This document shows positions 1-64,000 of a stretch of DNA of 64,000 nucleotides, one piece after another; the first letter of the stretch is position 1, and the number at the start of each line of letters is the position of its first letter. The translations under genes were made by a program, and so were the position numbers. The stretch spans positions 197,695 through 261,694 of the forward strand of contig VRVR01000019.1 of the NCBI GenBank assembly GCA_009859145.1, written 5' to 3'. Source of the stretch: Andalucia godoyi And28. Lineage: Eukaryota > Protista > Jakobida. The notes under the pieces were generated by a model. The model was given only the letters and a program-made list of their open reading frames with translations, did not search any database and had not been told where the DNA came from.

Positions 1-152
1 GGGGGGGGGAATTTAAAAAAACGACAACAGCAAAGCCATTCGTTGATGTAAAAGTGGGACTTGTGATTTGGATATGTACATGGGTGTGATAAAGAACATT
101 TTGAAAAAAACAACGGCGACATTATGGGGAAAAGGGGGGTACGGACGATAGT

Positions 153-2171
153 TCAGGGAAAACGCGGTGGTTCGTTCTCATCGGAGGAATCGTCGTCAAT
201 CGTCTCTTCCAGCTCATCGACCACGGAGGCACGAAAGCAACCAGATACTTCCGTCGCTGAATTCGAGGAAAAAGCCCCTGCGAATCCCTCGGGAGCCTGC
301 AGAGTATGGGCAACCCGGAGTGGAGCGTACCACCATGGACTCGAAATCATCCGAGTGCTTGCTATCTTCCCTTTGGTCCCAGATGGTGGACGCATTTTGT
401 ACAAGTGTCCCGGATGCACCCGAGATCGATTCAGCACTCGCAAGCCGAGACTCGCAATTGCAAATCCCAAATCCTCGTGAAGAGGATGCAAAAAAGCCGA
501 TCCAAGAAAGGTATCTGCTAGAGAAAAGTGATCCCCAATCATCTCAATGTCATCGAGAGACGTCACAAATTCTGTAAAGTTGGCGTGCGACCACGCCAGT
601 AACGAGGATTGCGCAGAACCGATTGTTCTGAAGACCACATTATCCATCGACTCTGCTGTGGTCGCCGACATCCTGTCCGAATTCAAGGAAGGCCGGCTGT
701 TTCCTACGATGCCGCCATACAACTGCACACGGCCGGGAAGAGAAAAGATATTTTCTTCTGCTTTGCCATACAGCAATTTTCCAGTAGCATGAAAAATATC
801 AAGCAAATCATCCTTCTCCCCTGCGATGCCGATCTCAAACTGCCGAATTGCGAGGCGCAAATCTCCGCCACAGCACGCCGACAGCTTCTGCACCAGCGAA
901 TCGAGGTTGGGACGACTGGCGCCTGACACGGATATGAGTCGTTCCAACGCCTTCTTGACAAACGAGGGTGCTATAGGATTCATGGAAATTGTCGACGCCT
1001 TCACTCTCGACCAAGCCTGCGGAGTCGACATGGAATGGACCGTCTGCGCAGAAGCCTGAGCTCTTGACTCAAACCTCCCGCTGTTTCGCGTAGAGCTGGA
1101 GTCGGCAAGCCCCGAGGAAGTGTTAACGGCAATCACGACAGGCATGGACACTGCAATCCGCTGGATGGCCAGGAACCACGAAGAAAACGATTCCTCCGTT
1201 GCGGTGGATGACGGAGGCCCAGTACCGAATCGCAAATGGAAATCTTCAAAATCGACCATAAGCAAACTTGGCACGCTTTCACGACGACTGCACTTTTCCG
1301 ACATCCGGTTTTCACCATTCGAGCGATTCGAAAGGTCCTTTGTCACATGCCGCAGAAACTCTCGAGAAGACACGGAACTGTCGAACTCTTGGGGCATTTC
1401 GCGAAACTGCAGCCCAAGTTCCGAACACAAGACACGCACAACGGTTGTCTTTCCACATCCCGAAGGTCCGAGTAGCACTAACACTCGAAGGTGAGGATTC
1501 AAAGGAGAGGTCGATGCGGCATTCAGCATCCAACTTCGTATTTCATTCACCTTTGCGCTGTGGACACAAAGATCCGAAGAATGAGACGGTTCGTAATTTT
1601 CCGCAATCATCAATGTCCTCTTCTTCGTCGATTTCGAAGACGAGAACGCCAAAGACTGCGAAGATTGGAACGACGACAGCGGTGACAACGACGATGCCGA
1701 TTTTCTGGCTCCGAAAACAAGTTGTTTCAAAGACATCGTCGGGATTGGACCATGATCTGCAGTCTTCCATCCACTCGCACTCGGATGTCTCGTCTGACCA
1801 GTCTCTTTTTCCTTGAGACTACTGTTCTTCTTTTTCTTCTTCAGAGACGAAGCACTTTCTTGATAGGAGACGTCATCGCTCTCAAAATCCTCGTTCTGAT
1901 TGTTTCCACAAGCCCCGGACGCTGTTATTGCTGTGCGCTTTCGTCTCCCAGACGTTGTAGCCACAGTTCCGCCTGCATGAGAACCCGCGCCTTCGTTCAA
2001 AGCTGCAGACATCGAGGTCCCATCACGATCGCCACCGCTTCCGTGACCATTTCCATCTTTATCTTCTTCTTCATCTGAATCGACCAACTTCCGTTTTCCT
2101 CTCGGCGGCTTTCTCATCGCACACACCTGCCGCCCCCCCACAAATAGCAAACTGAGGAACGTAAAGTACAA
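153..2171 (-). CDS. RAD17: Cell-cycle checkpoint clamp loader RAD17/Rad24 (AAA+)
   Basis: 672-aa ORF with DLCVHSAKVNEIRSWM, Walker A GPSGCGKTT, CGGDLRLAI and DIFHATGKLLYGK. The start may be the second Met (MRKPP). Confidence 0.88.
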   Translation of the reverse strand: MYFTFLSLLFVGGRQVCAMRKPPRGKRKLVDSDEEEDKDGNGHGSGGDRDGTSMSAALNEGAGSHAGGTVATTSGRRKRTAITASGACGNNQNEDFESDDVSYQESASSLKKKKKNSSLKEKETGQTRHPSASGWKTADHGPIPTMSLKQLVFGARKSASSLSPLSSFQSSQSLAFSSSKSTKKRTLMIAENYEPSHSSDLCVHSAKVNEIRSWMLNAASTSPLNPHLRVLVLLGPSGCGKTTVVRVLCSELGLQFREMPQEFDSSVSSREFLRHVTKDLSNRSNGENRMSEKCSRRESVPSLLMVDFEDFHLRFGTGPPSSTATEESFSSWFLAIQRIAVSMPVVIAVNTSSGLADSSSTRNSGRFESRAQASAQTVHSMSTPQAWSRVKASTISMNPIAPSFVKKALERLISVSGASRPNLDSLVQKLSACCGGDLRLAIRQFEIGIAGEKDDLLDIFHATGKLLYGKAEENIFSLPGRVQLYGGIVGNSRPSLNSDRMSATTAESMDNVVFRTIGSAQSSLLAWSHANFTEFVTSLDDIEMIGDHFSLADTFLGSAFLHPLHEDLGFAIASLGLRVLNRSRVHPGHLYKMRPPSGTKGKIASTRMISSPWWYAPLRVAHTLQAPEGFAGAFSSNSATEVSGCFRASVVDELEETIDDDSSDENEPPRFP

Positions 2172-2305
2172 TGATGGAAAAGCAGAAAAAGCAGAAGAGA
2201 AAAAAGAAAAGGAAGTAAAGAAAGACCAAGGAATTTTCCCGCGAAATCACAACTACGACAGACGTATTGTGTGTTGACTTTTTGTCGCCTGTGTCCTGCG
2301 GGATG

Positions 2306-4306
2306 TCACATGACGGGACAGTACTCCTTCTTGATCAGTCCTTTCTTCAAGTACTGAATGAAACTAGGTTCTTCGGTTTGTACAGTGGCATTGAACACTA
2401 CTTTCGATTGTTCCTTCCCGGAACCGCCAACATGTCGAGACGACATTGTGATGTCGTTATGGTGCATTTCCAATGCGCCGTCATTGCTCAATGATTCGGG
2501 AAAAGCAGAAGGTTTGCCTTGTGTGCCTCGGAGCTTACTGGGGTCTTCCACAGGCATTCTTTTAACCAGACTCTGCGGCACAGGTAGACGGACAGCCTCA
2601 AGAGATGTCATGGTGGAGGAAGCCGGTCTGCTATCAGAAGAATGCGTCTTGAACCGTTTTGGGGTGGGACTGTCGTCCGAGTCGCTCTCCTGGCTGACAA
2701 TCGTCATCTGCGAGTCGATGTCTCCCATAGCACGAAGATCGTCAAGCAGACGTGCATCTTCTTCGAAAGAGTCCGAGTACACGATGACCGGGGGATCATT
2801 TGGGTCCGCTGCCAGACGAAGGGGAGCTGTCTCCGCCTCTTCATGACGGGAATGTCCCGCCGTACTGGAGCGCGCGGGAGAAAACTCGACAGGCTGATGC
2901 CTCCTTTTTGGCGGCCTTTTGAATTCCTTGTCCATCTTCACGAGCGTTTCCAGTCTGTGACCGCGGACGGCAAGGAATGCTTCTTTCAGATCCGCGTTGC
3001 GAGAGGCCATGGTATCTTGCACCGTCACCGGCAGTCGCTGACGGATCTTCGCCCAAATTTCCTCGATGTTTTCCACGACGTTGGAAGACGGAAACAAGTG
3101 GCGAATGGAATAGCCGCTGCGCGTAAGACCAATGACATGACGCGGTCGAATACTATCCACAAAGGACAAGAGTTCAGAATATGACGAGTGGATGGAGTAA
3201 GGAACGCGGAAGACGTTGTACATTTGTCCTCCATCTACCATGAGACACTGTGTTGCGATATGAGCGTCGTCAGTGTCGTCGACATCGAAATCGGCGATGG
3301 CCGCCAGACGATGGGTGTCGATGGCGTTTGAAGATGATGATCCGGATGTGCACGCCCCCCGTGCTCCCGTCGCAAACAGCTGTCTCCATACTTCTGATTT
3401 CCTGATCTGTCCATGGGTTTCGCTGGGGGAAGCCTTTTGTGGATACGCAGGAGCAATGTCCGGCAAAATCGACGACTCGCTGCGATGCATCCATCCAGAC
3501 GGGACGATTGCAACCACAGTCTGTCCCATACTGACTGCCAGTTTTTTTATGTTGGCACGAGAGACGTTTCGTCGAGGAATCACCAGCAGTCTGGACTCGT
3601 TGACATTGGTAGTGAAAACGTCGGGAAATCCCAACAGCTTGAGGCATTCGAAGCGCTCATGGTCGACGGCAACGAGGGTCTGGAGGGCTTCGGCTAGTTC
3701 AACTAACAGCTCTTCTTTTCCCAACGAGTCAATGCCGACGACGAAGAAGGTTTCTGGGTCGAACTTCAGCACCAAACTCCGTATTTGCTCCAAGCACTCT
3801 GGCTGCGACGGGAAATCGTGCACGGGATCGAGGAAGGTGTCGTCGAGAACAAGCAGATCCACACCACGGAGGAATGGATTTTCTTCAATCATCTTTGGAA
3901 TTTGCGCGCGAAAATCGCCAGTCAGCAGAATCCGCCCAAAGTAACCTTCGAGGTAAAACATGAGGGCACCAGGAGCATGATTTGCATCCAAAGCTCGAAG
4001 TTTCATAAACTCGATCCCACAGGCATCGACGCAGATCCTTTCGTCCTTTCCGATTTCGACAGTTTGTATGTAGTCGTCGGAAATATCAAACTTCCTTTGG
4101 AGCAGTAGTTTCGATTTCAGGGAGCAATAAATGATGCCAAAGTTCCACCGATTGCACAAACCTGCAGTGTGATCAGCATGAAGATGCGAAAGCAGGTAGA
4201 CGCTGACTCCTTCCGTATATGCGAAACGATCCACACATATTGGAGTACCCGGTATTCGTCCATTCCAGTTCATATTGCTGCCTTCTGCTACTGTGTAAAA
4301 TTCCAA
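2306..4306 (-). CDS. DCLRE1B: SNM1-family metallo-beta-lactamase/beta-CASP DNA cross-link repair nuclease, Apollo/SNM1B-like
   Basis: ICVDRF, LSHLHADHTAGL (HxHxDH), DANHAPGALMF, TGDFR, DDTF and VPYSIHSSYSEL motifs, followed by a disordered C-terminal tail. Confidence 0.82.
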   Translation of the reverse strand: MEFYTVAEGSNMNWNGRIPGTPICVDRFAYTEGVSVYLLSHLHADHTAGLCNRWNFGIIYCSLKSKLLLQRKFDISDDYIQTVEIGKDERICVDACGIEFMKLRALDANHAPGALMFYLEGYFGRILLTGDFRAQIPKMIEENPFLRGVDLLVLDDTFLDPVHDFPSQPECLEQIRSLVLKFDPETFFVVGIDSLGKEELLVELAEALQTLVAVDHERFECLKLLGFPDVFTTNVNESRLLVIPRRNVSRANIKKLAVSMGQTVVAIVPSGWMHRSESSILPDIAPAYPQKASPSETHGQIRKSEVWRQLFATGARGACTSGSSSSNAIDTHRLAAIADFDVDDTDDAHIATQCLMVDGGQMYNVFRVPYSIHSSYSELLSFVDSIRPRHVIGLTRSGYSIRHLFPSSNVVENIEEIWAKIRQRLPVTVQDTMASRNADLKEAFLAVRGHRLETLVKMDKEFKRPPKRRHQPVEFSPARSSTAGHSRHEEAETAPLRLAADPNDPPVIVYSDSFEEDARLLDDLRAMGDIDSQMTIVSQESDSDDSPTPKRFKTHSSDSRPASSTMTSLEAVRLPVPQSLVKRMPVEDPSKLRGTQGKPSAFPESLSNDGALEMHHNDITMSSRHVGGSGKEQSKVVFNATVQTEEPSFIQYLKKGLIKKEYCPVM

Positions 4307-4678
4307 ATGTCACAGAAAACGATGATCCAGCCACTCAGTAAGCGTGTGATTCTTTTGACACCAGTCTTACCAGAAGTTCAGCACCAAGAGCGACAGAACA
4401 AACACCAAAAGAGAACACTTTGCGTTTTAGGTGCGTCAGCAATCAACAAAATAGTTCCCCGCCCCGCAACGATGCCTTTCACTTTCGGCGGGGTACCGAC
4501 ATCTACAGTCAGAGGGTGTACGACAAGTGAGGCGCACTGACTGGGTTCCCCCCTTCCCGGTGGTGATCAGTGGTCAGTCCGTGGACGCCTGCGGCCTGCC
4601 AACGGAAAAAGGTTTGCTATTCGGCAGTGAGCTATATATATTCTATTATCATACACTAGGTGATACATGCATGCAGGA

Positions 4679-5908
4679 TTACGGATTTCGAAAGTGGCTC
4701 CGAGACGTTGTTCCACTGGGATTTCCAAGAGTGTTGGGCATAATATCCATCAGCGACAAGTCACCCTCGAACATTTCTTTCGCATAAGCGACAGTAGCGG
4801 GCCAGAGTATGAGCGGGCGCGATACAAGCACTGAGAAGTCCACCTTTCCGACTTCATTCCTCAGGAACAACGACTGTGTGAGGAAGATGCGACCTTGGTA
4901 CAGCGGATCCACTGTGCGATATGCAATCACGCGAGGATTCATCTGTGCTCGCCACCACGTCCGCAGAATAACATCAAGATGCTGTTCAGGAAAAAAGCGT
5001 ACGATTGCAAGCGTCTTGTCAATGATTGCGTCTCGCGGGACCTCGGTCCATCTGAAAAGGGCATCGGTGGACCACACAACGGTGTCGTGGGCATTGTTGA
5101 CCTTCACCACGGAGTTTGGTCCAGCACAGTCAACAACAGCTTGCATTCCCTGGGATGCTGTCAGAATATCGAGAATTGACTTGTTGATACTTGGTACGTC
5201 TAGAGGATTTGCGATGCCGTGCAACTGGGGATCAATGGATCGAAGCGATTGCTTCACTGACTGGTATGTTGCCAGAAGTTGGCGAAATGCCTTGAAAAGC
5301 TGCATACAGTGTACTCTGTCTTCTTCTGCGAGAAATGGGGTCACGGGCGGATGCAAGTCCTTGTTTGACAGCGTGTGAGATATGATACACATCGGCGCTG
5401 ACCGGTATGTTTGGTATCGAAGAAACTCCTGAATGTGCGGTAGGAGTTCAATCTTCCGCTTGCCAGAAGGACCATCTTCTTCATACATGGCGATCGCAGA
5501 CGGATCACAGTCCAAGTCCTTTTTGCAGGCTGATGGAGCACCGCTGTGCTCCAACCGTCGGACGCTTTCCCCATCAGGAAGCGAACGATAATAGTACGCG
5601 AGATGATGGCTCGCCTCAAAGTCTGAAGCCGAAAGAGTCTGCCAAACGCGCTTTCGGCACGCCGGTGCTGGAAGCACACATGTAAGATCTTGGTCAATGC
5701 ATCGTGAACACGGAAACACCCCCGAACAAGCCGCATGCGCCGCTCTGCAAGAATCACATGCTCGCTTGTTCGGATTGCTCGACAGGATTCTATTCTTCTT
5801 GTTTGCGGCAGACTGCACGGATGAACGAATTCCGTGGGAATGGGTAACGATTGATGTATTACTGGACGCTAGCGATGAGGCAGTGCTGTGAAAGAAAGGA
5901 GTCGACAT
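4679..5908 (-). CDS. Zn(II)2Cys6 binuclear-cluster transcription factor
   Basis: KRACDSCRAAHAACSGVFPCSRCIDQDLTC motif, with a PAS-like C-terminal segment. The start is taken at MSTPFF (5908); the ORF track extends to 6055. Confidence 0.8.
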   Translation of the reverse strand: MSTPFFHSTASSLASSNTSIVTHSHGIRSSVQSAANKKNRILSSNPNKRACDSCRAAHAACSGVFPCSRCIDQDLTCVLPAPACRKRVWQTLSASDFEASHHLAYYYRSLPDGESVRRLEHSGAPSACKKDLDCDPSAIAMYEEDGPSGKRKIELLPHIQEFLRYQTYRSAPMCIISHTLSNKDLHPPVTPFLAEEDRVHCMQLFKAFRQLLATYQSVKQSLRSIDPQLHGIANPLDVPSINKSILDILTASQGMQAVVDCAGPNSVVKVNNAHDTVVWSTDALFRWTEVPRDAIIDKTLAIVRFFPEQHLDVILRTWWRAQMNPRVIAYRTVDPLYQGRIFLTQSLFLRNEVGKVDFSVLVSRPLILWPATVAYAKEMFEGDLSLMDIMPNTLGNPSGTTSRSHFRNP

Positions 5909-6818
5909 GGGTGATGAGGGGGAATCAAAAAAAGCTGTATGCACCAGCTGCGTTTTTTTCTCTCCAGCAACCAGACAACTTCCCCAAACAATGCTGCTTT
6001 TGCTTCTGAATGCTCCACCTGTTGTGTCGAAAATCACAGATGACTGTCCACACACACAAACAAAAAGACCTAGATGAAGTACACACTACGAGGTCGGGGG
6101 GGGAAAGTTTCTCGCCGCAAACTCGAAAGTCAGTCAGTTTACTTGTTTTCAAACGAAGACGTCTAGTTTTGATGGTTTGTCCCAGCATCTGCCCATCTCT
6201 GTTCTGCATGCAAGCAGAGGGCAGAGCCGGGCTCTGCACGGACGTCACGTGGTCGTGCTCGTAGCAGAAACCATTTTTTTCCTGGACAGCAGCCATTGGG
6301 AGTGGCAGACGGGAGGAGGGCCAGGGACTGTAATCTCCGATTCTACTCGGACTCCAGTTCAATAGCAAAGTCCGTGCAGCGGTATGGGCAGAATGGCGCA
6401 CGTTTTGTTGCGAGTGGGCCCCTCGGGAGAAAAAAAAAACGACGACGAGGACGGCGCCAGCGCCTACATTGTACACTAATCCACGGATAATCATCGCTGA
6501 TCACCCATAATCAATGCTGCAACCCAACAACATGCATAATGCAGCGCGGCGGCGTGTGTATAGGGATTTCATGATCAAAATGGGAGGCGAAACGAATCGG
6601 GCATCGTGTGACGGAGTTGCTTAAGATGACAAGCGCATGCGCATGGGCGCGTGGCAGTGGTTCTGTTTGCGTGCGCTTTAGATTGCTTCATCATATCGCA
6701 ATAAGTGGCAGCGGCACGGGAAGCCGAGTTCGAGGCTGTGACAAGATAGAAGACAATGCTCGTAGCCCATGAGGGTAGAAATAGAGTGTGTTCTTCTTTT
6801 TTAAATTTTAATTAGAAA

Positions 6819-8324
6819 TTACTCGCCTTGCCCCATTGAAAATCCTGGCTTTCCATCAAAGAAATAAAGATTCTCTGTCTTGATCACATCGACGCCACGA
6901 GAAGCCAAGCATTCCAATAGTTTCACAACCTGCGCATACGGAAGAGGAGAATTGTCCATTGAACGGAATCGGCATCTCCAATGATCCACTGTGAACGTCT
7001 CGGGATATCCGTCTGGCCACACCTTGACTCCGCGATTCGTGATCAACTTCAAGCCGACGTCTTTGCACGTTGTTGTGGAACTTGTCAGGATGTTTGCAAG
7101 GTCGGAGGGCGTGCCGTTGGTGTATTCCACGAAAATATCCACTCCCATGAGTTCCTTCTTCTGCAGCTTGGCAGATGGCAGAGCGGCCCTATCTGAGAAC
7201 AGCGACGGGCGCGAGCTGGTCGAGTCCGGAGAGAGCGCCGCTCCAGAGTACTTTAGAGGCTTCAAAACTCTGGGAAGCATTTCCAACTCCGAGTTTTTCG
7301 CAACCGCCGCAGCAAACTCGCGGGTTCCTACGGCCTTGTCTTTTGATTCCGCAATGTCCACCGTTCGGATACCAGATTCCACTGTAGCCAACCAAGCATT
7401 ATGCAGCCGCGACGCAACGTCGGCTTGCCCCAGATGGTTCAACATCATCACAGATGAAAGAAGCATTCCCGAGGGATTCGCAATGTTCTTTCCCGCAATC
7501 GTCGGCGCTGACCCGTGCACAGCCTCGAACATTGCATGCGTAGCTCCGATATTCGCAGACGCGCCGATGCCCACTGACCCGGAAATCTCGGCTGCAATAT
7601 CGGAAATAATGTCTCCGTAGAGGTTGAGTGTGACGATGACGTCAAACGCCGTGGGGTTGTTTGCCAATCGCGCTGCGCCAATGTCGATGATCATGACGTC
7701 CTGCTGAATTTCCGGATACTGCTCTCCTACCTCGCGGAAGACGCGGGTGAACAGGCCATCGGTTGCCTTCATGATGTTGTCCTTGACCATGCAGGTGACC
7801 TTCTTTCGGTTGTTTTTCTTGGCATAATCAAACGCGTACCGTACAATCCGTTCGCAACCAGGCTGGGTGATTAGCTTCAGACACTGAATCACCTGCTGTG
7901 TCTGGCGATGCTCAATTCCAGCGTACAAGTCCTCTTCGTTTTCACGAATGATGACCACATCCATGTCCGGAAACCTCGTTGGGATTGCAGGCGAAACCGC
8001 AACCACTGGCCGCATGTTGCAGTACAGCCCAAGGGTTTTCCGCAAACTCACATTCAGTGATTTGTACCCGGAACCTTGCGGCGTCGTGATCGGCCCTTTA
8101 AGAAGGACCTTGTTGCGGCGGATGGTGTCCCATGCACTCGGGGGAATTCCAGACGAATGCCCAGCCAAGTATGCTTGCTCACCCACAGATACTTCCTGAA
8201 TGTCCAGCTGTGCACCAGAAGCTTTCAGACAGTGCACTACTGCGTCGGAGAGCGAAGGACCAATGCCATCGCCACGCGCGAGGGTGATGACGGGACGCGA
8301 AGTTGAGGAGAATCGTCGAAGCAT
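6819..8324 (-). CDS. icd: Isocitrate dehydrogenase, long bacterial type, with a predicted mitochondrial presequence
   Basis: GDGIGP, LLKGPITTPQGSGYKSLNVSLRK, IRENEEDLYAGIEH, NLYGDIISD and FEAVHGSAP motifs; C-terminal extension ITNRGVKVWP..PETFTVDHWRCRF; N-terminus MLRRFSSTSRP. Confidence 0.9.
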   Translation of the reverse strand: MLRRFSSTSRPVITLARGDGIGPSLSDAVVHCLKASGAQLDIQEVSVGEQAYLAGHSSGIPPSAWDTIRRNKVLLKGPITTPQGSGYKSLNVSLRKTLGLYCNMRPVVAVSPAIPTRFPDMDVVIIRENEEDLYAGIEHRQTQQVIQCLKLITQPGCERIVRYAFDYAKKNNRKKVTCMVKDNIMKATDGLFTRVFREVGEQYPEIQQDVMIIDIGAARLANNPTAFDVIVTLNLYGDIISDIAAEISGSVGIGASANIGATHAMFEAVHGSAPTIAGKNIANPSGMLLSSVMMLNHLGQADVASRLHNAWLATVESGIRTVDIAESKDKAVGTREFAAAVAKNSELEMLPRVLKPLKYSGAALSPDSTSSRPSLFSDRAALPSAKLQKKELMGVDIFVEYTNGTPSDLANILTSSTTTCKDVGLKLITNRGVKVWPDGYPETFTVDHWRCRFRSMDNSPLPYAQVVKLLECLASRGVDVIKTENLYFFDGKPGFSMGQGE

Positions 8325-9140
8325 TATCCTGTGGAAGACAGTTATCGATCTCGAGGTCTGTTTTCCTTTTCCCTTTCCTTTTCCTTTTTTTAAACTTTTT
8401 GTTTAATGTCTTGTTGTTGTCGTCTTTGCAATTGTTCACGGTTAGTGAAAGGCTGCTTTTCAGACGAGATTCTTTATTTAAAATAAGAAATAAAGTAAAA
8501 AAACCAGATTCCGTGTGAAACACACAGGAAAGGAGGGGTTTTGAAATCTGCAGATCTGGATGCCCTTTAGTACAACACTCGGCCACTCTCCCTACACAGT
8601 ACACACGCGCACCCCTGGGTGGGCCGACTCCGATTTGCCGCGGTCGAACGAACGAGCAGCCAGAGAACGCAGCCAGCGGAGCACTTCGCAGGAAACACTG
8701 TTGCCACATTTGGAAATTTTTCAGCAAGCACTCGTCAATTCCTGTCAATCAAATGTGCTGTTGATGGGGAAAAAAAGATTGAAACAAGCGGCCATTCTTG
8801 CCAGTTTTGTGTCACTCTGCGGTTTTTCGGGGAAAAGTAGAATCGGTAGAACTCCTCAAAGAATAATAATCGAAAGAAAAATAGTCGTAAAAAACCGTTT
8901 AATTTTAGAGACTCGTCCTCAAAAACAAAATTGAAATTAAAATTTAAAAAAAAATAGTAATTCATAATCATAAAAAACAATCAAAACCAAAGGAGGGGAA
9001 AAGACTCGACTTGGAAATGGAGAGAGGGGAGAACCGCAAAACTGATAAAGAAAACGAGGGTATACGAAAGCAAAAATGGAAAACCGGGTCCGAAGAAAAT
9101 CAAAAACACAGAGGTAAAATAAAAAAAAAACATCTCCTTC

Positions 9141-11087
9141 TCAGACGACCTTGATGGTGAACTTCTGGGACCGGTTGGAAAAGTTGTTGTTCCGTGAGCA
9201 CATGAAATGCCACGTTCCGGGGTTCAGCTGAACAGGTATTGCTCGATAGTACGCAGGTGCGTTGTTGAGGTTCTGATCGATGTCGATTGCTGAGGTCAAC
9301 CCCGCTCGAGCAAGATCCCGGATGAAATCATCACGACTGTTGTCGTTCCAAACACGCCTGATTGCCTTCTGCGCATCCATGCGATCCATTGGGAAGTTGC
9401 CATCCCGGTTGGACATGAAGACAATGTTTGAGCGGTCTGTGTTCTCAGCTCCCTGCCCAGCACCTGCCGGGGTCGTGTTCGACCCGGTCCATTGGAAGAC
9501 AACCCAGTCGTCCTGCGACACCGTCAGATCAGGAGGAGTGTAGTCATACTCCACAGCAGGATACACTTGCACAATGTTGCCACGACGTCCACGGACATTC
9601 ACATTCACAACACGAGTTGAATCTGCCATTCCAGTGGGGCGGTCCATCAGATAAAAGACATGCGTACGATCCTGGAACGTACGGGGCGTCTGCGCAGTGT
9701 CGACGGCAAGAGCCAGACCTTGCATCGCCCCAGTATTCAAATTGACAATGGGGTCTTCTTCAAAGAAGTTCAGGTTGGACGGATCCATCGGAACCGCATG
9801 GCGCTCATTGCCAGGATTCGGAGAATTGAAATTGGAATCAATATTGAAGGCATCCGAGTACGTTGCGTACTGCGCCGTCGTGTTGACACCAGGGGGCATT
9901 TGCCATGGCTGGAGACCGTGGAGATCGCCCGTAGTAATGTTGTACCGAAGGCGGAGCAGGCAACGACACTCCGTGGTTCCACAGGCCTGTTCCGTTGTCG
10001 GGGTCTTCCAGAGATAGCTTGGTGGAAGACCATCCAGAGAATTTCCAAGATGATTGTCGCGTCCCCACTCTGCCTCCCGACAATCGACATTCGGCATGTT
10101 CACACCGTCTCCGGTAGCTGCGTTATTTGGTCCCCACATGGTAGTCGTAGTTTTGGATGCCCAAACGCAGGTTCCTGACGCGGTGCAAGCATTTTGGTTG
10201 TTGAACGTCCAGCAAGTCCGCTGAGCAGTCGTCTGGCAACCCGTCGATGCCCAGGTCGGGCACTCGCACTCCTCGCGAGCAACATTATTAAACGACTGCG
10301 CCCGGTAGTACGCACAGCGCTTTTCCGGCTCAGAGGTCAACACTGCAATGTCTCTCCAGGTGGTGGGATGCCAGTAAGGGTAGTGGTCACGCTCCTCGGG
10401 GCATTCGTTGCCGGAACGAAGGCCACCCGGATTCTGGCGCGTATTCTGCGCTGCGTTTCCAACATTCTGATCTGCAATCCACAACCCGCGGTTTCGCGAA
10501 CGCGTCTGGCACTTGGTGTACCACGCAGTCGGTTCCTGGATACCGGCACCATTTGTGCCGTCTCCGTCGTTCGTGTTCGAGCCATCCGAAATAAGAAAAG
10601 TCTGCCCATTGTACTTACGAGGCGCGCCCAAAGCAGGAACACACTCGTACTGGATGACGATCTGGCAATTTGCCTTGCCATTCTTACCGCAAGAATGCTG
10701 CTGCGTCCATTCGATGTACATCTCTGAACCTTCAAAAAACCGGTAAGGAGCAGACTGCGTATTCGCTCCGTTTCCATCCGTCTGCGTAAGGTCTGCAAGC
10801 ACCCCCACATCGTTTCGGGTATTTCCCGTGCAACCGCTTGCAACAGCGCCGTATCCTGGATTCGCACGGTCATTTGAAGGATCAGGCATGTTCGGGCACC
10901 ACTCCCCAACATTGTATCCGCCGCGGTCATTGTTTTGAGAGTCAAACACACGATTCGGGTTCCTACGGTTTTGCTCCGCCTCGTTCAAACGATTGTTGGA
11001 GCCTGGAGGACTATGCAGATACACATCACCATGTACAAGCGCGACCAACAGCGCAACTCCACATAAAAGAAGGAGGAAACTGCGCAT
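9141..11087 (-). CDS. Secreted DD3-3-like protein
   Basis: Signal peptide then DVYLHSPPGSNNRLNE, FDSQNNDRGGYNVG, ECPEERDHYPYWHPTTWRDIA, RTFQDRTH, NVRGRRGNIVQVYPAVEYD and CSRNNNFSNRSQK, the motifs of the Dictyostelium DD3-3 family. Confidence 0.85.
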   Translation of the reverse strand: MRSFLLLLCGVALLVALVHGDVYLHSPPGSNNRLNEAEQNRRNPNRVFDSQNNDRGGYNVGEWCPNMPDPSNDRANPGYGAVASGCTGNTRNDVGVLADLTQTDGNGANTQSAPYRFFEGSEMYIEWTQQHSCGKNGKANCQIVIQYECVPALGAPRKYNGQTFLISDGSNTNDGDGTNGAGIQEPTAWYTKCQTRSRNRGLWIADQNVGNAAQNTRQNPGGLRSGNECPEERDHYPYWHPTTWRDIAVLTSEPEKRCAYYRAQSFNNVAREECECPTWASTGCQTTAQRTCWTFNNQNACTASGTCVWASKTTTTMWGPNNAATGDGVNMPNVDCREAEWGRDNHLGNSLDGLPPSYLWKTPTTEQACGTTECRCLLRLRYNITTGDLHGLQPWQMPPGVNTTAQYATYSDAFNIDSNFNSPNPGNERHAVPMDPSNLNFFEEDPIVNLNTGAMQGLALAVDTAQTPRTFQDRTHVFYLMDRPTGMADSTRVVNVNVRGRRGNIVQVYPAVEYDYTPPDLTVSQDDWVVFQWTGSNTTPAGAGQGAENTDRSNIVFMSNRDGNFPMDRMDAQKAIRRVWNDNSRDDFIRDLARAGLTSAIDIDQNLNNAPAYYRAIPVQLNPGTWHFMCSRNNNFSNRSQKFTIKVV

Positions 11088-11997
11088 TGTCGGGGTGGTT
11101 CACCAAGCAAAATTGAAGGGAAGGGAAGAAGAAAGAAGAAAAGAAAAAGAAAAAGAAAAGGACAGCAACAAACAGACAACGTCAAAAATGTATAGGATAA
11201 TCCGCAAAAAGTATTACTGCTACTATTTCTTGAAGAAGAAGAAAAACACGATAGACGTGGGGTAATGTCGAAGATAATAAAGGGGTTTCTCTCGGTGGTT
11301 TCACACAGATGAGAACGATGGGAAATAGCAAAGGAAAGAAGAAACCAAAAATTCCGGAGCGGACCTTCTCTTGTTGCTGCCAATTTGCACTCGCCAGTCG
11401 GGGACACTCGGACACCAGACGGAGAAAATAGTTCGTACACGTGCCTTCTGTGTACAGCGTAGGCCCAGCTGGGATTCTGTCTGATGGACATGCCCTCCCC
11501 CTTTTTTTCCGAAAAAGAATAAAGGAAACCCGGTGATCGACATACTTCGACGTCTTTCGATGCCCCAACGTGACGGACTTTGCTGCCCATCAAACCCCAT
11601 CGGGGTCGACACAAAAACAGATCAAAAAAGAAAGAGGGAAAAAAAAGACAGGGAAAATAGAGAATTCCCGATTCCCGAATCGGTTTCTCTCTTCCCAAAG
11701 CCGGAAAACTCGCAAATTCTGACACACAATTGGGTATTCCCGACGTGCATTAATAATATCGTTACTAGTGTAGGATCGATCAATTCATCATCTTCATGAT
11801 TCAGCAATAGCAATAGCAATAGCAGAAGCAGAAGCAGTTCATCAGCAATTTACCATCCTTTTTTAGTGCTTCCGACATTTACCATCACCGTTTCTGTTTG
11901 CGATCGTTATATATTTATATATTTATATATATTTGTGTTTGTGTGTTTGTGTGTTTGTGAGTGCGTGTGTATTTCGCGTTATTAGCTTGTTGTAATA

Positions 11998-14900
11998 ATG
12001 CTGAAAAGACGGTCGAATGCCGAGGGGGCAGAGGCGTTGGACGTGGACTACAGCCCCTTCCATCATAATGCTGCTGCGGAGCGCCAGACGAGCGCGACAG
12101 AGGTTGATCGAAACGGAGCAATCGTCCGATCGGGGCTCGGTGATCAGATGATTGTGAATTCCAATGCAGATTATAATGAGATTGAAGAGTGGATTAACAG
12201 GCGGAAAGAAAAACACGTGCGGAAGAAGAGAGTCGAGCTTCTCCGGAGGAGAAAAGAAGAAAAGATCGCGGCGAGAAAGCTGGAAAAGAAAGAGGGCAAA
12301 GCAAGAGGGCAGCTTCTACAGCAAAAAGAGAAGCTGTCTGCTGCCACTGGTCAACGCGCGGGAATTGAATCGAGAACGTTGGATGAAATCGCAGATGATG
12401 GAGCCGATGAGCTGTTTCCGAGAAAGCCTGCGAGACATGGTCATTTTGAGGACGACGACAGTGATGCGGATGCTGAACCGTATGAAAATGGCGAGAACAG
12501 CGATGAGGACGATATTGGAGAGACCCACAGGAGGAATCGCGAGGAAGGAAGCGACGGGATGGATCGCAGTCTTTCTAATGAGGATTTTGACGTGGATGAA
12601 GAGTTTGAAGGGATGGACAAAGGAGAAGACGAGTTTGACGATGATGCAGAGGGTCACATGTATGAAGAACGGCTGCGATTGATTGCTCATGGAAGAGGCA
12701 AGAGCATAGACACGCATGCTTCCAAAGCTGCTGGCGCAGCTGCAGCTGTGGAGGCTGGGAAATCCGGGAAAGAAGAGGATGCTGAGTTCGATGCGGAAGA
12801 AGATACTGTTCTCGATCTATATCGCGCCAAGCAGAAGCGCGTCTGGCTGTCTCGGATCTTTTCTACCAATTTGTACTGGTCTGAGAAGCTGCAATTGTTG
12901 TGGGATTTTGCGCAGTTGGTGGCGTTCTGGATTGCATTTCCTGTCCCGTTCCCAAAACTGTGGCTGGAAGACTCGTCGCTTGTTCGTGCATTCCTGTTTG
13001 ACGTCCCTTTGGACCGAACGGGCGTGTCCTCGTGGTATTCGTTCGATCCCGCCACCTCACCTAGTGGACCCTTGTACATTTTCATATTTGTGCTCGCTGG
13101 CTTGCCTGTGTTGCTCGCCGCAGTCTATGCTGTCCTCTCTCGATACAAGTCCCGAAACATGCAAAGGCTTGTCGTGTCGATCATGCAGTGCATCTACATG
13201 CCGGTTATCTATCATCTCGCAAAAATGGGCGTTTGTCAATCGGATGGTGGCGTGTTATTCACTTGCCAGCCACAGATCACCGGCGGAGCCATCCCGCTGC
13301 TTGCAGTTTCGATCGTAATCATTGTTCTTTTCGGTATCGGCTTTCCATTCCTGATGATCCATGCCATCCAAAAGCGGCTGATCTACAAGTCTGGCCCGGA
13401 TCATGACGCGTACATCCGTGCCAAAGAAGCCGAATACATTCTTAACTTGGATCGCGCGTACAAGAAGCACAACTTTTATTTGTTCAGCTCGTTCAAGCGA
13501 CACTCGGTTTTCTTCAAACCTTGCATGCTGCTGTTCAAGTTCCTGTGCATCGTTGTGCTGTGTGGCTTCCAGTCGGATATGCAGTGGCGAGCCATGACGA
13601 TGTGCTTGCTGCTTGCGGTTCCCTTGCTCTGGTGCTTTTTCCGCCCTCCTTTCCGGTGCACGTCTTCCAGTTTGTGCTTGGAGATTCTCGGTTGGTGTCT
13701 GTTCGTGCCAATGCTGTTTGGATATCTAATCTCAACCGGAGCAGAATCTCCGATGCTGATTTCTACTGTTGTCCGCGTCTTTGTTATCTTCTTCCTCTCT
13801 GCCGGCCCATGTGCGGTGGCGTTGATTATTTTGTTTCGGTTGTTGTTTGAAAGAAACACAACGTGGCCTGTGAACGCTTCCTCCGTATCTCAGCTGACGA
13901 ACGGCTACGAACATTTCGTGGCTGCCATTCATCACGCTAACAAGCTGCTTCGGCGAATTTCGGAAACCCGTCCTGAACTTCAACGCTGCGATCTTATGTC
14001 GAAAATGATTCGAACGTTGAACGAATACTGGGAACAGGCGAGTTACGAAGAACATCCTTTGGCGAACACTCTGCAGTTTCGAATGGAGCGGTTGATCACG
14101 GAGTACAATCGGTACAAGAATATCACGTTGTTGCCGAATCGTGAGCTCGAAGACATCATTCTCGAATTCAAGGACAGGGCAGACACGCGAGAGAAGGATC
14201 TCATTCTGATGAAGCCAAAGAAGAGATCCATCCTGATGAAACTCCTCGCGCTGCGAGCATTCCAGACAGCGATCAAGAAACGTGAGTCCATTGTTGCGGA
14301 TGAAGAGCAAGGGTTGGTTCCCCACGAAACAGACGCCCTCTTGTCGGATTACCAAAACAATGAAACGGGTGCGGATGACGCCCCATCGGAACGCTCCGCG
14401 CAGTTCTTTGCCGTCTCTACGATTTTCGGACCGGACGCGACCGTGGATGAGCAACATGGTGCGGACGATGAAATGCCTTTGATAACCCCGGATACAAGCA
14501 AGTCGCAGCCATTTCTCGACTTTTCGCAGCCGGCTGTTCCGGAATCATCTCCAGACGAATTCGCGGGTATTCTAGATGTGGACGATTTCATCATTGATGA
14601 AAAGACAGGAAAACTGGCCTCTGTTGACATTGGTGAGACGACAGACCAGCAAAGCTTGGATGTGGGCCAAGGGGTTACCGAGTCTCTGCAGGTGAGAACA
14701 GCCGCACGATTGGCCGTCATTCTCAACAAGATTCCGTCCGAGCAGCTTACCAAAGTCAAGAAGACGCTCAATGAACGACTTCGTGAATTCGAGCAATCGT
14801 TCATTGCAGAGAATGGCAGGAAGCCGAAGATTTCGGATGTCAAACAAGTTCCCGAAATTTATAAGCTGTACAAACGATTCTTGGTGGTGCGTTCGACTCT

Positions 14901-16047
14901 GAAAAAGAAGGATGTCGCCAACGATTCTGGCGACAATGTGCAAGACGGCCAACGTGCCACAGAAGTACCAGCACCCGCAGCCCCAGCCGTAGACACTGCA
15001 CCTGCTCCTGCACTGGCGATCACAACTGATAAGATGGGTTCAGCGGAAGGTGTAGCAGCGGCTGAGGCTCCATCACCACCAGTAGCAGCACCTGGCTCTC
15101 GGCCGACGTCTGCCCGGGGCTCTATCCACCAACTTCCTGCTCGCGTAACACCACTGGAAGACGCTAACGCTGGCGAAAAGACAGCGAGTGCTTCAAGATC
15201 TGCAACGCCGGTGCTCGCGGTACCAGACAATCTCTCTGTTCAATCACGGCCGTCTTCTGCAAAGACCCCTGTGGGGGCACTTGTGAAATCTTCCCGTCGC
15301 CCCGATTCTGCTGCGAACAAGCGCCACGTGTCCTTCCCTGCCGCGGATACGGAATCCTCAGTTCCGTCGTCGTCGTCGAGATCCGTCACACCTGTTTCAC
15401 CTCTGACCCAAACAGAAGCCAGCGCCAATTCCAATCCTGCAGCGGAAAAAGAAGCACCCCCAGTGTCAAAATCGCAGCCTGCGATTGCTGAACACGACAC
15501 AACCCGAGCGCAAGGGCAACCGCTTTCAGACATTTCCGTTGCCCCGACATTGGATGAAACAAAAAAGAAGACGGATGTTACAGTTGAAGGGCTCCCAGCG
15601 CAAGTGATCCGCGACTCGTCAGCAGTTTTGGCTCCAGCATCGACCAACGTTGTCACGAGTCCTGTCGCGGCTGTTGTACAGTCCGCTCCTGTTCCAGAAC
15701 CGGTTCTAGCCCCAACCCCAGCAGTCGTCGCTGCCGTGGATTCGCAGCCTGCTGAAAGTCAAGAGGCGAAGCAGGTCTCTGGGCGGGAAATCTTGCTTCT
15801 CTCACCAGAAGAGCTGGTGGGCTTCACGAAGAAGTTACTACAGAAATTCGAGGCGGCCAAGGACGATGAAGAAGTCCAGGCAGAAATCGGTCGCGTTCGA
15901 GAACGCTGGAAGCGTATCATCTATGACTGGGAGAAGGAGTTTGCCAAGGAAAACGGTGTGAAGCCGGACAAGGACGACAAACGGAAAATCAAGAATTGGT
16001 ATGTGTGCTTCAAGCTCCTTACTGAGGCAACAACCAAGCCGTCTTGA
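11998..16047 (+). CDS. Large multi-pass membrane protein with two Sld2/RECQL4-N (FAM13A-like) helical domains
   Basis: 1349-aa ORF with an acidic N-terminus, about 8-9 hydrophobic segments, a low-complexity region, and two motifs LREFEQSFIAENGRKPKISDV and IYDWEKEFAKENGVKPDKDD. Confidence 0.7.
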   Translation: MLKRRSNAEGAEALDVDYSPFHHNAAAERQTSATEVDRNGAIVRSGLGDQMIVNSNADYNEIEEWINRRKEKHVRKKRVELLRRRKEEKIAARKLEKKEGKARGQLLQQKEKLSAATGQRAGIESRTLDEIADDGADELFPRKPARHGHFEDDDSDADAEPYENGENSDEDDIGETHRRNREEGSDGMDRSLSNEDFDVDEEFEGMDKGEDEFDDDAEGHMYEERLRLIAHGRGKSIDTHASKAAGAAAAVEAGKSGKEEDAEFDAEEDTVLDLYRAKQKRVWLSRIFSTNLYWSEKLQLLWDFAQLVAFWIAFPVPFPKLWLEDSSLVRAFLFDVPLDRTGVSSWYSFDPATSPSGPLYIFIFVLAGLPVLLAAVYAVLSRYKSRNMQRLVVSIMQCIYMPVIYHLAKMGVCQSDGGVLFTCQPQITGGAIPLLAVSIVIIVLFGIGFPFLMIHAIQKRLIYKSGPDHDAYIRAKEAEYILNLDRAYKKHNFYLFSSFKRHSVFFKPCMLLFKFLCIVVLCGFQSDMQWRAMTMCLLLAVPLLWCFFRPPFRCTSSSLCLEILGWCLFVPMLFGYLISTGAESPMLISTVVRVFVIFFLSAGPCAVALIILFRLLFERNTTWPVNASSVSQLTNGYEHFVAAIHHANKLLRRISETRPELQRCDLMSKMIRTLNEYWEQASYEEHPLANTLQFRMERLITEYNRYKNITLLPNRELEDIILEFKDRADTREKDLILMKPKKRSILMKLLALRAFQTAIKKRESIVADEEQGLVPHETDALLSDYQNNETGADDAPSERSAQFFAVSTIFGPDATVDEQHGADDEMPLITPDTSKSQPFLDFSQPAVPESSPDEFAGILDVDDFIIDEKTGKLASVDIGETTDQQSLDVGQGVTESLQVRTAARLAVILNKIPSEQLTKVKKTLNERLREFEQSFIAENGRKPKISDVKQVPEIYKLYKRFLVVRSTLKKKDVANDSGDNVQDGQRATEVPAPAAPAVDTAPAPALAITTDKMGSAEGVAAAEAPSPPVAAPGSRPTSARGSIHQLPARVTPLEDANAGEKTASASRSATPVLAVPDNLSVQSRPSSAKTPVGALVKSSRRPDSAANKRHVSFPAADTESSVPSSSSRSVTPVSPLTQTEASANSNPAAEKEAPPVSKSQPAIAEHDTTRAQGQPLSDISVAPTLDETKKKTDVTVEGLPAQVIRDSSAVLAPASTNVVTSPVAAVVQSAPVPEPVLAPTPAVVAAVDSQPAESQEAKQVSGREILLLSPEELVGFTKKLLQKFEAAKDDEEVQAEIGRVRERWKRIIYDWEKEFAKENGVKPDKDDKRKIKNWYVCFKLLTEATTKPS

Positions 16048-16124
16048 GCAAAAGAAGAAGTCTTCGTGTAAATATCTCTTCCATTTTCACTCCCGCTGCA
16101 GCAGAAAAGGCCGTTTCGTGAATA

Positions 16125-16509
16125 TCATCGAAGAACCACGTCGACTACCGTGGACAGCGGGCTAGAGGCTCGCTCAAACATATCTGTGTATCCACAGCGA
16201 GTGCACGACACCGTCAGGAACTTCCGTCGTTGAATATTCAGCATCTTTGTGAGCAATCCGTCAACTTCCCGCATTTCATCAACAGAGTATTCTTGATATC
16301 CGCATTTTGGCTGTGATGCGAAAATGCCATATTCACAACAGAAAACAAACAAATAAATAAGAACTCGCTCAGTCATAAAATGGGAGTCCAAAGGATCAAA
16401 CAATCGTTGAGAGGAAACATACGCAGTGATAAGCAGGCGAATTCTTCACGCCAAGAATTGGCGAGCCGCCCCACGCGGATCGAATCAGACTCCACAACGT
16501 GTGCAGCAT
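16125..16509 (-). CDS. Zn-ribbon protein (DUF2082-like), two exons: 16509-16423 and 16310-16125
   Basis: Splicing a GTATGT...CACAG intron (16422-16311, 112 nt) joins AYHC to PKCGYQEY in frame. This restores the first CxxC; the second is SCTRCGYTDMF. Confidence 0.75.
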
Positions 16510-16720
16510 ATTGCATAATACTTAAAACAGAGATGGTGTGTGTGTGCGTGTGTGTGTGCGTGTGTGCGTGAGCGTATGAAAAGAAAGAAAGAGAGAGAGA
16601 GAGAGCAGAAGAAAACAGGACGGAGCGGAACTCAGACTCGACTGAACTCGCGAGTGTTGCTCGCAGTGGTTCCTCTCTGTACCGGACGTTATTTTTGATT
16701 TCTTCGATTTTACTTGCTAC

Positions 16721-17827
16721 TTACTTTCGAGAAGATGAGCAGGTGTCCTTGGCGGTGATCGCTGAGCTGAAGGCCTGCCACAGCGTGGCATCCTTGATGC
16801 AAACGGTTCCGCCCCCGCGGTTTGCCTGAGACGTCATGTGGTTAATATCTCCGATGCATGTGATTCCCTTGGCGGAACCCTGGGAAACTGCCCATTTTGC
16901 ATGGTCCTGAGTTTCCTTGAATGAGTCAGAGCCGAGCTGCACTTCCTGGACATTGACGACTGCATACTTGCAAGACGATCCGCAGCACGACGGTTCGTAC
17001 GGTCTCATCCACGTCTCGACGTACAACGGGGTAGTGAAGTACGGTGCAACAAGATCTTCGTACAACATCTGGGCCCACTGTTTGTTCTTCGCAAACGAGA
17101 TGAACTGTGTTCCGCTAGTTCCTTCAATGATCTGCACATGCGATCCAGCCTGCGAGATCGACTGTCCAGCAATCACTTGCGCGGTATTCGGAAGCGTGGA
17201 TGCGAGAGAGGACGGCATGTTCGAGTCATAGACCTGCGGCTGGTTGTACAGCAATTGCTGTCCAACATCGTCCAAACTGGAAGCAGAGACTGAAATGCAC
17301 AGATACGTTTGACCATAGTCAACTTCGTCGGCCGGGAATGTAAAAGATGATGCCTCGGACGGACCCTGAGGGAAGCGAGGAGTCGACTGGACAAGCCAGA
17401 ATCCACCTGACGCCGAAAACGCAAACACTCCCTTTGTGTGTCCCTTTGAAGAAGACACCTTGCCATCCGGCGTCTCATCGTTGTAGAAGACCCATCCGGT
17501 GCCTGAGGGCTTCTTGTAGACCACATTAAGAGTCGTCGCAAGTGCCGAGTCTGCGTCGGTCAGCACATGCGAGGACATCCGCAGCGATGACGAAGACGAT
17601 CTTGAATCCGTGTACGCATAGTCAAATCCCTCGGAGCCCACAGAAGATCCGTGGTGAGTTCCGGACGTCACGTTGAACACTCCCTTTGACGAGCTGCGAG
17701 GGAGCTTGTACATGATCCACCACTCAACAGAAGACCCGGAGTCGCTGATGCACCCAAGACTCGACGCCTGGACCGCCGCAAAGCAACAAGAAACGCTCAG
17801 AACAAGCAACAATAACATGCCGCTCAT
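16721..17827 (-). CDS. DNASE2: Deoxyribonuclease II (secreted/lysosomal)
   Basis: Signal peptide, VEWWIMYKLP, GHTKGV, GFWLVQSTPRFP, DHAKWAV and CIGDINHMTSQANRGGGTVC. Confidence 0.92.
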   Translation of the reverse strand: MSGMLLLLVLSVSCCFAAVQASSLGCISDSGSSVEWWIMYKLPRSSSKGVFNVTSGTHHGSSVGSEGFDYAYTDSRSSSSSLRMSSHVLTDADSALATTLNVVYKKPSGTGWVFYNDETPDGKVSSSKGHTKGVFAFSASGGFWLVQSTPRFPQGPSEASSFTFPADEVDYGQTYLCISVSASSLDDVGQQLLYNQPQVYDSNMPSSLASTLPNTAQVIAGQSISQAGSHVQIIEGTSGTQFISFAKNKQWAQMLYEDLVAPYFTTPLYVETWMRPYEPSCCGSSCKYAVVNVQEVQLGSDSFKETQDHAKWAVSQGSAKGITCIGDINHMTSQANRGGGTVCIKDATLWQAFSSAITAKDTCSSSRK

Positions 17828-17942
17828 GATAATAGCCCTAGTGCAATCGCCCTGAATATTTCCAATCCAAATTCTTTTCTAATTGAAGAAGAAAAAAAGG
17901 ACTTTGTTAAATAACAAGAATGTGAAACGAATATATCGGATA

Positions 17943-18735
17943 GGGCACACCCATTCAAATCAATGCAGGGATTCCCAGGAACGAGAGGCGTGAAATGCCC
18001 GGCAGAACCAGACATTTTCAATCTTCATGAGTGCCTCACGCGAGGACTCCAGCTCGCTTGCACTGGGAATACCGCGTGGATTCCGACACAAGAACCGCGG
18101 TCAGATGGACAGTTCTCTGTGGCGCAGTGTCTCAACCCCCCGGGGCACGAAGCGCTCACGACGCAACACCAGTTTCTCGCGCATCCGCATGCGCACCCTC
18201 TTCGGGTGTTGGTGGAACCGAAAAAAGGGTGCCACCTGGTCGCGGGTAGCCAGACGGTCCAGCAGCTTGACCGTCGCCTGCTGCTTCTTGACACGACTGC
18301 GGAATCGGCGGCTGTTATGTCACGAGTGCGCCGCGCCACGTGATGAACGGCAAATCGTTCATCCAGATCGGGATGGCGCAGCCGCTCTCGGAGTGCAGCT
18401 TTCACCACCTGCACCATTGGGTTCTGAAAATGTGCAAGTATGAAACCGACAACGTGTGGCGAAGTGTGAGGAGGATGTGGTGCCAAATAAAAACGGTGAA
18501 ACATCAAAATACGAACGCAGCAGTGTTTTATGCAATATTTTATTTGACACAACGAAGTCCAAGGTGAAACGGGAGAAAGGAAAAAGGAAAAAGGGAATGG
18601 GTTCAACAAACAAAATCCAAGGGACGAGAGACAGCGGATAACAGACAAAAGGGAAAAGGAAACGAGAGAGAAACGGAAAGGGGAGCGGCTTAGGAATTGC
18701 TGGAATTTCTGAATTGAATTTTGGGGAAGCGCCCT
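17943..18735 (-). mobile_element. Family A copy 1: non-autonomous Fanzor1-like element, internally deleted
   Basis: Inverted near-duplicate of 47269-48249. Flanked by TA at 17941-42 and 18736-37, with imperfect terminal inverted repeats. Carries fragments MVQVVKAALRERLRHPDL (ATG 18417), RRFRSRVKKQQATVKLLDRL and GLRHCATENCPSDR. Confidence 0.75.
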
Positions 18736-19344
18736 TACTATTTATTATTATTATTATTATTATTTGGCGAAGGCAGCAAGCATAGCTTCTGGTGCACGAA
18801 ATTGATCGCATTATTTTCAGGCTACGATCTTTTAAAGGTATATCATGATGTATTACCTGTGTTTATTTTGTAGAAGACTCATTTGTTCTATTGCCACTTC
18901 TGTTTTCCTTTTTTTTGTCCGAGTTGCAACATTGATGATGCATCGTCAGCGAAAGGCTCTGGAGAGCTCGCAAGCCTATATTTTTTTTACCGGAGTTCTC
19001 GCTCCACCTCGCAAAGACGACATCAGGGCACAGGACTGACATAGCAACAGAAAATGATGCAGAGCTGCAAGTGCATGTGACTTCAACAGGGAAAAACTCG
19101 TCAATGTTTCCTCGTCGTAAACAGCAGTCTCGCAAAACGGAATGATGTCTGCAAACCTTGGCTGCACAAACTCGGACACAGTGTAGTGTGCGATCCTTTC
19201 CGATGGGATCGGGGGATGGCAGCGCAGGTCTTCTAATCCGCGCACGTTGATATCAGCGTGTCCAGCACGGCGCACGTATCGCTTGAGGAATATGAAATTG
19301 GGATAGACCAGCGCCCAGAATACCAGTATTTGCGCGCTTTTTTC

Positions 19345-20250
19345 TCAGCATCTTTGCAAAGGCGTCGCATCGCCAACATTGTCGTCATCGTCATCGAGAA
19401 GTGCTTGCCTATTTCGCTTTCTATTGAGTGCATTCTCTACCGAAGACGACGTGTTCTCTTCCACAACCCGTCTTCTTTTGGCTGCCGTAGCATCAGAATC
19501 ATCTTGCGCCTCCGTCGACTGTTGCGAGCTGTTAAAGCCAGCAGGAGCACCAAGCCTGCATGAAAAATGCTTGACACTGTCCGCTGGTCGACCTTTAAAT
19601 GACGGCGACAGCGTGACGTCCCTGTTTGCCGGTCGAGGTGCCGGAGAAGCAGTTGGAGACCCCTTATCCTCCGGGACGTACTGTGTTTTTGGTTTCTTGG
19701 ACGGATTTCCAAGCCTTTGCATCGGCCGAATTGGAGCCAATGATCCGTGAATTGAAGCTTCGATCTTCTTTTGCTGCTCCACAAACCGAGTCCATTCCTC
19801 TTCAGTCATGTCATCCTGAACAGGTGCAATATCCTCGTACACATCCTCATCCTCGTCCTCGTCCTCGTCCTCATCATCATCATCACCACCACCATTCATC
19901 CTCCCACCTTCTTCCGTCGACGCACCCTCGTCTTCACAAGATTCATACTCTCTGAGTGCGGCGTCCCCGCGACTGCCGTGTTTTCCATCCTTCTCTGGAC
20001 CTCGATTCCCTCGGTGTCTCTGCTCGTGAGCAATGCTTTTGTGCATCGACAGCTTGAGCCCTGCAATGCGATCCGGGTCGTTTTCTGTTCCCCGCACATC
20101 TTCCATAAGATTACCAGACATGTACCGGTCAATGGTGTTCTCAAGAGACCCAAACGTCAGCAGATGCGCTTTGAGCCACGGTATCGCCCCAGGAATAAAG
20201 TTCGGGAACATCGCTACAAACAACTGCATCTGCTCATCAATTTGGCTCAT
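19345..20250 (-). CDS. CUE-like ubiquitin-binding domain protein; the frame continues 123 codons past a single TGA to 18976
   Basis: N-terminal QLFVAMFPNF...SLENTIDRYM helical motif, then acidic and disordered sequence. TGA at 19347-19345 is followed by an open frame ending at TAG 18976. Confidence 0.6.
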   Translation of the reverse strand: MSQIDEQMQLFVAMFPNFIPGAIPWLKAHLLTFGSLENTIDRYMSGNLMEDVRGTENDPDRIAGLKLSMHKSIAHEQRHRGNRGPEKDGKHGSRGDAALREYESCEDEGASTEEGGRMNGGGDDDDEDEDEDEDEDVYEDIAPVQDDMTEEEWTRFVEQQKKIEASIHGSLAPIRPMQRLGNPSKKPKTQYVPEDKGSPTASPAPRPANRDVTLSPSFKGRPADSVKHFSCRLGAPAGFNSSQQSTEAQDDSDATAAKRRRVVEENTSSSVENALNRKRNRQALLDDDDDNVGDATPLQRC

Positions 20251-20625
20251 CGCTGCTGCAAGAGGAGATCAACCTAGAACCTCGAATTTGCGCGAATTCT
20301 TTTTTTTTATTATAAATATAAATATAAATATAAAACCAAATGAAGAAAAAAAGCACATGATAAATATACGAAAAGTCGTCGTTCAGAACCCAAAAAATAA
20401 AATTTGCAGTACGGTTGACAGTCTAGTGTGCATTGAACATCAAACAAACAATATCATGTGCTGGAAGTTTGTCGATCTGTCTAGAATTTCTTCATTCTTC
20501 ACGTTTCTCCCAAATAAGAGCAAAGCATGTGGCTTGGATCTGTCTTCGGTAACAGCTTAGCCGATGACCAATAATGATCCATGACTTGGCGAGCGGATTC
20601 CGGAGCAGTCCTTCCAGTTTATTTG

Positions 20626-20829
20626 ATTAACATCCCTGCAAAGAATCCGGAGGGGCCGTTGTAGGTCTCACGCCCCATCTTTCGCGGGCGCCCTACGCGA
20701 GAGTCCAACTCGCTTGCGCCAGGAATACCTGACAAGGTGTGGTATGGCGACGTAGTGCCAAATAAAACTGTTAAATATCAAAATATGAACAGCAGTGTTT
20801 TAATTAATGTTTTCTTCTGACACAACGAA
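20626..20829 (-). mobile_element. Family A copy 3: diverged ORF-less mini (ghost) element
   Basis: 20731-20829 aligns to the 5' subterminal region of A1/A2 (gtgccaaataaaa..tcaaaata.gaac..agcagtgtttta...tgacacaacgaa). 20687-20729 and 20626-20648 align to the A 3' region (ggtattcc..cgcaagcgag.tgga..ctcgcgt; gga.tc..tgca..gat.t.aat). Confidence 0.7.
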
Positions 20830-20831
20830 CG

Positions 20832-21375
20832 CCTACATTATCCACTGAACATGCATATCAACGAGTAGACATGCATATTCAATCTTGCATCCCGTTGCTC
20901 GGAAGGGGAAAGGCCCCAACACGCCTCACGGTGTTCTTCAGATAGATGTTCCGCGCTCCGTTCTCAATCTCGATCAATCTGCGAGCCACTTTTCTCAGCG
21001 TGACACGTTGTTCCTGAGAAAGGTGCATTTTGATTCCGACGGCCCTAGCAGCAGGCGCTTTCGTGTCCTCAGTTGCAGCGCGGTTGATGCACCTGGAGAT
21101 ACGAGAAGAAGAGGCGGTAGGAAGACGGTGGGGGTTTGCGGCTGCGACACTTCTCGCTTCACGTGCTGCTTTCCCAACGCTGCATGGGCTCCCGCATTGT
21201 TCGACGCAGAGTGCCTGAACATGTGCTGCACACGTGGTCATCGTTTCTCAGTTCGTATATCCATCCCCGATGCGGACCGTCGGTTCTTGTCCCAATTGCA
21301 GACATTCGAGAAACCGTTCAGCGCCCTGGATTTGGGCGCCAACACCCAAAAAGAAGAAGAAGTCGGGAGCCCACC
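20832..21375 (-). mobile_element. Family B copy 1: non-autonomous Fanzor2/IS607-TnpB-like element
   Basis: 20830-21148 is an inverted duplicate of 51905-52203. Encodes RAVGIKMHLSQEQRVTLRK (OrfB_IS605 HTH/WED start) joined to IDRD/ENGARNIYLKN (RuvC-III). GG occurs at both proposed junctions on the minus strand. Confidence 0.75.
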
Positions 21376-21571
21376 AAGTGAGTTTTACAGAAAGGGGGGG
21401 GGGGGGCATGGGTCTGTGAGACACGACATACCGAACCAGTATGCAAAGTAAAAGGCGAGGATGACAGAAACAATCCAAGGATCCATGATAAAATAAAAGC
21501 ACATAGAAGAAGAAGCCAAGGGGAGGATCACGACATTAACAACAACAGCAACAGTGGCAGGGGCAGCGACT

Positions 21572-22786
21572 CTATCCTTCTGGCTCCTCTGTTTCGAAAT
21601 GAGGATGCTGATGGAGATGCGTTCGAACATCATCTGGAACGGCAGCTCCTGATGCGTCCTTTTCGTGAATCACCTGCAACATTCTCTTACCGCTCATCTG
21701 AGTGGTGAGTTCCCTCCCAAACACAGAAGCATGAACCACGGCCACGGACCGATCGACATTTGTGTTGTCCACGAGTCCCCAAGGCCGAGTGCAGTTCTTG
21801 GACCGCAGGCACAGTTCGGTTTGAATTCTTCGAATTGCATCAATGTGTGCAACATACCTGTTCATTCTCGGTTCCAGAGTCATGTATTTTGCTCTCGTCG
21901 CAAATCTTTCTCGATGCTTCTCTGCATTGGATATGTGAACCACAAACGGCACGACAAAATCAGCCTCCATTTCAGCGGGGATCATCTCCTGAAGGACATT
22001 CGGCAGCAAGTGCACTCCTTCTACAATGATTGGTGTCCGTCGCTTGACGTGGCTCTGAATAAGTGGCACAAGAGCCTGGAGCACCATTCTGCACTGGTCC
22101 TCATAATCCTGGACATTCGACTCATATGTCGATGCAAACAGATGCTGCGGTGCATTTGGAATCGAGCGCAATGCGTGACGAATCACATCGGTTGAGATAA
22201 TCGTCGTGATTCCAATTCGAGCAGCCAACAACGCAGCCAGCGTCGACTTTCCACACCCGGACGTCCCACCAAGTAGAATCACGATGGGACGTCTCCGAGC
22301 TTGAATTTCCACTGCCAGCTCTATGTCTCTCATGGGATAAAACAAGCTGTGAGCAGAGAGTGTTGCGGCAATCAATCTGCATAGCAGGGCTGCCCTTTCC
22401 CGACTCCTATTCTCCCGCTCTTCTCCACTCTCGGCACCGCCGTCGACATCCCCCTTTGAGGAAGACTCTCTTCGGTGGCGATGGTGGTGGTGGTCATTAT
22501 GATGATTCTGATCGGTGCCGTTTGCACTGATGCTTGCATAGGAGGAACCAGCGGAGTTGGAGTACGACGCCGTACAGTGGAACGAGTCATGGTCTTGCGA
22601 GTCGTAATCTTCAGGAACAACATCCACAGGAAATGCATCCACCATCGTCTCTGCTCGGTGAGGCTTCACACCAATCAATGCAAATATCTGGCGAATTGCA
22701 AACGGATGAACACCCATTCTTCTCCCTTCTTTTCTTCTCTTTTCGCTCAGCAAACGTAAGTCGCTGCTGAACACTAGCCCGAGCAC
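21572..22786 (-). CDS. 2-phosphoglycerate-kinase-like P-loop NTPase (LPA1 homolog)
   Basis: ILLGGTSGCGKSTLAALLAARIGITTIISTDVIRHALR, IIVEGVHL, HRERFATRAKYMTLEP and VDNTNVDRSVA. Confidence 0.85.
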   Translation of the reverse strand: MLGLVFSSDLRLLSEKRRKEGRRMGVHPFAIRQIFALIGVKPHRAETMVDAFPVDVVPEDYDSQDHDSFHCTASYSNSAGSSYASISANGTDQNHHNDHHHHRHRRESSSKGDVDGGAESGEERENRSRERAALLCRLIAATLSAHSLFYPMRDIELAVEIQARRRPIVILLGGTSGCGKSTLAALLAARIGITTIISTDVIRHALRSIPNAPQHLFASTYESNVQDYEDQCRMVLQALVPLIQSHVKRRTPIIVEGVHLLPNVLQEMIPAEMEADFVVPFVVHISNAEKHRERFATRAKYMTLEPRMNRYVAHIDAIRRIQTELCLRSKNCTRPWGLVDNTNVDRSVAVVHASVFGRELTTQMSGKRMLQVIHEKDASGAAVPDDVRTHLHQHPHFETEEPEG

Positions 22787-22807
22787 AATTCAATCCAACC
22801 AATCGCA

Positions 22808-22844
<37 letters not shown>

Positions 22845-23666
22845 GCGCGAGAGAGAGGCAGAGAGAAAAGCTCCACACGCTTTATATTGAGAATTATCTT
22901 GCTCTTGGTATTTCTGTTTACGCTATACTTCGCGGCGACATTTTTCAGTGTTTGGAGAACATGAATACAAATCGATCCCAGAATGGAAAAACTCTCTTGG
23001 AAAGTGAAGACGTCTGGTCACCAACTGTAAATTAAAAAAGCTCCACAGCATTTTGCCCGCCCATCTCCAAAGGGCAAACCTGCCCTTAGAATAGAATAGC
23101 CCCACGTAAGATGAGGTGGGCCTTATGCTTGCCCACTACAGCACTTTTCTATAGAAGAGACGGGAAACCCAGGTTCGAAAATCGCGCCATTTGGACCCTC
23201 CTATTGCCGGTACCGTTTTGGCATTATCACCCTTGCAGTTTGCAGCGTCTTTTTCACCACGTTTCTTTTCTCCAGGCTTCTTTTAACCCTCCAATCCTTG
23301 TTCCTTGCGTGTGGTTTTGGTTAGCTGTGCATTGTCAGCTGCTACTCGTGAGCACTGCTCCCTCAACCCTTTCCCTCGTCTCTTCATCGCCTCATTCACT
23401 CTGTCCTCTTGTCTGTTTGTCGTTCCTTGTCATTATTGTTAATTGCTTATATATTGCTGCGTGTCTGATTGCTGTATACGCATCGCGTCCAGCTCCAAAC
23501 CTCTGACAGAAAGAACACCTGCTTTTGCGCTGCGGTCTCTCGTCGATTCCACACATCCTCGCACATACGCACTTATCCACATCCACACACATATAATTTT
23601 CTTCACTTTGATTTTCCCCCCTTCTTACTCCTTCTTGTGTGGAGAGTCCCTTTTTGTGTTGGAGGA

Positions 23667-23800
23667 ATGTCGTCGAAAGACAAGGACAAGGAGAAGGAAA
23701 AGGACAAGGACAAAGACTCGGCAGGTGGATCTTCGAATGCGGCTGCAGCTTCTGGTACCTTGATGCCTACCGCAGCCAGTAGTAGTAATAGCAATAGTAA

Positions 23801-23844
<44 letters not shown>

Positions 23845-25933
23845 ATAATAATAATAATAATAGTAGCAGCAGCAGTGCTAATAACAGTAGTAGTACTACT
23901 GCTGCTACTGGCGGGAGCGCTGCAAACACAAGTACAGCTCCAAACCCAAGTGCGAGTGCTAAAGAAGAGTCCTTGGAGCTTATTCATTGCAATTATTGTA
24001 GAAGGGATATTACAAATAGCGTGAGAATACGCTGTGCAGAGTGTGCAGAGGTGGATTTGTGCGTTGATTGTTTTGCAGCTGGAGTTGCTTTTCTTGATCA
24101 CAAGCCGGACCACTCATATCGGATTCTAGATGATATGACTCGACCGCTGTTTTCTCCGACTTGGGGCGCAGACGAAGAGCTTCTCTTGCTCGATGGCATT
24201 GAGACGTGTGGTGTTGGAAACTGGATAGATGTGTCCGCACATGTTGTGACAAAGACCAAGGAAGAGTGCGCATCGCACTATTGGAAGCACTATGTAGATA
24301 CGCCTCTGTATCCGCTTCCCAATCTGGACGGCATGCTAGATTATGTCCCTCCAGAGAAGAGACCAAAGAGAAAAACAGTGTCGTCGTCTGGAGACGGTGC
24401 CGACGGCCCCGGGAAAAAGAAAAAAAGAAGACCGTTACAAGCAGTGGCACCGGCTCCACAGGCGGGAAAGGGATTGCGGGAGCAGACGATGCAAACAAGG
24501 AAGACGAGCTGCGAGGATATGAGATACCGCTGTACGGAGCATCGATTGGCTATATGCCAAAGCGCATGGACATGACAGTGGAGTACCACAACGAGGCTGA
24601 GAACTCCATTGCTGATCTCGAGTTCACTGAGGCTGATCTGCACGATGAGACGTCTCTCTGGCTGAAGATGCAGTTGCTGGAAGCGTATTCCAAGAAGGTC
24701 GAGGAGAGAATGGAGAGAAAGTCGTTTGCACACGATCACATGATCGTTGACTTCGACAATTTCAAAAAGTATACTTTCCTGTCGGACGCAAACAGCTTTT
24801 TCAGCTTATCGCAGCCAATCCCAGACTCCTCCATTCCCGCGAACGGCGTGCAGAACGGGCCGCGAACGGGAGAGCCAACTGGCTCTTCTTCGTCATCACT
24901 TCCGTACCACGTCCCTCCACCTGTGTCTGCTATCCCGGTCTCCTCATCGACCGGCATAGCTGCATCATCATCATCATCATCATCATCATCGTCCACCGCG
25001 ATCGCAGGAAATGCAGCTGCCCCGGTAAGTGCGCAGGCTTCGAGTGCTGCAGCATCATCTTCGGTGGCCGCGGCTTCGTCGGTGGCGGCTGCAACGGCGT
25101 CATCCGGCGCCGCTTTTCAGACTGGAGACGAAGAATCCGCAGTGAATTCGGCGCTAAAGGACGAATGGCTGTCGTATGTCCCGCAGGATCTGACACTTTC
25201 CAAGACGGAGAAGAAGAACCTGAAAGAGATTTATCAAAAATACGCGCCATTTGCGCGCCTTATGAAGGTCGATGAATGGAAACGAACGATCGGCGGGCTC
25301 TTCCGAGAGCGGACGCTGCGGCGGGAGATTCAGATGCTCAAGGAGTATCGAGAGAATGGTCTTGCGTTCCTCAGTCAAATTCGAAAGTTTGAGGATGCAA
25401 GAAGGAAGAGAGCGGAGGAAGTTCGAGAGCAGAAGTCTCGATACGAGAAACTAGCCAGCCATTCTGGACCTCGACGATCCACGCGTGGCTTTGATGAACT
25501 TCTGCAACCAATGACTGCCAATTCCGATTCATCCATCCTCAGCTCCGCATTTTCTTCGTCCGTTTTGGATGAGACGGGGACATCGAAGCCGCCGACTGTG
25601 CCTGTTCAAAATCGCGTGATTGATCCGCTAGAACTGGATGAACGCAAGGTGGGACATGAAATGCTTACCGATGACGAAAAACAGTTTATTGTGTCCAACG
25701 ATGTGACCCCTCAAATGTACATGATGAGCAAGGAAGTTTTCATGCGACATGCCGATCTGTTGTTGGAAAACATCTCTGCAGCTCCTGATCTTGTTCACGG
25801 GTTGTCTGCAGACAAGGCTGCTGCCTGTGCTGCGTTTGTGCATAGCCAGGGTTGGCTTCATTGTGCTGCCGACGTTCTGAAGAATTTTTCTGCCTCAGAG
25901 TTCTCGTCTTTCAATTCTTCGATTCGCCATTAA
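23667..25933 (+). CDS. ADA2: SAGA subunit ADA2 (ZZ zinc finger, SANT, SWIRM-like), interrupted by a -1 frameshift near 24415-24430
   Basis: First frame: CNYCRRDITNSVRIRCAECAEVDLCVDCF and WGADEELLLLDGIETCGVGNW. Second frame: GYMPKRMDMTVEYHNEAE and LTDDEKQFI..PQMY. Confidence 0.85.
23779..23890. repeat. (AGT)n/(AAT)n microsatellite encoding poly-Ser/Asn in the ADA2 N-terminus
   Basis: Tandem agt and aat units seen directly. Confidence 0.9.
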
Positions 25934-26470
25934 CCCCCTGGGTGTGGTTGTGACCCTTCTGTTTTTTTCCCATTCTTTGAAGGACTTCTTGATTCATTGC
26001 ACCGATTGGCGTGTGATGACGGACCTCGTTTTTTCGTATTCCCCATTTCCCTTTCCCCCGCTTCTCTCTTTTTATCATTTCCTTTTCCTTTTTTCTTCTT
26101 CTTTCTTTTGTTGTGTCTTGTTTGTATTTTCCAATTTCCATGTACACGAGATTCATAAACACAAACCTGAGCCGTCAGGTTGCGAACATGCATCCGCCCC
26201 GTCCCCCTCCTTCCCCACCGACCAGCCGTTTCTCTTTCATCCCAGCAAACATGCCGCGACTGCATCTGCATGCTCCCTCTCGCTACTGCTGCGCTACGAG
26301 GCTAAAACGCGGTACGTATTTTACAATCCATAAACACTGCAATGCTGCACAAAGTAACAGGAAGGCGACGTAGCAACAGCAAAAAACCAAGAGCAAACGA
26401 ACAAAATAATAATAAAAAACAAAAAAGCAAATCAGAAAAAAGGCTGGTCGAGAATCAACTCCGGACGGAA

Positions 26471-27955
26471 TTAAAGCTTGGATGACAGCGGGAAGGCCGC
26501 CGAGAGAATCTTCATCGCCTGAGACTGTCCTGTAAACAGCGCGCCGTGAACACACGAGAACCAAGTGCGGTGCGTCGCTTCGCCTGAAAACAGCACACGG
26601 CCGGCATGGAATCTTTGCACGTTGTCAAAGTAAGCATCTGCGCGCTCATTATCAAGGTCCGCCAGGTTCTTCGGGAAGCCCGGGCAACTCCAAGACCCGC
26701 CCGCGAAAGGATCAGTACCCCACTCCGTCAACACACTCTTGATCAGCTTGGCTTTGGAGCCCACTCCGGCTTCCGGGAAAGCTCTTGAAAGCCACTCCAT
26801 TCCAAGTGCCAGGTAAGTTCCGTCTTTCATTTTCCCTGGATCTAACGGCAGCAAGTCCTCTCGGTGCATCCACATCAGCAGAACAGATCTTCCATTTCCA
26901 ACAAACGGAGAATAATCAATGCAGTTCCAGTATAACCGAGATCGATCGACGTGCTCAGAATCCGGATACACTGCAGCAAAGTACGCTTCCTCACCCCAGA
27001 AATTCGTATCAAACTCCAGGAACAACTTCTCGACGCCATTGAACTGCATGTCGTTGGTAAAGAATGATTCCATTTCTGGACACAATTCCGGAACAAATTT
27101 GATGGATTTGTTCCGCATGATCGCTACAGGAACGGTGACCAGAGCATAGTCGAATCGTTCAAATGCCACCTTGGATGCCGCGGAGGATGCTGAAATTTCG
27201 ATCACCACAGAAGGGGACGATACAGGCACCTCTACCTTCCTGACGACAGTATTGAGACGAAGCGAGAAGGAGCCGGGTTTCATTCCTGAAGCGAGCTTCT
27301 CGACGTCCCTAAACATTGCCTTTGGAAGTTGGGCATAGCCACCTCGAAGCATCGAGTGACCGTCACCTTCGTCATAGAGTGCAAATCGCCGGGCAGGAAC
27401 CTTGTCAAATGTGCCTCCAGCGATGTGCTCTTCCAAAGTATAGTAGAACTCAAGAGCTTTGCGCTCATCAGCAGACAACCCACCGCGAGAAATCCCTTTC
27501 TTCTTCTGCAGAATGTGGTCCACTGCTTGGCCCCAGGCATGCTTGGTGTCCGCACGAGGATGAATGGAACTAACAAACCAATCTTCTTCAAACAGACACA
27601 TCGCCTCATCATGCGTTCTCATCATATCATACGTCACGTCCTTCGGAATCCTTTCGTTCGTCTCGGGACTCCTGAACAAGAACGCGTTTTTATCAAACGA
27701 AGACTCAACAAGCTCAAATCCGTAGTGCTTGCAAATCGGATTCAATGGAGACCGAGATGTCCCGTGAACCCAGCTCGCGCCATGATCAAACCCATTTTCA
27801 TCCGTGAACATGCGTCCTGCAATACGATCACGGGCTTCAAACATTGTAATGGAAATCGACACTCCTTGCCGACCCGCTTGCTCCAAAAGAGTCTTTGCCG
27901 CGGATATTCCGGAAATCCCAGCTCCAACAATTGCAATTCGTAAAGGCGCCGTCAT
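26471..27955 (-). CDS. Flavin-containing amine oxidase (polyamine oxidase/LSD-like)
   Basis: IAIVGAGISGISAA, FEARDRIAGR, DHGASWVHG, WGTDPFAGGSWS, FSGEAT and VHGALFTG. Confidence 0.88.
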   Translation of the reverse strand: MTAPLRIAIVGAGISGISAAKTLLEQAGRQGVSISITMFEARDRIAGRMFTDENGFDHGASWVHGTSRSPLNPICKHYGFELVESSFDKNAFLFRSPETNERIPKDVTYDMMRTHDEAMCLFEEDWFVSSIHPRADTKHAWGQAVDHILQKKKGISRGGLSADERKALEFYYTLEEHIAGGTFDKVPARRFALYDEGDGHSMLRGGYAQLPKAMFRDVEKLASGMKPGSFSLRLNTVVRKVEVPVSSPSVVIEISASSAASKVAFERFDYALVTVPVAIMRNKSIKFVPELCPEMESFFTNDMQFNGVEKLFLEFDTNFWGEEAYFAAVYPDSEHVDRSRLYWNCIDYSPFVGNGRSVLLMWMHREDLLPLDPGKMKDGTYLALGMEWLSRAFPEAGVGSKAKLIKSVLTEWGTDPFAGGSWSCPGFPKNLADLDNERADAYFDNVQRFHAGRVLFSGEATHRTWFSCVHGALFTGQSQAMKILSAAFPLSSKL

Positions 27956-28492
27956 CTGCGTTCTTCTTGCCGGTACACTCTTCTATTGTTCAGTCTCTCC
28001 GCTATCGTAGCAGCAGCAGCAGCAGTAGGAGGAGGTGGAGGAGGAGGAGGAACTATCGGAACTCTGCTCCACAGTGAATGCGAAAGACAACAAGCAACAA
28101 CAACAACAAGAAGAAAAACAAAAAATTACGTGACTGAAAAAAAAACCTGCGAAAATACGGAACAATTTTGGATATATTTGCAGGTCGATTTTTGGAGCGA
28201 CAAAAAAGACGATTAAACCGACTGTAAATAAAAAAAAAGAAACGAGAAGCGCCTTCCTTGTCCTCTGCCGCCGAATTCGAAACTCCCGCTCGTCAAACCT
28301 GCAGAATCCATTATCAAAAATGCACAACGAGAACTAAGTGGCATTCTGTCGATGTTGTTGTAATCGTTACTATTTCTTTTTTTCCGTTTAATCTTCTTTT
28401 ATAGATATAGATAGATAGGTATATTTTACTGTGATTTCCAAAGTGACACCCACAGACATACTCACGTTAGCGCTGCCGATATCCATTGACGA

Positions 28493-29986
28493 ATGTCAGT
28501 GCCTCTCAGAATTTCGCAGCTTCTCCCGCAGATAGAAGCACAGGTGTTTGATGATTCAAGGCCGGTAAATTTCAAGAGTCTTGCGTATACATACGGGGTT
28601 TCTGCATTGGAAGCCCAGCAGGTTCTTGAATCGTTTGCGGCGCAATTCGGCGATCGGTGCATCGTTCTTTGGCGAATATTCGGTGTTAGAATTTCCGGAA
28701 ACAATGAGGAGGCGATCGCAGTGGTCGTTTGTGACGAAAAAAGGCGCAGAGAGATCGAGGAGTCCATGGCAAGGATACTGAGTTCGTCAATCTATGGGAT
28801 CCGAGCAAAAGCGTCGGTGGATTCGCTGGGGTTTCCCACCATGGCCAATGTTGAGCTGGCAGTCGCTGCAGAATACGATGACCGATCTGATTTCTTTGCG
28901 TCCGGAAACAAGATTGTAAGCTCAATCTTTGGAAAGACCAATGACCAAGTCGTGTACAATGCAGACCAGCGAGCGCTTCTCACAACAATGTACAGAAATG
29001 AGCATGCAGCGAAGAAGAGTGAGCAACCACAACTGCATGGCCAACGGGCTGCGGGACACACTACCGCATCCGCATCCGCAGCCACGTCGACGTCGGCATC
29101 CACTTCCACGAACGCCTTTGGTGCATCTACCAAGGCTCAGTCGAACCCCTTCTTCAAGCAGCCAAAGCCTGCATCGACTGTTGCGGGTGCTTCTGGCGCA
29201 TCGCCGACCGCTTCTGGAGGAAAGCCAACACCAAAGTCTACGAAAAGTGGCCCGAAAGGATTTTTTGCAAAGGTTGCTCCCAGAAAGACAGCAGTGGCGG
29301 CACCTAAAGAAAAGGTGAAAGCAGAATTGGATCAGGACGACGAAGAAGGCGACATCGATATGTTCATCCCTGTCGAGGACGAGGAGGCTGCCGAGGACGA
29401 CGGTGACGATTCGCCTGCATCAGTGCATTCGGATGAAGAAGATGTCGTGATGAAGGAGCCGGAAGCGAAGCCCACGCCAGCTTCGGCTGCAGTCAAGAAA
29501 GAGCCCAAAAAGGAAGTGCAGGAAGAAGACATTCAGGCATATGCTCGTAGAGTCGAGAATGAACAAAGGGCGCGCGATGAAAGGCAGAAGAAGGTGGAGG
29601 CGAAGAGATTGGAAGCGGAAAGGAACCTTGGTTTTGCGTCAAAGACAGCTTCTTCCTCTTCGTCGTCTTCTTCATCTACTGCGACTTCTACTACTACCAG
29701 TGCTCCCGGCTACTGTGAAACTGCGCCCTCCGCAAAGAGACAGCGAGTGCTGAAGAAGAAGACCTATGTCGATGAAAAGGGGTATCTTGTGTCTGAGGAG
29801 GTTTGGGAAGAGGTGGACGCAGAACCGTCCTCGGCATCGACTTCCCAGAACAATTCGCAGCCAAGAGTTGTGCTCGCAGCTGCACCGGCTGTTGCTCCCA
29901 AGCCTCTGCCAGCGACAGGACTCGCGGCGTCTTCTACGGCGAAGAAACCGCAACAGAAATCCATATCGTCTTTCTTTGGAAAATAG
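28493..29986 (+). CDS. POLD3: DNA polymerase delta subunit 3 (Cdc27/p66)
   Basis: N-terminal VNFKSLAYTYGVSALEAQQVLESF, then KTYVDEKGYLVSEEVWE and a C-terminal PIP box QKSISSFF. Confidence 0.85.
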   Translation: MSVPLRISQLLPQIEAQVFDDSRPVNFKSLAYTYGVSALEAQQVLESFAAQFGDRCIVLWRIFGVRISGNNEEAIAVVVCDEKRRREIEESMARILSSSIYGIRAKASVDSLGFPTMANVELAVAAEYDDRSDFFASGNKIVSSIFGKTNDQVVYNADQRALLTTMYRNEHAAKKSEQPQLHGQRAAGHTTASASAATSTSASTSTNAFGASTKAQSNPFFKQPKPASTVAGASGASPTASGGKPTPKSTKSGPKGFFAKVAPRKTAVAAPKEKVKAELDQDDEEGDIDMFIPVEDEEAAEDDGDDSPASVHSDEEDVVMKEPEAKPTPASAAVKKEPKKEVQEEDIQAYARRVENEQRARDERQKKVEAKRLEAERNLGFASKTASSSSSSSSSTATSTTTSAPGYCETAPSAKRQRVLKKKTYVDEKGYLVSEEVWEEVDAEPSSASTSQNNSQPRVVLAAAPAVAPKPLPATGLAASSTAKKPQQKSISSFFGK

Positions 29987-30118
29987 CATAAATATCTTTT
30001 TGTACTTCTATATTAAAATTAAAAAAAGAGAAGGGCGGAAATTAGAAAAATGCATCTGTACACATGCACGCGAAACCGTCACGGCCGCCACCATCGCCAT
30101 CATCGACACGGAACAACA

Positions 30119-30742
30119 TCATCGAGCGAGTGCAATGTTGCCGACGATGCGTGCGTTGTTGATCGCTTGCTGAATGAGAGCCTCTCTCCGCTCCATCTGT
30201 GCGTCCAGGTCTTCAGCAATTATCGTATGAATCTGCTTGATTCCTATATAATTCAGCAGAGAGGTTGATAAAGCAGTGGAATGGTCCACGTGGTCCGACC
30301 GAGAAACATGCCCACCTGCAACTGTGATGAGCACGGCCTTCTGCCTTACAAGCAGCCCTTTCGCTCTGCCGTCTGATCCCTCGTCAAACGTCAGTCCCTT
30401 GATGATAACACTATCGAACCATGCCTTCACAACGGCGGGCATTGAGAAGTTATACACTGGATATGCAATGATCACACAATCTGTACGCATAATCTGCGCT
30501 ACATATCGATCCGACTTTGCGAGTGCCTTTCCTTCTTCGGGAGTCAAAGGAATTCCGCTCCAGGATCGCTTTGCATATGCATTTGCCTTGTCTGGATCCG
30601 TTAGAAAGTCCGGATGGTCAACACACAAGTCAACCGTCTCTACAAACTGCGGTCGCGCGGAGTCGAGGAAGGCACGCAAGATCCTTCCGGTTGCCGACGT
30701 ATCACCTCGCGGGATGCATCGAACAACCAAAGCTCGAGACAT
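30119..30742 (-). CDS. azoR: FMN-dependent NADH-azoreductase (AzoR/AcpD, flavodoxin-like fold 2)
   Basis: PRGDTSAT, IAYPVYNFSMPAVVKAWFDSVIIKGLTF, KGLL and YIGI. Confidence 0.85.
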   Translation of the reverse strand: MSRALVVRCIPRGDTSATGRILRAFLDSARPQFVETVDLCVDHPDFLTDPDKANAYAKRSWSGIPLTPEEGKALAKSDRYVAQIMRTDCVIIAYPVYNFSMPAVVKAWFDSVIIKGLTFDEGSDGRAKGLLVRQKAVLITVAGGHVSRSDHVDHSTALSTSLLNYIGIKQIHTIIAEDLDAQMERREALIQQAINNARIVGNIALAR

Positions 30743-31241
30743 TCAACATTAACTGTAACAAACACACTGGATCTCCTTGACAACGAAGCTTCCCAAAGGA
30801 ATGAAGACGAGAAAACGAATATGGGAAGAAGAGAGAGACAGAAAAGGAAAGAAGAAGAAGAAAAGGATAAAGAAACAGATGAAGACGACGACGAAAGCAC
30901 AGTCAGCGACTGTACTCTCAGGCCGTTAATCGAGACAGGCACTGACAATTTCTCCATCACGTCCTTACCCGTCAGTCAGTCTTTCCCAATCTGATTAGCT
31001 TCGATCCCGTTTTTGCAACACATTTTTCTTTTGGAGGATTTTTCTTTCAGCTTTTCTCTTTGTTTGATACTGCCAAAACAACCATCGTTTCTTCTTATAA
31101 ACCACACACGGTTAATTTTTTCTTTTCGTGTCATCTTTTTCTCCCTCTTGTTTTTCTCTCGTAACACTAACTGGTTTTTTGTCGTCGATTGATTTGGGGT
31201 TTAAAAGCATAGTCCGCATTCCTCTCCTTGTGGTATCATTG

Positions 31242-31272
<31 letters not shown>

Positions 31273-31297
31273 CTGTGTGTCGGGAAAAGAGAAAAAC

Positions 31298-34200
31298 ATG
31301 CAGATTAAATACTTGAAGACTGCGCTGCCGCCATCGGATCGCATATCAAGAATCACGTCTGTCGCATGGTCTCCAAACAACAGACGTCTTGCAGTTTCGG
31401 ATGCAAATCGGCTGATACAGCTGTTTGATGAGACTGGTGAAAAGAAAGACAAGTTCGGCACGAAGCCTGCGGAGGCGAATGGCCCAAAATCGTACTCGGT
31501 ACAGGGAATGGCCTTCTCTCCCGATTCCACGAAGCTCGCGATTGCACAGTCTGATAACATTGTGTTCGTGTACAAATTAGGTGTCGAGTGGAACGACAAG
31601 AAGAGCATTTGCAACAAGTTTCTGAATTCTAATCCAGTCTGCAATGTGTGCTGGCCTATGGAGCACCCCAATGAGCTTGTGTACACAACTGCAGATGGAA
31701 AGATCAAGGTCGGTTCTCTTCGAAACAACAAGGCTGCAACTCTGTTTGCCGCAGAGTCGTATCCGTTGGGCTTGTGCAACGGGTTGGATGGACATTCTGT
31801 GCTCTCTTCACACATGGATGGTTCCATTCACAAGTTTATCTTCGACGATCCGCCCATTCATGCCAAGTTCTGCCATCACCCATGTCCGCCAACGTGCGTC
31901 GCCTGGGGACGATCCGTGTGCGTGGCGGGTCCTGATTGTCGTGTTGTATTTTACGATCCTGATTCTGGTGCAGTTGAACAGACATTCGACTTTTCGGACT
32001 CGGATCCTGCTATGGAGGAGCCGACGGCAATTGCAGTTAACCCATCAGGCACTGCCTTTGCGGTGTGCTCCATGAACCGGATTCGGTCCTTTGCATATGC
32101 CCAAGATCGTGGCCAGTGGGTAGTAATGGCCGACAAGATTGTGGAAAACATGTTCACAGCCACTGCTGCGTCGTGGAAATGCGATGGTTCTCGTCTGGCA
32201 GTCGCGAACATCACCGGCTGCGTCGATCTGTTTGATACATATGTCCGCCGATATCGGTACAAGTCGAAGTTCGAATTTACGTACGTGTCGTCCTCACAGA
32301 TTATTGTCAAGAGGCTGTCCACCGGCGCGCGGATCGTTCTGAAGTCTCATTTCGGATACGAGATTTACAAGGTGAACATCTACAGAGATCTCTACCTTGT
32401 GGCGCATACTCCAACGACGCTGCTTATGGGAGATCTAGCGTCTTGCAAGCTCAGTGAAATACCGTGGAACGGTTCTGGCAATGAGCGGTTCTACTTTGAC
32501 AATCCCGCTGTTTGTATGATATACAATGCCGGTGAATTAACAATCATCGAATACGGGAGAAACGAGATTCTGGGATCGGTTCGAACGGACTACATGAGCC
32601 CGCACTTGATTTCCGTCCAAATTGCGACTGCGAATGGAACTGCTGCGGATGCACCGACTGCAGCCAGTGAAGAGAATATGGCGGAGTCTCCAAACGGCGA
32701 ACCTGTGGATCCCTACGTAGTCAAACGAATCGCGTACCTGATTGACCGCTCTACCGTGCGCATTCTTGATCTTGCTTCTGGGTTTTCACAAGCAACGTTT
32801 GCCCACGACTGCAAGGTGGATTGGCTGGAAATGAATCCTTCTGGAACGAAACTGATGTTCCGTGACAAGCGCAGAGCGTTGCATTTGTTTGACGTCGCGA
32901 AACAGACGCGTACGACTCTTCTGCATTACTGCGGATATGTACAATGGGTACCGAATGCGGATGTGGTCGTCGCACAAAATCGAGGTGATTTGTGTGTCTG
33001 GTACGACATAGACGCCCCCGATCGTGTTACGGTGGTTGGTATCAAGGGCGACGTTGTTGATATTTCCCGGGTGGACGGAACGACGGAGGTCACGGTGGAC
33101 GAGGGTCTGTCGACGGTTTCCTATGCTCTCGATGAAACGCTGATTGAATTCGGTGCAGCCATGCGGAGTGGCAACCACGACCTCGCAGCAGACATATTGT
33201 CAGCCCAGCCGTTCTCTCCGGAAATTGAAGCAATGTGGCAGAAATTGGCTGCTGCATCAGTTCAAGCTGGCCACTTGCTTGTTGCGGAACGTTGCTATGC
33301 GGCACTTGGGGATGCTGCGAAATCTCGCTACCTCCGCAAGGTGAATAATCTCGCATTCGAGGCGGCTTCTCAGTTTGATATTGACGGCTGGAGTTATTTT
33401 GGAGTGCAGGCCAAGATGGCCTTGTTGGAGAATGACCTAGATCGAGCGGAGCGCATCTATTTAGACCATGGACAACCTCAGGACGCAATGGAAATGATGG
33501 ACTCCATGCATCGCTTTGAACAGGCCATTGCAATTGCAGAACGCCAGCCTCAGTTAGAGAGGGAGGCGCAAGAAAGGAAGCAGAAATACCTGGAATGGCT
33601 GTCGGAAACCGGCCAAGAAGACCGTGCTGCGGAGATGAAAGAAAGAGAAGGCAAGTATCTGCAAGCGATCTCGCTGTACCTCAAGGCCGGCCTTGCCACG
33701 CGGGCTGCCACGCTTTTGATTCAGAGAAACCTTGCTCCGTCGAATCCGGACTTGGTGGAAAAGGTCGCGGGGGAGCTTTCGCGTGCTGGTTTGTTCGACC
33801 GTGCCGGAGAACTGTTTGAGGCGCTTGGCGCATATGAGCGTGCCTTGGAGTGCTATACGACGGGCATGAACTTCCGCCGTGCTGTTGAGTTGGCTCGTCG
33901 AGAATTTGCTCCCCGCGTGGTCCAGTTGGAGCAGGAATGGGGCGATTTCCTTTACGTTAGCTGCCGTCAACCGGATCAGGCAATTGGGCATTATATCGAG
34001 GCTGGAAAGCATGTGAAGGCACTCGAAGCCGCTCTTGCTGCTAGGCAAATATCCCGAGCCGTTTCGATTCTACAAGCGCTTGCCCAACATGATGATGACG
34101 ATGTGCTGCGGCGATATGCTGTTCAGGTCGCAAGCCATTTTGAAGCAACACGAAACTACAAGGAGGCGGAGCGATTCTATGTTCGTGGGCTGCGAGCTGA

Positions 34201-36673
34201 TCTTGCTGTTAACATGTACACGCGTGCAAACATGCTCGACCAGGCATATCGCGTTGCCGAGCAGCATTTGGACGAAGAGGCCGCCTCACAATTGTATGTT
34301 TCACAAGCGCAGCAACTCGAGCGAGAGCAACGATGGAAAGATGCAGAGCGTGTGTATCTCAAGATGGGCGAGCCTGACCTTGCGATCAACATGTTCAAGA
34401 AGGCTCGCCGATGGGACGACATGCTGCGCCTGGTCGCCAGTCATCGTCGCGAACTATTGGTGGACACACACATCCATCTTGCTCAGCAGCTGGAATCCGA
34501 GGGTCAACTGCTCGAGGCAGAACACATGTACTGTGCGCAAGCCATTGCTGCTCGTGAATGGAAGTCTGCTGTTCATATGTATCGGCGGGCTGGTCGATGG
34601 GAAGATGCATACCGTGTTGCGAAGCAGCATGGAGGTCAGCAAGGTGCACACCAAGTGGCATTCGCTTGGGCGGTTGCTCTGGGACCCGATCAAGGCGGTT
34701 CTCTTCTTCTGAAGTTGGGGCTTGTGTCCGAAGCAATTGATTCCGCAATGGAAACAGGTTCGTGGGACCAAGCATTCGAGCTGGCGCATCGGCATGCCCG
34801 GGATCGCGTGCCGGAGGTCCATGAGCGACGTGCAATGTCTCTTGAAGATGCAGGCCGGTTTGCGGAGGCTGAATCCGAGTTCCTTGCTGCAAACAAGCCT
34901 CGCGAAGCAGTGGATATGTATGTGCATCTCCAGGATTGGACTGCTGCATTACGCATAGCCGAAGGAAATGCTCCTGAGGCAGTCGCAGACGTGTTGACGG
35001 CGCAGGCGCGTGTGTGCATTGAGCGCTCTGACTACCCGAGGGCCGAGCAATTGTTGTTGCGAGCCAAGCGTCCCGAGAACGCTGTGAAAATGTATCTTGA
35101 TATCGGTCTGACGCAGGACGCACAACGAGTTGCTCGGGAGTATGCTCCCCATCTCCTGCAGTCAATTCCCCAGCCGTCACAAGCACCGCAACAGCCGCCG
35201 AAGACTGCATCCCTGTCGCGTACTGGCTCGCAGCCTGGTGGCTTGTCGGCCATTCATCAACAGGTTGCGAATGCAACAAAGACTGGGCGTCAATACGAAG
35301 ATCGTGGAGAGTTTTCGCGTGCGATTGACGCGTATTTATCTGTTGCTGCCTCTGGTGGTCGGGTAGCACCTGAGGATGCCGATGCACTGGACCAGCTGTG
35401 GGAGAACGCTGTCCGATTGTCCATGAGCAGCGTGCCAATTAGAAGCCACGAAGTTTCCATGCAGGTGGCTAGTCGCCTTGTTTCCATTGGACGACCTGAG
35501 TCAGCAGCGATCTTGTATGAAAATGTTGACATGTTCGAAGAAGCTGCTTCGGCATATGAAGAGGCTGGAAGATATGAGGATGCAAACCGACTGCGTTCAT
35601 CGTCCAGAAGCAGTCCGGCCGCCGCTTCCCAGCCAGCACCGGTTCCGCGAGCTGCTCCTGCCGTCATCAATTCCAACACGAGCAACTTGGATACGTATGC
35701 CCGTCGTGGTCAATGGGATGAATGCTTGAAGCTTGCCTCCCAACAGAATGATCGCATTTTGCTGTCCACATATGTTCTGCAGTATGTCGAGCATCTCCTC
35801 CGCGTAGAGAAGGATGAAGCGAAAGCTGTGCACGCTCTGGTCTCTCATGTGTGTCCGCCTGTGATCGACAATGAGGATACCCTGATGCACATTCTTGAAG
35901 ATGTTGTGAAGCCATCGCTGTTCTCGGGTCGCAAGTATTCCAGCTTGTCCAAGATTGATATTGCACAAGATGCCAAGGTTCTTCTGCATGCCCTTGATCG
36001 CGAGGCAAGCATGTCTCAGTCAGCCTCGGACTACGTTCGAAAGTGGGTTCGCATCACCCATCTGAACTTCACGGCTGTGAAATGCGAAGACTCCAGCCTG
36101 CCGGGCCTCGTTCAGTTGTCTGCGCGCTGCAGATCCTCGCTCCTTCGCTACGCACTGGACTTACCGGTCGACAAGGTCTTCTTTGACGCGGGTGTGGCCT
36201 GCAAGAAAGCAGGGCTGTTCAACTCGGCATTCGTGTTTTTGAACCGCTATCTGGATTTGTCAGAAGCCATCGACGAGCCAGACGAGAGCCCGTATCTTGA
36301 AAATTCGGAATTCGAAGGAAGCGACATTCCTTTCGACTTTGAAATCCCAGAAAAGCACTCCGTCGATGAGCACTCCCGTGAAGAAGCTCGATCGTGGGTG
36401 CTCACCGTCTCCCTCGACCCGAAGGTTTCGCAGGAACTTCCGAAGGAGTCTTGCCACCGATGTGGCAAAGATATTTGGATTGGAAATGTCAAGTGTTCGA
36501 GCTGCTCAACGAATTTCGAAGAATGCTCTGTTTCGGGCTTTCCCATTGTCCCCGGATCCCTTGTTTCCTGCTCTAGCTGCCACATTGATGCCACGCGCGA
36601 GGCATGGAACGAATGGGTTTCAACATTCAAAACGTGTCCGTATTGCACCTCTCCTCAGATGCCTTCGTATTAA
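31298..36673 (+). CDS. IFT172: Intraflagellar transport protein 172
   Basis: MQIKYLKT start, DKFGTKPA, KLGVEWNDKKSICNKF, WD40 then TPR-like repeats, AFVFLNRYLDL and C-terminal Zn fingers; no introns. Confidence 0.97.
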   Translation: MQIKYLKTALPPSDRISRITSVAWSPNNRRLAVSDANRLIQLFDETGEKKDKFGTKPAEANGPKSYSVQGMAFSPDSTKLAIAQSDNIVFVYKLGVEWNDKKSICNKFLNSNPVCNVCWPMEHPNELVYTTADGKIKVGSLRNNKAATLFAAESYPLGLCNGLDGHSVLSSHMDGSIHKFIFDDPPIHAKFCHHPCPPTCVAWGRSVCVAGPDCRVVFYDPDSGAVEQTFDFSDSDPAMEEPTAIAVNPSGTAFAVCSMNRIRSFAYAQDRGQWVVMADKIVENMFTATAASWKCDGSRLAVANITGCVDLFDTYVRRYRYKSKFEFTYVSSSQIIVKRLSTGARIVLKSHFGYEIYKVNIYRDLYLVAHTPTTLLMGDLASCKLSEIPWNGSGNERFYFDNPAVCMIYNAGELTIIEYGRNEILGSVRTDYMSPHLISVQIATANGTAADAPTAASEENMAESPNGEPVDPYVVKRIAYLIDRSTVRILDLASGFSQATFAHDCKVDWLEMNPSGTKLMFRDKRRALHLFDVAKQTRTTLLHYCGYVQWVPNADVVVAQNRGDLCVWYDIDAPDRVTVVGIKGDVVDISRVDGTTEVTVDEGLSTVSYALDETLIEFGAAMRSGNHDLAADILSAQPFSPEIEAMWQKLAAASVQAGHLLVAERCYAALGDAAKSRYLRKVNNLAFEAASQFDIDGWSYFGVQAKMALLENDLDRAERIYLDHGQPQDAMEMMDSMHRFEQAIAIAERQPQLEREAQERKQKYLEWLSETGQEDRAAEMKEREGKYLQAISLYLKAGLATRAATLLIQRNLAPSNPDLVEKVAGELSRAGLFDRAGELFEALGAYERALECYTTGMNFRRAVELARREFAPRVVQLEQEWGDFLYVSCRQPDQAIGHYIEAGKHVKALEAALAARQISRAVSILQALAQHDDDDVLRRYAVQVASHFEATRNYKEAERFYVRGLRADLAVNMYTRANMLDQAYRVAEQHLDEEAASQLYVSQAQQLEREQRWKDAERVYLKMGEPDLAINMFKKARRWDDMLRLVASHRRELLVDTHIHLAQQLESEGQLLEAEHMYCAQAIAAREWKSAVHMYRRAGRWEDAYRVAKQHGGQQGAHQVAFAWAVALGPDQGGSLLLKLGLVSEAIDSAMETGSWDQAFELAHRHARDRVPEVHERRAMSLEDAGRFAEAESEFLAANKPREAVDMYVHLQDWTAALRIAEGNAPEAVADVLTAQARVCIERSDYPRAEQLLLRAKRPENAVKMYLDIGLTQDAQRVAREYAPHLLQSIPQPSQAPQQPPKTASLSRTGSQPGGLSAIHQQVANATKTGRQYEDRGEFSRAIDAYLSVAASGGRVAPEDADALDQLWENAVRLSMSSVPIRSHEVSMQVASRLVSIGRPESAAILYENVDMFEEAASAYEEAGRYEDANRLRSSSRSSPAAASQPAPVPRAAPAVINSNTSNLDTYARRGQWDECLKLASQQNDRILLSTYVLQYVEHLLRVEKDEAKAVHALVSHVCPPVIDNEDTLMHILEDVVKPSLFSGRKYSSLSKIDIAQDAKVLLHALDREASMSQSASDYVRKWVRITHLNFTAVKCEDSSLPGLVQLSARCRSSLLRYALDLPVDKVFFDAGVACKKAGLFNSAFVFLNRYLDLSEAIDEPDESPYLENSEFEGSDIPFDFEIPEKHSVDEHSREEARSWVLTVSLDPKVSQELPKESCHRCGKDIWIGNVKCSSCSTNFEECSVSGFPIVPGSLVSCSSCHIDATREAWNEWVSTFKTCPYCTSPQMPSY

Positions 36674-37047
36674 CTTGCAAAAATAAATTAAATTGTACTC
36701 TTGTAAATTCTTGCTGACTGCGTTTAACGAGTCCCTTTGTCTTCCATTCAGAATCTCCGCTTTTTGGTAAAGACGGTCTGACTCGGAGAAGTTGATCTGA
36801 ATCCCAGCACGCTGCGCACGCTGTCCTGCAATTCCGGGGTGTGCGTGGATAAACTGCGTCGTAGCAAAGGCATCGTCAGATGGGTTTCGATGGACGCAGC
36901 TGGACAGGAACTCCGGTGTCACACAAACCCGCCGCCGTTTATTTTCTGTCTCTCGATCCTCGTTCTTCTTTCTCGTTCACCCTTTTTCTTCCCCTCCTCC
37001 GTCTGAAGTGAATTCACCGTTTGCCTGGCTTTGTTCTGATTTGTGAA

Positions 37048-38265
37048 ATGTCTGCACCGCCTGTTACGCGCACCGCAAGTTCCTCTTCCGGAGGAAATGT
37101 CAGTAGCCACGTGCTGAGCAACGCCTTCCTTGCTGAAATTGAGAACTATGACCAGTTTGAGACATATCTTACTGACTCTCTGAAGTCGAAATCTATCATT
37201 GTCATCGATTGTTTCCTTGCATGGGCGGGTCCGTGTCAGGCTGTTGTGCCTACGTTCAAAAGACTGATTTTGGACTGTGAAACTGCGGACAAACCCGTGC
37301 GCTGGCTGCGATGCGATGTCAACCGGATCCTGGCCTCTGTCGTCACGCAGCGGTCCCCGGCAATGATCAAGAAGCGTCACATGTCCTTTGAAGATCTTCA
37401 GACGCAACAGACAAATGTGGATGTCTTGAAGAAGTACTCCAAGTCATGCAAGCCCACGTTTTTGATGTACTTTGCGGGCAAGTTAAAACATGCTGTGGAA
37501 GGCGTGGACGTCATCAAATTTGAAAAGTGCTTCCGTCAGTTGCTGCAGGAACTTGCCAGTGTACAGGTCCCGAAGCCTCTGATTATTCAAAGCGAGGAAG
37601 GAGCGTCTGCCTCTGATGAAGCAGACCGTGAAAGTGAGTCCAAGGCTGCGAGTGCGAAGAACTCCAAGGAATCCTCTCCTCCTGCTGCGGCAGTCTCTGA
37701 TCAGAAGCGTTCTTCTTCTTCTTCTTCTACTGCAGGAGCAGGCGCAACATCGGCGCCAGCGCCGGCACCGGCACCGGCACCGGCTTCGGAACAGAAGAGG
37801 GCATCTGTTTCGACATCTGGTTCGCCCGCTCCGTCGTCGACGCAATCTTCTGCGGCGCCTGGATCTGATCAGAAGAGAACCTCGGTTTCATCTTCTACCG
37901 GAAACACTTCTGGAGCTGCGACACCTGCTGCTTCGAATCCAGAGGCGGCGGCGGCGGCGCCAGAGGATCCGAATGATCAGAGTACCAAGACACCTGCAGC
38001 GCGTGCCGACACCGCGTCTGCATCTTCCACAGGTGGTGCCGTTTCGTCAGCTCCTGCCCCAGTCGCTGCAGGGGATAGGAAGGACTCGGAAGAGACGACG
38101 CCAAAAAAGGCGGCACCGATCACAAAATCGGATCCAAACAATCAATCAAAGGCCCAGTTGCAGACTCAAAAGTCGGTGAAGAACATTAATGCGTCGCCGG
38201 ATCAGAAGAAGCCAGATTCTGCCAAAGCCACCCCCAACCCTTCAAGACCCACTTCTCCAGGTTAG
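37048..38265 (+). CDS. Thioredoxin-like domain protein (NME8/TXNDC or dynein thioredoxin-like), with a Ser/Ala/Pro-rich tail
   Basis: IVIDCFLAWAGPC and CKPTFLMYFAGKLKHAVEGVD. The active site is degenerate (AGPC rather than CGPC). Confidence 0.65.
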   Translation: MSAPPVTRTASSSSGGNVSSHVLSNAFLAEIENYDQFETYLTDSLKSKSIIVIDCFLAWAGPCQAVVPTFKRLILDCETADKPVRWLRCDVNRILASVVTQRSPAMIKKRHMSFEDLQTQQTNVDVLKKYSKSCKPTFLMYFAGKLKHAVEGVDVIKFEKCFRQLLQELASVQVPKPLIIQSEEGASASDEADRESESKAASAKNSKESSPPAAAVSDQKRSSSSSSTAGAGATSAPAPAPAPAPASEQKRASVSTSGSPAPSSTQSSAAPGSDQKRTSVSSSTGNTSGAATPAASNPEAAAAAPEDPNDQSTKTPAARADTASASSTGGAVSSAPAPVAAGDRKDSEETTPKKAAPITKSDPNNQSKAQLQTQKSVKNINASPDQKKPDSAKATPNPSRPTSPG

Positions 38266-38280
38266 CTACTGTGCCGCGTC

Positions 38281-39525
38281 CTAGTTTTCAGCAGTCTTAC
38301 CATTCTCTCCACCATTTGTTCCTTCAATATGTTGTTGTAAAGTGTTTTCTGTAACATTCTCTACTCTCAGACTGTTCTTTGCGTCTTCGTCATGGTGCGA
38401 TGAGCACTCTGGCTCCTGCTTCGAAACTGTTTTGTCCTGTTCCAATGCAGAAGTGCTGGAAACACGCAGCTCGCTGGCGGCTTGTTCCGGCGGAGCGGAA
38501 GTGTCGATGCGGCGACCATCGATCGGTTCCCGAGATGCGGACTTGGCCTGCTTGCGATTACTGAGAACAGCAGAAACTGCCTTCACAATATCGCGAATCA
38601 GCAGCGAGTTTTCAAAGACTGCGTCGGCCACCGGCTTAACAAGCGGCATCGGGTACAGATCATTCCAGAGCGCAGACAAGGATGATACAGCTTCCTTCCA
38701 CGGAAGACGACCTGCTGCGTGCACCATGAGCTGATACGTCGCGAGTCCGCAGTTGTCCGCGTACTCGGGCCATCTCTCGACTCGGGTCGTGATCCACGCG
38801 GAAACTGGTGCACACATCCTGTAGACGGCCTGTCTTTCCCGCTGTCCGTGCTCCCACAAAGAAGATGCTACGGAGATCACACAATCCTTCACCAAGATGC
38901 AGTCTGTCTCTACATCGCGTGCAGACCACATTCCATTTTGGATGCGTTTCTGCACATGAAGAGCGATGCTGCCGGAAATATGACAGGCGGACAGCAAGAA
39001 GCGCTCTCGATGCGCCCACCCGTACGACACGCCAGCTGTCAGCGCGTTGGACGCTTTCTGCGCCAGCAACTCCGGCTTCACCCATTCATCCTCAACCGAC
39101 TGAATGATCACATAAAACTTGCGGAAAACCGGAATTAAAAACATGCTAATGTATGCAGAATACCAGTATAGAAGGCGTCTGACGCTGTGTAGACGAGCCC
39201 AGACGTACACTGGAATTGTGTACATGGTGAATGACGAGAGGAGCATGCGGATCTCCTCGGTTTTGAACAACACGTAATTCTTGAGAAAGTGCAAGAAGAT
39301 CGTCCAGGTTCCCGAGTCTGCAGGAAGCCTGGACCAGCGAACCATCCTGTTGAAATACAGGGCTCTGAGCTTTGTGCACAGCTCTTTGACTTCCTCCTTG
39401 CCACCTTGATAGAACAAATACTTTCCAACACTCCAAACTACGGGAATGTACAAGCAACAATACAGAAAGCAGGCGAGATAGAAACCTCTCCATGCTGCAT
39501 CAACATCGAATTTATACCGTCGCAT
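38281..39525 (-). CDS. Hypothetical membrane-associated protein
   Basis: 414-aa ORF with an ATG start, hydrophobic N-terminal segments and a polar tail; no recognised family. Confidence 0.6.
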   Translation of the reverse strand: MRRYKFDVDAAWRGFYLACFLYCCLYIPVVWSVGKYLFYQGGKEEVKELCTKLRALYFNRMVRWSRLPADSGTWTIFLHFLKNYVLFKTEEIRMLLSSFTMYTIPVYVWARLHSVRRLLYWYSAYISMFLIPVFRKFYVIIQSVEDEWVKPELLAQKASNALTAGVSYGWAHRERFLLSACHISGSIALHVQKRIQNGMWSARDVETDCILVKDCVISVASSLWEHGQRERQAVYRMCAPVSAWITTRVERWPEYADNCGLATYQLMVHAAGRLPWKEAVSSLSALWNDLYPMPLVKPVADAVFENSLLIRDIVKAVSAVLSNRKQAKSASREPIDGRRIDTSAPPEQAASELRVSSTSALEQDKTVSKQEPECSSHHDEDAKNSLRVENVTENTLQQHIEGTNGGENGKTAEN

Positions 39526-39551
39526 GTTTCTCCTGTTGCCGTCGTTGATGT

Positions 39552-39665
39552 TCTTCTTCTTCTTCTTCTTCTTCTTCTTCTTCTTCTTCTGTTGCTGCTA
39601 CTACCAACACTACTACTACTACTACTACTACTACCACTACTACTACTACTACTACTACTGTTACT
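39552..39665. repeat. (TTC)n and (TAC)n microsatellites
   Basis: Tandem units seen directly. Confidence 0.9.
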
Positions 39666-40059
39666 GTTGCTATGATGATGATGACATAAGCACACAGCAA
39701 AGTGTCGAGTCTTCCATTCGAACGGGTTTTTTGAAGCCGTCTCTCTTCGGTTGGGCATCACAAAATGTCAACTCGCAACTTTCGTAGCGTTTGGGAGGCA
39801 GCCGTACGGCAGACGGCGAAGTCTGGTCGGGGGAATTTCCCGAAGTCTCTTGCGCTCGAAGTCATTTTGAAGGTGCGGATTTTTCGTTTGGTTCATGCAT
39901 TCCATCATTCATTCCTTTTCTTCCAACTGTGTTTTCGATCAAGGATCACGATCTGCTGCGTCCCAGTCCTCCCAGGCCCCGTTCCTCCCTTGTTCCCTTC
40001 TCGAAGAGGAGCAACAACAACAACAACAAGAAGAAGAAGAATAATAATAATAGGAGAAA

Positions 40060-41403
40060 ATGGAGAGAAAGTTGACTGCTGCAATGCCCCGGACTCAATC
40101 AGGGTTCTTTCTTGGCGAGCGTCTTGGGGAAGATCAGCTTGTTATTGCGCTAGTTGGGCTTCCTGCTCGAGGAAAGTCGTACATTTCTGCGAAAATAGCT
40201 CGTTATTTGAACTGGCTTGGAATTAAAGCAAAGGTCTTCAATGCCGGAGACACGAGAAGGGAACTCATTGGAGCGGGCCAGCCTGCAGAGTTCTTTGATC
40301 CCAACAATGAAAAGGGGATGAAGGCTCGCGAAGAAGTTGCAAGCATTACGCTCCAGCGTTTATTCCACTTTTTGGAAGAGGACGATGGCGTGGTTGGGAT
40401 CTTTGATGCGACGAATTCCACAATTGGAAGGCGGAAGTGGGTCACGGAAGAATGCTCAAAGCAGGGAGTCAAGGTGCTGTTCTTGGAGTCTATCTGCGAC
40501 AAGAAGGAGATCCTTGATCGCAATGTGCTGGCAACCAAAACCTCTGGAAATCCAGACTATCGACAGGTTCATGATGAAGCCCAGATCTTGGAGGACTTTT
40601 CCAAACGGGTGCATTTGTACGAATCGGTGTATCAGTCCGTGCAGTCGTCGGAAGGGACACCGATTATCCAGATCATCAACCAGGGAGAGGAAATGCGGTT
40701 ATTCAAAATCGACGGATGGGTTCCATCGCGTCTTACGTTCTTCTTGATGAATCTGCACATCGGACCCCGCCGAATCTGGCTTTGCAGACACGGGGAGTCG
40801 CAGTTCAATGCAGAGGGGCGTTTGGGAGGCGACCCAGGATTGACGGCTCGCGGAACCAAATTTGCTCATAAGCTCGATGAGTACATTACAAACCAGCTGC
40901 GCGAAATGTACGACGGCGATGAGCAAAAGATCCTTGAGAACCAGCCCCGAATCTGGGCGTCGACGCTGAAGAGAAGCAAGATGACAGCGCGGTTGTTGTC
41001 GCAAAAGTTCAAGATGGTGCAGTGGAAATGCCTGGATGAGATCAATGCCGGCGCATGCGATTCCATGACTCCAGAGGAAATCAAGCAAAAGATGCCGGAC
41101 GTTTCGTCGGAGCGAGAGAAGGACAAGTTCCAGTATCGCTATCCCGGCAACGGTGGGGAGTCGTATTTCGACTTGATCAATCGTGTGGAACCGGCATTGA
41201 TCGAACTCGAACGCAGTCATGATCACCTGGTGATCGTCGTGCACAACGCCATCGTTCGTGTTCTCTTCGCCTACTTCCAGGACCTCGACCCGAAGTCTGT
41301 GGTGTTCAACGACATTCCTTTGCATCGAGTGTACTGTTTCGACCCTCTTCCCCACGGAAAATTTCGAATGACGTATCACGATATCGACGTCGACAAGGCT
41401 TGA
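40060..41403 (+). CDS. PFKFB: 6-phosphofructo-2-kinase/fructose-2,6-bisphosphatase
   Basis: LVGLPARGKSY, FDATNST, LESIC, RHGES, LDEINAG and GGESYFDL. Confidence 0.95.
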   Translation: MERKLTAAMPRTQSGFFLGERLGEDQLVIALVGLPARGKSYISAKIARYLNWLGIKAKVFNAGDTRRELIGAGQPAEFFDPNNEKGMKAREEVASITLQRLFHFLEEDDGVVGIFDATNSTIGRRKWVTEECSKQGVKVLFLESICDKKEILDRNVLATKTSGNPDYRQVHDEAQILEDFSKRVHLYESVYQSVQSSEGTPIIQIINQGEEMRLFKIDGWVPSRLTFFLMNLHIGPRRIWLCRHGESQFNAEGRLGGDPGLTARGTKFAHKLDEYITNQLREMYDGDEQKILENQPRIWASTLKRSKMTARLLSQKFKMVQWKCLDEINAGACDSMTPEEIKQKMPDVSSEREKDKFQYRYPGNGGESYFDLINRVEPALIELERSHDHLVIVVHNAIVRVLFAYFQDLDPKSVVFNDIPLHRVYCFDPLPHGKFRMTYHDIDVDKA

Positions 41404-41523
41404 AAAAGCCCCTCTTCGCCTACCAGCCCCGTCTTGTATTTCTCCAGTGCAACATCCTTGTGCCATTCGTGTTAGTACATGGGTAAAAAATGTTTTGTCC
41501 ATTTATTGATCAGATGTCACATG

Positions 41524-44067
41524 CTAGAATGTTGTACTATACAAAATTGCAACGATAACTCCAGCACACACTGTCAAAACAGCAATGGCATAATTAAAAG
41601 GATCTTTCCTCAACTGAAATTGCGCGGTCAGCTGTGCTCGCTGTTCTCGACTTGCCAGCAGCACCCGTTTCATGTTCAACAGCTCTTTGGCTAACACAAG
41701 GCTCTGGGTCTCCGATACTTGCATGAGTTGCTCGACGGTCTCTCGCTGCAACGCAACAAAATTTTGCACCGTCTGCACACAGTTTTCCAGCACTGCAGGG
41801 CTGGAGATTGTTCGAAAGACTGCTGCTGATGGGGATATCAAGCCAAATCGCATATTTCGGACAGCAGGGCTTAGAATCTGCTGTTCCTCTGCTTCTTCCT
41901 TTGTGTCTTCTGCCGGGTTAGTCTGATCCGCCGCTGAATCTACCAAGGATAGGTCCACGAAACTCAAGAGTGGCGCTGTCTCGTACTCTGCGGGTTTCTC
42001 GTCCAAATCTTCGAGATCCAGCTCCGGTGATTCAATAACTGGCTTCGCACCGCCGTTCTCTTGGAGGACGTTATCGTCCGCCGGAGACCAAGATAGCGGT
42101 GCTCGTACTTCTGGTTCTTCAAAATGCAACTGTCTCTCGACGTTGACCGGAACTGGGGATCTTGAGGGCGTCTCTGCCTTCTGCCCAGCAATTAGCATTT
42201 GCTTGAGCGGTGAATTGCGGTTCTTATTTGTGGCCATCAGTGACTCTGAGAGGTGGATTAGTGGGGAGCGAGAGATGGTCATGTCTCTCACGGACGAAAT
42301 TGCGACAGCAAGGCGCCTAATATAGTCGCTCACTCTTTCTGTTTGCGCACCTGCGTCTTGCAGCAACCGAATGACTTCGGTGTGTCCAGATGAACATGCC
42401 TTGATCATCGGGGTTTCGTTGAGGTCATCAACAGGATCGATGGTCGCTCCATGCTGAATTAGCAAATAGGTGCACTCCACGGACCCGGCCAGGGCCGCAT
42501 AATGCAATGCAGTCATACCGACGACGTCATTGGCATTGACATCCGTTCCGATCCCGTTCTCAGGATCCAGCAGATAGTGAGCGAACAGTGCGTGCCCCTT
42601 CCGAACACATTCCATCAATGCAGTCCTCCCTTTCTCGTCAAAGTCATTTGGATTCGCACCGCGTTCCCTGAGAGTCTTGGCGAGATCCACATTTCCGTTG
42701 ACCGCCGACAGCAGAAAGGGAGTGCAGCGGTTTACGGTCTTGATTTGCACGTCTGCATGGTTGTCCAAAAGGAGACTGGCAACTTCCTGATGTCCGAGTA
42801 AGCAAGCATACATGAGGGCAGAACTGCCGACCTCGTCCGTCATGTTCACGTCTGCTCCGGAACTCAGGAGAATCTGTGCAATGTTGAGATCTCCCTTGCA
42901 GGCACAAAAATGCAGACAAGTAGACCGCTTCGGAAAGTCTTGTGCATTCATCAACGCCAACAAGGTTCCTTGCGACAAGCGTCCCTTTGACTCAAGTTCT
43001 TGGAGTTTGGCGATTGCAGCGCAGACCAAATCGAAATTGCCTGCGTGAACTGCGATGTGGAGGAACGTTCTTCCGCGGTGATTGACGGCTGTGGGATCTG
43101 CCTTTCTGGAGAGCAGTGTTTCAACAAGTTCAATGTTTCCGATCTCTGCAGCGACCAGCAATGGAGTATTGCCTTCTCCGTCCACTAGATCTTTGGAAGC
43201 ACCCGCATTGAGGAGAATGCTTGCGATCTTGGTGAAGCCCATATAGGCTGCAATCAGCAGCGGTGTCCTGCCCTGATGGTCCTTCGCATCTAGAACCTCC
43301 AGCTTACTAACCCCTGCTCCACGAAGAGCAGTCATGGACACAATCTTCTTGACGCATTCTTCGTGATTCTGCGTGACTGCATAGCTGAGCAATGTGCTTC
43401 CCTCCACGTCCTGCCGATTCAGCAGCTCTGGACACAGCTGCAGACACGTAACAAGCACTCTTACGTCGCCCTGGAAAGCAGCCAAATGTGCTACGCTCTG
43501 TCCGCCGATGTTGTTCTGGTCCACGATCCAAGTTCTTGCGAGCTCGTCCCCAAGCGCCTTAACGGTGGACTCCACTTCTTCGTGGTTTCTGTTGAACGAC
43601 GCCCAATGCAAAGGCGTAAATCCATTCTCATCCCGATGATGGACTCCATCGTTCGCACCTGCCGTTGCCCCTCGCGCAACAGGGACAGGCGATGAAAAGA
43701 TGTCTCCCAACGAAACATCCTGACTCTGAGTCCCCAAAAGCAGCGGCGACTTTTGCACGGTCTTAATCATCGGCGAAACAACATCCAAAACACCGGCATT
43801 CCCATTTTGACTCGCATCCGCAACGGGATCTTGGCATGCATGCGGTTCCTCTCCAGCTTCTTTGAGCCTAAGTCGCACAGACGGCGAGCTTCCGGGAGTT
43901 GGTGACTTGGCCGCCAACACAACAGACACACCGCGAGGAGACGTTGCAAACTTGAGAAACGCTGGAGATTTTAAGGATTTTCCGTTTTTGCTACGAGGAG
44001 AATTCTGGAACGGAGAATTCTGGTTTGAAAGATCCATGAAGGGAATTCGATGCACGTCCGCCATCAA
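41524..44067 (-). CDS. Ankyrin-repeat protein with a C-terminal coiled coil and TM anchor
   Basis: More than 10 repeats of the G.TPLH.A type, a coiled coil, and a terminal hydrophobic helix YAIAVLTVCAGVIVAILY. Confidence 0.85.
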   Translation of the reverse strand: MMADVHRIPFMDLSNQNSPFQNSPRSKNGKSLKSPAFLKFATSPRGVSVVLAAKSPTPGSSPSVRLRLKEAGEEPHACQDPVADASQNGNAGVLDVVSPMIKTVQKSPLLLGTQSQDVSLGDIFSSPVPVARGATAGANDGVHHRDENGFTPLHWASFNRNHEEVESTVKALGDELARTWIVDQNNIGGQSVAHLAAFQGDVRVLVTCLQLCPELLNRQDVEGSTLLSYAVTQNHEECVKKIVSMTALRGAGVSKLEVLDAKDHQGRTPLLIAAYMGFTKIASILLNAGASKDLVDGEGNTPLLVAAEIGNIELVETLLSRKADPTAVNHRGRTFLHIAVHAGNFDLVCAAIAKLQELESKGRLSQGTLLALMNAQDFPKRSTCLHFCACKGDLNIAQILLSSGADVNMTDEVGSSALMYACLLGHQEVASLLLDNHADVQIKTVNRCTPFLLSAVNGNVDLAKTLRERGANPNDFDEKGRTALMECVRKGHALFAHYLLDPENGIGTDVNANDVVGMTALHYAALAGSVECTYLLIQHGATIDPVDDLNETPMIKACSSGHTEVIRLLQDAGAQTERVSDYIRRLAVAISSVRDMTISRSPLIHLSESLMATNKNRNSPLKQMLIAGQKAETPSRSPVPVNVERQLHFEEPEVRAPLSWSPADDNVLQENGGAKPVIESPELDLEDLDEKPAEYETAPLLSFVDLSLVDSAADQTNPAEDTKEEAEEQQILSPAVRNMRFGLISPSAAVFRTISSPAVLENCVQTVQNFVALQRETVEQLMQVSETQSLVLAKELLNMKRVLLASREQRAQLTAQFQLRKDPFNYAIAVLTVCAGVIVAILYSTTF

Positions 44068-44586
44068 TTACCACAAAGAAGGGGGGACGGAAAGAAAAAC
44101 CAGAAAGAAGTCCAGAAGTTTCTATGTGGAAAAAAAAGACGAGCAGCGGAGATGGCCAGTGGCAAGAAATCGCGTACTCAACCACTGAGAAATGATGATT
44201 AAAGGCAAACCACAAAAGAAAAAAAAAGGAAAACGAAGAAAACAATGATTATCAGAAAATCGACAACCCAGACAGCAAATACAATAAATATATGATAATC
44301 GCACGTAACGACCGTTAAAAAAATCTTATATCAATCGCAGCATCAAGCCCAAGTGTCAACCGTGACAAATTTAGCCCGGCTTTTTCCACTGTATGCGGGC
44401 ACTTCGCCTATGAGGACACTTGTATATTCTCTCGTCCATCTATCTAGGATAGTGTTCAGGCCTTTTCCCTTTTGTTTTTCTTTTGTTTTTCTTTTTTACT
44501 TTTGTCGTCATTTTTTCTTATTGTTATTGCTGCCATTTCCCTTTCCGCATCTTATCCAACGGCAGTTGCAGAGAAGAACGAAAGAA

Positions 44587-45660
44587 ATGTCGCCTGGGAT
44601 GAACGATTCAAACACGGACACGGCCAACAGCAATGGTAATAGCAGTAGAGGTGGTGGTGGTAGTGGCGGTACTGCTGCTGCGACTCCGGACAAAAAGAGC
44701 GAGATGTTTATCCCACTTCACATTTCCGACTTTGACAAGATCGATATGTCGACGATGGAGTACGGGCAGGAGCTTGATTCTGAGCATCCCGGTTTCCATG
44801 ACCCTGCATATCGCGAGCGTCGTCGGCTGATCGTTGAGAATGCGATCAAGTATCGCAATGGGATGGAGCTTCCTGATGTGCTGTACACGAATGAAGAGAA
44901 CGAGGTGTGGAGAATCTGCTTTGCACAGCTTACCAAGCTGTATCCTTCGCATGCTTGCCACGAGTACCTGGATTGCTTTGAGAAACTCGGTTTTCCGTCG
45001 GACCGCATTCCGCAGCTCGGTGAAGTGACGAAGAAGCTGTTCAGTCTGACTGGTTGGCGGCTCAAGCCAGTTGCGGGGCTGCTTACACCACGCCAGTTTC
45101 TCAATTCTCTGGCATTCAAGGTGTTCCATGCAACTCAGTACATCCGACATCCTTCTAGGCCTCTGTACACTGCAGAACCGGACGTGATCCATGAGCTTAT
45201 GGGCCATGCTCCGTTGCTTGCAGACCCCGAGTTTGCGCGGTTTTCACAGGTTATCGGACTGGCATCGATTGGGGCGTCAGATGAGGAGGTTGACAAGCTG
45301 GCCACTTGCTATTGGTTTTCCGTCGAGTTTGGAATTTGCAGAGAAGCGTCCGGTGAGCTTCGTGCGTACGGTGCAGGTCTGCTTTCGTCCTTTGGAGAGT
45401 TGCAGTACTCTCTTGGAACCGACAAGGCACATGGAACGCCGGAGTATAGACCGTTCGATCCGCCCGTTACGGCGCTCCAGAAGTACCCTATCACGCAGTT
45501 CCAGCCTCTGTACTTTGTTGCAGAGTCGTTTGCAAAGGCTTGTGATCAAATGCTCGAGTTTTCAAAGACGCTCACGCGATCTTTTAATGTAGAGTACCAC
45601 CCGGATTCCGATTCTATCACGATTGTCAACAGCACTGCTGCTGCACAGTCCTCCGTCTAG
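44587..45660 (+). CDS. PAH: Phenylalanine 4-hydroxylase (aromatic amino acid hydroxylase) lacking an ACT domain
   Basis: DSEHPGFHDPAYRERR, PVAGLLTPRQFL, TQYIRH, EPDVIHELMGHAPLL, YWFSVEFG, AYGAGLLSSFGEL and QPLYFVAESF. The start is taken at ATG 44587. Confidence 0.92.
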   Translation: MSPGMNDSNTDTANSNGNSSRGGGGSGGTAAATPDKKSEMFIPLHISDFDKIDMSTMEYGQELDSEHPGFHDPAYRERRRLIVENAIKYRNGMELPDVLYTNEENEVWRICFAQLTKLYPSHACHEYLDCFEKLGFPSDRIPQLGEVTKKLFSLTGWRLKPVAGLLTPRQFLNSLAFKVFHATQYIRHPSRPLYTAEPDVIHELMGHAPLLADPEFARFSQVIGLASIGASDEEVDKLATCYWFSVEFGICREASGELRAYGAGLLSSFGELQYSLGTDKAHGTPEYRPFDPPVTALQKYPITQFQPLYFVAESFAKACDQMLEFSKTLTRSFNVEYHPDSDSITIVNSTAAAQSSV

Positions 45661-45791
45661 ATCACGACTTGTGTTTTTGAGCGCGGAGGTCGTTTGGTTG
45701 GGATGCGGTGGAATGTTAAATTGGTGTCGATACGAGCCATTGGTTGACTACTCGGGTTTGTAATATGGCCGTGGGTCTGGGTTTTTTGTGG

Positions 45792-45793
<2 letters not shown>

Positions 45794-45859
<66 letters not shown>
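45794..45859. repeat. (TG)n microsatellite
   Basis: Seen directly. Confidence 0.95.
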
Positions 45860-45860
<1 letters not shown>

Positions 45861-46117
45861 GTGTTTGTTTTTGTTTTCATTGGTGGAGGTCCTTTTTTTA
45901 ATTATTATGTTCGTTCTTGCATTCGTTCCGCGCGTGTCTGCTGGTCTCCATCCTTTTCCCTTTTAAGGTTCAAAAAGAGAAGAGAACGATGACAGTCTCG
46001 AAAATACAAAATAAAAATAAATACTAATCAGAGAAAAACGAAAAAACGAAAAAAAAGAATCAATGAAATTGGAATTGGAGACGGGCATGCAAGATGCGCA
46101 GGTTTGCCAGAATTTAC

Positions 46118-46960
46118 TTAGAAAAGATACGGGGCAATGTGCAAATCGTACAGCGAAATGAACTTCGCTCCGACAAGTTCCGTCTCGTTGAAGCGCATCC
46201 ACTTGATGACGTACAGATGAAACGCAGTGAAGGTGGCGATGGAGACCAGGGAAATGAAGGTCGAGCGGAACCATCCGAGGGGCTTGGAGAACGGGTTCTC
46301 GTTCCACACACGAACAATTGCCAAGAAGGGGAAAATCAAGTAAGGAATGTACACGGCAATGAACATGGGAACGTCTGGGGTCTTGTTGGGTCCAAAGAGC
46401 GTGCATCCGATGCAGATGAGCAACGAATAAAATGTGAAAGACTGGGTAATAAGAGTGAAGTTTCGGAGTCTGTTCCAGCCCTTGAGGAAGCCAAAGATTG
46501 CAACAGCCGAAAAGGGCATCAGACAGAGCAGGTTGACCCATTCCATGACCTGCCAGAACATGGGATTCTCATAAAGCAGCGGATCCACGGTGCGTGCCCA
46601 CTTAAAGTACAAATTCGTCAAGAACTTGGGCGGATAGACAAGATCCATGGTCTCCAGCTGCGGAATGTCCACTCCAAGGTACGACGCCGTGAAGTTGTGC
46701 AAATCGGTGAAGGTGACTGTGAACAGGAACATCAAAAAGTAAAACGACAAGAACAGATCCGACAAGCGCTGCGAAAGAGGAAGTGCCTGTGTAGACGCCG
46801 AGCGGCCACTCGATCGCTTGGCACCAGCAGCTGCTTGCGGTACCGTAAGCTTCGCATGCGCCTTGTCCGACTGCACATCGGCCGAGATCGACTTGTGCTG
46901 CACCACAGACGCAGTCGTCGGAGATGGCTCCGCAGGACTCTGTTTGGTCTTTTTACCCAT
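46118..46960 (-). CDS. EXPERA-domain membrane protein (TMEM97/sigma-2-like)
   Basis: DLFLSFYF, DPLLYENPMFWQ and YIPYLIFPFL within multiple TM helices. The start is taken at MGKKTK. Confidence 0.75.
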   Translation of the reverse strand: MGKKTKQSPAEPSPTTASVVQHKSISADVQSDKAHAKLTVPQAAAGAKRSSGRSASTQALPLSQRLSDLFLSFYFLMFLFTVTFTDLHNFTASYLGVDIPQLETMDLVYPPKFLTNLYFKWARTVDPLLYENPMFWQVMEWVNLLCLMPFSAVAIFGFLKGWNRLRNFTLITQSFTFYSLLICIGCTLFGPNKTPDVPMFIAVYIPYLIFPFLAIVRVWNENPFSKPLGWFRSTFISLVSIATFTAFHLYVIKWMRFNETELVGAKFISLYDLHIAPYLF

Positions 46961-47018
46961 ATTTCTTTCTTTTCTTCTTCTTCTTTCTTTTTGTTGAAGA
47001 GACGAACGAAACGCACAG

Positions 47019-47053
<35 letters not shown>

Positions 47054-47268
47054 GAAGCAGTCTTTCTGAAGAAGCAAAAAGAAAAGAAAGAAAGAGAGAC
47101 AGAGACAGAGAGACAGAGAAACACAAGTCAAGCAAGTAAAGATAAAGGATGAATGCTTAAATGGATAAGAATGGTGATTAAAACAAGCATTTGAGGCTAT
47201 TTGGGCTCTGCGAAGAGGCCTGACAAAGTGACGGGTTCGCGCTCGCCTTTTGGGAGTGTTTTACCGTA

Positions 47269-48249
47269 CGAGCGTTTCCATAAAATTCAATTCAGAAATT
47301 CCAGCAATTCCTAAGCCGCTCCCGTTTCCGTTTCTCTCTTTTCCTTTTCTCTTTTCCCTTTTCCCTTTTTCCCTTTCTCCCGTTTCACCTTGGACTTCGT
47401 TGTGTCAAACAAAATATTGAATAAAACACTGCTGCGTTCGTATTTTTGATGTTTCACCGTTTTTATATGGCACCACATCCTCCTCACACTTCGCCACACG
47501 TTGTCGGTTTGTCTGTTCCGTCGGTTTCATACTTGCACATTTGCGGAGCCCGATGGTGCAGGTGGTGAAAGCTGCGCTCCGAGAGCGGCTGCGCCATCCC
47601 GATCTGCACGATACCCTCCTGAGTTGGGTGAACGATTTGTCGTTCATCACGTGGCGCGGCGCACTCCTGCTAAACCACTACCTCGCCCTTGTGTTGGAGA
47701 ATGACCTGCCCTTTCCCGATTTCAAGGATTCGTTCTGTTGTAGCTGTCGCAGTGTTGTCGATAAAAATGTCGACAACGACACGGACTTGTCCGTTTATGT
47801 GTAACCGACGGTTTGTTTCTTTTATTCTTTTGTTCGTAAAATAAATCAGATAGGTTTTATTATTTTAGGTGACATAACAGCCGCCGATTCCGCAGTCGTG
47901 TCAAGAAGCAGCAGGCGACGGTCAAGCTGCTGGACCGTCTGGCTACCCGCGACCAGGTGGCACCCTTTTTTCGGTTCCACCAACACCCGAAGAGGGTGCG
48001 CATGCGGATGCCCGAGAATCTGGTGTTGCGTCGTGAGCGCTTCGTGCCCCGGGGGGTTGAGACACTGCGCCACAGTGAACTGTCCATCTGACCGCGGCTC
48101 TTGTGTCGGAATCCACGCGGTATTCCCAGTGCAAGCGAGCTGGAGTCCTCGCGTGAGGCACTCATGAAGATTGAAAATGTCTGGTTCTGCCGGGCATTTC
48201 ACGCCTCTCGTTCCTGGGAATCCCTGCATTGATTTGAATGGGTGTGACC
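47269..48249 (+). mobile_element. Family A copy 2: non-autonomous Fanzor1-like element
   Basis: TA flanks at 47267-68 and 48250-51. Fragments: MVQVVKAALRERLRHPDLHDTLLSWVNDLSFITWRGALLLNHYLALVLENDLPFPDF (47553-), HNSRRFRSRVKKQQATVKLLDRL (47873-47941) and LRHCATVNCPSDR (48057-48095). Confidence 0.8.
48130..48249 (+). ncRNA. Putative omega-RNA scaffold of the family A element (equivalent region 17943-18065 in A1)
   Basis: Position between the last nuclease motif and the right end; hairpins GCGAG..CTCGC and TGAAAATGTCTGG-ttctg-CCGGGCATTTCA, enclosed by GAGGC/GCCTC. The boundaries are inferred. Confidence 0.5.
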
Positions 48250-48623
48250 TAAGAGAACGGCGGGAAAAACTACGACAGGTTCATTGCGGTGTCGTTTATT
48301 TAGCCCTAATGTATTCATGTATGTACATCGATATGCATATAAGAATCGATTAATCCGTTGGCAACTCTTTTCCGTTACTTTCAGTTTTTTGTTTTTCCTT
48401 TTGTTTTTCCTTTTTGTGTTTTCTGCTCGTTCGTCGTTACTGCCCCCATAGCTATTTTCCTACACTCTCACACGCATTCAGGACAGAGCACGTGGGCTTT
48501 GTTGTGGATTTTTCTGCGGTGCTGTCTTATTATAGCTATTGTTGCAGAATTTGTGTTTCCGAGCGTTTTTTTCAGCAAGAGCGACAAGAAGGATCTTTTT
48601 TGGTGGCTGTTGAGAGAATTACA

Positions 48624-49568
48624 ATGAAAACGCATATCAAAGGCATTCAAGCACGTCGTCGCGACTTTCTGCAATTCAGTGCAGTTACTCCGGCATTCAG
48701 CAAAGACGACGGGCTTGATGATGTCCTGGGTCGTCTTTCTTCGATTGACCGGAAGCTTCGTTCAACGACTCGAGAGCTTGATGTCGAACACATCCCTTCT
48801 GCATTGACTCCGCAGAGGACTCTTGATACGTGGAACTCTCGTTCTCCTGCTCGGCGGTCCCCTTCTCCCCATGGCCATTCTCTCTTGAGTTCATCCCTGT
48901 CATCATCATCATCAACAGCAACAGCGACAGCGACAGCAATAGCCGCATCTTCGTCTTATTCGTCTGGTAAGATGGAGAACAGGTCGTCGTCGTCGTCTTC
49001 TGCAACATCAATGTCGCGAACAGCATCAGACGCAAGCACGCCATCCAGCCAACGACAGGCAGGCCCGCTGATCCGGTCGTCGCCGTTGCTTGCGAACCAG
49101 TCTGGAACACTCCAGGCGGACGTGCAATTCTACACTTTCGATGTGGATGTGGACGAACATGCACTGGTGCATCTGGACATTGAAAGACTGGACCCGTGGT
49201 TCGAAAGCGACACGACGGCATACATTGATCATTCGGGCCTTCTAATCAACGGCATCGCAGACCAGTACCTTGACTTGCGGACAAAGTGCAAGCAAAAAGG
49301 GAAGGTGGAAGTTGAGATCCCTCAAATATCATGCGATTTTGAGAAAAAGATCCTAAAGTTCAAAAAGGGCGCACATGCATTCGCAGTCATGCGGGACTTC
49401 AAGCAACGATCCATTCCTGTCCTCGTCGAACAGTCGCTGGTCACTGAATACACGATGCGATTTCTCAGCAGTGAATCTCAGTCAGTCACCACACGACGAA
49501 CAATGTCTGTTCTCGCGATGGAACAGCGCAGGGCACGACTCGCTGTCAGTCCAAAGCCGCAGCCGTGA
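48624..49568 (+). CDS. Hypothetical protein with a possible degenerate ParB/Srx-like C-terminal domain
   Basis: ATG 48624, a Ser-rich middle, and a globular C-terminus with KFKKGAHAFAVMRDFKQRSIPVLV. Confidence 0.55.
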   Translation: MKTHIKGIQARRRDFLQFSAVTPAFSKDDGLDDVLGRLSSIDRKLRSTTRELDVEHIPSALTPQRTLDTWNSRSPARRSPSPHGHSLLSSSLSSSSSTATATATAIAASSSYSSGKMENRSSSSSSATSMSRTASDASTPSSQRQAGPLIRSSPLLANQSGTLQADVQFYTFDVDVDEHALVHLDIERLDPWFESDTTAYIDHSGLLINGIADQYLDLRTKCKQKGKVEVEIPQISCDFEKKILKFKKGAHAFAVMRDFKQRSIPVLVEQSLVTEYTMRFLSSESQSVTTRRTMSVLAMEQRRARLAVSPKPQP

Positions 49569-49661
49569 TCACGGGATGAAAGCAGTCCATGCTAGTCAAT
49601 TCACGTGCCTGATTTCGACGGGGATGCACATTCTCTCGCCTTTCCTCGTCTCTCTCTGTGT

Positions 49662-49776
<115 letters not shown>

Positions 49777-49958
49777 TCTCTCTATCCCACATTGCATACA
49801 AATCTGCAAATCTAGCTCGCCTTCCTTTGCTCCTCCTCCTTCTCCTCTGATGAATCTTTATGAACTAAATAAATATCATGTTGTTTTTCGTATTTGTAGC
49901 CATTCCCTCTTTTGAGAAGAGCACGAAGCTCATTTGAAACGCAAGCCTCTGCCATATC

Positions 49959-50002
<44 letters not shown>

Positions 50003-50008
50003 CTCATC

Positions 50009-50623
50009 TTAATCATCGGCCTCTTCCTTTTCCATCTCAAGAATGTGTGCCCACTGTTCATCGGTCACTTTCTGGATGCTCAATCGGGACTGTTTGACAA
50101 GCGACATTCCAGCCAGAATGGGATCCGTGGGAGCTCGTTCCTTGATCTCCTTCAAGCTTACGAGCCGTTTCAGCTTCCTGACGAACCGAAAGTCGACTTG
50201 ATACCAGATCGGATTCGACTCTCTTCCTTCGCTTCCCGCGTGATAGTATCTGTGCTTCTTGTCAAATGCTGCCAGATCCGGATATGCTTCGCGGCAGATT
50301 TCTGCGATCCCGACAATTCCTGCATCCTTGGAATTGGAATGATAGAAGAAGATTTCCTGGCCCATTTTCATGGACCTGAGATTCTTCGTAGCCTGGTAGT
50401 TCCGGATGCCATCCCACCGAAACACACCTTCTTTTTCAAGCAATGAGAATGGATACTCGGCCTCTTCCGACTTGATCAAGAAGTGATTGACGTCGCCGAG
50501 CATTCCTGCTGCTTTTCCAATTGCAGATGGCACCATACCGACCGCAGCCTTCTCGCGATCGTCGTGGATGCTTCGAACTACGGATGGCGGCAATGACGAT
50601 GTCTTCCGACGAACGGCACCCAT
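50009..50623 (-). CDS. EVE-domain protein (THYN1-like)
   Basis: HFLIKSE, WDGIRNYQATKNLRSM, FFYHSN, GIVGIAEI, YPDLAAFD, WYQVD and QSRLSIQKV. The start is taken at MGAVRR. Confidence 0.9.
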   Translation of the reverse strand: MGAVRRKTSSLPPSVVRSIHDDREKAAVGMVPSAIGKAAGMLGDVNHFLIKSEEAEYPFSLLEKEGVFRWDGIRNYQATKNLRSMKMGQEIFFYHSNSKDAGIVGIAEICREAYPDLAAFDKKHRYYHAGSEGRESNPIWYQVDFRFVRKLKRLVSLKEIKERAPTDPILAGMSLVKQSRLSIQKVTDEQWAHILEMEKEEADD

Positions 50624-50746
50624 TGCTGCTGCACGTAATATTTTTTTGCCTTTCTTCTTCTTCTTCTTCCTGTCGTTTGCAGAAGACGGGGAGGGTGAAC
50701 GGGCGGAGGCAAACGAACAAACGAACAAATTGACAAGAGCGGTTCC

Positions 50747-51409
50747 TCAATGTGGTGGATTCGTGGATGTTGTTGTGGTTGAGATACGACAGATGTCTCG
50801 CTTCACGGGACGACGACAGCTTGTCGAACGGGGGATGAGGACATCAGTAATGGTGCCCGTGTCGATGGCGTCGGTGGTCTCTGTTTGCATCTCCCGGATC
50901 TCTTGTGTGGTAAATGCGTAGATGGGAGCATCTTTGCGAAGATAGAGTGGGTGCTTGGGAGTTCCGACCATGGTGTAGCCAAAGCAAAATACCTTTTGTA
51001 AGCAGCCTATCCGTTTCAGCATTTCCTCGACTTGCCTCCCACGCTCCAGGAACACCCCGTGGTTTCCCCACGCAACAAGAATTCGATGCGCCTCAACGCA
51101 GTGCGATGCAATGTACGTGTCGTTTTGGGGGCCAACGGGATCGGTAACCGTCCGTAGACCTTTTGGATTGGTGGACCGCAATGCAAAGATGTTAACAGCA
51201 ATCATTGCTCCGCATCCCCATGTGCGTGCCAAGTCAATGGAGCGCCGGATCGTGGGGTCATCTTGAGTTTCGTCCGCCGTGCTGGGGTTCAGCATGATGA
51301 ACACAGCCTGCGGTTTGCTATCATCCCAAATCCTGTAAAGCACATATCGATACTTTTTCGAATCGTCAAACACCGCCTTTGAAACTCGGATATCTTTCTG
51401 CAGCAACAT
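50747..51409 (-). CDS. DUF1643-family protein (prokaryote/phage-type)
   Basis: KYRYVLYRIWD, FIMLNPSTADETQDDPTIRR, VNIFALRSTNPKGL, DPVGPQND, LVAWGNHG and GTPKHPLY. Confidence 0.9.
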   Translation of the reverse strand: MLLQKDIRVSKAVFDDSKKYRYVLYRIWDDSKPQAVFIMLNPSTADETQDDPTIRRSIDLARTWGCGAMIAVNIFALRSTNPKGLRTVTDPVGPQNDTYIASHCVEAHRILVAWGNHGVFLERGRQVEEMLKRIGCLQKVFCFGYTMVGTPKHPLYLRKDAPIYAFTTQEIREMQTETTDAIDTGTITDVLIPRSTSCRRPVKRDICRISTTTTSTNPPH

Positions 51410-51423
51410 GTGTGTGGGTGTGT

Positions 51424-51460
<37 letters not shown>

Positions 51461-51863
51461 TGTGTGGGTGGGTGTGGGTCAGCGCGTCGTTCGGTTTATG
51501 AAAATGATAACAACAACGGTAAATCAGTGTCACGGAGAAAATGATGATTTGGCTGTGTACGTACGGCGTGGCGGATTGCAAACCGCCCGATTACCGCGCC
51601 AGAGAACAGGAAAGCGTCCGGTCCGACTTCCCGGAGCAACCGTTGAACAATAGCACGTCATTGTCATGCATACGGAAGTACACATAAACAGACGCGACCT
51701 GTGACACAGGCTCCGCATTTTCGACGCTCTTCAAGGCAACATCCGTAGCCATCTATTCTATCATTCGTTCAGTGCACTGCCAAGAGGCGAACTTCCAAGA
51801 CACGATCTCCAATCCCAGCACGCAGGGTAGCCAACCCCAAGCAGAAGCCTCAGGGACCGTCTC

Positions 51864-52203
51864 TTGCAGAACTCGTGGTTTTCTGCTGCGATGCACCAGG
51901 CGCAGTCGCAGCCGCAAACCCCCACCGTCTTCCTACCGCCTCTTCTTCTCGTATCTCCAGGTGCATCAACCGCGCTACAACTGAGGACACGAAAGCGCCT
52001 GCTGCTAGGGCCGTCAGAATCAAAATGCACCCTTCTCAGGAACAACGTGCCACGCTGAGAAAGTGGCTCACCGATTGATCGAGATTGGGAACGGAGCGCG
52101 GAACATCTATCTGAAGAACGCCGTGAGGCATGTTGGGGCCTATCCCCTTCGCGGCAACGGGATGCAAGATTGAATATGCATGTCCAGTGTATAATGTAGG
52201 CGT
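51864..52203 (+). mobile_element. Family B copy 2: non-autonomous Fanzor2/IS607-TnpB-like element (left end unresolved)
   Basis: QNSWFS (51867-84), AVRIKMHPSQEQRATLRKWL (52010-69), IDRD (52074-85) and NGARNIYLKN (52090-119), then a conserved 3' region ending aatgtaGGcg. Confidence 0.78.
52120..52202 (+). ncRNA. Putative omega-RNA scaffold of the family B element (equivalent region 20830-20932 in B1)
   Basis: Conserved in both copies after the RuvC-III motif; hairpins GGGG-ccta/tt-CCCC and ATGCA-agattgaata-TGCAT. The boundaries are inferred. Confidence 0.5.
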
Positions 52204-52284
52204 GAGCGTCTTCTATTTACATAATTTAAAAGAGGAAAATGCCTGCACGGGTACCGTGCTGTTCCAAAAAAGAAGGATCTCTTC

Positions 52285-53517
52285 CTAGCTGTCTGTTGTT
52301 GTTCCTTCGAACACGGTCAAAGGGGGTGTTCGGCATCTTGGCTGATAGACAAGGAGTCGTTTCGAGTCTTCGGCCAACAACCGTGCAGCATCATATTTAG
52401 AATTGCAGATGCGAATCGCAGTGTCCTTGGGCGTCAGCGGCTCGTCATCCAGCAAGTCGCGTTGGCGAAGAAAGGAAATCAATGCGGGAGTGCTGTGCGT
52501 TGCTACAAACACGCGGCGGTCTTCTGGGCTCAGCACAGGATCAATGAGATCCTGAATGGATCCATGGAAATGCTCGTACTTTTGAACGCCAAAGTGGATC
52601 GAAAGTTCTAGGAATTCTCGCAGGATGGATCGTGGACACGCTTCAAACCCAGCAAACAACCCCGGATTCGACTGCAGTCCGCGGGCTGCCATTATCCCTT
52701 CAACGCCTGTTTTCTGAGCGAAAGCAGCAGCATCTGCTGCTGAAAAGACATCGCCGTTGTGAACCACTGGTACCGAAACGGTGTCCTTCACCAGCTTGAC
52801 AGCTTCCCAATGAACTGGTTCCCGAGGTCTCATGTGCCGCGTTCGGCCGTGCACCGAGATCCAGGAAACACCAGCCGCTTCAATCTGTCGAACTGCATCC
52901 ACCGTCCGTCGCAAGTCGGAAAACACCCTGATCTTCGCCTCGATGGCAATCCGATCATTGGTCGCCCGTCGTGTTTGCTGAACCATGTCTGCAATAAGCT
53001 CGGCACCTTGGAGTCCCCTTTTTGGTCTGCTGGACGCAACATCGCCGGGCGCAGGATCCGGCCCCGGGGCAGCAGACAGAGGATGATCTCCTTCCTCCTT
53101 CTCCTCTGGCCCAGGGTCCGGACCCAGAAGTCCGCATCCGTATCCGGTCCGAATAGCCCACGCCTGTGGACACCCGCAATTGATGCCCACGGCATCGGCA
53201 TACCCAACGACGAGTTGCGATGCGTTTGCTAGCTCGATGGCATTTCGAGCTGCAAACTGCACAATCAGCGGTCGATCCTGCCTGCAAGTCGAAAACTCTG
53301 CAACTCGAGAGGCATGCGAGGCATAAAAACTGTCAGCGCATATCATCGGGGTGTAGGCAACATCAGTGTGATAGTGCCGGACAAGCATCCGATAGGGAAG
53401 CTTGGAAACACGAACCATCGGAGCCGCAATGGATACATAATCCCCTCGTTTCTTCTTTTCTTCAAATAGTTTCAAAATTGCATTGTCTTGCATTTCCACT
53501 CGGCAAAATGAGGACAA
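52285..53517 (-). CDS. DUS4: tRNA-dihydrouridine synthase, DUS4-like
   Basis: AAPMVRVSKLPYRMLVR, AYTPMI, DRPLIVQFAA, NCGCP, GYGCGLL, VHGRT, HNGDV and MAARGLQSNPGLF. Confidence 0.85.
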   Translation of the reverse strand: MSSFCRVEMQDNAILKLFEEKKKRGDYVSIAAPMVRVSKLPYRMLVRHYHTDVAYTPMICADSFYASHASRVAEFSTCRQDRPLIVQFAARNAIELANASQLVVGYADAVGINCGCPQAWAIRTGYGCGLLGPDPGPEEKEEGDHPLSAAPGPDPAPGDVASSRPKRGLQGAELIADMVQQTRRATNDRIAIEAKIRVFSDLRRTVDAVRQIEAAGVSWISVHGRTRHMRPREPVHWEAVKLVKDTVSVPVVHNGDVFSAADAAAFAQKTGVEGIMAARGLQSNPGLFAGFEACPRSILREFLELSIHFGVQKYEHFHGSIQDLIDPVLSPEDRRVFVATHSTPALISFLRQRDLLDDEPLTPKDTAIRICNSKYDAARLLAEDSKRLLVYQPRCRTPPLTVFEGTTTDS

Positions 53518-53859
53518 GATATAGCAGACACAAACACAAAACTAAAACACACGAAATCACAAATCACAAATCACAAAAACCGCAACCAAAACCCCGCAAA
53601 ATTCCAATGGAAGCAGCGAAACTTTCTTGGAAACCTCCCGCATCCAATTGCGTGGAAAACCCGGGGCTTTAAAGCGAGATAGAGAGACAGAGAATTGGTG
53701 CGTTGCTTTTATCACATAACACATAGGCAAACCAAACAAACAGACAACACATGCTGTTCCGCGGAAGAAGGGAGTGAACAAGGAGGAGATAATTGCATTG
53801 CACATAAGATGCCGAACAAACAGAAAGTACCGAGAAAGAACAAGAGGGGGCACAGAGCA

Positions 53860-53895
<36 letters not shown>

Positions 53896-53992
53896 AAAGA
53901 GTCCAGGAAAAGATCAAAGAAGAGCAAAGGTCCGAACACAAGATCATCTTATGCTCGCCTGGTCGCTATTCCGATTGGCCCTAATCCAATGC

Positions 53993-55813
53993 TTAAATGT
54001 CGTGCTTGGAAGAGAACGACACACGCAAATGAGGCTGACGCTCACCATCGCCCATCTTTCTATCGTGGTTTTCCACAAGCGCATCAACTGCGGCCTCAAC
54101 GGATCTAAACTTGACAAGGGCCATATAGGTGGACCGATTCTGAAGGGCTGCATTCTTGTCTTCAGCACCCTGGCCCGGTTGCTGTTGCTGAGGTTGCATC
54201 TTTCGAACAATCAGAACACGCTCGTCGCCACCCAAAATCTTTGCAATCTCTTCTTCAGATACCGCATTCGGGATGTTTGAAACATGTAGAACAGCAGACG
54301 GGGCAAAGATGTTCTTGAAGTTTCTGGAGTTCGGAATGCGGAAACGGTGAAGGTGAGACGAAGAAAAGTCCCGAGTCAGTCCAGCGTCATCTTGACCGGC
54401 ACGAGGCACCGCGACATACGCGTTTGTGGAAACGCGCACTCGGAGCGGGCGACCATACAACGGGCAGTTGTGGAGATGCTGGAGAGCGGTCTGCGCTTGC
54501 TGTGCATCCGCAAACTGGACAAGTGCAGAATCGCGCTTGTTGTAGAAAATCTTGACACGCATGACATCGCCAAAGGCACCGAAAAGCATGAACAATGCGT
54601 CCGGCGAAACTCGGTCGGGGTTCAGGTTCGAAACCATCACAACAGATCCTGGTGGTCCAGAAGCAGGTCCTTCACCATTGTTGCCGTTGTTCATTGAAGA
54701 GGAAGACGGGCCAGAAGAAGAGGCCAGTGCAGCGTTTCCAGAACCTGTTGGTCCTCCGGAACTGTTGCTACCAGAACCACTCTGGTGGTGATGTGGGGCT
54801 CCGGATGCAGATCCTGAAGAGGAACCCGAAGGAGGAGGGACGGGTGCACGAGTGAAGTCTCTTTGGTACTCAGAGTCGTAGCGGATATTGAGCTCCTGCA
54901 GTCTAGAGTAGTGCACAGTGATGGTGCAGCAACCAGGATAGATGTTGTGTCCATTCAACAACGTATGCGCAGTGGTGGCAGCCGTCAGTGCTTCGTATTC
55001 AATGAATGCCTGGAAAGCACCGCTCCTGGTGAATGTCAGAATTCGCTGAACGGTTCCATAGGAGGAAAACACCTTGTGCAAGACCTCGACAGTCACTGGG
55101 TAGATCATGTTGGACACCGTAATGTGAATGACTCTATTCGGATTGTTGTTGCTCTGCGGATTGTTATTGCTCGAAGATCCGGTGTTCGCGTCATCATCTC
55201 CGACATTGCTTCCCCCAGATGCATGGCCGGAAGATCGGTTCATCGAAGATCCGCGATCCCCACGCTGGAAACGTCCAGAACCACCGCCGCTCTGGACACC
55301 ACCTTCTGCACCTTCCGCGCCTTCAGCGTTTCGCTCAAGGGTAACGCTCTTTCTCGACGAGTATGAGGCATAGATCGTGTGATTACGGATCTGCGAAGCC
55401 TGCTGAGACAGAATGCGAGTTGCCTCGTCCGCCTTTGCGACCGATCCAACCTGGACGAACGCCTGCTTCTTAGCATCGAGAACCAGGGCAACTTCCAATG
55501 GGCATCCAATGGAAGAAAACAACGTCCGAAGCTCGGAATCCGTGCAGTTTGGAGGCAAGTTTCTGAGGAACAAAACAGGTGTCGAGGCAGGTCCGGTTAC
55601 GGCGTTGCTGTTCGCATTCGAGTTTGCATTAGAGGAAGACATTTCTGCGGAAGGACGATGCTGATACTGCTGCGGCTGCTGTTGTTGTTGCGGCTGAGAA
55701 GGCAAAAGATTGCTGGCAGATTCAGAAGTAGACGAAAAAGGCGATGACGGTCGTGTGCGCTTTTCAGAAGGTGCGTCTGCGAGTGGAGAGTTTGGATCGG
55801 CGTCCCGTTTCAT
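53993..55813 (-). CDS. PTBP: Polypyrimidine tract-binding protein-like, four RRMs
   Basis: VLFLRNLP..KKQAFVQ, YPVTVEVLHKVFSSYG..FQAFIEY..IYPGCCTITVHYS, LFMLFGAFGDVMRVKIFYNKRDSALVQF and PSAVLHVSNIP. The start is taken at MKRDAD (55813). Confidence 0.9.
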   Translation of the reverse strand: MKRDADPNSPLADAPSEKRTRPSSPFSSTSESASNLLPSQPQQQQQPQQYQHRPSAEMSSSNANSNANSNAVTGPASTPVLFLRNLPPNCTDSELRTLFSSIGCPLEVALVLDAKKQAFVQVGSVAKADEATRILSQQASQIRNHTIYASYSSRKSVTLERNAEGAEGAEGGVQSGGGSGRFQRGDRGSSMNRSSGHASGGSNVGDDDANTGSSSNNNPQSNNNPNRVIHITVSNMIYPVTVEVLHKVFSSYGTVQRILTFTRSGAFQAFIEYEALTAATTAHTLLNGHNIYPGCCTITVHYSRLQELNIRYDSEYQRDFTRAPVPPPSGSSSGSASGAPHHHQSGSGSNSSGGPTGSGNAALASSSGPSSSSMNNGNNGEGPASGPPGSVVMVSNLNPDRVSPDALFMLFGAFGDVMRVKIFYNKRDSALVQFADAQQAQTALQHLHNCPLYGRPLRVRVSTNAYVAVPRAGQDDAGLTRDFSSSHLHRFRIPNSRNFKNIFAPSAVLHVSNIPNAVSEEEIAKILGGDERVLIVRKMQPQQQQPGQGAEDKNAALQNRSTYMALVKFRSVEAAVDALVENHDRKMGDGERQPHLRVSFSSKHDI

Positions 55814-55922
55814 ATAAAGAGAGAAGAAAAAACGGAAAGCGGAAAAAAGAAAGGGGTGAAAAAACAGAGTGAGGTGGGAGAGAGTATCTCGCAACAAGGA
55901 AATGGGGAAAAGGGGTAGAGAG

Positions 55923-55924
<2 letters not shown>

Positions 55925-55989
<65 letters not shown>

Positions 55990-56245
55990 GAAAGAAGGAA
56001 GGAAGGAAGGAAGGAAGGAGAAGAGGAGAAAAGAAAAGAGAAGAAAGGAAAGGAAAGAAAAGAAAAGAAAAGAAAAGAAGAGGGGAAAGGGGGGGAAAAG
56101 AGAGAAGAAGAGAAGAAAGGAGAGTTGTAGAAAATGATCGGGAGAGGATCAAGAACTAAACAAGCAAAAGAGGAAGGGAAAAAGGGAAAAAAGAGAAAAA
56201 AGAGAAAAAAGAGAAAAAAGAGAAGGAAGAAAAAGTGAGAAAAGA
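55925..56245. repeat. Polypurine tract: (GA)n, (GAAG)n, (AAAAG)n and (AAAAAGAGA)n, upstream of PTBP
   Basis: About 320 bp almost purely purine on the + strand. Confidence 0.9.
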
Positions 56246-56819
56246 GAAAAAGGAAGAGAGAAGTAAAGAGCTTTTGGTTGGGGACACGAGGTTGGGCTCG
56301 AAAAAGTCGCAGCATTTCCACCGAGTTGGCGGCAGGTCCCCCTCTTTCCAAGAGAGGGAGGATGGGGAGGAAAGGGGAGGGTGTGTTAAGAAAAGTGAAA
56401 ATCATATCATCACTTAAAGAAAAGACAGTAACACCCACGTCATTTGTATTGTGCACACTCTCCTCTCCCTCTTTTTGCTATTCACTACAACCGATTCTTG
56501 GGATCACTTTTCCTATCAGTCGTCCCCAACCGACTTCAATAGCCCTTCCTCCCCCACCACCACAACAGCACGTTGTGTCGCGTCTCATTCGCGCCTGCAA
56601 TTCATTTCCGCTCCTTTTCTTTTCTTTTTCCTTCTTTCCGTGTTATTCATCATTTTTTCCTCCTTTCGTTCTTCCCTTTTCTTTCGTTCTTTCCGTCCTT
56701 TTCCTCCATTCCCCTTGACCCAAAAAAACGCCTCCCCCCTCCTTCGAGGTTATCAATTTTTAGTTTTTGCTTTTTTTTTTTTTTTTTTGATCTTGATAGA
56801 GAAGAAGAAAGGGAAAAAA

Positions 56820-58703
56820 ATGGCAAATTCGGCTCAGGTTATGCCTTGTGAACGGGTTCCGCTGAATGTGTTTGCAGATTCGCGGGATCTTGCAATTTCT
56901 GTCGCACACCGAGTTGCGAGTCTGGTGCGCTCCAACAACTTCCAGAACAGACGCACGGTTCTTGGTCTTCCGACGGGAAACTCGCCTATCAATGTGTACC
57001 GAGAACTGATCCGCATGCACAAGGAAGAGGGACTTGACTTCTCGCTTGTGATTTCCTTCAATTTGGATGAGTATTATGGAATCCCGACGAATTCTTTGCA
57101 GTCTTACCACACATTTATGAACGAGAACTTGTTCAAGCATATCAACATGAAACCTGAGAACATTCATATCCTGGATGGAGAGACGCCTCGCGATAAGGTC
57201 CGGGCACATTGCCTTGATTTTGAAAACAAGATGGACGATCTTGGTGGCATTGACTTGACGATCCTGGGAATTGGACGCACGGGACACATCGCATTTAATG
57301 AACCGGAGCGCAACGTCTCTTCCTCAAAGACGAGGATGGTCGCTCTCGATACGATGACCATTGCGGATGCTGCATCTGACTTTTTCGGACGCGACAAGGT
57401 CCCAAGGGAAGCACTCACAATGGGTGTTTCAACCATCTTCAAGTCGCGCGAGATCATCCTGATGGCGACCGGCGAGTCCAAGGCGTCCGTGATCAAGCGG
57501 TCTGTTGAAGAACCTGTCAATCCGGACGAACTGCCTGCAGCTATTCTGCAGCAGCATACCAATTGCCAGTTCTATATTGATGCGGGTGCTGCTGAACGAT
57601 TGACCCGAACTGTGACCCCGTGGCGCGTTTTCCGCGACTTTGATATCACCAAGTCCGTCAGAAACATGATCTTGGCTACTCAGGCACTTTGCAAAAAGAC
57701 TGGAAAGCCGTTGTTTTCTCTGCGAAGAGAAGACTTTGAGGAAGAGCGACTCCACTTGCCGGCGTCGTCCTCCGCAGATGCGATCACAGAGGAGGTGTAT
57801 AATGCACTTGTCCACGACAAGTTGAACGACAATCTGCATGTTCCGCAGCGTGGTGAGCGTGTCATTGTCTTCTCTCCGCATCCTGATGACGATGTTATCT
57901 CCATGGGCGGAATGCTTCACAAGATGCACCGCCGCGGCTGCGATATTACGGTGGCATATTGCGTGAATGGCTCGGTGTCCGTTCCCGATTATGATGTCAA
58001 GAGATACATGCGGTTTACCGAACTTGCGCTCAAGGCTCTGGGACTCGACGAAACGTCGGTCAATATGAAGGAGACCAAGGAGCATGTGCTGTCCTTGTTG
58101 TCCGTCAACCCAGCGCCTCCTCTGATCCAGAAACTGAAGGGTGCCATTCGCTGTGCGGAAGCAGAGAATGCCCTGGATATGTTCAAGATCCGCGGTTCTG
58201 AGCAGGCGATGTTCCTGAACTTGCCGTTCTACGAGACTGGTGAAGTCCGCAAGAATCCGTACACACAGAAGGACGTGGACATTGTGGCAAACCTTCTTGC
58301 CAGCCACAAGCCGGACCACATCTTTGTCGCTGGCGATCTGACGGATCCGAACGGCACTCACCGCCAGTGCTTTGCTGTGATCCGCGATGCACTTAAGGGC
58401 TATGCTTCTGGAAAAATCAAGGTCTGGACATACCGCGGTGCGTGGCAGGAGTACTCGATCCCTGACTCGGATGTGATCATCACAATGACTGCAGAGGAAC
58501 TGTCACGAAAGATTGATGCCATCTTCCGCCACGAGTCGCAGAAGGATCGTGCAATGTACCCGGGTTCTGATTCGCGCGAGTTCTGGCAACGCGCTCGTGA
58601 TCGTAACGTGTCGTTCGCCAAGGACCTCAATGATATGGGTCTTCCGCGGTTCCATGCTGCCGAAGCATTCCGTTTCTTTGATACGTGCTTGCCGAACATC
58701 TAA
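56820..58703 (+). CDS. nagB: Glucosamine-6-phosphate deaminase fused to a PIG-L/LmbE-like deacetylase domain (long bacterial NagB)
   Basis: LGLPTGNSP, FNLDEYY, GIGRTGHIAFNEP, ALTMG, then FSPHPDDDVISMGG, DLTDPNGTHRQC, YRGAWQE, AIFRHESQKD and DSREFWQRARDRN. Confidence 0.92.
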   Translation: MANSAQVMPCERVPLNVFADSRDLAISVAHRVASLVRSNNFQNRRTVLGLPTGNSPINVYRELIRMHKEEGLDFSLVISFNLDEYYGIPTNSLQSYHTFMNENLFKHINMKPENIHILDGETPRDKVRAHCLDFENKMDDLGGIDLTILGIGRTGHIAFNEPERNVSSSKTRMVALDTMTIADAASDFFGRDKVPREALTMGVSTIFKSREIILMATGESKASVIKRSVEEPVNPDELPAAILQQHTNCQFYIDAGAAERLTRTVTPWRVFRDFDITKSVRNMILATQALCKKTGKPLFSLRREDFEEERLHLPASSSADAITEEVYNALVHDKLNDNLHVPQRGERVIVFSPHPDDDVISMGGMLHKMHRRGCDITVAYCVNGSVSVPDYDVKRYMRFTELALKALGLDETSVNMKETKEHVLSLLSVNPAPPLIQKLKGAIRCAEAENALDMFKIRGSEQAMFLNLPFYETGEVRKNPYTQKDVDIVANLLASHKPDHIFVAGDLTDPNGTHRQCFAVIRDALKGYASGKIKVWTYRGAWQEYSIPDSDVIITMTAEELSRKIDAIFRHESQKDRAMYPGSDSREFWQRARDRNVSFAKDLNDMGLPRFHAAEAFRFFDTCLPNI

Positions 58704-59279
58704 GACGATGGCTCAGATCTCCAACTCTGCCAGCCTCTTTGTATGTTGTTGTCTCCCTCCCTCCCTTCCTTGCAGGTATCTTGCTTGTAATTTGAATGCG
58801 TGCGTGTGAGCAGGGTCCAGAGTTTCTCATGTGATTTAGAACTGTTTTTGTATTGTAATTTTTAATTAAATTTTTAAAAAAAGGAAAGAATGGAGTTCTT
58901 CTACATGCGCTTGCTGTCCGGTCCTCGACCTTGTCCTCTGTTGTCCGCATGTTTGACGTTCAGCGTCCCCCTCAAAGAAGCCACCCGGCATTCCTGCATT
59001 GCCCCAGTTCGCTCAAAAGAATCCAAAAAGCAAAAAAGACTTCACAGAAGAACTGCTGACTGTAGTCCGCCGAAAATGCAATCTCGAAGTGTCAACTGTG
59101 AACTGTCGACAAGTCCGACAACTCTCCGTCGCCGTGAAGTGCTCTGTGGCCCTTTCAAAAACACCAAACGCCAAAGAAGATAAGCAGACACGACGGTTTC
59201 CCCCAGTGCTGTGTGTGGTGTGGTGTTTTAGTGGTGTGTTGTGCAGCTCAGACAATCGATTCCTTGCTCAGATCACGCA

Positions 59280-59927
59280 ATGGCAAGTGCAGAAGAAAGG
59301 CTATCTCAGCTGCAAGAAGAGTTTTCGTCGTTCCGACAATCCTCTGCCGAGTATGAAAGGGAATTAGAAACCGAGATTTCAACATTGGAAACCACGATTT
59401 CGACGATGAAAAATGAAAGTGCGTCGCTGTCTCATGCATTTGCGATGCACAAGGAGTCTTCGTTGCAGACGATTACGGAACTTCGAAATTCGTTTACAAA
59501 GCAGCATTCGGACAGCGAAAAGAAGGACCAGATGATTCGAGAATTGCAAGCACGCATAGTGATGCTGGAGAACCAAGTCGATCACTTGGAGAATGAGAAC
59601 AGGCGGAACATCCATTCCAGTTTGTCTGATGATGCAAGCGGCCATAGTGAAGGAGTCTCGTCTGCCGATGACACCACCATCATGAGCAGTATGAATGCGT
59701 CGATGGATGCTGCGGAAATGGAGAAGATCGTCGACAGACTGGTGGCTTCCGAGTCTCGGTGCGAGGAGCTTGAAGCAGCGCTTGAGCGCTCCAAGCTTGG
59801 AATGGCTAGAAGACAGCGAGGAATGTATGGCGTCGTGGAAAGCATCAAGAATGTCGTGACCGAGTGCAAGCAGTTGGACAGTCGAACGCGAAGCATCTTG
59901 CGGAACCGGCATTTGGACGATGTATAG
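59280..59927 (+). CDS. NDE1: NudE/NDE1-like dynein regulator
   Basis: QEEFSSFRQSSAEYERELETEI, IRELQARIVMLENQVDHLENENR and a coiled coil. Confidence 0.7.
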   Translation: MASAEERLSQLQEEFSSFRQSSAEYERELETEISTLETTISTMKNESASLSHAFAMHKESSLQTITELRNSFTKQHSDSEKKDQMIRELQARIVMLENQVDHLENENRRNIHSSLSDDASGHSEGVSSADDTTIMSSMNASMDAAEMEKIVDRLVASESRCEELEAALERSKLGMARRQRGMYGVVESIKNVVTECKQLDSRTRSILRNRHLDDV

Positions 59928-60209
59928 ATGAAAATCATAGAAACCCTAAGTGCTAAACAGTGGATTGAGGGTGTTTTACAGTATCATTACTCGTTGCTGC
60001 TTCCCGCATCGCAGCAACACAAGATCGAATGATGTGCCCCTCACATTCAAAAAATTCTGACGCTGTTCTGGACAATCTCTTTGCATGAGATCCTCAAGCG
60101 ACGATCGAACCCGCTGTGCATTCGAAGCTTTCCAGCCCTAGAAGCATCACGGAACTGACAGAAACAGCTCGCAGCTTCATTACTGACTCAAAAAAAGACA
60201 CACCGAGGA

Positions 60210-60782
60210 TCACTTTTCAGACTGTTGGCTCTCCATTCTGCGAACAGGAAGCCATCGCGGCCAAGACGACGACGACGACGGCGGCGGTTGCGGTTGCGGT
60301 TGCGGTTGCGGTTGCGGTTGCGGTTGCTGCCCACATTCTCTCGATGCCACCGTTTGCAACGATCTCTCCTTCCCGTGCGACGCATGATCGTCGGGCTTCT
60401 GTGGCCCAGTGGCCCATGATTCCACGGCTTTGAAAGTCGATTGCTCGATTGCATATGCCCCAAGACCCATCAGACCCATTGCGACCATGTTGCGAACCAC
60501 GATTTTGTGCTGCAGACTTCCTTGGAAGATTCCATACAATGCAGACATTGCCCAGCCCGTTCCTGCTCCAGCTGCAAAAGACGATACTGCATCTTTTCTT
60601 CCGAATCGAAGAGCGACAAAGGAAGCAGAAGCAATGGTGCACGGGATCAACGACAACAATCCCGCCCGCAAAACACGGGGACCTGATTCCAGTCGGTATA
60701 TAGAATGCGCCATCGTGAGCAACGAGCCCGTGGAAGATAGCACGGCGACTGTCGCTCGATCTTGCGTGTCCATGAACGACAT
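60210..60782 (-). CDS. Small membrane protein, Tim17/Tim22/NDUFA11-like
   Basis: Gly/Ala-rich TM helices with a DAVSSFAAGAGTG motif. The start is taken at MSFMD. Confidence 0.45.
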   Translation of the reverse strand: MSFMDTQDRATVAVLSSTGSLLTMAHSIYRLESGPRVLRAGLLSLIPCTIASASFVALRFGRKDAVSSFAAGAGTGWAMSALYGIFQGSLQHKIVVRNMVAMGLMGLGAYAIEQSTFKAVESWATGPQKPDDHASHGKERSLQTVASRECGQQPQPQPQPQPQPQPPPSSSSSWPRWLPVRRMESQQSEK

Positions 60783-61971
60783 TCTCAAACAACAACAACA
60801 ACAACAACAACAAGCAAGGTTCTTTTTTTCGTTCTCTTCTTGTCTTGTGCGTGATTGTGTTTTGTGGATGTGTAGGAGATATGTGGGTTTTGTGACGGCG
60901 GACCGCTTGTCTATGAACATCAAACAAGCAACATTCATACCGGAAGTTTCTTTTAATTATCTAGCCCTATGGGAACGCGTTTTTCTTACCGTAGTCAAGT
61001 CCGGAATTTCTTTCAGTCTTCACATTTAACCCCTTTCTATTATTTTCTGTTCGTTTGTTTTAATAATTGAACCCCTCAATCACCTTTCATCAGGGACAAA
61101 GCATCTCATGGCTCCAAAGAGGGATCTTCCCAGCAAACTCAAACCGGCCATGCCCGAAGACACCGAGAACGAAGAAACCCGTTGATTCCCCTCTCGTCGC
61201 AACTTGCTGAGCAAGCGGATGGTCATCAAATCACGACGATGTGATCGGTTTGCGTGAGAACACGAGGGATCAAAGGCAAATGCGTCGTCAGCCGCGGCGT
61301 CGTTGGTGCAATGTGCAACACCGCCGACGACATTCTGTTTTCCTCCAATGTTTCAATTTTGAATGTTGAATCGACTGAGGAATGTGTTGGTTGCGACGAC
61401 CCTGTGATGCAGAGTTGGTGCTCGTCCCAAATTGGATCTGTCTTCGATGACAGCCTAGCTGATGATGGTCAAGCATCAACGCATGAGAGAACAGTCTGTC
61501 AGACCTCCTCGCACATGTCATGTCATGTCATGTCACGTCACTCTTCCGTCTATGAAACCCTAATCCGTACCCTTCGTAAAATATAATAATACTGATGTTT
61601 TGATTTGTCATTCTTTGATGCTTTTATAAATTCAATATAATAAGCAACGCCTCGTCAGTCTCCCCCACCCCCTTCTTCCCCTTCCCGTCGCCCGAAAACA
61701 GGCTACAAAAGCTCTCTCCCCTTTCATTTTCATCATTCGGGATTTCCTCCAAAAAAGCCGACATAATCAAATCCTTTTCTTCTTCTTCATCTTGCCTTTT
61801 TCTTCTTGATAACCTTTTTGCTCCGTCTGATAATTATAATTTTTTCTTTCTGCTCTCTTCATTCTCGCTACTCATTCTCTTACCATCTGTTGTTGCTTTT
61901 TTAGTGTATTTTTCATTTTTTGTTTTTATTATATCATCATTCATTATTGAAAAAAGAGCCGAGCCGATAAG

Positions 61972-63087
61972 ATGTCTTCAGCTGATTTTGACGAGAATGA
62001 TGCCAAGGCGCAGTTTGCCGATCAGGCTGGAGCCGAGTCCGAGCGCCAGGGTTCAGGAGGATATGTGTTCCGTGATGACAATGAAGTGAAGCAGCAGCGG
62101 AAGTGCATGTGGTCGTTTGTGAAGACTCTTGGATCGTCTGCGCTGCAAGGTCAGGATCTTACAAAGGTTTCGCTTCCTGTGCGTATTTTTGAGCCGCGTT
62201 CGTTCCTTGAACGGTTGTGCGATAACTGGATTCTTTGCGAGTCCTTTTTGTGCAAGGCTGCAGACCCGAAGCTGGATGCGGACCCCATCGGCCGCTTCAC
62301 CAAGACAATTGCATTTGTGATCGGTGGACTGCATGCAACTTGCCATGCCTCCAAGCCGTTCAACCCGATTCTGGGCGAGACCTACCAGGCAGAGTATGCG
62401 AATGGTACGATTGTGTACGCAGAACAGACGTCGCATCACCCACCCGTGTCGCACTTTGAGGTCTACGGACCGAAGACCGCACCATTTGTGTTCTCCGGTT
62501 GTGCGGGATGGAGCGCGGCCGTTCGTGGAAACTCGGTCAAGGGACAGCAGACTGGTGTGCAGACTGTCAAGTTTGCCGATGGCACGGAGATTTCGTGGGA
62601 GCTTCCGTACTTGTGGCTGACGGGTATTATGTGGGGTGCACGTGTGCTCGACTACTGCGGAACCGTCAAGTTTTCGGACCCAAAGAACCACCTGTATTGC
62701 GAGCTGACCTTTAATCCAGACGCCCAGGGTTACTTCAAGTCGCTCTTCTTCAAGCAAAAGACCCCAACGGACAGCTTTAAGGGAGACATCTACAAGCAAA
62801 TCGACGGCGCCGAGAAGATGGTTATCTGCAGTGTCGAGGGGTCGTGGCTTACTCATCTCGACGTCATCTACTCCAACAACTCGAAGGAGCGCATCTGGGA
62901 TGCAAAGACCGACAAGGAATCCATGCCGACGTCGGTTGCAAATCCGCTGCCTTCCGATTGCCGCTTCCGAGAGGACATGAAGGCTCTCAAGGAGCAAAAC
63001 TTTGACGAGGCCCAGAAGTGGAAGGTTGTTTTGGAAGAGAAGCAGCGACTTGAAAGAAAACTCAGAGCGGAACGAAACAAGAACTAG
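61972..63087 (+). CDS. Oxysterol-binding-protein-related (short ORD-only)
   Basis: DLTKVSLPVRIFEPRSFLER, KPFNPILGETY, EQTSHHPPVS, PSDCRFREDM and LEEKQR. Confidence 0.93.
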   Translation: MSSADFDENDAKAQFADQAGAESERQGSGGYVFRDDNEVKQQRKCMWSFVKTLGSSALQGQDLTKVSLPVRIFEPRSFLERLCDNWILCESFLCKAADPKLDADPIGRFTKTIAFVIGGLHATCHASKPFNPILGETYQAEYANGTIVYAEQTSHHPPVSHFEVYGPKTAPFVFSGCAGWSAAVRGNSVKGQQTGVQTVKFADGTEISWELPYLWLTGIMWGARVLDYCGTVKFSDPKNHLYCELTFNPDAQGYFKSLFFKQKTPTDSFKGDIYKQIDGAEKMVICSVEGSWLTHLDVIYSNNSKERIWDAKTDKESMPTSVANPLPSDCRFREDMKALKEQNFDEAQKWKVVLEEKQRLERKLRAERNKN

Positions 63088-63386
63088 GTTCTTTTCTTTT
63101 CTTTTCTTTTCTTTTCTCTCCGTAATGTTGCCGCTGCTGTTGTTGTTGCCGCTGCTATGGATAGTCGTCGTTATTACACGTTTTGACTTGTCAAGTTTGT
63201 GTTCGTGCAACCCTTTGCTTGTTTGTATCTTTTTCTTTTAATAAATGTCACTCTTTCACACGCTGCCAAGCACGCTTCCTCCTTGTTCTTTGTTCTCCTT
63301 TCGTCTCTCATTTTCCTGTACATACAAACCCCAAAAAACCCAAAAAGAAAGCAGCAACCAGACGACAGACAGAGAACATGCAAATC

Positions 63387-64000
63387 TCAAGTAAATTTGA
63401 CGCTTTTCTTGCCAAATTGATGTGTACCAAATACTTCGAGGTTCCTGCCTTTTGCAACGAGCCAGCCGACCTCCTGTGTTGTCGACAGGGGTCGGGCATC
63501 CGAGCCATATCTCTTTGTCGGAGATGCAGCGGACCTTTCCATAACCTTCATCATCGTTTGTCCGACATCCGTGCTTGTCATACCAGCAGGATCCACAACA
63601 CCGACAGTACCCAGCTCATCTCTCGTTGGTGCTTCCTTCATCTTTGCGATTGCTGCTTTGCGGACAGTCAAGCTCTTGCTGTCGAGCGTCTTTCCGGTTT
63701 TTTTCCATTCCTCGTACTCAGCTGCGCCCCCGGCTCTCACCATGTGCTCTGGAAACTTGATCGCCGCACCCTTCTTTTCTCCGTGATTCTTCGCAGTCTT
63801 GTCAAGACCCGGGATATGGACGGGGAGTCGCGCGCTGTTCGTCAACGATGTGTATCGGCTCAGTACGTCATGTGAAGCCCTCTGGGGTGGATCTGCAATC
63901 GCACACCCCATCTGAAATCCAGCGCCGGCAGACAGCACCGGGTCTTCAGAATCCTTGTTCGACCGGGGCGCAGAAGGGTCAAAGTCTGCAGGAAGCTCAA
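63387..64000 (-). CDS. Ciliary microtubule inner protein-like (CFAP144/FAM183/SPMIP1 type); the 5' end lies beyond the window
   Basis: C-terminal SPTKRYGSDARPLSTTQEVGW motif; the frame stays open to the window edge. Confidence 0.5.
   Translation of the reverse strand, partial: ELPADFDPSAPRSNKDSEDPVLSAGAGFQMGCAIADPPQRASHDVLSRYTSLTNSARLPVHIPGLDKTAKNHGEKKGAAIKFPEHMVRAGGAAEYEEWKKTGKTLDSKSLTVRKAAIAKMKEAPTRDELGTVGVVDPAGMTSTDVGQTMMKVMERSAASPTKRYGSDARPLSTTQEVGWLVAKGRNLEVFGTHQFGKKSVKFT

Follow-up and report, generated by a model that had tools for sequence, protein, structure and literature searches.

A probable relic of a Fanzor1-bearing transposon in the jakobid Andalucia godoyi

Structure of the A1 element

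The window, i.e. the whole stretch of 64,000 nucleotides analysed here, derives from the jakobid Andalucia godoyi, whose lineage is among the deepest-branching of the eukaryotes, and carries on its minus strand a sharply bounded repeat, A1 (Table 1). At its left side TA is followed by AGGGCGCTTCCCCAAAATTCAATTCAG, and at its right side A1 ends in ...GGGTGTGCCC followed by TA. The two terminal arms form an imperfect inverted repeat of 34 nt anchored at the termini, with a score reached by only 0.1-0.2 % of random 40-mer pairs drawn from the window. TA is found at all four ends of A1 and of a second copy, A2; TA being palindromic, a target-site duplication and a terminal dinucleotide of the element look alike. 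These observations agree with the first-pass annotation, which had described A1 as TA-flanked with imperfect terminal inverted repeats. All strings quoted there are present on the minus strand where it had placed them, save for the left end, given as CCCCAAAAATTC with five A's where the sequence has four. Within its outer 17 nt the left arm of A1 differs from that of A2 at five positions, and this diverged tip suggests A1 being no longer mobile.

Table 1. Features of A1 and of related copies in the window
Feature	Position	Strand	Remarks
A1	17943-18735	minus	sharply bounded repeat with TA on each side
Left (5') boundary TA	18736..18737	minus	putative target-site duplication or terminal dinucleotide of the element; A1/A2 similarity starts here
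Left terminal inverted repeat arm, AGGGCGCTTCCCCAAAATTCAATTCAGAAATTCC	18702..18735	minus	23/34 positions complementary to right arm
Pyrimidine-rich tract	18566..18685	minus	85 % C+T; length variable, A1 ~50 nt longer than A2
Conserved leader between CT tract and ATG	18418..18565	minus	partly retained in remnant A3
First 18 codons of ancestral nuclease gene (MVQVVKAALRERLRHPDL)	18364..18417	minus	start of N-terminal helical region
N-terminal region continued (…NDLPFITWRGAL)	18324..18365	minus	out of frame after 20-nt deletion
Last 12 nt (GTGACATAACAG) of AT-rich filler	18312..18323	minus	filler of A2's large deletion junction
Fragment encoding (R)RFRSRVKKQQATVKLLDRLATRDQV	18232..18311	minus	helix preceding RuvC-II strand; ends at junction D1
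Fragment encoding APFFRFHQHPKRVRMRM…RRERFVPRG	18142..18231	minus	insert between the two zinc-finger Cys pairs
Fragment encoding GLRHCATENCPSD(R)	18103..18140	minus	second zinc-finger Cys pair; ends at junction D2
C-terminal tail of ancestral ORF (PRFLCRNPRGIPSASELE)	18046..18102	minus	
3' non-coding tail to right end	17943..18045	minus	candidate omega-RNA scaffold by position
Right terminal inverted repeat arm (reverse complement AGGGCACACCCATTCAAATCAATGCAGGGATTCC)	17942..17975	minus	outermost base overlaps flanking TA by 1 nt
Right (3') boundary TA	17941..17942	minus	TA also at other A1/A2 ends
A2, including both TA flanks	47267-48251	plus	architecture as in A1; second copy in window; 47269-48249 without TA
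Remnant A3	20664-20829	minus	older, about 81-84 % identity; ends unrecognisable

The reading frame of A1 opens with an ATG at 18417-18415 and encodes MVQVVKAALRERLRHPDL, which is 100 % identical to the A. godoyi fragment P0001 (tblastn) and aligns to residues about 38-55 of P0005, a 687-aa full-length relative. Two deletions relative to A2 had been noticed downstream of the ATG, and we locate them as 20 nt (A2 47605-47624) and 202 nt (A2 47667-47868). RuvC-I was removed by a large deletion patched with filler DNA, and the 12 nt of A2-type filler kept at this junction imply A1 being derived from an A2-like ancestor. A further coding fragment on the minus strand reads RRFRSRVKKQQATVKLLDRL. The segment 18232..18311 is 95 % identical to positions 10221-10301 of L002, a fuller A. 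godoyi copy, and aligns just upstream of VVMGDWS in SpuFz1, the Fanzor1 of Spizellomyces punctatus; RRFRSRVKKQQ... was thus correctly taken for the helix before the Fanzor1 RuvC-II region. Likewise, the assignment of GLRHCAT.NCPSDR to a zinc finger running into RuvC-III holds, as it comprises the second Cys pair and is followed in fuller copies by RDANAAMNI, the RuvC-III sequence.

Two further deletions complete the loss of the catalytic core. D1 removed 139 nt upstream of the fragment 18142..18231 and with them IIAYGD (RuvC-II position), IDEY (compensating Glu) and the first Cys pair. D2 lies between two copies of the 8-nt direct repeat GACCGCCG and removed, just upstream of the C-terminal tail, 64 nt encoding RCVGRDANAAMNIRQCWLS (RuvC-III). 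Between D1 and D2, FVPRG and GLRHCATENCPSDR are read in different frames owing to a 1-nt frameshift, i.e. one extra G at 18141. A1 therefore lacks all three RuvC catalytic motifs as a result of three separate deletions, the published D-X-[TS][TS]-C4-RD Fanzor motif is destroyed by them, and the frameshifts of 1 nt and 20 nt add to the damage. To judge from its reading frames, no nuclease can be made from A1.

Related copies in A. godoyi

A1 and A2 are placed in opposite orientations 29 kb apart with boundaries at the same element positions; their similarity ends abruptly on both sides, the flanks are unrelated, and the repeat is far beyond chance. A2 is 98.7 % identical to A1 over the 3' 383 nt and 95.3 % identical over 363 aligned 5' nt, differing there by substitutions only, and the 3' part is more alike than the 5' part (Fisher p=0.008). 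A2 retains 62 ancestral N-terminal codons within an 83-aa ORF, and its AT-rich filler comprises about 140 nt (about 47727-47868). An intron (GT...AG) was considered for this AT-rich stretch and rejected: L002 is contiguous over the right junction and P0001 and P0005 read through the left one, identifying the stretch as filler at a deletion junction. A2, too, has suffered heavy deletion, all three RuvC motifs being gone and D1 and D2 being common to A1; neither this nor the remnant A3, in which a leader piece is joined directly to a 3'-end piece, was mentioned in the first-pass annotation.

Beyond the window, counterparts of the A1 coding fragments, at 54-100 % identity, occur in six A. godoyi gene models (ANDGO_07022, 02339, 05534, 03127, 03149 and 04702) and in one further genomic copy, and the gene models retain parts missing from A1. 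L002, located in VRVR01000063.1 and truncated at both ends, retains IIAYGD, IDEYCTTKKCC and GLRHCATVNCPSDRRCVGRDANAAMNI; in it the motif stretch TT-KK-CCAG ... HCATVNC ... RD shows Gly in place of one Cys in the first pair. Together, the A. godoyi fragments tile P0005 in order. A1, A2 and ANDGO_05534 carry both D1 and D2, ANDGO_02339 carries D1, and such deletion junctions common to copies at other loci imply the crippled element being copied after it had lost its nuclease. None of the nine A. godoyi copies examined retains all three RuvC motifs, and a search of representative proteins found no intact A. godoyi protein of the family.

Among 1.84 billion representative proteins we detect a single member of the clade that is not an A. 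godoyi fragment. A cluster look-up yielded one extra fragment (P0007) and no new loci, and metagenome and viral contigs scanned with the C-terminal profile gave no relatives. At L001, the locus of the full-length relative, we found no DNA similarity to the A1/A2 ends, and the gene is bracketed only by a 15-nt, 87 % inverted pair (2100-2114 / 4338-4352) indistinguishable from chance pairs.

Family of the parent gene and comparison with known elements

Profiles of the A1 protein family were compared to four libraries and matched only Fanzor1 or TnpB models. In the PDB the sole match of the family profile is Guillardia theta Fanzor1 (GtFz1, 9cer; E=4.8e-4), with TDGVS[VI]SF and GxDPG...IL..DG in register, and the top two matches of the C-terminal profile are Fanzor1 of S. 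punctatus (8gkh; E=0.0063) and of Parasitella parasitica (PpFz1, 9cf0; E=0.037) over ~134 residues; with single family sequences Fanzor1 is already the best or only match. NF040570 (RNA-guided endonuclease TnpB) is the sole match in NCBIfam, at the RuvC-III end of the model (E=0.0027 and 0.0051), and PF07282 (TnpB/Cas12f zinc-ribbon TNB domain) is the sole match of the family profiles in Pfam (E=0.0038 and 0.0098). The family scores of 16-18 bits lie below the curated cut-offs of 26.3 (PF07282) and 100 (NF040570), thresholds which define bacterial models and not Fanzor1. All these matches are modest and profile-dependent, with E-values from 5e-4 to 4e-2. A two-row full-length profile (A6) gave no Fanzor match in the PDB, and Pfam searches of the translated A1/A2 fragments, the ANDGO fragments P0001-P0004 and full-length P0005 gave nothing relevant even at E<=10. 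For A1 itself the evidence for the Fanzor1 assignment is transitive, via the paralogues, but convergent.

The residue pattern of P0005 points in the same direction. Bao and Jurka (2013; PMC3627910) defined the Fanzor motif as D-X(125,275)-[TS][TS]-X-X-C4-X(5,50)-RD, and P0005 shows it as D406 ... S572-T573-x-x-C576..C579 ... C617....C622 ... R632-D633. The RuvC-II site of Fanzor is rearranged: Gly or Pro takes the position of the canonical Glu, and a second Glu some 45 residues further downstream compensates for it (Jiang et al. 2023; PMC10530073). In P0005 the two positions are represented by G533 (in AYGD) and E569 (in DEF), which lie 36 residues from one another and correspond in the alignment to VVMGDWS and LLDEYKTS of SpuFz1. 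This arrangement matches the rearranged catalytic site, the catalytic roles being deduced from the alignment alone; A1 and A2 have lost both positions by deletion. An AlphaFold2 model of P0005, calculated from a 5-row alignment only, is too poor for fold comparison (mean pLDDT 43.9; pTM 0.25), and a Foldseek search of the PDB with this low-pLDDT model gave no match at E<=0.001.

The profile matches place the parent gene of A1 in a family with no detectable relatives other than Fanzor1 and TnpB. The proposal of the first-pass annotation, an internally deleted non-autonomous Fanzor1 derivative retaining its ends, is sustained by the paralogues, the tiling of P0005 and the profile matches being restricted to Fanzor1 and TnpB. 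The data support A1 being what is left, after decay and internal deletions, of a copy of a small transposon of the cut-and-paste type that once carried a gene for a Fanzor1 (TnpB-like, RNA-guided) nuclease. With a probability of roughly 80 % we regard it as an inert, non-autonomous 'ghost' relic of a terminal-inverted-repeat DNA transposon whose single gene encoded a Fanzor1-type endonuclease.

In this model a full-length parent element of an estimated 2.5-2.7 kb would have had, as its only gene, that of a TnpB-like, RNA-guided endonuclease of the Fanzor1 type, some 650-690 aa in length. Its inverted repeats would have been recognised by a transposase supplied from another locus, which moved the element by cut-and-paste into TA sites, a mobilisation in trans modelled on Spizellomyces Spu-1 and other Fanzor1-only elements. 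The first-pass annotation had suggested a Tc1/mariner-like mobiliser, marking this as inference; in the window, no ORF of 200 aa or more contains a transposase domain. The internal deletions with filler DNA and microhomology may have arisen by abortive gap repair after excision. By its position, the ~82-nt tail would be occupied by the omega-RNA scaffold, the guide being read from the flank past TA (TCCGATATATTCG...).

The closest parallel is Spu-1 of S. punctatus, a 2.1-kb element whose only ORF encodes Fanzor1, with inverted repeats of 30-33 bp and a TA duplication, found in a genome with 134 ORF-less 'ghost' loci (PMC3627910; PMC10432273). Like Spu-1, the parent of A1 would be a small element with a Fanzor1 nuclease as its sole gene, inverted repeats of some 30-34 nt at its termini and TA on both sides, and many partial or ORF-less copies scattered through the genome beside or in place of full copies. 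Unlike Spu-1, which resides in a chytrid fungus, A1 resides in a jakobid (Discoba), and the similarity of its family to SpuFz1 is detectable by profiles only (E about 0.006). The Spu-1 ghosts lack the ORF entirely and conserve a region of about 550 nt, whereas ORF fragments are still recognisable in A1 and A2; Spu-1 has a conserved CA upstream of the left repeat, whereas A1 and A2 have AG-TA and CG-TA.

The A1 family shares TDGVS[VI]SF and the RuvC-I motif L[VL]G[IC]DPG...IL..DG with GtFz1, and DEF-R-[ST][ST]..C..C, HGL..C...C and RD..A..N with PpFz1. Both proteins are its best PDB matches yet of low identity to it, and they are intact and biochemically active, whereas the copies in the window are dead. 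PUl-4 (Bao & Jurka 2013) resembles the parent of A1 in being Fanzor1-only and TA-flanked, with inverted repeats for a transposase encoded elsewhere; its repeats coincide exactly with the ones in confirmed mariner elements, whereas for A1 no matching transposase-bearing element is known. Bacterial TnpB-only elements of the IS200/IS605 type have a core homologous to the A1 family (RuvC-I, zinc ribbon and RuvC-III RD.NAA.NI) and a guide RNA is expected at the 3' end, but they are moved by the Y1 transposase TnpA and lack inverted repeats or duplications, in contrast to the eukaryotic-type ends of A1. As is characteristic of ghosts, A1 keeps both inverted-repeat ends together with a non-functional nuclease ORF, and A1, A2, ANDGO_05534 and ANDGO_02339 are dispersed copies with common derived deletions. 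Fanzor1 elements and their ORF-less ghosts have already been described in fungi, algae, animals and giant viruses. A1 is a new example of this described type of element and not a new kind of system.

Alternative readings and implications

A1 and A2 might be working non-autonomous elements, mobilised in trans, whose right-end omega-RNA loads an intact Fanzor1 encoded elsewhere and whose 3' part is under selection, a reading we consider unlikely. The higher identity of A1 and A2 in their 3' part and the multiplication of the deleted form would fit it. From the position of the ancestral stop (18025-18027) to the right end of A1 there are about 82 nt, matching Spu-1, where about 80 nt from stop to end encode a 75-nt omega-RNA scaffold (PMC10432273). 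The tail contains a stable 11-bp hairpin (17993-18017; AAAUGUCUGG-UUC-UGCCGGGCAUUU), which is kept in the divergent L002, where a G-to-A change turns a U-G into a U-A pair and so preserves pairing. An intact Fanzor1 could be encoded on the transposon-rich subtelomeric scaffolds that, according to the A. godoyi genome paper, were left out of the assembly (PMC7050145). However, gene conversion or a recombinant origin could equally give the high 3' identity, and the 'structured 3' region' noted earlier amounts to this one hairpin, as overall folding is not or only marginally better than that of shuffles (z of -0.32 for 240 nt and of -1.0 to -2.0 for 75-150 nt). A search of 17500-21200 against Rfam gave no match. 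The diverged tip of the left repeat, the absence of a complete set of RuvC motifs from every copy examined and the lack of an intact A. godoyi protein in the representative search likewise argue against working elements.

The parent gene of A1 could also belong to the TnpB superfamily outside Fanzor1, being either a Fanzor2 or a member of a TnpB lineage acquired recently from a prokaryote or a virus; Spu-1 would then be a mere analogy. We judge this quite improbable. The E-values of the NCBIfam TnpB and Pfam TNB matches are similar to those for the Fanzor1 structures, and a Fanzor2 is known from another discobid, Naegleria lovaniensis (PMC10432273). However, the matched PDB chains are exclusively Fanzor1 (GtFz1, SpuFz1 and PpFz1). 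The PDB also contains TnpB, Cas12f and Fanzor2 structures. Moreover, at 687 aa the protein is long; it has ~300 aa of helical region at its N-terminus and a GtFz1-like GxDPG RuvC-I motif, and the inverted repeats and TA flanks are not IS607-type ends.

An origin of the copies by segmental duplication or gene conversion within a decaying family of host genes, with the inverted repeat and TA flanks arising by coincidence, is barely credible: ends were inspected in only two complete copies, no more than 23 of the 34 repeat positions match and an empty site was not encountered, but the sharp boundaries at the same element positions amid unrelated flanks and in opposite orientations, TA at every inspected end, at least seven further copies dispersed over other scaffolds or gene models and a protein family known only from mobile elements all oppose it.

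As the relic of a Fanzor1-type transposon, A1 and its family place a very divergent Fanzor1 branch in a jakobid. No paper links Fanzor with Andalucia or jakobids, and neither is listed in the searchable Fanzor surveys. The A1-type copies record stepwise decay, by microhomology deletions and filler DNA, as well as multiplication after loss of the nuclease, and continued multiplication without a nuclease fits the view of Fanzor not being the transposase. Among the A. godoyi gene models, several correspond to pseudogenised pieces of the A1-type element and are due for re-annotation, e.g. KAF0852141.1 ('putative mitochondrial protein'). It is a long shot, but A. godoyi may have, or may recently have had, a live and very divergent Fanzor1 system in which omega-RNAs from the well-conserved right halves of A1/A2-type ghosts guide an intact nuclease encoded on the unassembled subtelomeric scaffolds. 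If true, this would extend RNA-guided Fanzor1 activity to Discoba and would provide an example from nature of elements that supply only a guide and act in trans.

Ends, flanks and copies of the element

A1 sits upstream of the DNase II gene, in a spacer of 1.5 kb, and shares the orientation of this gene; it is one copy of a repeat of which a second copy, A2, lies at window positions 47264-48251 on the plus strand. All A1 strings quoted in the first-pass annotation were found on the minus strand where it had placed them, the left end having been spelled with one A in excess of the actual sequence. Its proposal of imperfect terminal inverted repeats with TA flanks holds: the termini of A1 form an imperfect inverted repeat (23/34 positions), the score of which is equalled by only 0.1-0.2 % of random window 40-mer pairs, and TA adjoins all four ends of A1 and A2. 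The likeness of the two copies stops sharply at either end, the flanks being unrelated. The right end of A1 is separated from the DNase II ATG by 113 nt (17828-17940), and since both share one orientation, read-through from the element would reach the 5' region of this gene. An (AAT)n microsatellite (18739-18765) adjoins the left end. Between A2 and the next ORF downstream, on the same strand, lie 162 nt.

Layout of A1 and position of the remnant A3
Feature	Window position	Strand	Description
A1 with immediate flanks	17941-18738	-	reads as described in the first-pass annotation
A1 left end		-	TA, then AGGGCGCTTCCCCAAAATTCAATTCAG
A1 pyrimidine tract	18566-18685	-	120 nt, 85 % pyrimidine; followed by the leader
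A1 ATG	18417-18415	-	opens MVQVVKAALRERLRHPDL
A1 coding fragments		-	RRFRSRVKKQQATVKLLDRL..., ...FVPRG, GLRHCATENCPSDR; shifted frames
A1 right end		-	non-coding tail, then GGGTGTGCCC-TA
A3 remnant	20664-20829	-	older; part of leader joined straight to part of 3' end

A1 and A2 are 98.7 % identical in the 3' part (17941-18323; 5 substitutions in 383 nt) and 95.3 % identical in the 5' part (18324-18738; 17 differences in 363 alignable nt, all substitutions), the 3' half being significantly more conserved (Fisher p=0.008). Constraint, gene conversion or a recombinant origin could each account for this uneven divergence. Five of the differences, all counted in the 5' part, lie in the left repeat, within its outer 17 nt, which we take as a sign of A1 now being immobile. 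In A3, a leader piece of ~80 nt (81 % to A2) is fused to a 3'-end piece of ~60 nt, the latter being nearer to the type of L002, a fuller A. godoyi copy on VRVR01000063.1 (51/61), than to A1/A2 (33/38); no recognisable ends were found in this remnant.

The ORFs around A1 are ordinary eukaryotic housekeeping genes, compact and intron-poor, including DNase II, Rad17, isocitrate dehydrogenase, ADA2, IFT and PFK2, and a domain search revealed no transposase domain in any window ORF of at least 200 aa. CT-rich tracts resembling that of the element are present at 8357-8390, 26030-26095 and 56009-56216, and such tracts may be a trait of A. godoyi intergenic/promoter regions in general and not belong to the element. 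The window furthermore contains an isocitrate dehydrogenase whose C-terminal domain, PF18324, is of bacterial type (6822-8324, minus strand), an ORF with an AAA_33/Zeta-toxin-type P-loop kinase domain (21575-22786, minus strand) and adjacent ORFs with an EVE and a DUF1643 domain (50012-51409, minus strand), a pairing better known from bacteria.

Paralogues and family assignment

Protein searches assign the sequence to the jakobid Andalucia godoyi, the A1/A2 fragments matching its EukProt/NCBI gene models ANDGO_07022, 02339, 05534, 03127, 03149 and 04702. ANDGO_04702 (KAF0852141.1), annotated as 'putative mitochondrial protein', is a frame-shifted piece of a Fanzor1-family gene (L002 10001-10516), and the other five, annotated as 'hypothetical protein', are further fragments of the same gene family. 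These paralogues retain parts missing from A1 and A2: TDGV[SL]VSF and VGIDPGR.NILTAFDG are present in ANDGO_05534, 03127 and 03149, GLRHCATVNCPSDRRCVGRDANAAMNI in the latter two, and L002 10001-10780 carries, in this order, ...RRRFRGRVKKQQATVKL..., FIIAYGDTSF, IDEYCTTKKCC and GLRHCATVNCPSDRRCVGRDANAAMNI. An exhaustive HMMER search with ANDGO_05534 returned only four matches in 1.84 billion representative proteins, among them a full-length protein of 687 aa from Logan assembly SRR12487036, P0005, which is tiled in order by all A. godoyi fragments at 35-45 % identity and is the sole intact relative found, with all motifs present. Its gene (L001 2173-4236; Logan contig of 4660 nt, 54 % GC) is bracketed by nothing but a weak 15-nt inverted repeat. 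A second in-frame ATG directly preceded by a pyrimidine tract and AG suggests that the protein may have been called too long at its N-terminus.

Searched against PDB as single sequences, ANDGO_05534 matched GtFz1 of Guillardia theta (E=0.28) and P0005 matched PpFz1 of Parasitella parasitica (E=0.6), in different protein regions, a Fanzor1 being the best or only match each time. The family profile gave GtFz1 (9cer) as the sole match (E=4.8e-4), the alignment spanning the TDGVS.SF strand and the GxDPG RuvC-I motif. The best two matches of a C-terminal profile were SpuFz1 of Spizellomyces punctatus (8gkh, E=0.0063) and PpFz1 (9cf0, E=0.037), with GD.S, DE[FY].[ST][ST]..C..C, GL..C...NC and RD..A..N in register over ~134 residues; with a two-row full-length profile, no Fanzor was recovered from PDB. 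The sole NCBIfam match was NF040570 (RNA-guided endonuclease TnpB; E=0.0027 and 0.0051, RuvC-III end of the model) and the sole Pfam match PF07282 (TnpB/Cas12f zinc-ribbon TNB domain; E=0.0038 and 0.0098), all Fanzor1/TnpB model scores falling under the curated cut-offs and each direct match being weak, while all converge. P0005 fits the published Fanzor motif D-X(125,275)-[TS][TS]-X-X-C4-X(5,50)-RD (PMC3627910), and it has Gly in the RuvC-II position and Glu 36 residues downstream, matching the active-site rearrangement described in Fanzors (PMC10530073). Its structure model was unusable (pLDDT 44) and returned no Foldseek match. Judged from sequence, the family very probably belongs to the TnpB/Fanzor superfamily and, with a probability of roughly 0.8, to Fanzor1 specifically. 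Converging weak matches, motifs and paralogues support the core of the first-pass annotation, a Fanzor1-derived, internally deleted element.

Nuclease loss and spread of the defective form

The lesions of A1 and A2 were measured against the fuller copies. In both, a large deletion has taken out the stretch between about residue 62, in the N-terminal region, and the RRFR helix, and with it the WED strand and RuvC-I. A2 is patched there with ~140 nt of AT-rich filler (47727-47868), which holds a short palindrome, TTGTCGAT-AAAAAT-GTCGACAA, superficially looks like a GT...AG intron and has no counterpart elsewhere in the window or the retrieved loci. A1 retains just the last 12 nt of this filler (18312-18323) and therefore descends from an A2-like form; the two deletions it had been said to carry after the ATG relative to A2 comprise 20 nt, past codon 18, and 202 nt. 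Two further deletions are common to both copies: D1 (139 nt) removed IIAYGD, the Glu of DE[YF] and the first Cys pair, and D2 (64 nt), between two copies of GACCGCCG, removed RCVGRDANAAMNIRQCWLS, i.e. RuvC-III. One additional G is present at 18141. None of the three catalytic motifs is left, and the 130-codon open frame from the A1 ATG lies mostly outside the ancestral frame. Both junctions recur in ANDGO_05534 and that of D1 in ANDGO_02339, at other loci, showing that the defective element was copied after nuclease loss; each of the nine A. godoyi copies seen lacks at least one of the three RuvC motifs. We show here an element of Fanzor1-family ancestry with defined ends, an inverted repeat and TA flanks, which lost its nuclease and spread in the defective form.

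Filler DNA and 8-nt microhomology are the usual footprints of abortive gap repair, and their presence at the junctions suggests that this process produced the internal deletions. Mobilisation would occur in trans by cut-and-paste, a transposase binding the repeats and inserting the element at TA.

The 3' tail and comparison with Spu-1

From the ancestral stop (18025-18027) to the right end, A1 has a tail of ~82 nt. The structured 3' region noted in the first-pass annotation finds weak support in one robust hairpin (17993-18017), conserved in L002 with a U-G pair changed to U-A; overall folding shows no or marginal gain over shuffles (z -0.32 to -1.97), and an Rfam search of 17500-21200 gave no match. 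At the same position, Spu-1 of S. punctatus encodes a 75-nt omega-RNA scaffold with a 14-15 nt guide from the flank (PMC10432273), and the scaffold of Fanzor1 elements includes the right repeat as well as the duplication (PMC10711439). By analogy, the A1 tail may be placed as an omega-RNA scaffold.

Spu-1, the nearest described system, measures 2.1 kb, has a Fanzor1 gene as its single ORF, ends in inverted repeats of 30-33 nt and shows a TA duplication; S. punctatus carries it at 42 loci, full or partial, and has 134 'ghost' loci where the repeats remain and the ORF is missing (PMC3627910; PMC10432273). An object of this kind is also seen in A1, from another eukaryotic supergroup and with a very divergent protein. 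Unlike the Spu-1 ghosts, it retains ORF debris; the CA upstream motif is absent, A1 and A2 carrying G before TA (two copies, of little weight), and an intact master copy is not known. For another discobid, Naegleria, Fanzor2 is on record (PMC10432273); our search of literature full text and supplementary tables returned no account of Fanzor from Andalucia or jakobids. The finding extends Fanzor1 taxonomically, corrects several A. godoyi gene-model annotations and provides a clean record of a Fanzor1 element decaying while still spreading.

Follow-up and report, generated by a model that had tools for sequence, protein, structure and literature searches.

The 64-kb window analyzed here, by which we mean the whole stretch of Andalucia godoyi DNA under study, is gene-dense and nearly free of introns, with a GC content of about 50%. 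This matches the published description of the A. godoyi genome as a compact one of 20 Mb in which introns are mostly absent (Gray 2020, PMC7050145). Subtelomeric scaffolds, which carry mainly transposon- and viral-like sequence, were omitted from that published assembly (Gray 2020, PMC7050145). Self-comparison of the window recovered two real repeat families, A and B, whose members are listed in Table 1 together with the other features discussed below. A spacer of 1.3 kb between two host genes, one unnamed and one encoding a P-loop kinase-like protein, contains the two relics designated A3 and B1. No second copy of 21149-21600 was recovered anywhere in the window, and neither the Rfam search (gathering and E-value thresholds) nor the tRNA scan returned a match. 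Below the Rfam cut-off, the 84-nt block common to A1, A2, and A3, read on the plus strand (20750-20832), scored 20.9 bits against the C/D-box snoRNA family snoR116 (cut-off 47 bits; E=0.39), probably by chance.

Table 1. Features of the window discussed in the text, in order of position (counted from the first base of the window).
Feature	Position	Strand	Description and basis
A1	17941-18738	minus	Internally deleted Fanzor1-type element; blastn self-comparison
Unnamed host gene	19345-20250	minus	Neighbor of the spacer
A3	about 20674-20829	minus	5'-truncated, internally deleted family A relic; blastn, tblastn, translations
A3 C-terminal/3' tail block	20674-20729	minus	Reads ..GIPGASELDSRVG..
A3 5'-UTR-like block	20749-20829	minus	81-82% identical to A1 and A2 (blastn)
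12-mer TTCGTTGTGTCA	20818-20829	minus	First bases of A3; guide/seed proposed in the sequence-only reading
B1	20829-21148	minus	Copy of a 300-320-bp repeat common to B2; 95% identity, sharp ends
B1-specific 20-nt insertion/partial duplication	20848-20867	minus	Absent from B2; B1/B2 alignment
RuvC-III-like motif with 1-nt frameshift	20936-20978	minus	IDRD at 20978-20967, extra base at 20966, ENGARNIYLK at 20965-20936
DNA counted in the sequence-only reading as the left part of B1	21149-21375	minus	Unique in the window; not common to B2
Proposed left junction (cttGG) and 21-nt 'A left flank'	21374-21395	minus	Anchored alignment tests: chance level
P-loop kinase-like host gene	21572-22786	minus	Neighbor of the spacer
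A2	47266-48251	plus	Internally deleted Fanzor1-type element; blastn self-comparison
B2	51905-52203	plus	Second B copy; followed by unrelated DNA (GAGCGTCTTC...)

The two larger copies of family A have been reduced by internal deletions, some of whose breakpoints they have in common. About 200 bp of A2 are missing from A1, which also lacks the RuvC-III segment. A2 retains an N-terminal exon-like block (47553-47771), within which a Fanzor1 profile matches at 47559-47747 with 31-42 bits, and a second block (47894-48158) that corresponds to the post-RuvC-I segment and the C-terminal end of the protein; the RuvC-I and RuvC-III segments are both missing from it. At the left end of the family, A1 and A2 are nearly identical over the first 50 nt. 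The pair is inverted, with its members 29 kb apart, and its identity is mosaic: the right 383 bp are 98.7% identical, whereas the remaining 400 bp or so on the left are about 76% identical with indels, a pattern that points less to simple copying than to recombination or gene conversion between subfamilies. Inspection revealed no clear terminal inverted repeat in either copy. By eye, a TA can be placed at either edge of both copies (47266-47270 and 48248-48251 in A2; 18738 and 17941 in A1, where TA precedes GTAAGG at one edge and follows CCC at the other), which hints at a Tc1/mariner-like carrier for the Andalucia Fanzor1-type family.

A fourth copy of family A, 95% identical over 81 nt, was recovered from a 20-kb stretch of the A. 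godoyi contig VRVR01000063.1 (L001). NCBI annotates this copy (L001 10000-10780) as a 'putative mitochondrial protein' (KAF0852141.1); it is really a truncated Fanzor1-type relic in which GRDANAAMNI is still encoded. The proteins nearest to the conceptual A product are exclusively A. godoyi hypothetical proteins (ANDGO_07022, ANDGO_02339, ANDGO_05534, and ANDGO_03127), with identities of 62-91%. Family A is represented in A. godoyi by many decayed copies.

The sequence-only reading of this DNA had called family A a Fanzor1 family, and on this point the searches agree with it. Fanzor1 proteins are eukaryotic homologs of TnpB carried on eukaryotic DNA transposons, the solved example being that of Spizellomyces punctatus (SpuFz1, PDB 8gkh). 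The DPG signature in RuvC-I is specific to Fanzor proteins (Yoon 2023). Further landmarks that have been described are an RuvC-II glutamate some six residues ahead of the zinc-finger CxxC and the RuvC-III motif RD.NAA.NI (PMC13565253). Three Andalucia A-family proteins (P0002-P0004) contain LVGIDPGR(T/A)N, the RuvC-I segment with its DPG signature, as well as CATVNCPSDRRCVGRDANAAMNI; P0004 contains GRDANAAMNI, and the Andalucia homologs show the arrangement CxxxxC...GRDANAAMNI. An exhaustive search with P0004 recovered 21 relatives, including full-length proteins of 578-687 aa. A Cas12f1-like TNB domain was matched at E<=0.01 by eight of the 10 relatives scanned, six of them above the Pfam cut-off. 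The invariant residues of the family alignment are D-P-G-R, Y-G, the E of DEFRT, and R-D-x-N..N-I; its consensus VDEFRTTKxCxxCG ... SRDxNAALNI unites the RuvC-II glutamate, the zinc-finger CxxC, and the RuvC-III motif.

A profile built from 15 relatives of P0004 matched SpuFz1 with E=3e-22 over profile positions 28-551, covering almost all of its length, and ISDra2 TnpB weakly; one of the relatives, P0006, weakly matches the Parasitella Fanzor1 9cf0. The full-length relatives share with SpuFz1 the DPG RuvC-I segment, the DEFRTS..CxxC block, and RD.NAA.NI. Given this profile match and the Fanzor motifs of the relatives, family A can be classed as a decayed, internally deleted Fanzor1-type family, and its Fanzor1 identity is solid. 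As in Fanzor1 elements, the reading frame of family A stops about 20 nt short of the element end, the region in which a Fanzor guide RNA would be encoded. Unlike an intact Fanzor1, the Andalucia copies are short deletion derivatives: all annotated copies that were found encode just 131-214 aa, and the DPG RuvC-I segment, the RuvC-II/CxxC block, and the RD.NAA.NI motif are all lacking from A1, A2, and A3. The closest full-length relative found, P0006, is an intact 687-aa Fanzor1-type gene on a 4660-nt Logan contig (SRR12487036; L002 2173-4236); the Andalucia fragments match it at 43% identity, and a divergently oriented neighbor gene lies 12 nt from its start.

A3, the copy in the spacer, comprises two blocks. 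Its tail belongs with the subfamily of the fourth copy and P0004: it is 82% identical to the A tail in VRVR01000063.1 (L001 10662-10716) and is also matched by residues 201-212 of P0004 (tblastn). Its other block starts with the 12-mer that had been put forward as a guide. As that proposal held, TTCGTTGTGTCA is identical in A1 and A2; an exact-match scan places it three times in the window, at 20829-20818 (minus), 18556-18545 (minus), and 47396-47407 (plus). All three occurrences belong to the block of 81-84 nt over which A1, A2, and A3 show 81-82% identity; the homology of A3 to A1 and A2 accounts for the shared 12 bases, whatever lies upstream of A3. An element landing in any repeat will have a flank that matches that repeat. 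What had been described as the acquisition of a guide is an automatic by-product of common ancestry.

Family B is represented by two copies whose right termini coincide: both finish ...AATGTAGGCGT, with ..GTAGG(CGT) at the edge, and the flanks of B1 and B2 alike start CGT, so that the true end of B may be GGCGT instead of GG. A Dus gene has its stop codon 81 nt away from B2. About 500 bp from B2, beside a (GT)n tract, an intron-free gene (50747-51409, minus) encodes a DUF1643 protein (E=7e-45); members of the DUF1643 family are mostly bacterial. No B-like DNA was found in the 20-kb stretch of VRVR01000063.1 (L001) or in the SRR12487036 contig (L002). The insertion peculiar to B1 lies 18 nt from the B terminus and, when folded, makes a 16-bp hairpin in what would be the RNA scaffold. 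The fold of the B 3' end itself is not significant (z-score -1.55) and has no Rfam match, and two copies that are 95% identical give no covariation.

On the minus strand, B1 has an open frame of 120 codons that reads ...RLIEIENGARNIYLK... Across the reading-frame part, 13 substitutions separate B1 from B2 and fall 5/7/1 on codon positions 1/2/3, which argues that the copies have drifted without protein-level selection; by this measure, B is neutrally decayed as well as frameshifted. An uninterrupted antisense frame of 188 codons (20885-21451, plus) spans B1 and runs past both of its proposed ends; its product is rich in Arg, Cys, and Gly, has no Pfam match, and probably mirrors a coding frame that once existed on the opposite strand.

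The proposal that B is a Fanzor2/IS607 element turns on a short motif near the end of this frame. If one base is deleted, IDRD and ENGARNI join into IDRDENGARNI, which would make a good RuvC-III-like motif; the stop codon follows 28 codons later, and the repeat terminates about 50 nt beyond it. B2 has the same 1-nt frameshift. In the six-frame translation of the window, N[GA]A.N[IL] occurs in B1 and B2 only, against 0.13 expected by chance, and for IDRD, one base, and ENGARNI at the right spacing to stop and terminus, we estimate a chance probability of about 1e-4, an estimate made post hoc. Homology searches did not extend this motif into a recognizable protein. Among 5.8 billion proteins, the Andalucia proteome included, no homolog of the B product was found at E<=10; the raw B frames gave no Pfam, NCBIfam, or PDB match, and relatives were absent from viral contigs and from metagenome contigs, the latter searched by DNA and by protein. 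The hand-corrected frame scored below threshold against PF07282 (16.7 bits, cut-off 26.3 bits; E=0.0085) and not significantly against phrog_506 (E=0.02). Placed against the Fanzor1 profile, the corrected piece obtained 6.8 bits at the correct position, the best unrelated tile of the window obtaining 5.9 bits, and it had no PDB match. No serine recombinase (TnpA) reading frame was found in or beside B1 or B2.

With sub-threshold motif matches, no significant TnpB/Fanzor homology, and no TnpA at either copy, the Fanzor2/IS607 label did not hold up as an assignment, and we regard it as a possibility. The interrupted IDRD/ENGARNI motif, the 50-nt distance between stop codon and terminus, and the terminal GG fit a TnpB-like 3' end, and B1 may represent the 3' part of a further TnpB/Fanzor-like element, too decayed for proof. 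Two ways of deriving B from family A were considered and rejected. B is not the 3' part of the Fanzor family of A, for A itself carries the A tail (RDANAAMNIRQCWLSRPR..) and B is unlike the A proteins and their profile; nor is it internal sequence of a full-length A element deleted from A1 and A2, for B2 ends at the identical base and then continues into non-A DNA.

Compared with IS607-type TnpB/Fanzor2 elements (IS607EU), B resembles them in ending ..GG in both copies, in having its frameshifted RD.NGA.NI-like motif shortly before a stop about 50 nt from the terminus, and in that a guide taken from its 3' flank would follow the IS607 rule. It differs from them in having no serine recombinase at B1 or B2 and no significant TnpB/Fanzor2 homology.

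How B1 and A3 came to lie together depends on the two ends of B1. At the right, the final T of B1 and the first A-homologous base are one and the same (20829), so the junction is exact. The terminus of B, set by comparison of B1 with B2, adjoins what in A1 and A2 is an internal position, and both of these run without interruption through the corresponding site. A repeat terminus set against an internal position of another repeat is the mark usually left when one element lands in another, and nested transposon insertions also resemble this arrangement in that the flank matches the family of the host repeat. The precise right junction to this extent fits an insertion of B in A3, as the sequence-only reading had it.

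The left side yielded a different outcome. The junction had been placed at 21375, where removal of B1 was said to rebuild the left flank of A (ctttct..tcac-ttGG). B2, the only other copy, diverges from B1 at 21148, 227 bp short of that position, and the support from other B copies that had been set in advance as a test of the junction is thus lacking in the sole copy able to provide it. The 'rebuilt' 21-nt flank is equaled or beaten at 1.3-4% of the GG sites in the window, depending on scoring scheme and query length, and with 26 GG sites in 21149-21571, between 0.3 and 1 equally good matches are expected by chance; the rebuilt empty site is accordingly at chance level. Beyond B1 there is no trace of the other ~110 nt of the A left end, and the two ends proposed for B1 have no sequence in common, direct or inverted. 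An E-x7-CxxC string does occur in the intervening DNA (21260-21213); the six-frame window holds 24 such strings. We also considered 21148 as the true left end of B with an A flank beyond it, a candidate that was dropped for want of any A similarity in 21149-21375. Alternatively, B2 could be truncated at 51905, in which case the junction at 21375 could still be right. A tract of 13 G (read as C on the minus strand; 21394-21406) directly adjoins that junction and could be a point of rearrangement or an assembly-prone homopolymer. A nested insertion of B into A is plausible, and is not demonstrable.

Since the right terminus of B abuts an A-internal position, the most likely history is one in which B landed in a copy of A. 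We consider it reasonably probable that the spacer holds ordinary debris of two unrelated mobile elements, the Fanzor1-type relic A3 and the second repeat B1, possibly nested by insertion, with the 12-nt identity as a passive consequence. The order of events would have been the arrival of a B element in the A copy that is now A3, the later loss or scrambling of the left side by deletion, and neutral drift of both relics. Counting against this account is the failure to find the missing 130-nt left end of A3 beyond B1: a later deletion may have removed the left part of A3, and perhaps that of B1, or else some other process joined the two relics.

The second of these options can be put more sharply, namely that there was neither an insertion nor an OMEGA element, B being a 300-bp repeat (a duplicated segment or an unclassified fragment) to which a truncated A was joined by deletion or end-joining. 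B has no significant similarity to anything searched and is known from two copies only; inspection of the flanks revealed neither a target-site duplication nor terminal repeats, the proposed ends share no sequence, A3 is without its left end, and the motif evidence for B is post hoc and sub-threshold, all of which agrees with such a joining. Two observations are harder to accommodate. A3 breaks off at exactly the base where the B2 homology ends, as expected of a true terminus and unlikely for a random rearrangement, and the IDRD/ENGARNI arrangement, given the post hoc estimate above, would have to be fortuitous. We therefore hold a simple joining of this kind to be possible, on balance unlikely.

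The B1/A3 junction could also be explained by taking it as the true left end of an A core, with the left 130 nt of A1 and A2 as a separate unit and A3 inserted beside the end of B1. The A core does have two different left neighbors, B1 in A3 and a CT-rich stretch of 130 nt in A1 and A2. Owing to their common deletion breakpoints, A1 and A2 amount to a single observation; they nevertheless lie at different loci, where their homology crosses the junction smoothly and stops only 130 nt further left, at flanks that are unrelated. Homology extending past the junction at two loci indicates that the 130 nt moved together with the rest of A, and this explanation is improbable.

Against the favored history of insertion followed by decay stands the far larger claim that the arrangement is functional, which depends on whether a guide taken from the flank of B1 could recognize A1 and A2. 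In the literature, GG is the crossover site of IS607 recombinases, the TAM associated with IS607 elements is TGGG or GGG, and the RNA scaffold ends with ..GG and a fixed flanking base, after which the guide begins; native Fanzor guides are 14-15 nt long, and TAMs are 3-nt and G-rich for Fanzor2 and AT-rich for Fanzor1. The premises that GG is the IS607 crossover core and that the guide lies 3' of the right end agree with these reports. The mismatch arithmetic of the sequence-only reading was likewise correct. With the boundary placed after GG, the site in A reads TTGG followed by ACTTCGTTG; the CTTGG context of A1 and A2 would suit a G-rich TAM, and the guide mismatches at positions 1, 2, and 15. 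A boundary after GGC leaves mismatches at positions 1 and 14. A boundary after GGCG gives a clean seed of 12 nt in the context TGGAC, with GGAC at the TAM position. No boundary joins a suitable G-rich TAM to a clean seed, so the combination of TAM and seed by which a B guide would target A1 and A2 is lacking.

In its full form, the claim makes B1 a complete small IS607-type Fanzor2 element (20832-21375), inserted at GG in A3 and equipped with an A-family guide, through which a Fanzor2 supplied in trans would bind or cut copies of A. Several facts speak for it: the B terminus adjoins an A-internal position, both copies of B terminate in GG and the proposed left junction has it too, GG crossover and flank-derived guides are established in the literature, the 12-nt identity to A1 and A2 is real, and 28 codons separate a frameshifted RD.NGA.NI-like motif from the stop. 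Other facts count against it. The left junction is at chance level and unsupported by B2, and the ends it implies share no sequence; TnpA and significant TnpB/Fanzor homology are both missing; B is frameshifted and drifting neutrally, its would-be scaffold in B1 contains a 20-nt insertion, and no annotated Andalucia protein resembles the translated B1 frame. As for the target, the seed is mismatched with a GG or GG+1 boundary, the GGCG boundary puts GGAC at the TAM, and A1 and A2 are uninterrupted at that site in the window. We judge this model very improbable. An RNA-guided conflict between transposon families finds no support in the present comparison, in which several observations count against it and no sign emerged of a B-derived RNA, of a B nuclease, or of A1 and A2 being cut or bound. 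Its strongest version, in which B elements are live or recently live OMEGA transposons that settle in A, guide a trans-acting nuclease to A paralogs, and so spread by homology-directed copying or disable a rival family, is very improbable too.

The claim also differs from the restorative homing of TnpB, in which a flank-derived guide directs cutting of the empty donor site of its own element; here the targets would be paralogous copies of another family. Were B to be found repeatedly at one site in A, together with RNAs that read into its flank, this would be the first case in eukaryotes of RNA-guided competition or homing between transposon families. The present result is routine transposon archaeology, and what it contributes is a small record: a decayed Fanzor1-type family in the genome of a jakobid (Discoba), one relic of which lies against the end of a dead repeat.

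Follow-up and report, generated by a model that had tools for sequence, protein, structure and literature searches.

Probable remnants of a Fanzor1-type transposon, with a retained 3' end, in the jakobid Andalucia godoyi

In a stretch of 64,000 nucleotides of Andalucia godoyi contig VRVR01000019.1 (64 kb, hereafter the window), two copies of one element, A2 and A1, lie in inverted orientation about 29-29.5 kb apart, accompanied by an older and smaller derivative that we call relic C. The copies, their borders and the 5' part of A2 are as follows:

47269-48249, forward strand: A2, with boundaries read from the sequence
17943-18735, reverse strand: A1, the sister copy, 793 bp, with the same 3' block as A2 and N-terminal remnants at 18321-18417
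47267-47268, forward strand: TA left of A2, by direct reading
48250-48251, forward strand: TA right of A2, by direct reading
18736-18737 and 17941-17942, reverse strand: TA at both A1 ends, by direct reading
47269-47310, forward strand: left end of A2, an imperfect terminal inverted repeat of about 40 nt, from end-anchored alignment with the reverse complement of the right end
about 48210-48249, forward strand: right inverted repeat of A2, closing the 3' terminal module
47311-47552, forward strand: presumed promoter and 5' untranslated region, non-coding, a CT-rich tract followed by a conserved block
47553-47735, forward strand: first 61 codons of a Fanzor1-like open reading frame (MVQVVK...FKDSF), from phmmer matches to P0006-P0010, alignments and the P0007+P0008 profile
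20599-20829, reverse strand: relic C, in which a 5' block (counterpart of 47396-47496) abuts the 3' module (counterpart of 48119 to the element end)

The TA beside the A2 left end could be a duplicated target site, or else it forms the outermost terminal base pair. The inverted repeats of A1 and A2 are only about 65-70% matched, and their end-anchored score (local alignment was also run) was reached by 23 of 5,000 shuffles for A2 and by 20 of 5,000 for A1, corresponding to p of about 0.004-0.005. Inside the left end of A2, low-complexity CT-rich sequence at about 47325-47390 precedes the block of about 100 nt at 47396-47496 that is kept in relic C (20829-20730, 77% identity), which itself carries neither a left end nor any coding remnant, the N-terminal codons included. 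Repeat B (20835-21148 and 51905-52205) was rejected as another Fanzor N-terminus for want of a profile match, as was an A-type left end following repeat B2, where no significant DNA similarity was seen.

The identity of the element was established from its 61-codon fragment. Exhaustive phmmer searching of 1.84 billion proteins aligned the fragment with the N-termini of two full-length relatives, P0007 (687 aa; 43% identity, E=9.6e-5) and P0008 (598 aa; 38% identity, E=2.5e-4); four independent proteins were matched, each at its N-terminus (E=9.6e-5 to 8.6e-4), and this N-terminus was found in just five proteins of the 1.84 billion. A profile of P0007 and P0008, built without A. godoyi sequence, recovered the fragment from six-frame translations of the window at E=3.9e-13. 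These alignments show that the A2 open reading frame starts as the N-terminus of a Fanzor1-like family, and the pattern given in the first-pass annotation (VVK..L...WV..S...RG.LLLN.YL...LEN.LP.PD) is indeed what that family conserves. Homology ends directly after FKDSF, where P0006 runs on as LMNAFTFPDG... and A2 does not. A2 had also been credited with the longest N-terminal fragment, which is true inside the window (A2 has 61 codons, A1 about 38, broken by a 20-nt deletion and a frameshift, and relic C none) but not across the genome, as the annotated protein ANDGO_07022 (185 aa) is 95% identical over residues 1-61 and its homologous N-terminus spans about 150 residues.

Searched alone, the 61-aa fragment gave no meaningful match in Pfam, PHROGs or the PDB, and no candidate in a word-indexed search of 5.8 billion proteins; the link to Fanzor1 came by way of the full-length relatives, whose profile matches Fanzor1 structures. 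The P0007+P0008 profile matched SpuFz1 of Spizellomyces (8gkh) at E=3.8e-10, with the RuvC-I D, RuvC-II E, zinc finger and RuvC-III RD aligned, and a six-sequence family profile matched Parasitella Fz1 (9cf0) at E=7.9e-7, so that the significant PDB matches of the family profiles were to Fanzor1 only, with no Fanzor2, TnpB or Cas12 match at E<=1. P0008 additionally matched PF07282 (E=1.4e-4). The published Fanzor/TnpB motif, D-X(125,275)-[TS][TS]-X-X-C4 zinc finger-X(5,50)-RD (Bao & Jurka 2013, PMC3627910), is complete in both P0007 and P0008, which served as homology anchors and each carry the RuvC D/E/D residues and a C4 zinc finger; in P0007 it reads D406 (VDPGR), 165 residues, S572-T573, C576/C579, C617/C622, 9 residues and R632-D633, all aligning with the catalytic residues of SpuFz1. 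The lengths of the relatives (598-687 aa) and the architecture of inverted repeats with TA fit the Fanzor1 clade in profile and architecture comparison. The Fanzor1 identity that the first-pass annotation gave the fragment is in this way upheld, through P0007 and P0008 and the match of their profile to SpuFz1, and we regard it as very probable that A1 and A2 are remnants of a Fanzor1-type element. Word-indexed searches queried with P0007 or the six-sequence alignment recovered P0007 itself only, so that a deeper family alignment could not be built. Scans of IMG/VR and JGI metagenomes found no further members of the family. Single-sequence AlphaFold modelling of P0007 gave no usable structure (mean pLDDT 38.7). 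Inverted repeats flanking the open reading frames of the full-length relatives (L002, L003) were short and unconvincing. One of these two relatives lies on a contig resembling a large DNA virus.

Downstream of the 61 codons, A2 consists of filler and of coding remnants that remain in the order of the full-length protein:

47736-47868, forward strand: filler, 133 nt, with a palindrome (GTTGTCGA...TCGACAAC) at 47754-47777
47885-47956, forward strand: coding remnant 1, RFRSRVKKQQATVKLLDRLATRDQ, P0007 residues 500-524 (helix before RuvC-II); local alignment score 42, reached by 1 of 500 shuffles
47957-48055, forward strand: coding remnant 2, VAPFFRFHQHPKRVRMRMPENLVLRRERFVPRG, P0007 residues 583-613 (loop inside the zinc finger); score 50, 1 of 500 shuffles
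48048-48083, forward strand, +1 frame: coding remnant 3, PGGLRHCATVNC, P0007 residues 610-622 (second half of the C4 zinc finger); score 56, 0 of 500 shuffles
48092-48232, forward strand: C-terminal tail frame, PRLLCRNPRG...SLH and then a stop, 17 nt short of the element end

The filler has no similarity to any Fanzor relative, and A1 has no equivalent of A2 47670-47868 (47670-47735 plus the filler). An intron within this interval (ends ttttag/GT) was considered and rejected, as no splice combination puts the sequence back in frame and the would-be upstream 'exon' has no match. The step from remnant 1 to remnant 2 omits P0007 residues 525-582, in which the first CxxC and the RuvC-II Glu lie; the frame then shifts in a C4G6 run at 48047-48056, beyond which the motif of remnant 3 aligns with HGLLGCTNPNC of SpuFz1. 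The matching run in A1 lies at 18136-18145, and the assembly, based on 454 reads, is liable to homopolymer errors. About 25 residues with the RuvC-III 'SRD.NAA.NI', expected ahead of the tail, are missing from A2, and the PRLLCRNP of the tail resembles PSYLCRNP of P0008, a likeness that is weak alone (15 of 500 shuffles) and colinear with the other remnants. Of the complete Fanzor/TnpB motif, A1 and A2 have therefore lost the RuvC-I D, the RuvC-II E with [TS][TS]-CxxC and the RD, a frameshift is present, and the second half of the zinc finger (GLRHCATVNC) is the only survivor. With all three RuvC catalytic motifs and half of the zinc finger gone, neither copy is able to make the nuclease, and both are relics of the Fanzor family, not functional members. 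The internal deletions and the frameshift of the 3' block are common to A1 and A2; because this block lacks catalytic motifs and is frameshifted in both, the common ancestor of the two copies was itself already crippled.

How the two copies arose is reflected in their flanks and in the uneven distance between them. Position for position, A2 47869-48251 and A1 18323-17941 are 98.7% identical over 383 nt, with 5 substitutions and no indels, in line with the near-identity of the last 380 bp or so reported in the first-pass annotation, and there is no relationship between the flanks outside the TA (AGAGAACGGCGG... at A2, TCCGATATATTC... at A1), again as it had described. Shared flanks would have pointed to a segmental duplication, which we ruled out because comparison of the two neighbourhoods found no colinear similarity beyond the elements. 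Each element also precedes a gene in its own orientation, the 3' end of A1 lying 113 bp upstream of a DNase II-like open reading frame starting at 17827 and that of A2 about 375 bp upstream of one starting at 48625, as would be seen if both had been co-opted as promoters or 5' regulatory modules of the downstream genes; we consider this highly improbable, as there are two cases only, the chance of both being co-oriented is about 0.25, and in a compact genome insertions survive only between genes.

In contrast to the 3' block, the 5' part of A2 (47266-47669) is 93.6% identical to A1 in aligned columns. Divergence drops from 5' to 3', from about 10% at the left end through 5.2% at 47400-47552 and 3.2% in the N-terminal codons to 1.3% in the 3' block, and all six indel events are confined to the 5' half. 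A 5' part 6.4% diverged with six indels, set against a 3' half at 1.3%, makes gene conversion of the 3' half a live alternative, in which two old, long-dead inverted copies had their 3' 383 nt homogenised by chance with no recent transposition. The gradient (about 10% to 1.3%, with 6 of 6 indel events in the 5' half) and the arrangement of A1 and A2 as inverted repeats 29.5 kb apart on one contig both favour such conversion. The 5' half, however, is largely slippage-prone CT-rich sequence, the decayed coding sequence and shared deletions of the 3' block imply one crippled ancestor regardless of homogenisation, and conversion leaves unexplained why relic C carries the same 3' module with compensatory changes (below); on this evidence we think conversion rather unlikely. 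The same derived lesions in A1 and A2 at unrelated, TA-bounded sites show that the damage preceded the copying of the crippled element. Of the first-pass claim of a recent mobilisation of already deleted copies, mobilisation once deleted accordingly stands, whereas 'recent' is weakened by the 5' divergence and its indels, which fit a very recent burst poorly.

We consider it likely that A1 and A2 are non-autonomous copies, with internal deletions and a frameshift, of a small transposon that had terminal inverted repeats, TA flanks and a sole gene encoding a Fanzor1-type (TnpB-like) RNA-guided nuclease. The architecture of the element is that of SPu-1, the carrier of SpuFz1. Copying would have been carried out in trans by a transposase recognising the inverted repeats, for which the TA flanks make a Tc1/mariner-like DDE enzyme the probable candidate.

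The 3' end of A2 and the flank beyond it are as follows:

48117-48249, forward strand: 3' terminal module of about 135 nt, proposed omegaRNA-like scaffold, retained in A1, A2 and relic C
48252-48267, forward strand: flank, AGAGAACGGCGGGAAA, which would supply the guide should the 3' module be an omegaRNA, by analogy with SpuFz1

The RNAalifold consensus of the module contains 37 pairs, 9 of them with compensatory changes, a result reached by none of 500 shuffles and against 0-3 in slid controls, the covariation amounting to one independent comparison (A versus C) on a structure derived from the same sequences. The predicted fold is stronger on the sense than on the antisense strand (-35.7 versus -27.5 kcal/mol), several of its G-U pairs form on the sense strand only, and its stability does not exceed that of shuffled sequence (z = -0.9 and -1.2). 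A covariance model matched its own three training copies only, scoring relic C, by construction, at 111.7 bits, and nothing downstream of either full-length relative; Rfam gave no match for the whole window at gathering thresholds or for the element at E<=1, and the pattern was absent from the IMG/VR scan. The compensatory changes between relic C and A1/A2 suggest that a multi-stem RNA fold has been kept, and point to a putative omegaRNA scaffold. The last 135 nt or so, overlapping the former end of the open reading frame and the right repeat, may encode such a scaffold, an assignment that we make tentatively and place just short of even.

The ends might have been kept solely as cis-acting sites for a transposase (inverted repeats and subterminal sequence), in which case the module is no RNA gene and the flanks are no guides. 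MITEs, the non-autonomous deletion derivatives of any transposon with inverted repeats, retain both ends, and this account would sit well with the unremarkable fold energy and with the want of matches in Rfam or in distant relatives. Selection for transposase sites would not, though, be expected to leave relic C with about 130 nt of its 3' end and no left end, nor to produce nine compensatory pairs and several G-U pairs confined to the sense strand, and the omegaRNA of the solved homologue sits at exactly this place (PMC10432273). We treat retention for transposition alone as a serious possibility that we lean against.

Were the module an omegaRNA, transcripts running on into the flank would provide each copy with a guide of its own, 14-20 nt long; that of SpuFz1 reaches 14-15 nt past the right inverted repeat (PMC10432273). 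An intact nuclease of this family would be expected to use a TAM ending in TA, possibly the GTA found in the left flank of both copies. The first-pass annotation had proposed a different potential guide for each copy and a search for their targets, viral ones included. The two flanks do differ, and their 16-mers matched 22 and 38 contigs in IMG/VR, but these matches extended as expected by chance (mostly 16-17 nt, maximum 19) and were not preceded by TA more often than expected; the guides are putative, and the viral targets sought did not rise above chance level.

Present-day activity of A1 and A2 is improbable at best. If an intact Fanzor1 were expressed elsewhere in the genome, the copies could borrow the enzyme to cleave their own empty sites, and homology-directed repair would then bring them back, the role already proposed for the 'ghost' Spu-1 loci (PMC10432273). 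Such a guide-RNA 'hitch-hiker' lifestyle would explain why the 3' module is conserved (1.3% versus 6.4%, with compensatory changes in relic C) amid decay elsewhere. No intact Fanzor or transposase was found in the 64-kb window, nor any intact Fanzor with this N-terminus among the annotated proteins searched; the A. godoyi assembly omitted subtelomeric scaffolds with transposon or viral-like sequence (PMC7050145). That the crippled copies make locus-specific omegaRNAs, borrow Fanzor1 from an intact copy in unassembled subtelomeric repeats and are restored after cutting of the empty allele seems to us a slim prospect.

The closest known system is SPu-1/SpuFz1 of Spizellomyces punctatus, a Fanzor1 element of about 2 kb that carries one gene and has terminal inverted repeats of about 30 nt (33 bp in SPu-1) and TA target-site duplications (PMC3627910; Saito et al. 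2023, PMC10432273). The S. punctatus genome also contains partial Fz copies together with 'ghost' copies that have no open reading frame but retain the repeats and a 3' region resembling an omegaRNA (PMC10432273). The SpuFz1 omegaRNA covers the right repeat and runs 14-15 nt into the flank, for which the 3' end of A1 and A2 offers a proposed analogue. In contrast to SPu-1, whose host is a chytrid fungus, A1 and A2 reside in a jakobid (Discoba), their inverted repeats are far more degenerate and no intact copy was seen; the N-terminal region of A2 has no detectable similarity to SpuFz1, and the proposed RNA module, as predicted from sequence, is longer (about 135 nt versus a 75-nt scaffold) and overlaps the former tail of the open reading frame. 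Fanzor1 of Parasitella parasitica (PDB 9cf0-9cf3), the sole significant PDB match of the six-sequence profile, aligns from the REC-like helices through DPG, DEFRTS-CxxC, GL.C...C and RD, but this similarity is at profile level only and the 61-aa region (profile positions 1-77) falls outside the alignment. Bacterial IS200/IS605 elements lack inverted repeats, create no target duplication and move as single strands by means of the TnpA Y1 transposase, unlike A1 and A2 with their inverted repeats and TA flanks; a likeness may nevertheless be proposed to the TnpB elements of this group and their ORF-less derivatives in a 3' terminal omegaRNA with the flank as its guide, homing to the empty site and non-autonomous copies relying on proteins supplied in trans, a logic established for the OMEGA systems (cited in PMC10432273).

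A remnant of the A1/A2 type is already known from a chytrid fungus and, apart from its host lineage, this is an ordinary transposon relic; our literature searches found no paper joining Fanzor with Andalucia or jakobids. The copies described here extend the hosts of Fanzor1 elements to a deep-branching protist lineage, Jakobida, and bring to light a thinly sampled Fanzor1 subfamily. Their pattern of decay, in which the catalytic motifs were lost and the 3' module was kept and covaries, may help to define the omegaRNA of this subfamily, and is consistent with the idea, put forward for the Spizellomyces 'ghost' loci, that the guide RNA is what lets ORF-less copies persist. Should the copies indeed live as guide-RNA hitch-hikers, Jakobida would gain its first documented example of an active RNA-guided nuclease system.

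The elements A2 and A1, two gutted copies of a Fanzor1-like transposon, lie in a window that is eukaryotic, dense in genes, nearly free of introns and rich in microsatellites (Andalucia godoyi draft genome GCA_009859145.1; PMC7050145). Five ORF products of the window are identical to EukProt entries, one of them on NCBI contig VRVR01000019.1. The coordinates proposed for A2 in the first-pass annotation proved exact, and self-BLAST of the window returned a single partner of A2, namely A1.

Elements, repeats and neighboring features (window positions).
47269-48249, + strand: A2, with TA at 47267-8 and 48250-1
17943-18735, - strand: A1, with TA on both sides
16721-17827, - strand: DNase II-like ORF, with A1 113 bp upstream
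starting at 48625, + strand: ORF with A2 ~375 bp upstream
20599-20829, - strand: relic C, a smaller derivative of the A element
20835-21148, - strand: repeat B, copy B1
51905-52205, + strand: repeat B, copy B2
45787-45865, 46996-47051, 49662-49781, 51409-51470, 55917-55995: microsatellites

Over a 383-nt 3' block A1 and A2 are 98.7% identical (5 substitutions, 0 indels), bearing out the near-identity that had been judged by eye, and their first ~400 nt are 93.6% identical over aligned columns, with 6 indel events; positions 47670-47868 of A2 are missing from A1. Beyond the TA dinucleotides the flanks are unrelated, as first noticed, and there is no other colinearity between the two neighborhoods, so the objection that the pair belongs to a larger segmental duplication fails. 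Both copies have, downstream of their 3' ends, the beginning of a gene in the same orientation (17827-17941 and 48252-48625). Long (GT)n/(CA)n and (GA)n microsatellites fill many intergenic regions of the window, one of them ~220 bp upstream of the A2 left end. A 207-aa ORF across A1 (18025-18648, - strand) is a deletion artefact and no candidate for gene annotation: the A1 deletions connect the N-terminal codons with the 3' block in the wrong frame.

Alone, the 61-aa N-terminal peptide of A2 (47553-47735) matched nothing in Pfam, PHROGs or PDB, the solved Spizellomyces punctatus Fanzor1 (SpuFz1) included, and a word-indexed search of 5.8 billion proteins gave no candidate. Exhaustive phmmer over 1.84 billion cluster representatives found five matches, all at N-termini.

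Proteins matching the 61-aa A2 peptide (phmmer).
P0006: 185 aa, 95% identity, E=4.8e-31
P0007: 687 aa, 43% identity, E=9.6e-5
P0008: 598 aa, 38% identity, E=2.5e-4
P0009: 113 aa, 41% identity, E=7.0e-4
P0010: 174 aa, 60% identity, E=8.6e-4

The N-terminal pattern first put forward for Fanzor1 is in essence the one that this family conserves. P0006 is annotated in A. godoyi as ANDGO_07022 and represents a third copy in the genome, where the homologous N-terminus extends ~150 residues, running on with LMNAFTFPDG... after FKDSF; A2 thus keeps the longest N-terminal fragment in the window but not, as its claim to the longest might suggest, in the genome, and the continuation past FKDSF places the A2 deletion breakpoint directly after codon 61. 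A profile of the full-length P0007 and P0008, built without any A. godoyi sequence, matched SpuFz1 (PDB 8gkh, E=3.8e-10), aligning VDPGR with the RuvC-I Asp, VDEF[RN][ST]T..C..C with the RuvC-II Glu and first zinc knuckle, GL..C....C with the second zinc knuckle, and SRD.NAA.NI with the RuvC-III Asp. A six-sequence profile matched Parasitella Fanzor1 (9cf0, E=7.9e-7), P0008 matched PF07282 under the gathering score (E=1.4e-4), and the profile search of PDB gave no TnpB, Fanzor2 or Cas12 chain at E<=1. By these alignments P0007 and P0008 are Fanzor1-like, and since their profile in turn picks out the A2 fragment (E=3.9e-13), its sole match among six-frame translations of the window, the proposed Fanzor1 origin of the fragment is supported.

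The 3' block is not intact coding sequence and retains three pieces colinear with P0007, followed by a fourth resembling P0008.

Coding remnants in the A2 3' block, with shuffles reaching the same score.
47885-47956: remnant 1, P0007 residues 500-524 (1 of 500)
47957-48055: remnant 2, P0007 residues 583-613 (1 of 500)
48048-48083, +1 frame: remnant 3, P0007 residues 610-622, second half of the zinc finger (0 of 500)
48092-48115: PRLLCRNP, matching PSYLCRNP near the P0008 end (15 of 500)

Remnant 3 aligns with P0007 as PGGLRHCATVNC versus PHGLRHCKTANC, and the PRLLCRNP frame stays open until a stop at 48230-48232, 17 nt short of the element end. A2 has lost the whole stretch from codon 61 to residue ~500, and with it the RuvC-I Asp; the counterpart of P0007 residues 525-582, which holds the RuvC-II Glu and the first CxxC; and ~25 residues bearing the RuvC-III RD motif. 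Remnants 2 and 3 are separated by a frameshift within a C4G6 run (48047-48056) that is the same in A1; as the assembly is 454-based and the lesion lies in a homopolymer run, it could be a sequencing artefact common to both copies. The lesions of A1 are those of A2, which implies that an already crippled ancestor was copied to a second site. All three A1/A2 substitutions that fall in coding remnants (remnant 2 and the remnant-3 overlap) change an amino acid (P/R, N/K and S/R in the remnant-1/2 frame), as neutral decay predicts. The catalytic motif test of the Fanzor family was negative for A2 and A1 and positive for the parent family; both are therefore relics, not members of the family in the functional sense. 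In A2 a 133-nt filler (47736-47868) matching nothing separates the N-terminal fragment from the 3' block; it contains a perfect palindrome of 8-bp arms (GTTGTCGA/TCGACAAC, 47754-47777). Its 3' end is an AT-rich tract resembling a splice acceptor (ttttag/GT), with which the A1 deletion endpoint coincides exactly.

In both copies the left end resembles the reverse-complemented right end over ~40 nt at ~65-70% identity, beginning directly inside the TA; of 5000 shuffles each, 23 (A2) and 20 (A1) scored as high in end-anchored alignment. The S. punctatus element SPu-1, which carries SpuFz1, has 33-bp TIRs and putative TA TSDs (PMC3627910). With imperfect inverted repeats, TA flanks (a putative duplication) and a single Fanzor1-like ORF, A2 and A1 are in function and architecture the decayed form of an SPu-1-type, Fanzor1-like element.

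Divergence between A2 and A1 drops from left to right (~10%, 5.2%, 3.2%, then ~1.2-1.3% in the 3' block), with all indels in the 5' half. This gradient is known from two copies only, a basis on which three possible explanations are inseparable: the CT-rich 5' part, prone to slippage, may decay faster; the 3' module may be under constraint; or the 3' halves of the two copies, which are inverted and 29.5 kb apart, may have undergone gene conversion. Of the suggested recent mobilization of already deleted copies, mobilization after deletion is upheld by the shared lesions at a second site, but "recent" stands in a relative sense only, given the gradient.

Relic C places ~100 nt from the 5' non-coding block directly next to the terminal ~130 nt of the element, at ~77% identity, and is an older, ORF-less mini-copy of the A element comprising that block and the 3' terminal module only. 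The intergenic region around it (20250-21572) is unusually long and apparently made of repeat debris. Directly abutting relic C is B1, which has a 19-bp internal duplication; family B is a ~300-bp repeat with 95% identical copies in inverted orientation and a decayed ORF (…IKMHLSQEQRVTLRKVARRLIEIENGARNIYLKNTVRRV…), frameshifted in B2, that matched neither Pfam, PHROGs nor the Fanzor profile.

The SpuFz1 omegaRNA covers the right inverted repeat and reaches 14-15 nt into the flank, and ORF-less "ghost" loci keep the omegaRNA region (PMC10432273). The one part that A1, A2 and relic C have all retained is the terminal ~135 nt (48117-48249). RNAalifold of the three copies gave 37 pairs forming a closing stem, an extended hairpin and a second hairpin, and pairing is kept at 9 pairs by two-sided changes in relic C (for example, AGUGC/GCACU to GGCGC/GCGCC), a count matched by 0 of 500 shuffles and 0-3 in slid controls, with the structure derived from the same three sequences, a single independent comparison, and the helix richest in such compensated pairs in a poorly aligned stretch. 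The sense strand folds at -35.7 versus -27.5 kcal/mol for antisense, with several G-U pairs specific to it; fold energies are no better than those of shuffled sequence, Rfam gave no match for the element, and a covariance model of the module found no counterpart adjoining distant relatives. We tentatively regard the 3' module as a possible omegaRNA, a reading close to, if short of, an even chance. The putative guide flanks do differ after the TA (AGAGAACGGCGG... versus TCCGATATATTC...), and in a homing model each would just correspond to the empty site of its own copy. Viral targets, for which a search had been suggested, left no sign in IMG/VR: flank 16-mers match 22 and 38 contigs, with extension lengths as expected by chance.

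P0007 is encoded on a Logan contig (SRR12487036, 4.7 kb, GC 54%), adjoining a SPRY-domain gene. The gene for P0008 occupies 326-2122 of a tightly packed Logan contig, L003 (SRR28423930, 7780 bp, GC 46%), beside genes for a YqaJ-like viral recombinase, DUF5764 and an AAA ATPase, neighbors that suggest a giant-virus-like genome, such as that of a large DNA virus from a microbial eukaryote. The P0008 ORF is bracketed by a 27-nt imperfect inverted repeat (240-266 and 2137-2163). P0010 comes from an 802-bp metagenome contig (ENA ERZ27245784) with 69% DNA identity to the A2 ORF start and an in-frame stop after ~25 codons, marking another pseudogene, which belongs to this Fanzor1 subfamily and comes from a related, uncultured organism.

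The A. godoyi assembly excludes subtelomeric scaffolds that contain transposon- or viral-like sequence (PMC7050145), and it is in those scaffolds that an intact copy would most plausibly be hidden. The most interesting reading left is that ORF-less copies possibly persist as guide-RNA hitch-hikers on such a hidden nuclease. The known counterparts of A2 and A1 in S. punctatus are its decayed "partial Fz" and "ghost" loci, and the significance is accordingly modest. Fanzor and jakobids are nowhere mentioned together in the searchable literature, and what is new is a jakobid host lineage for Fanzor1 and a sparsely sampled N-terminal subfamily.
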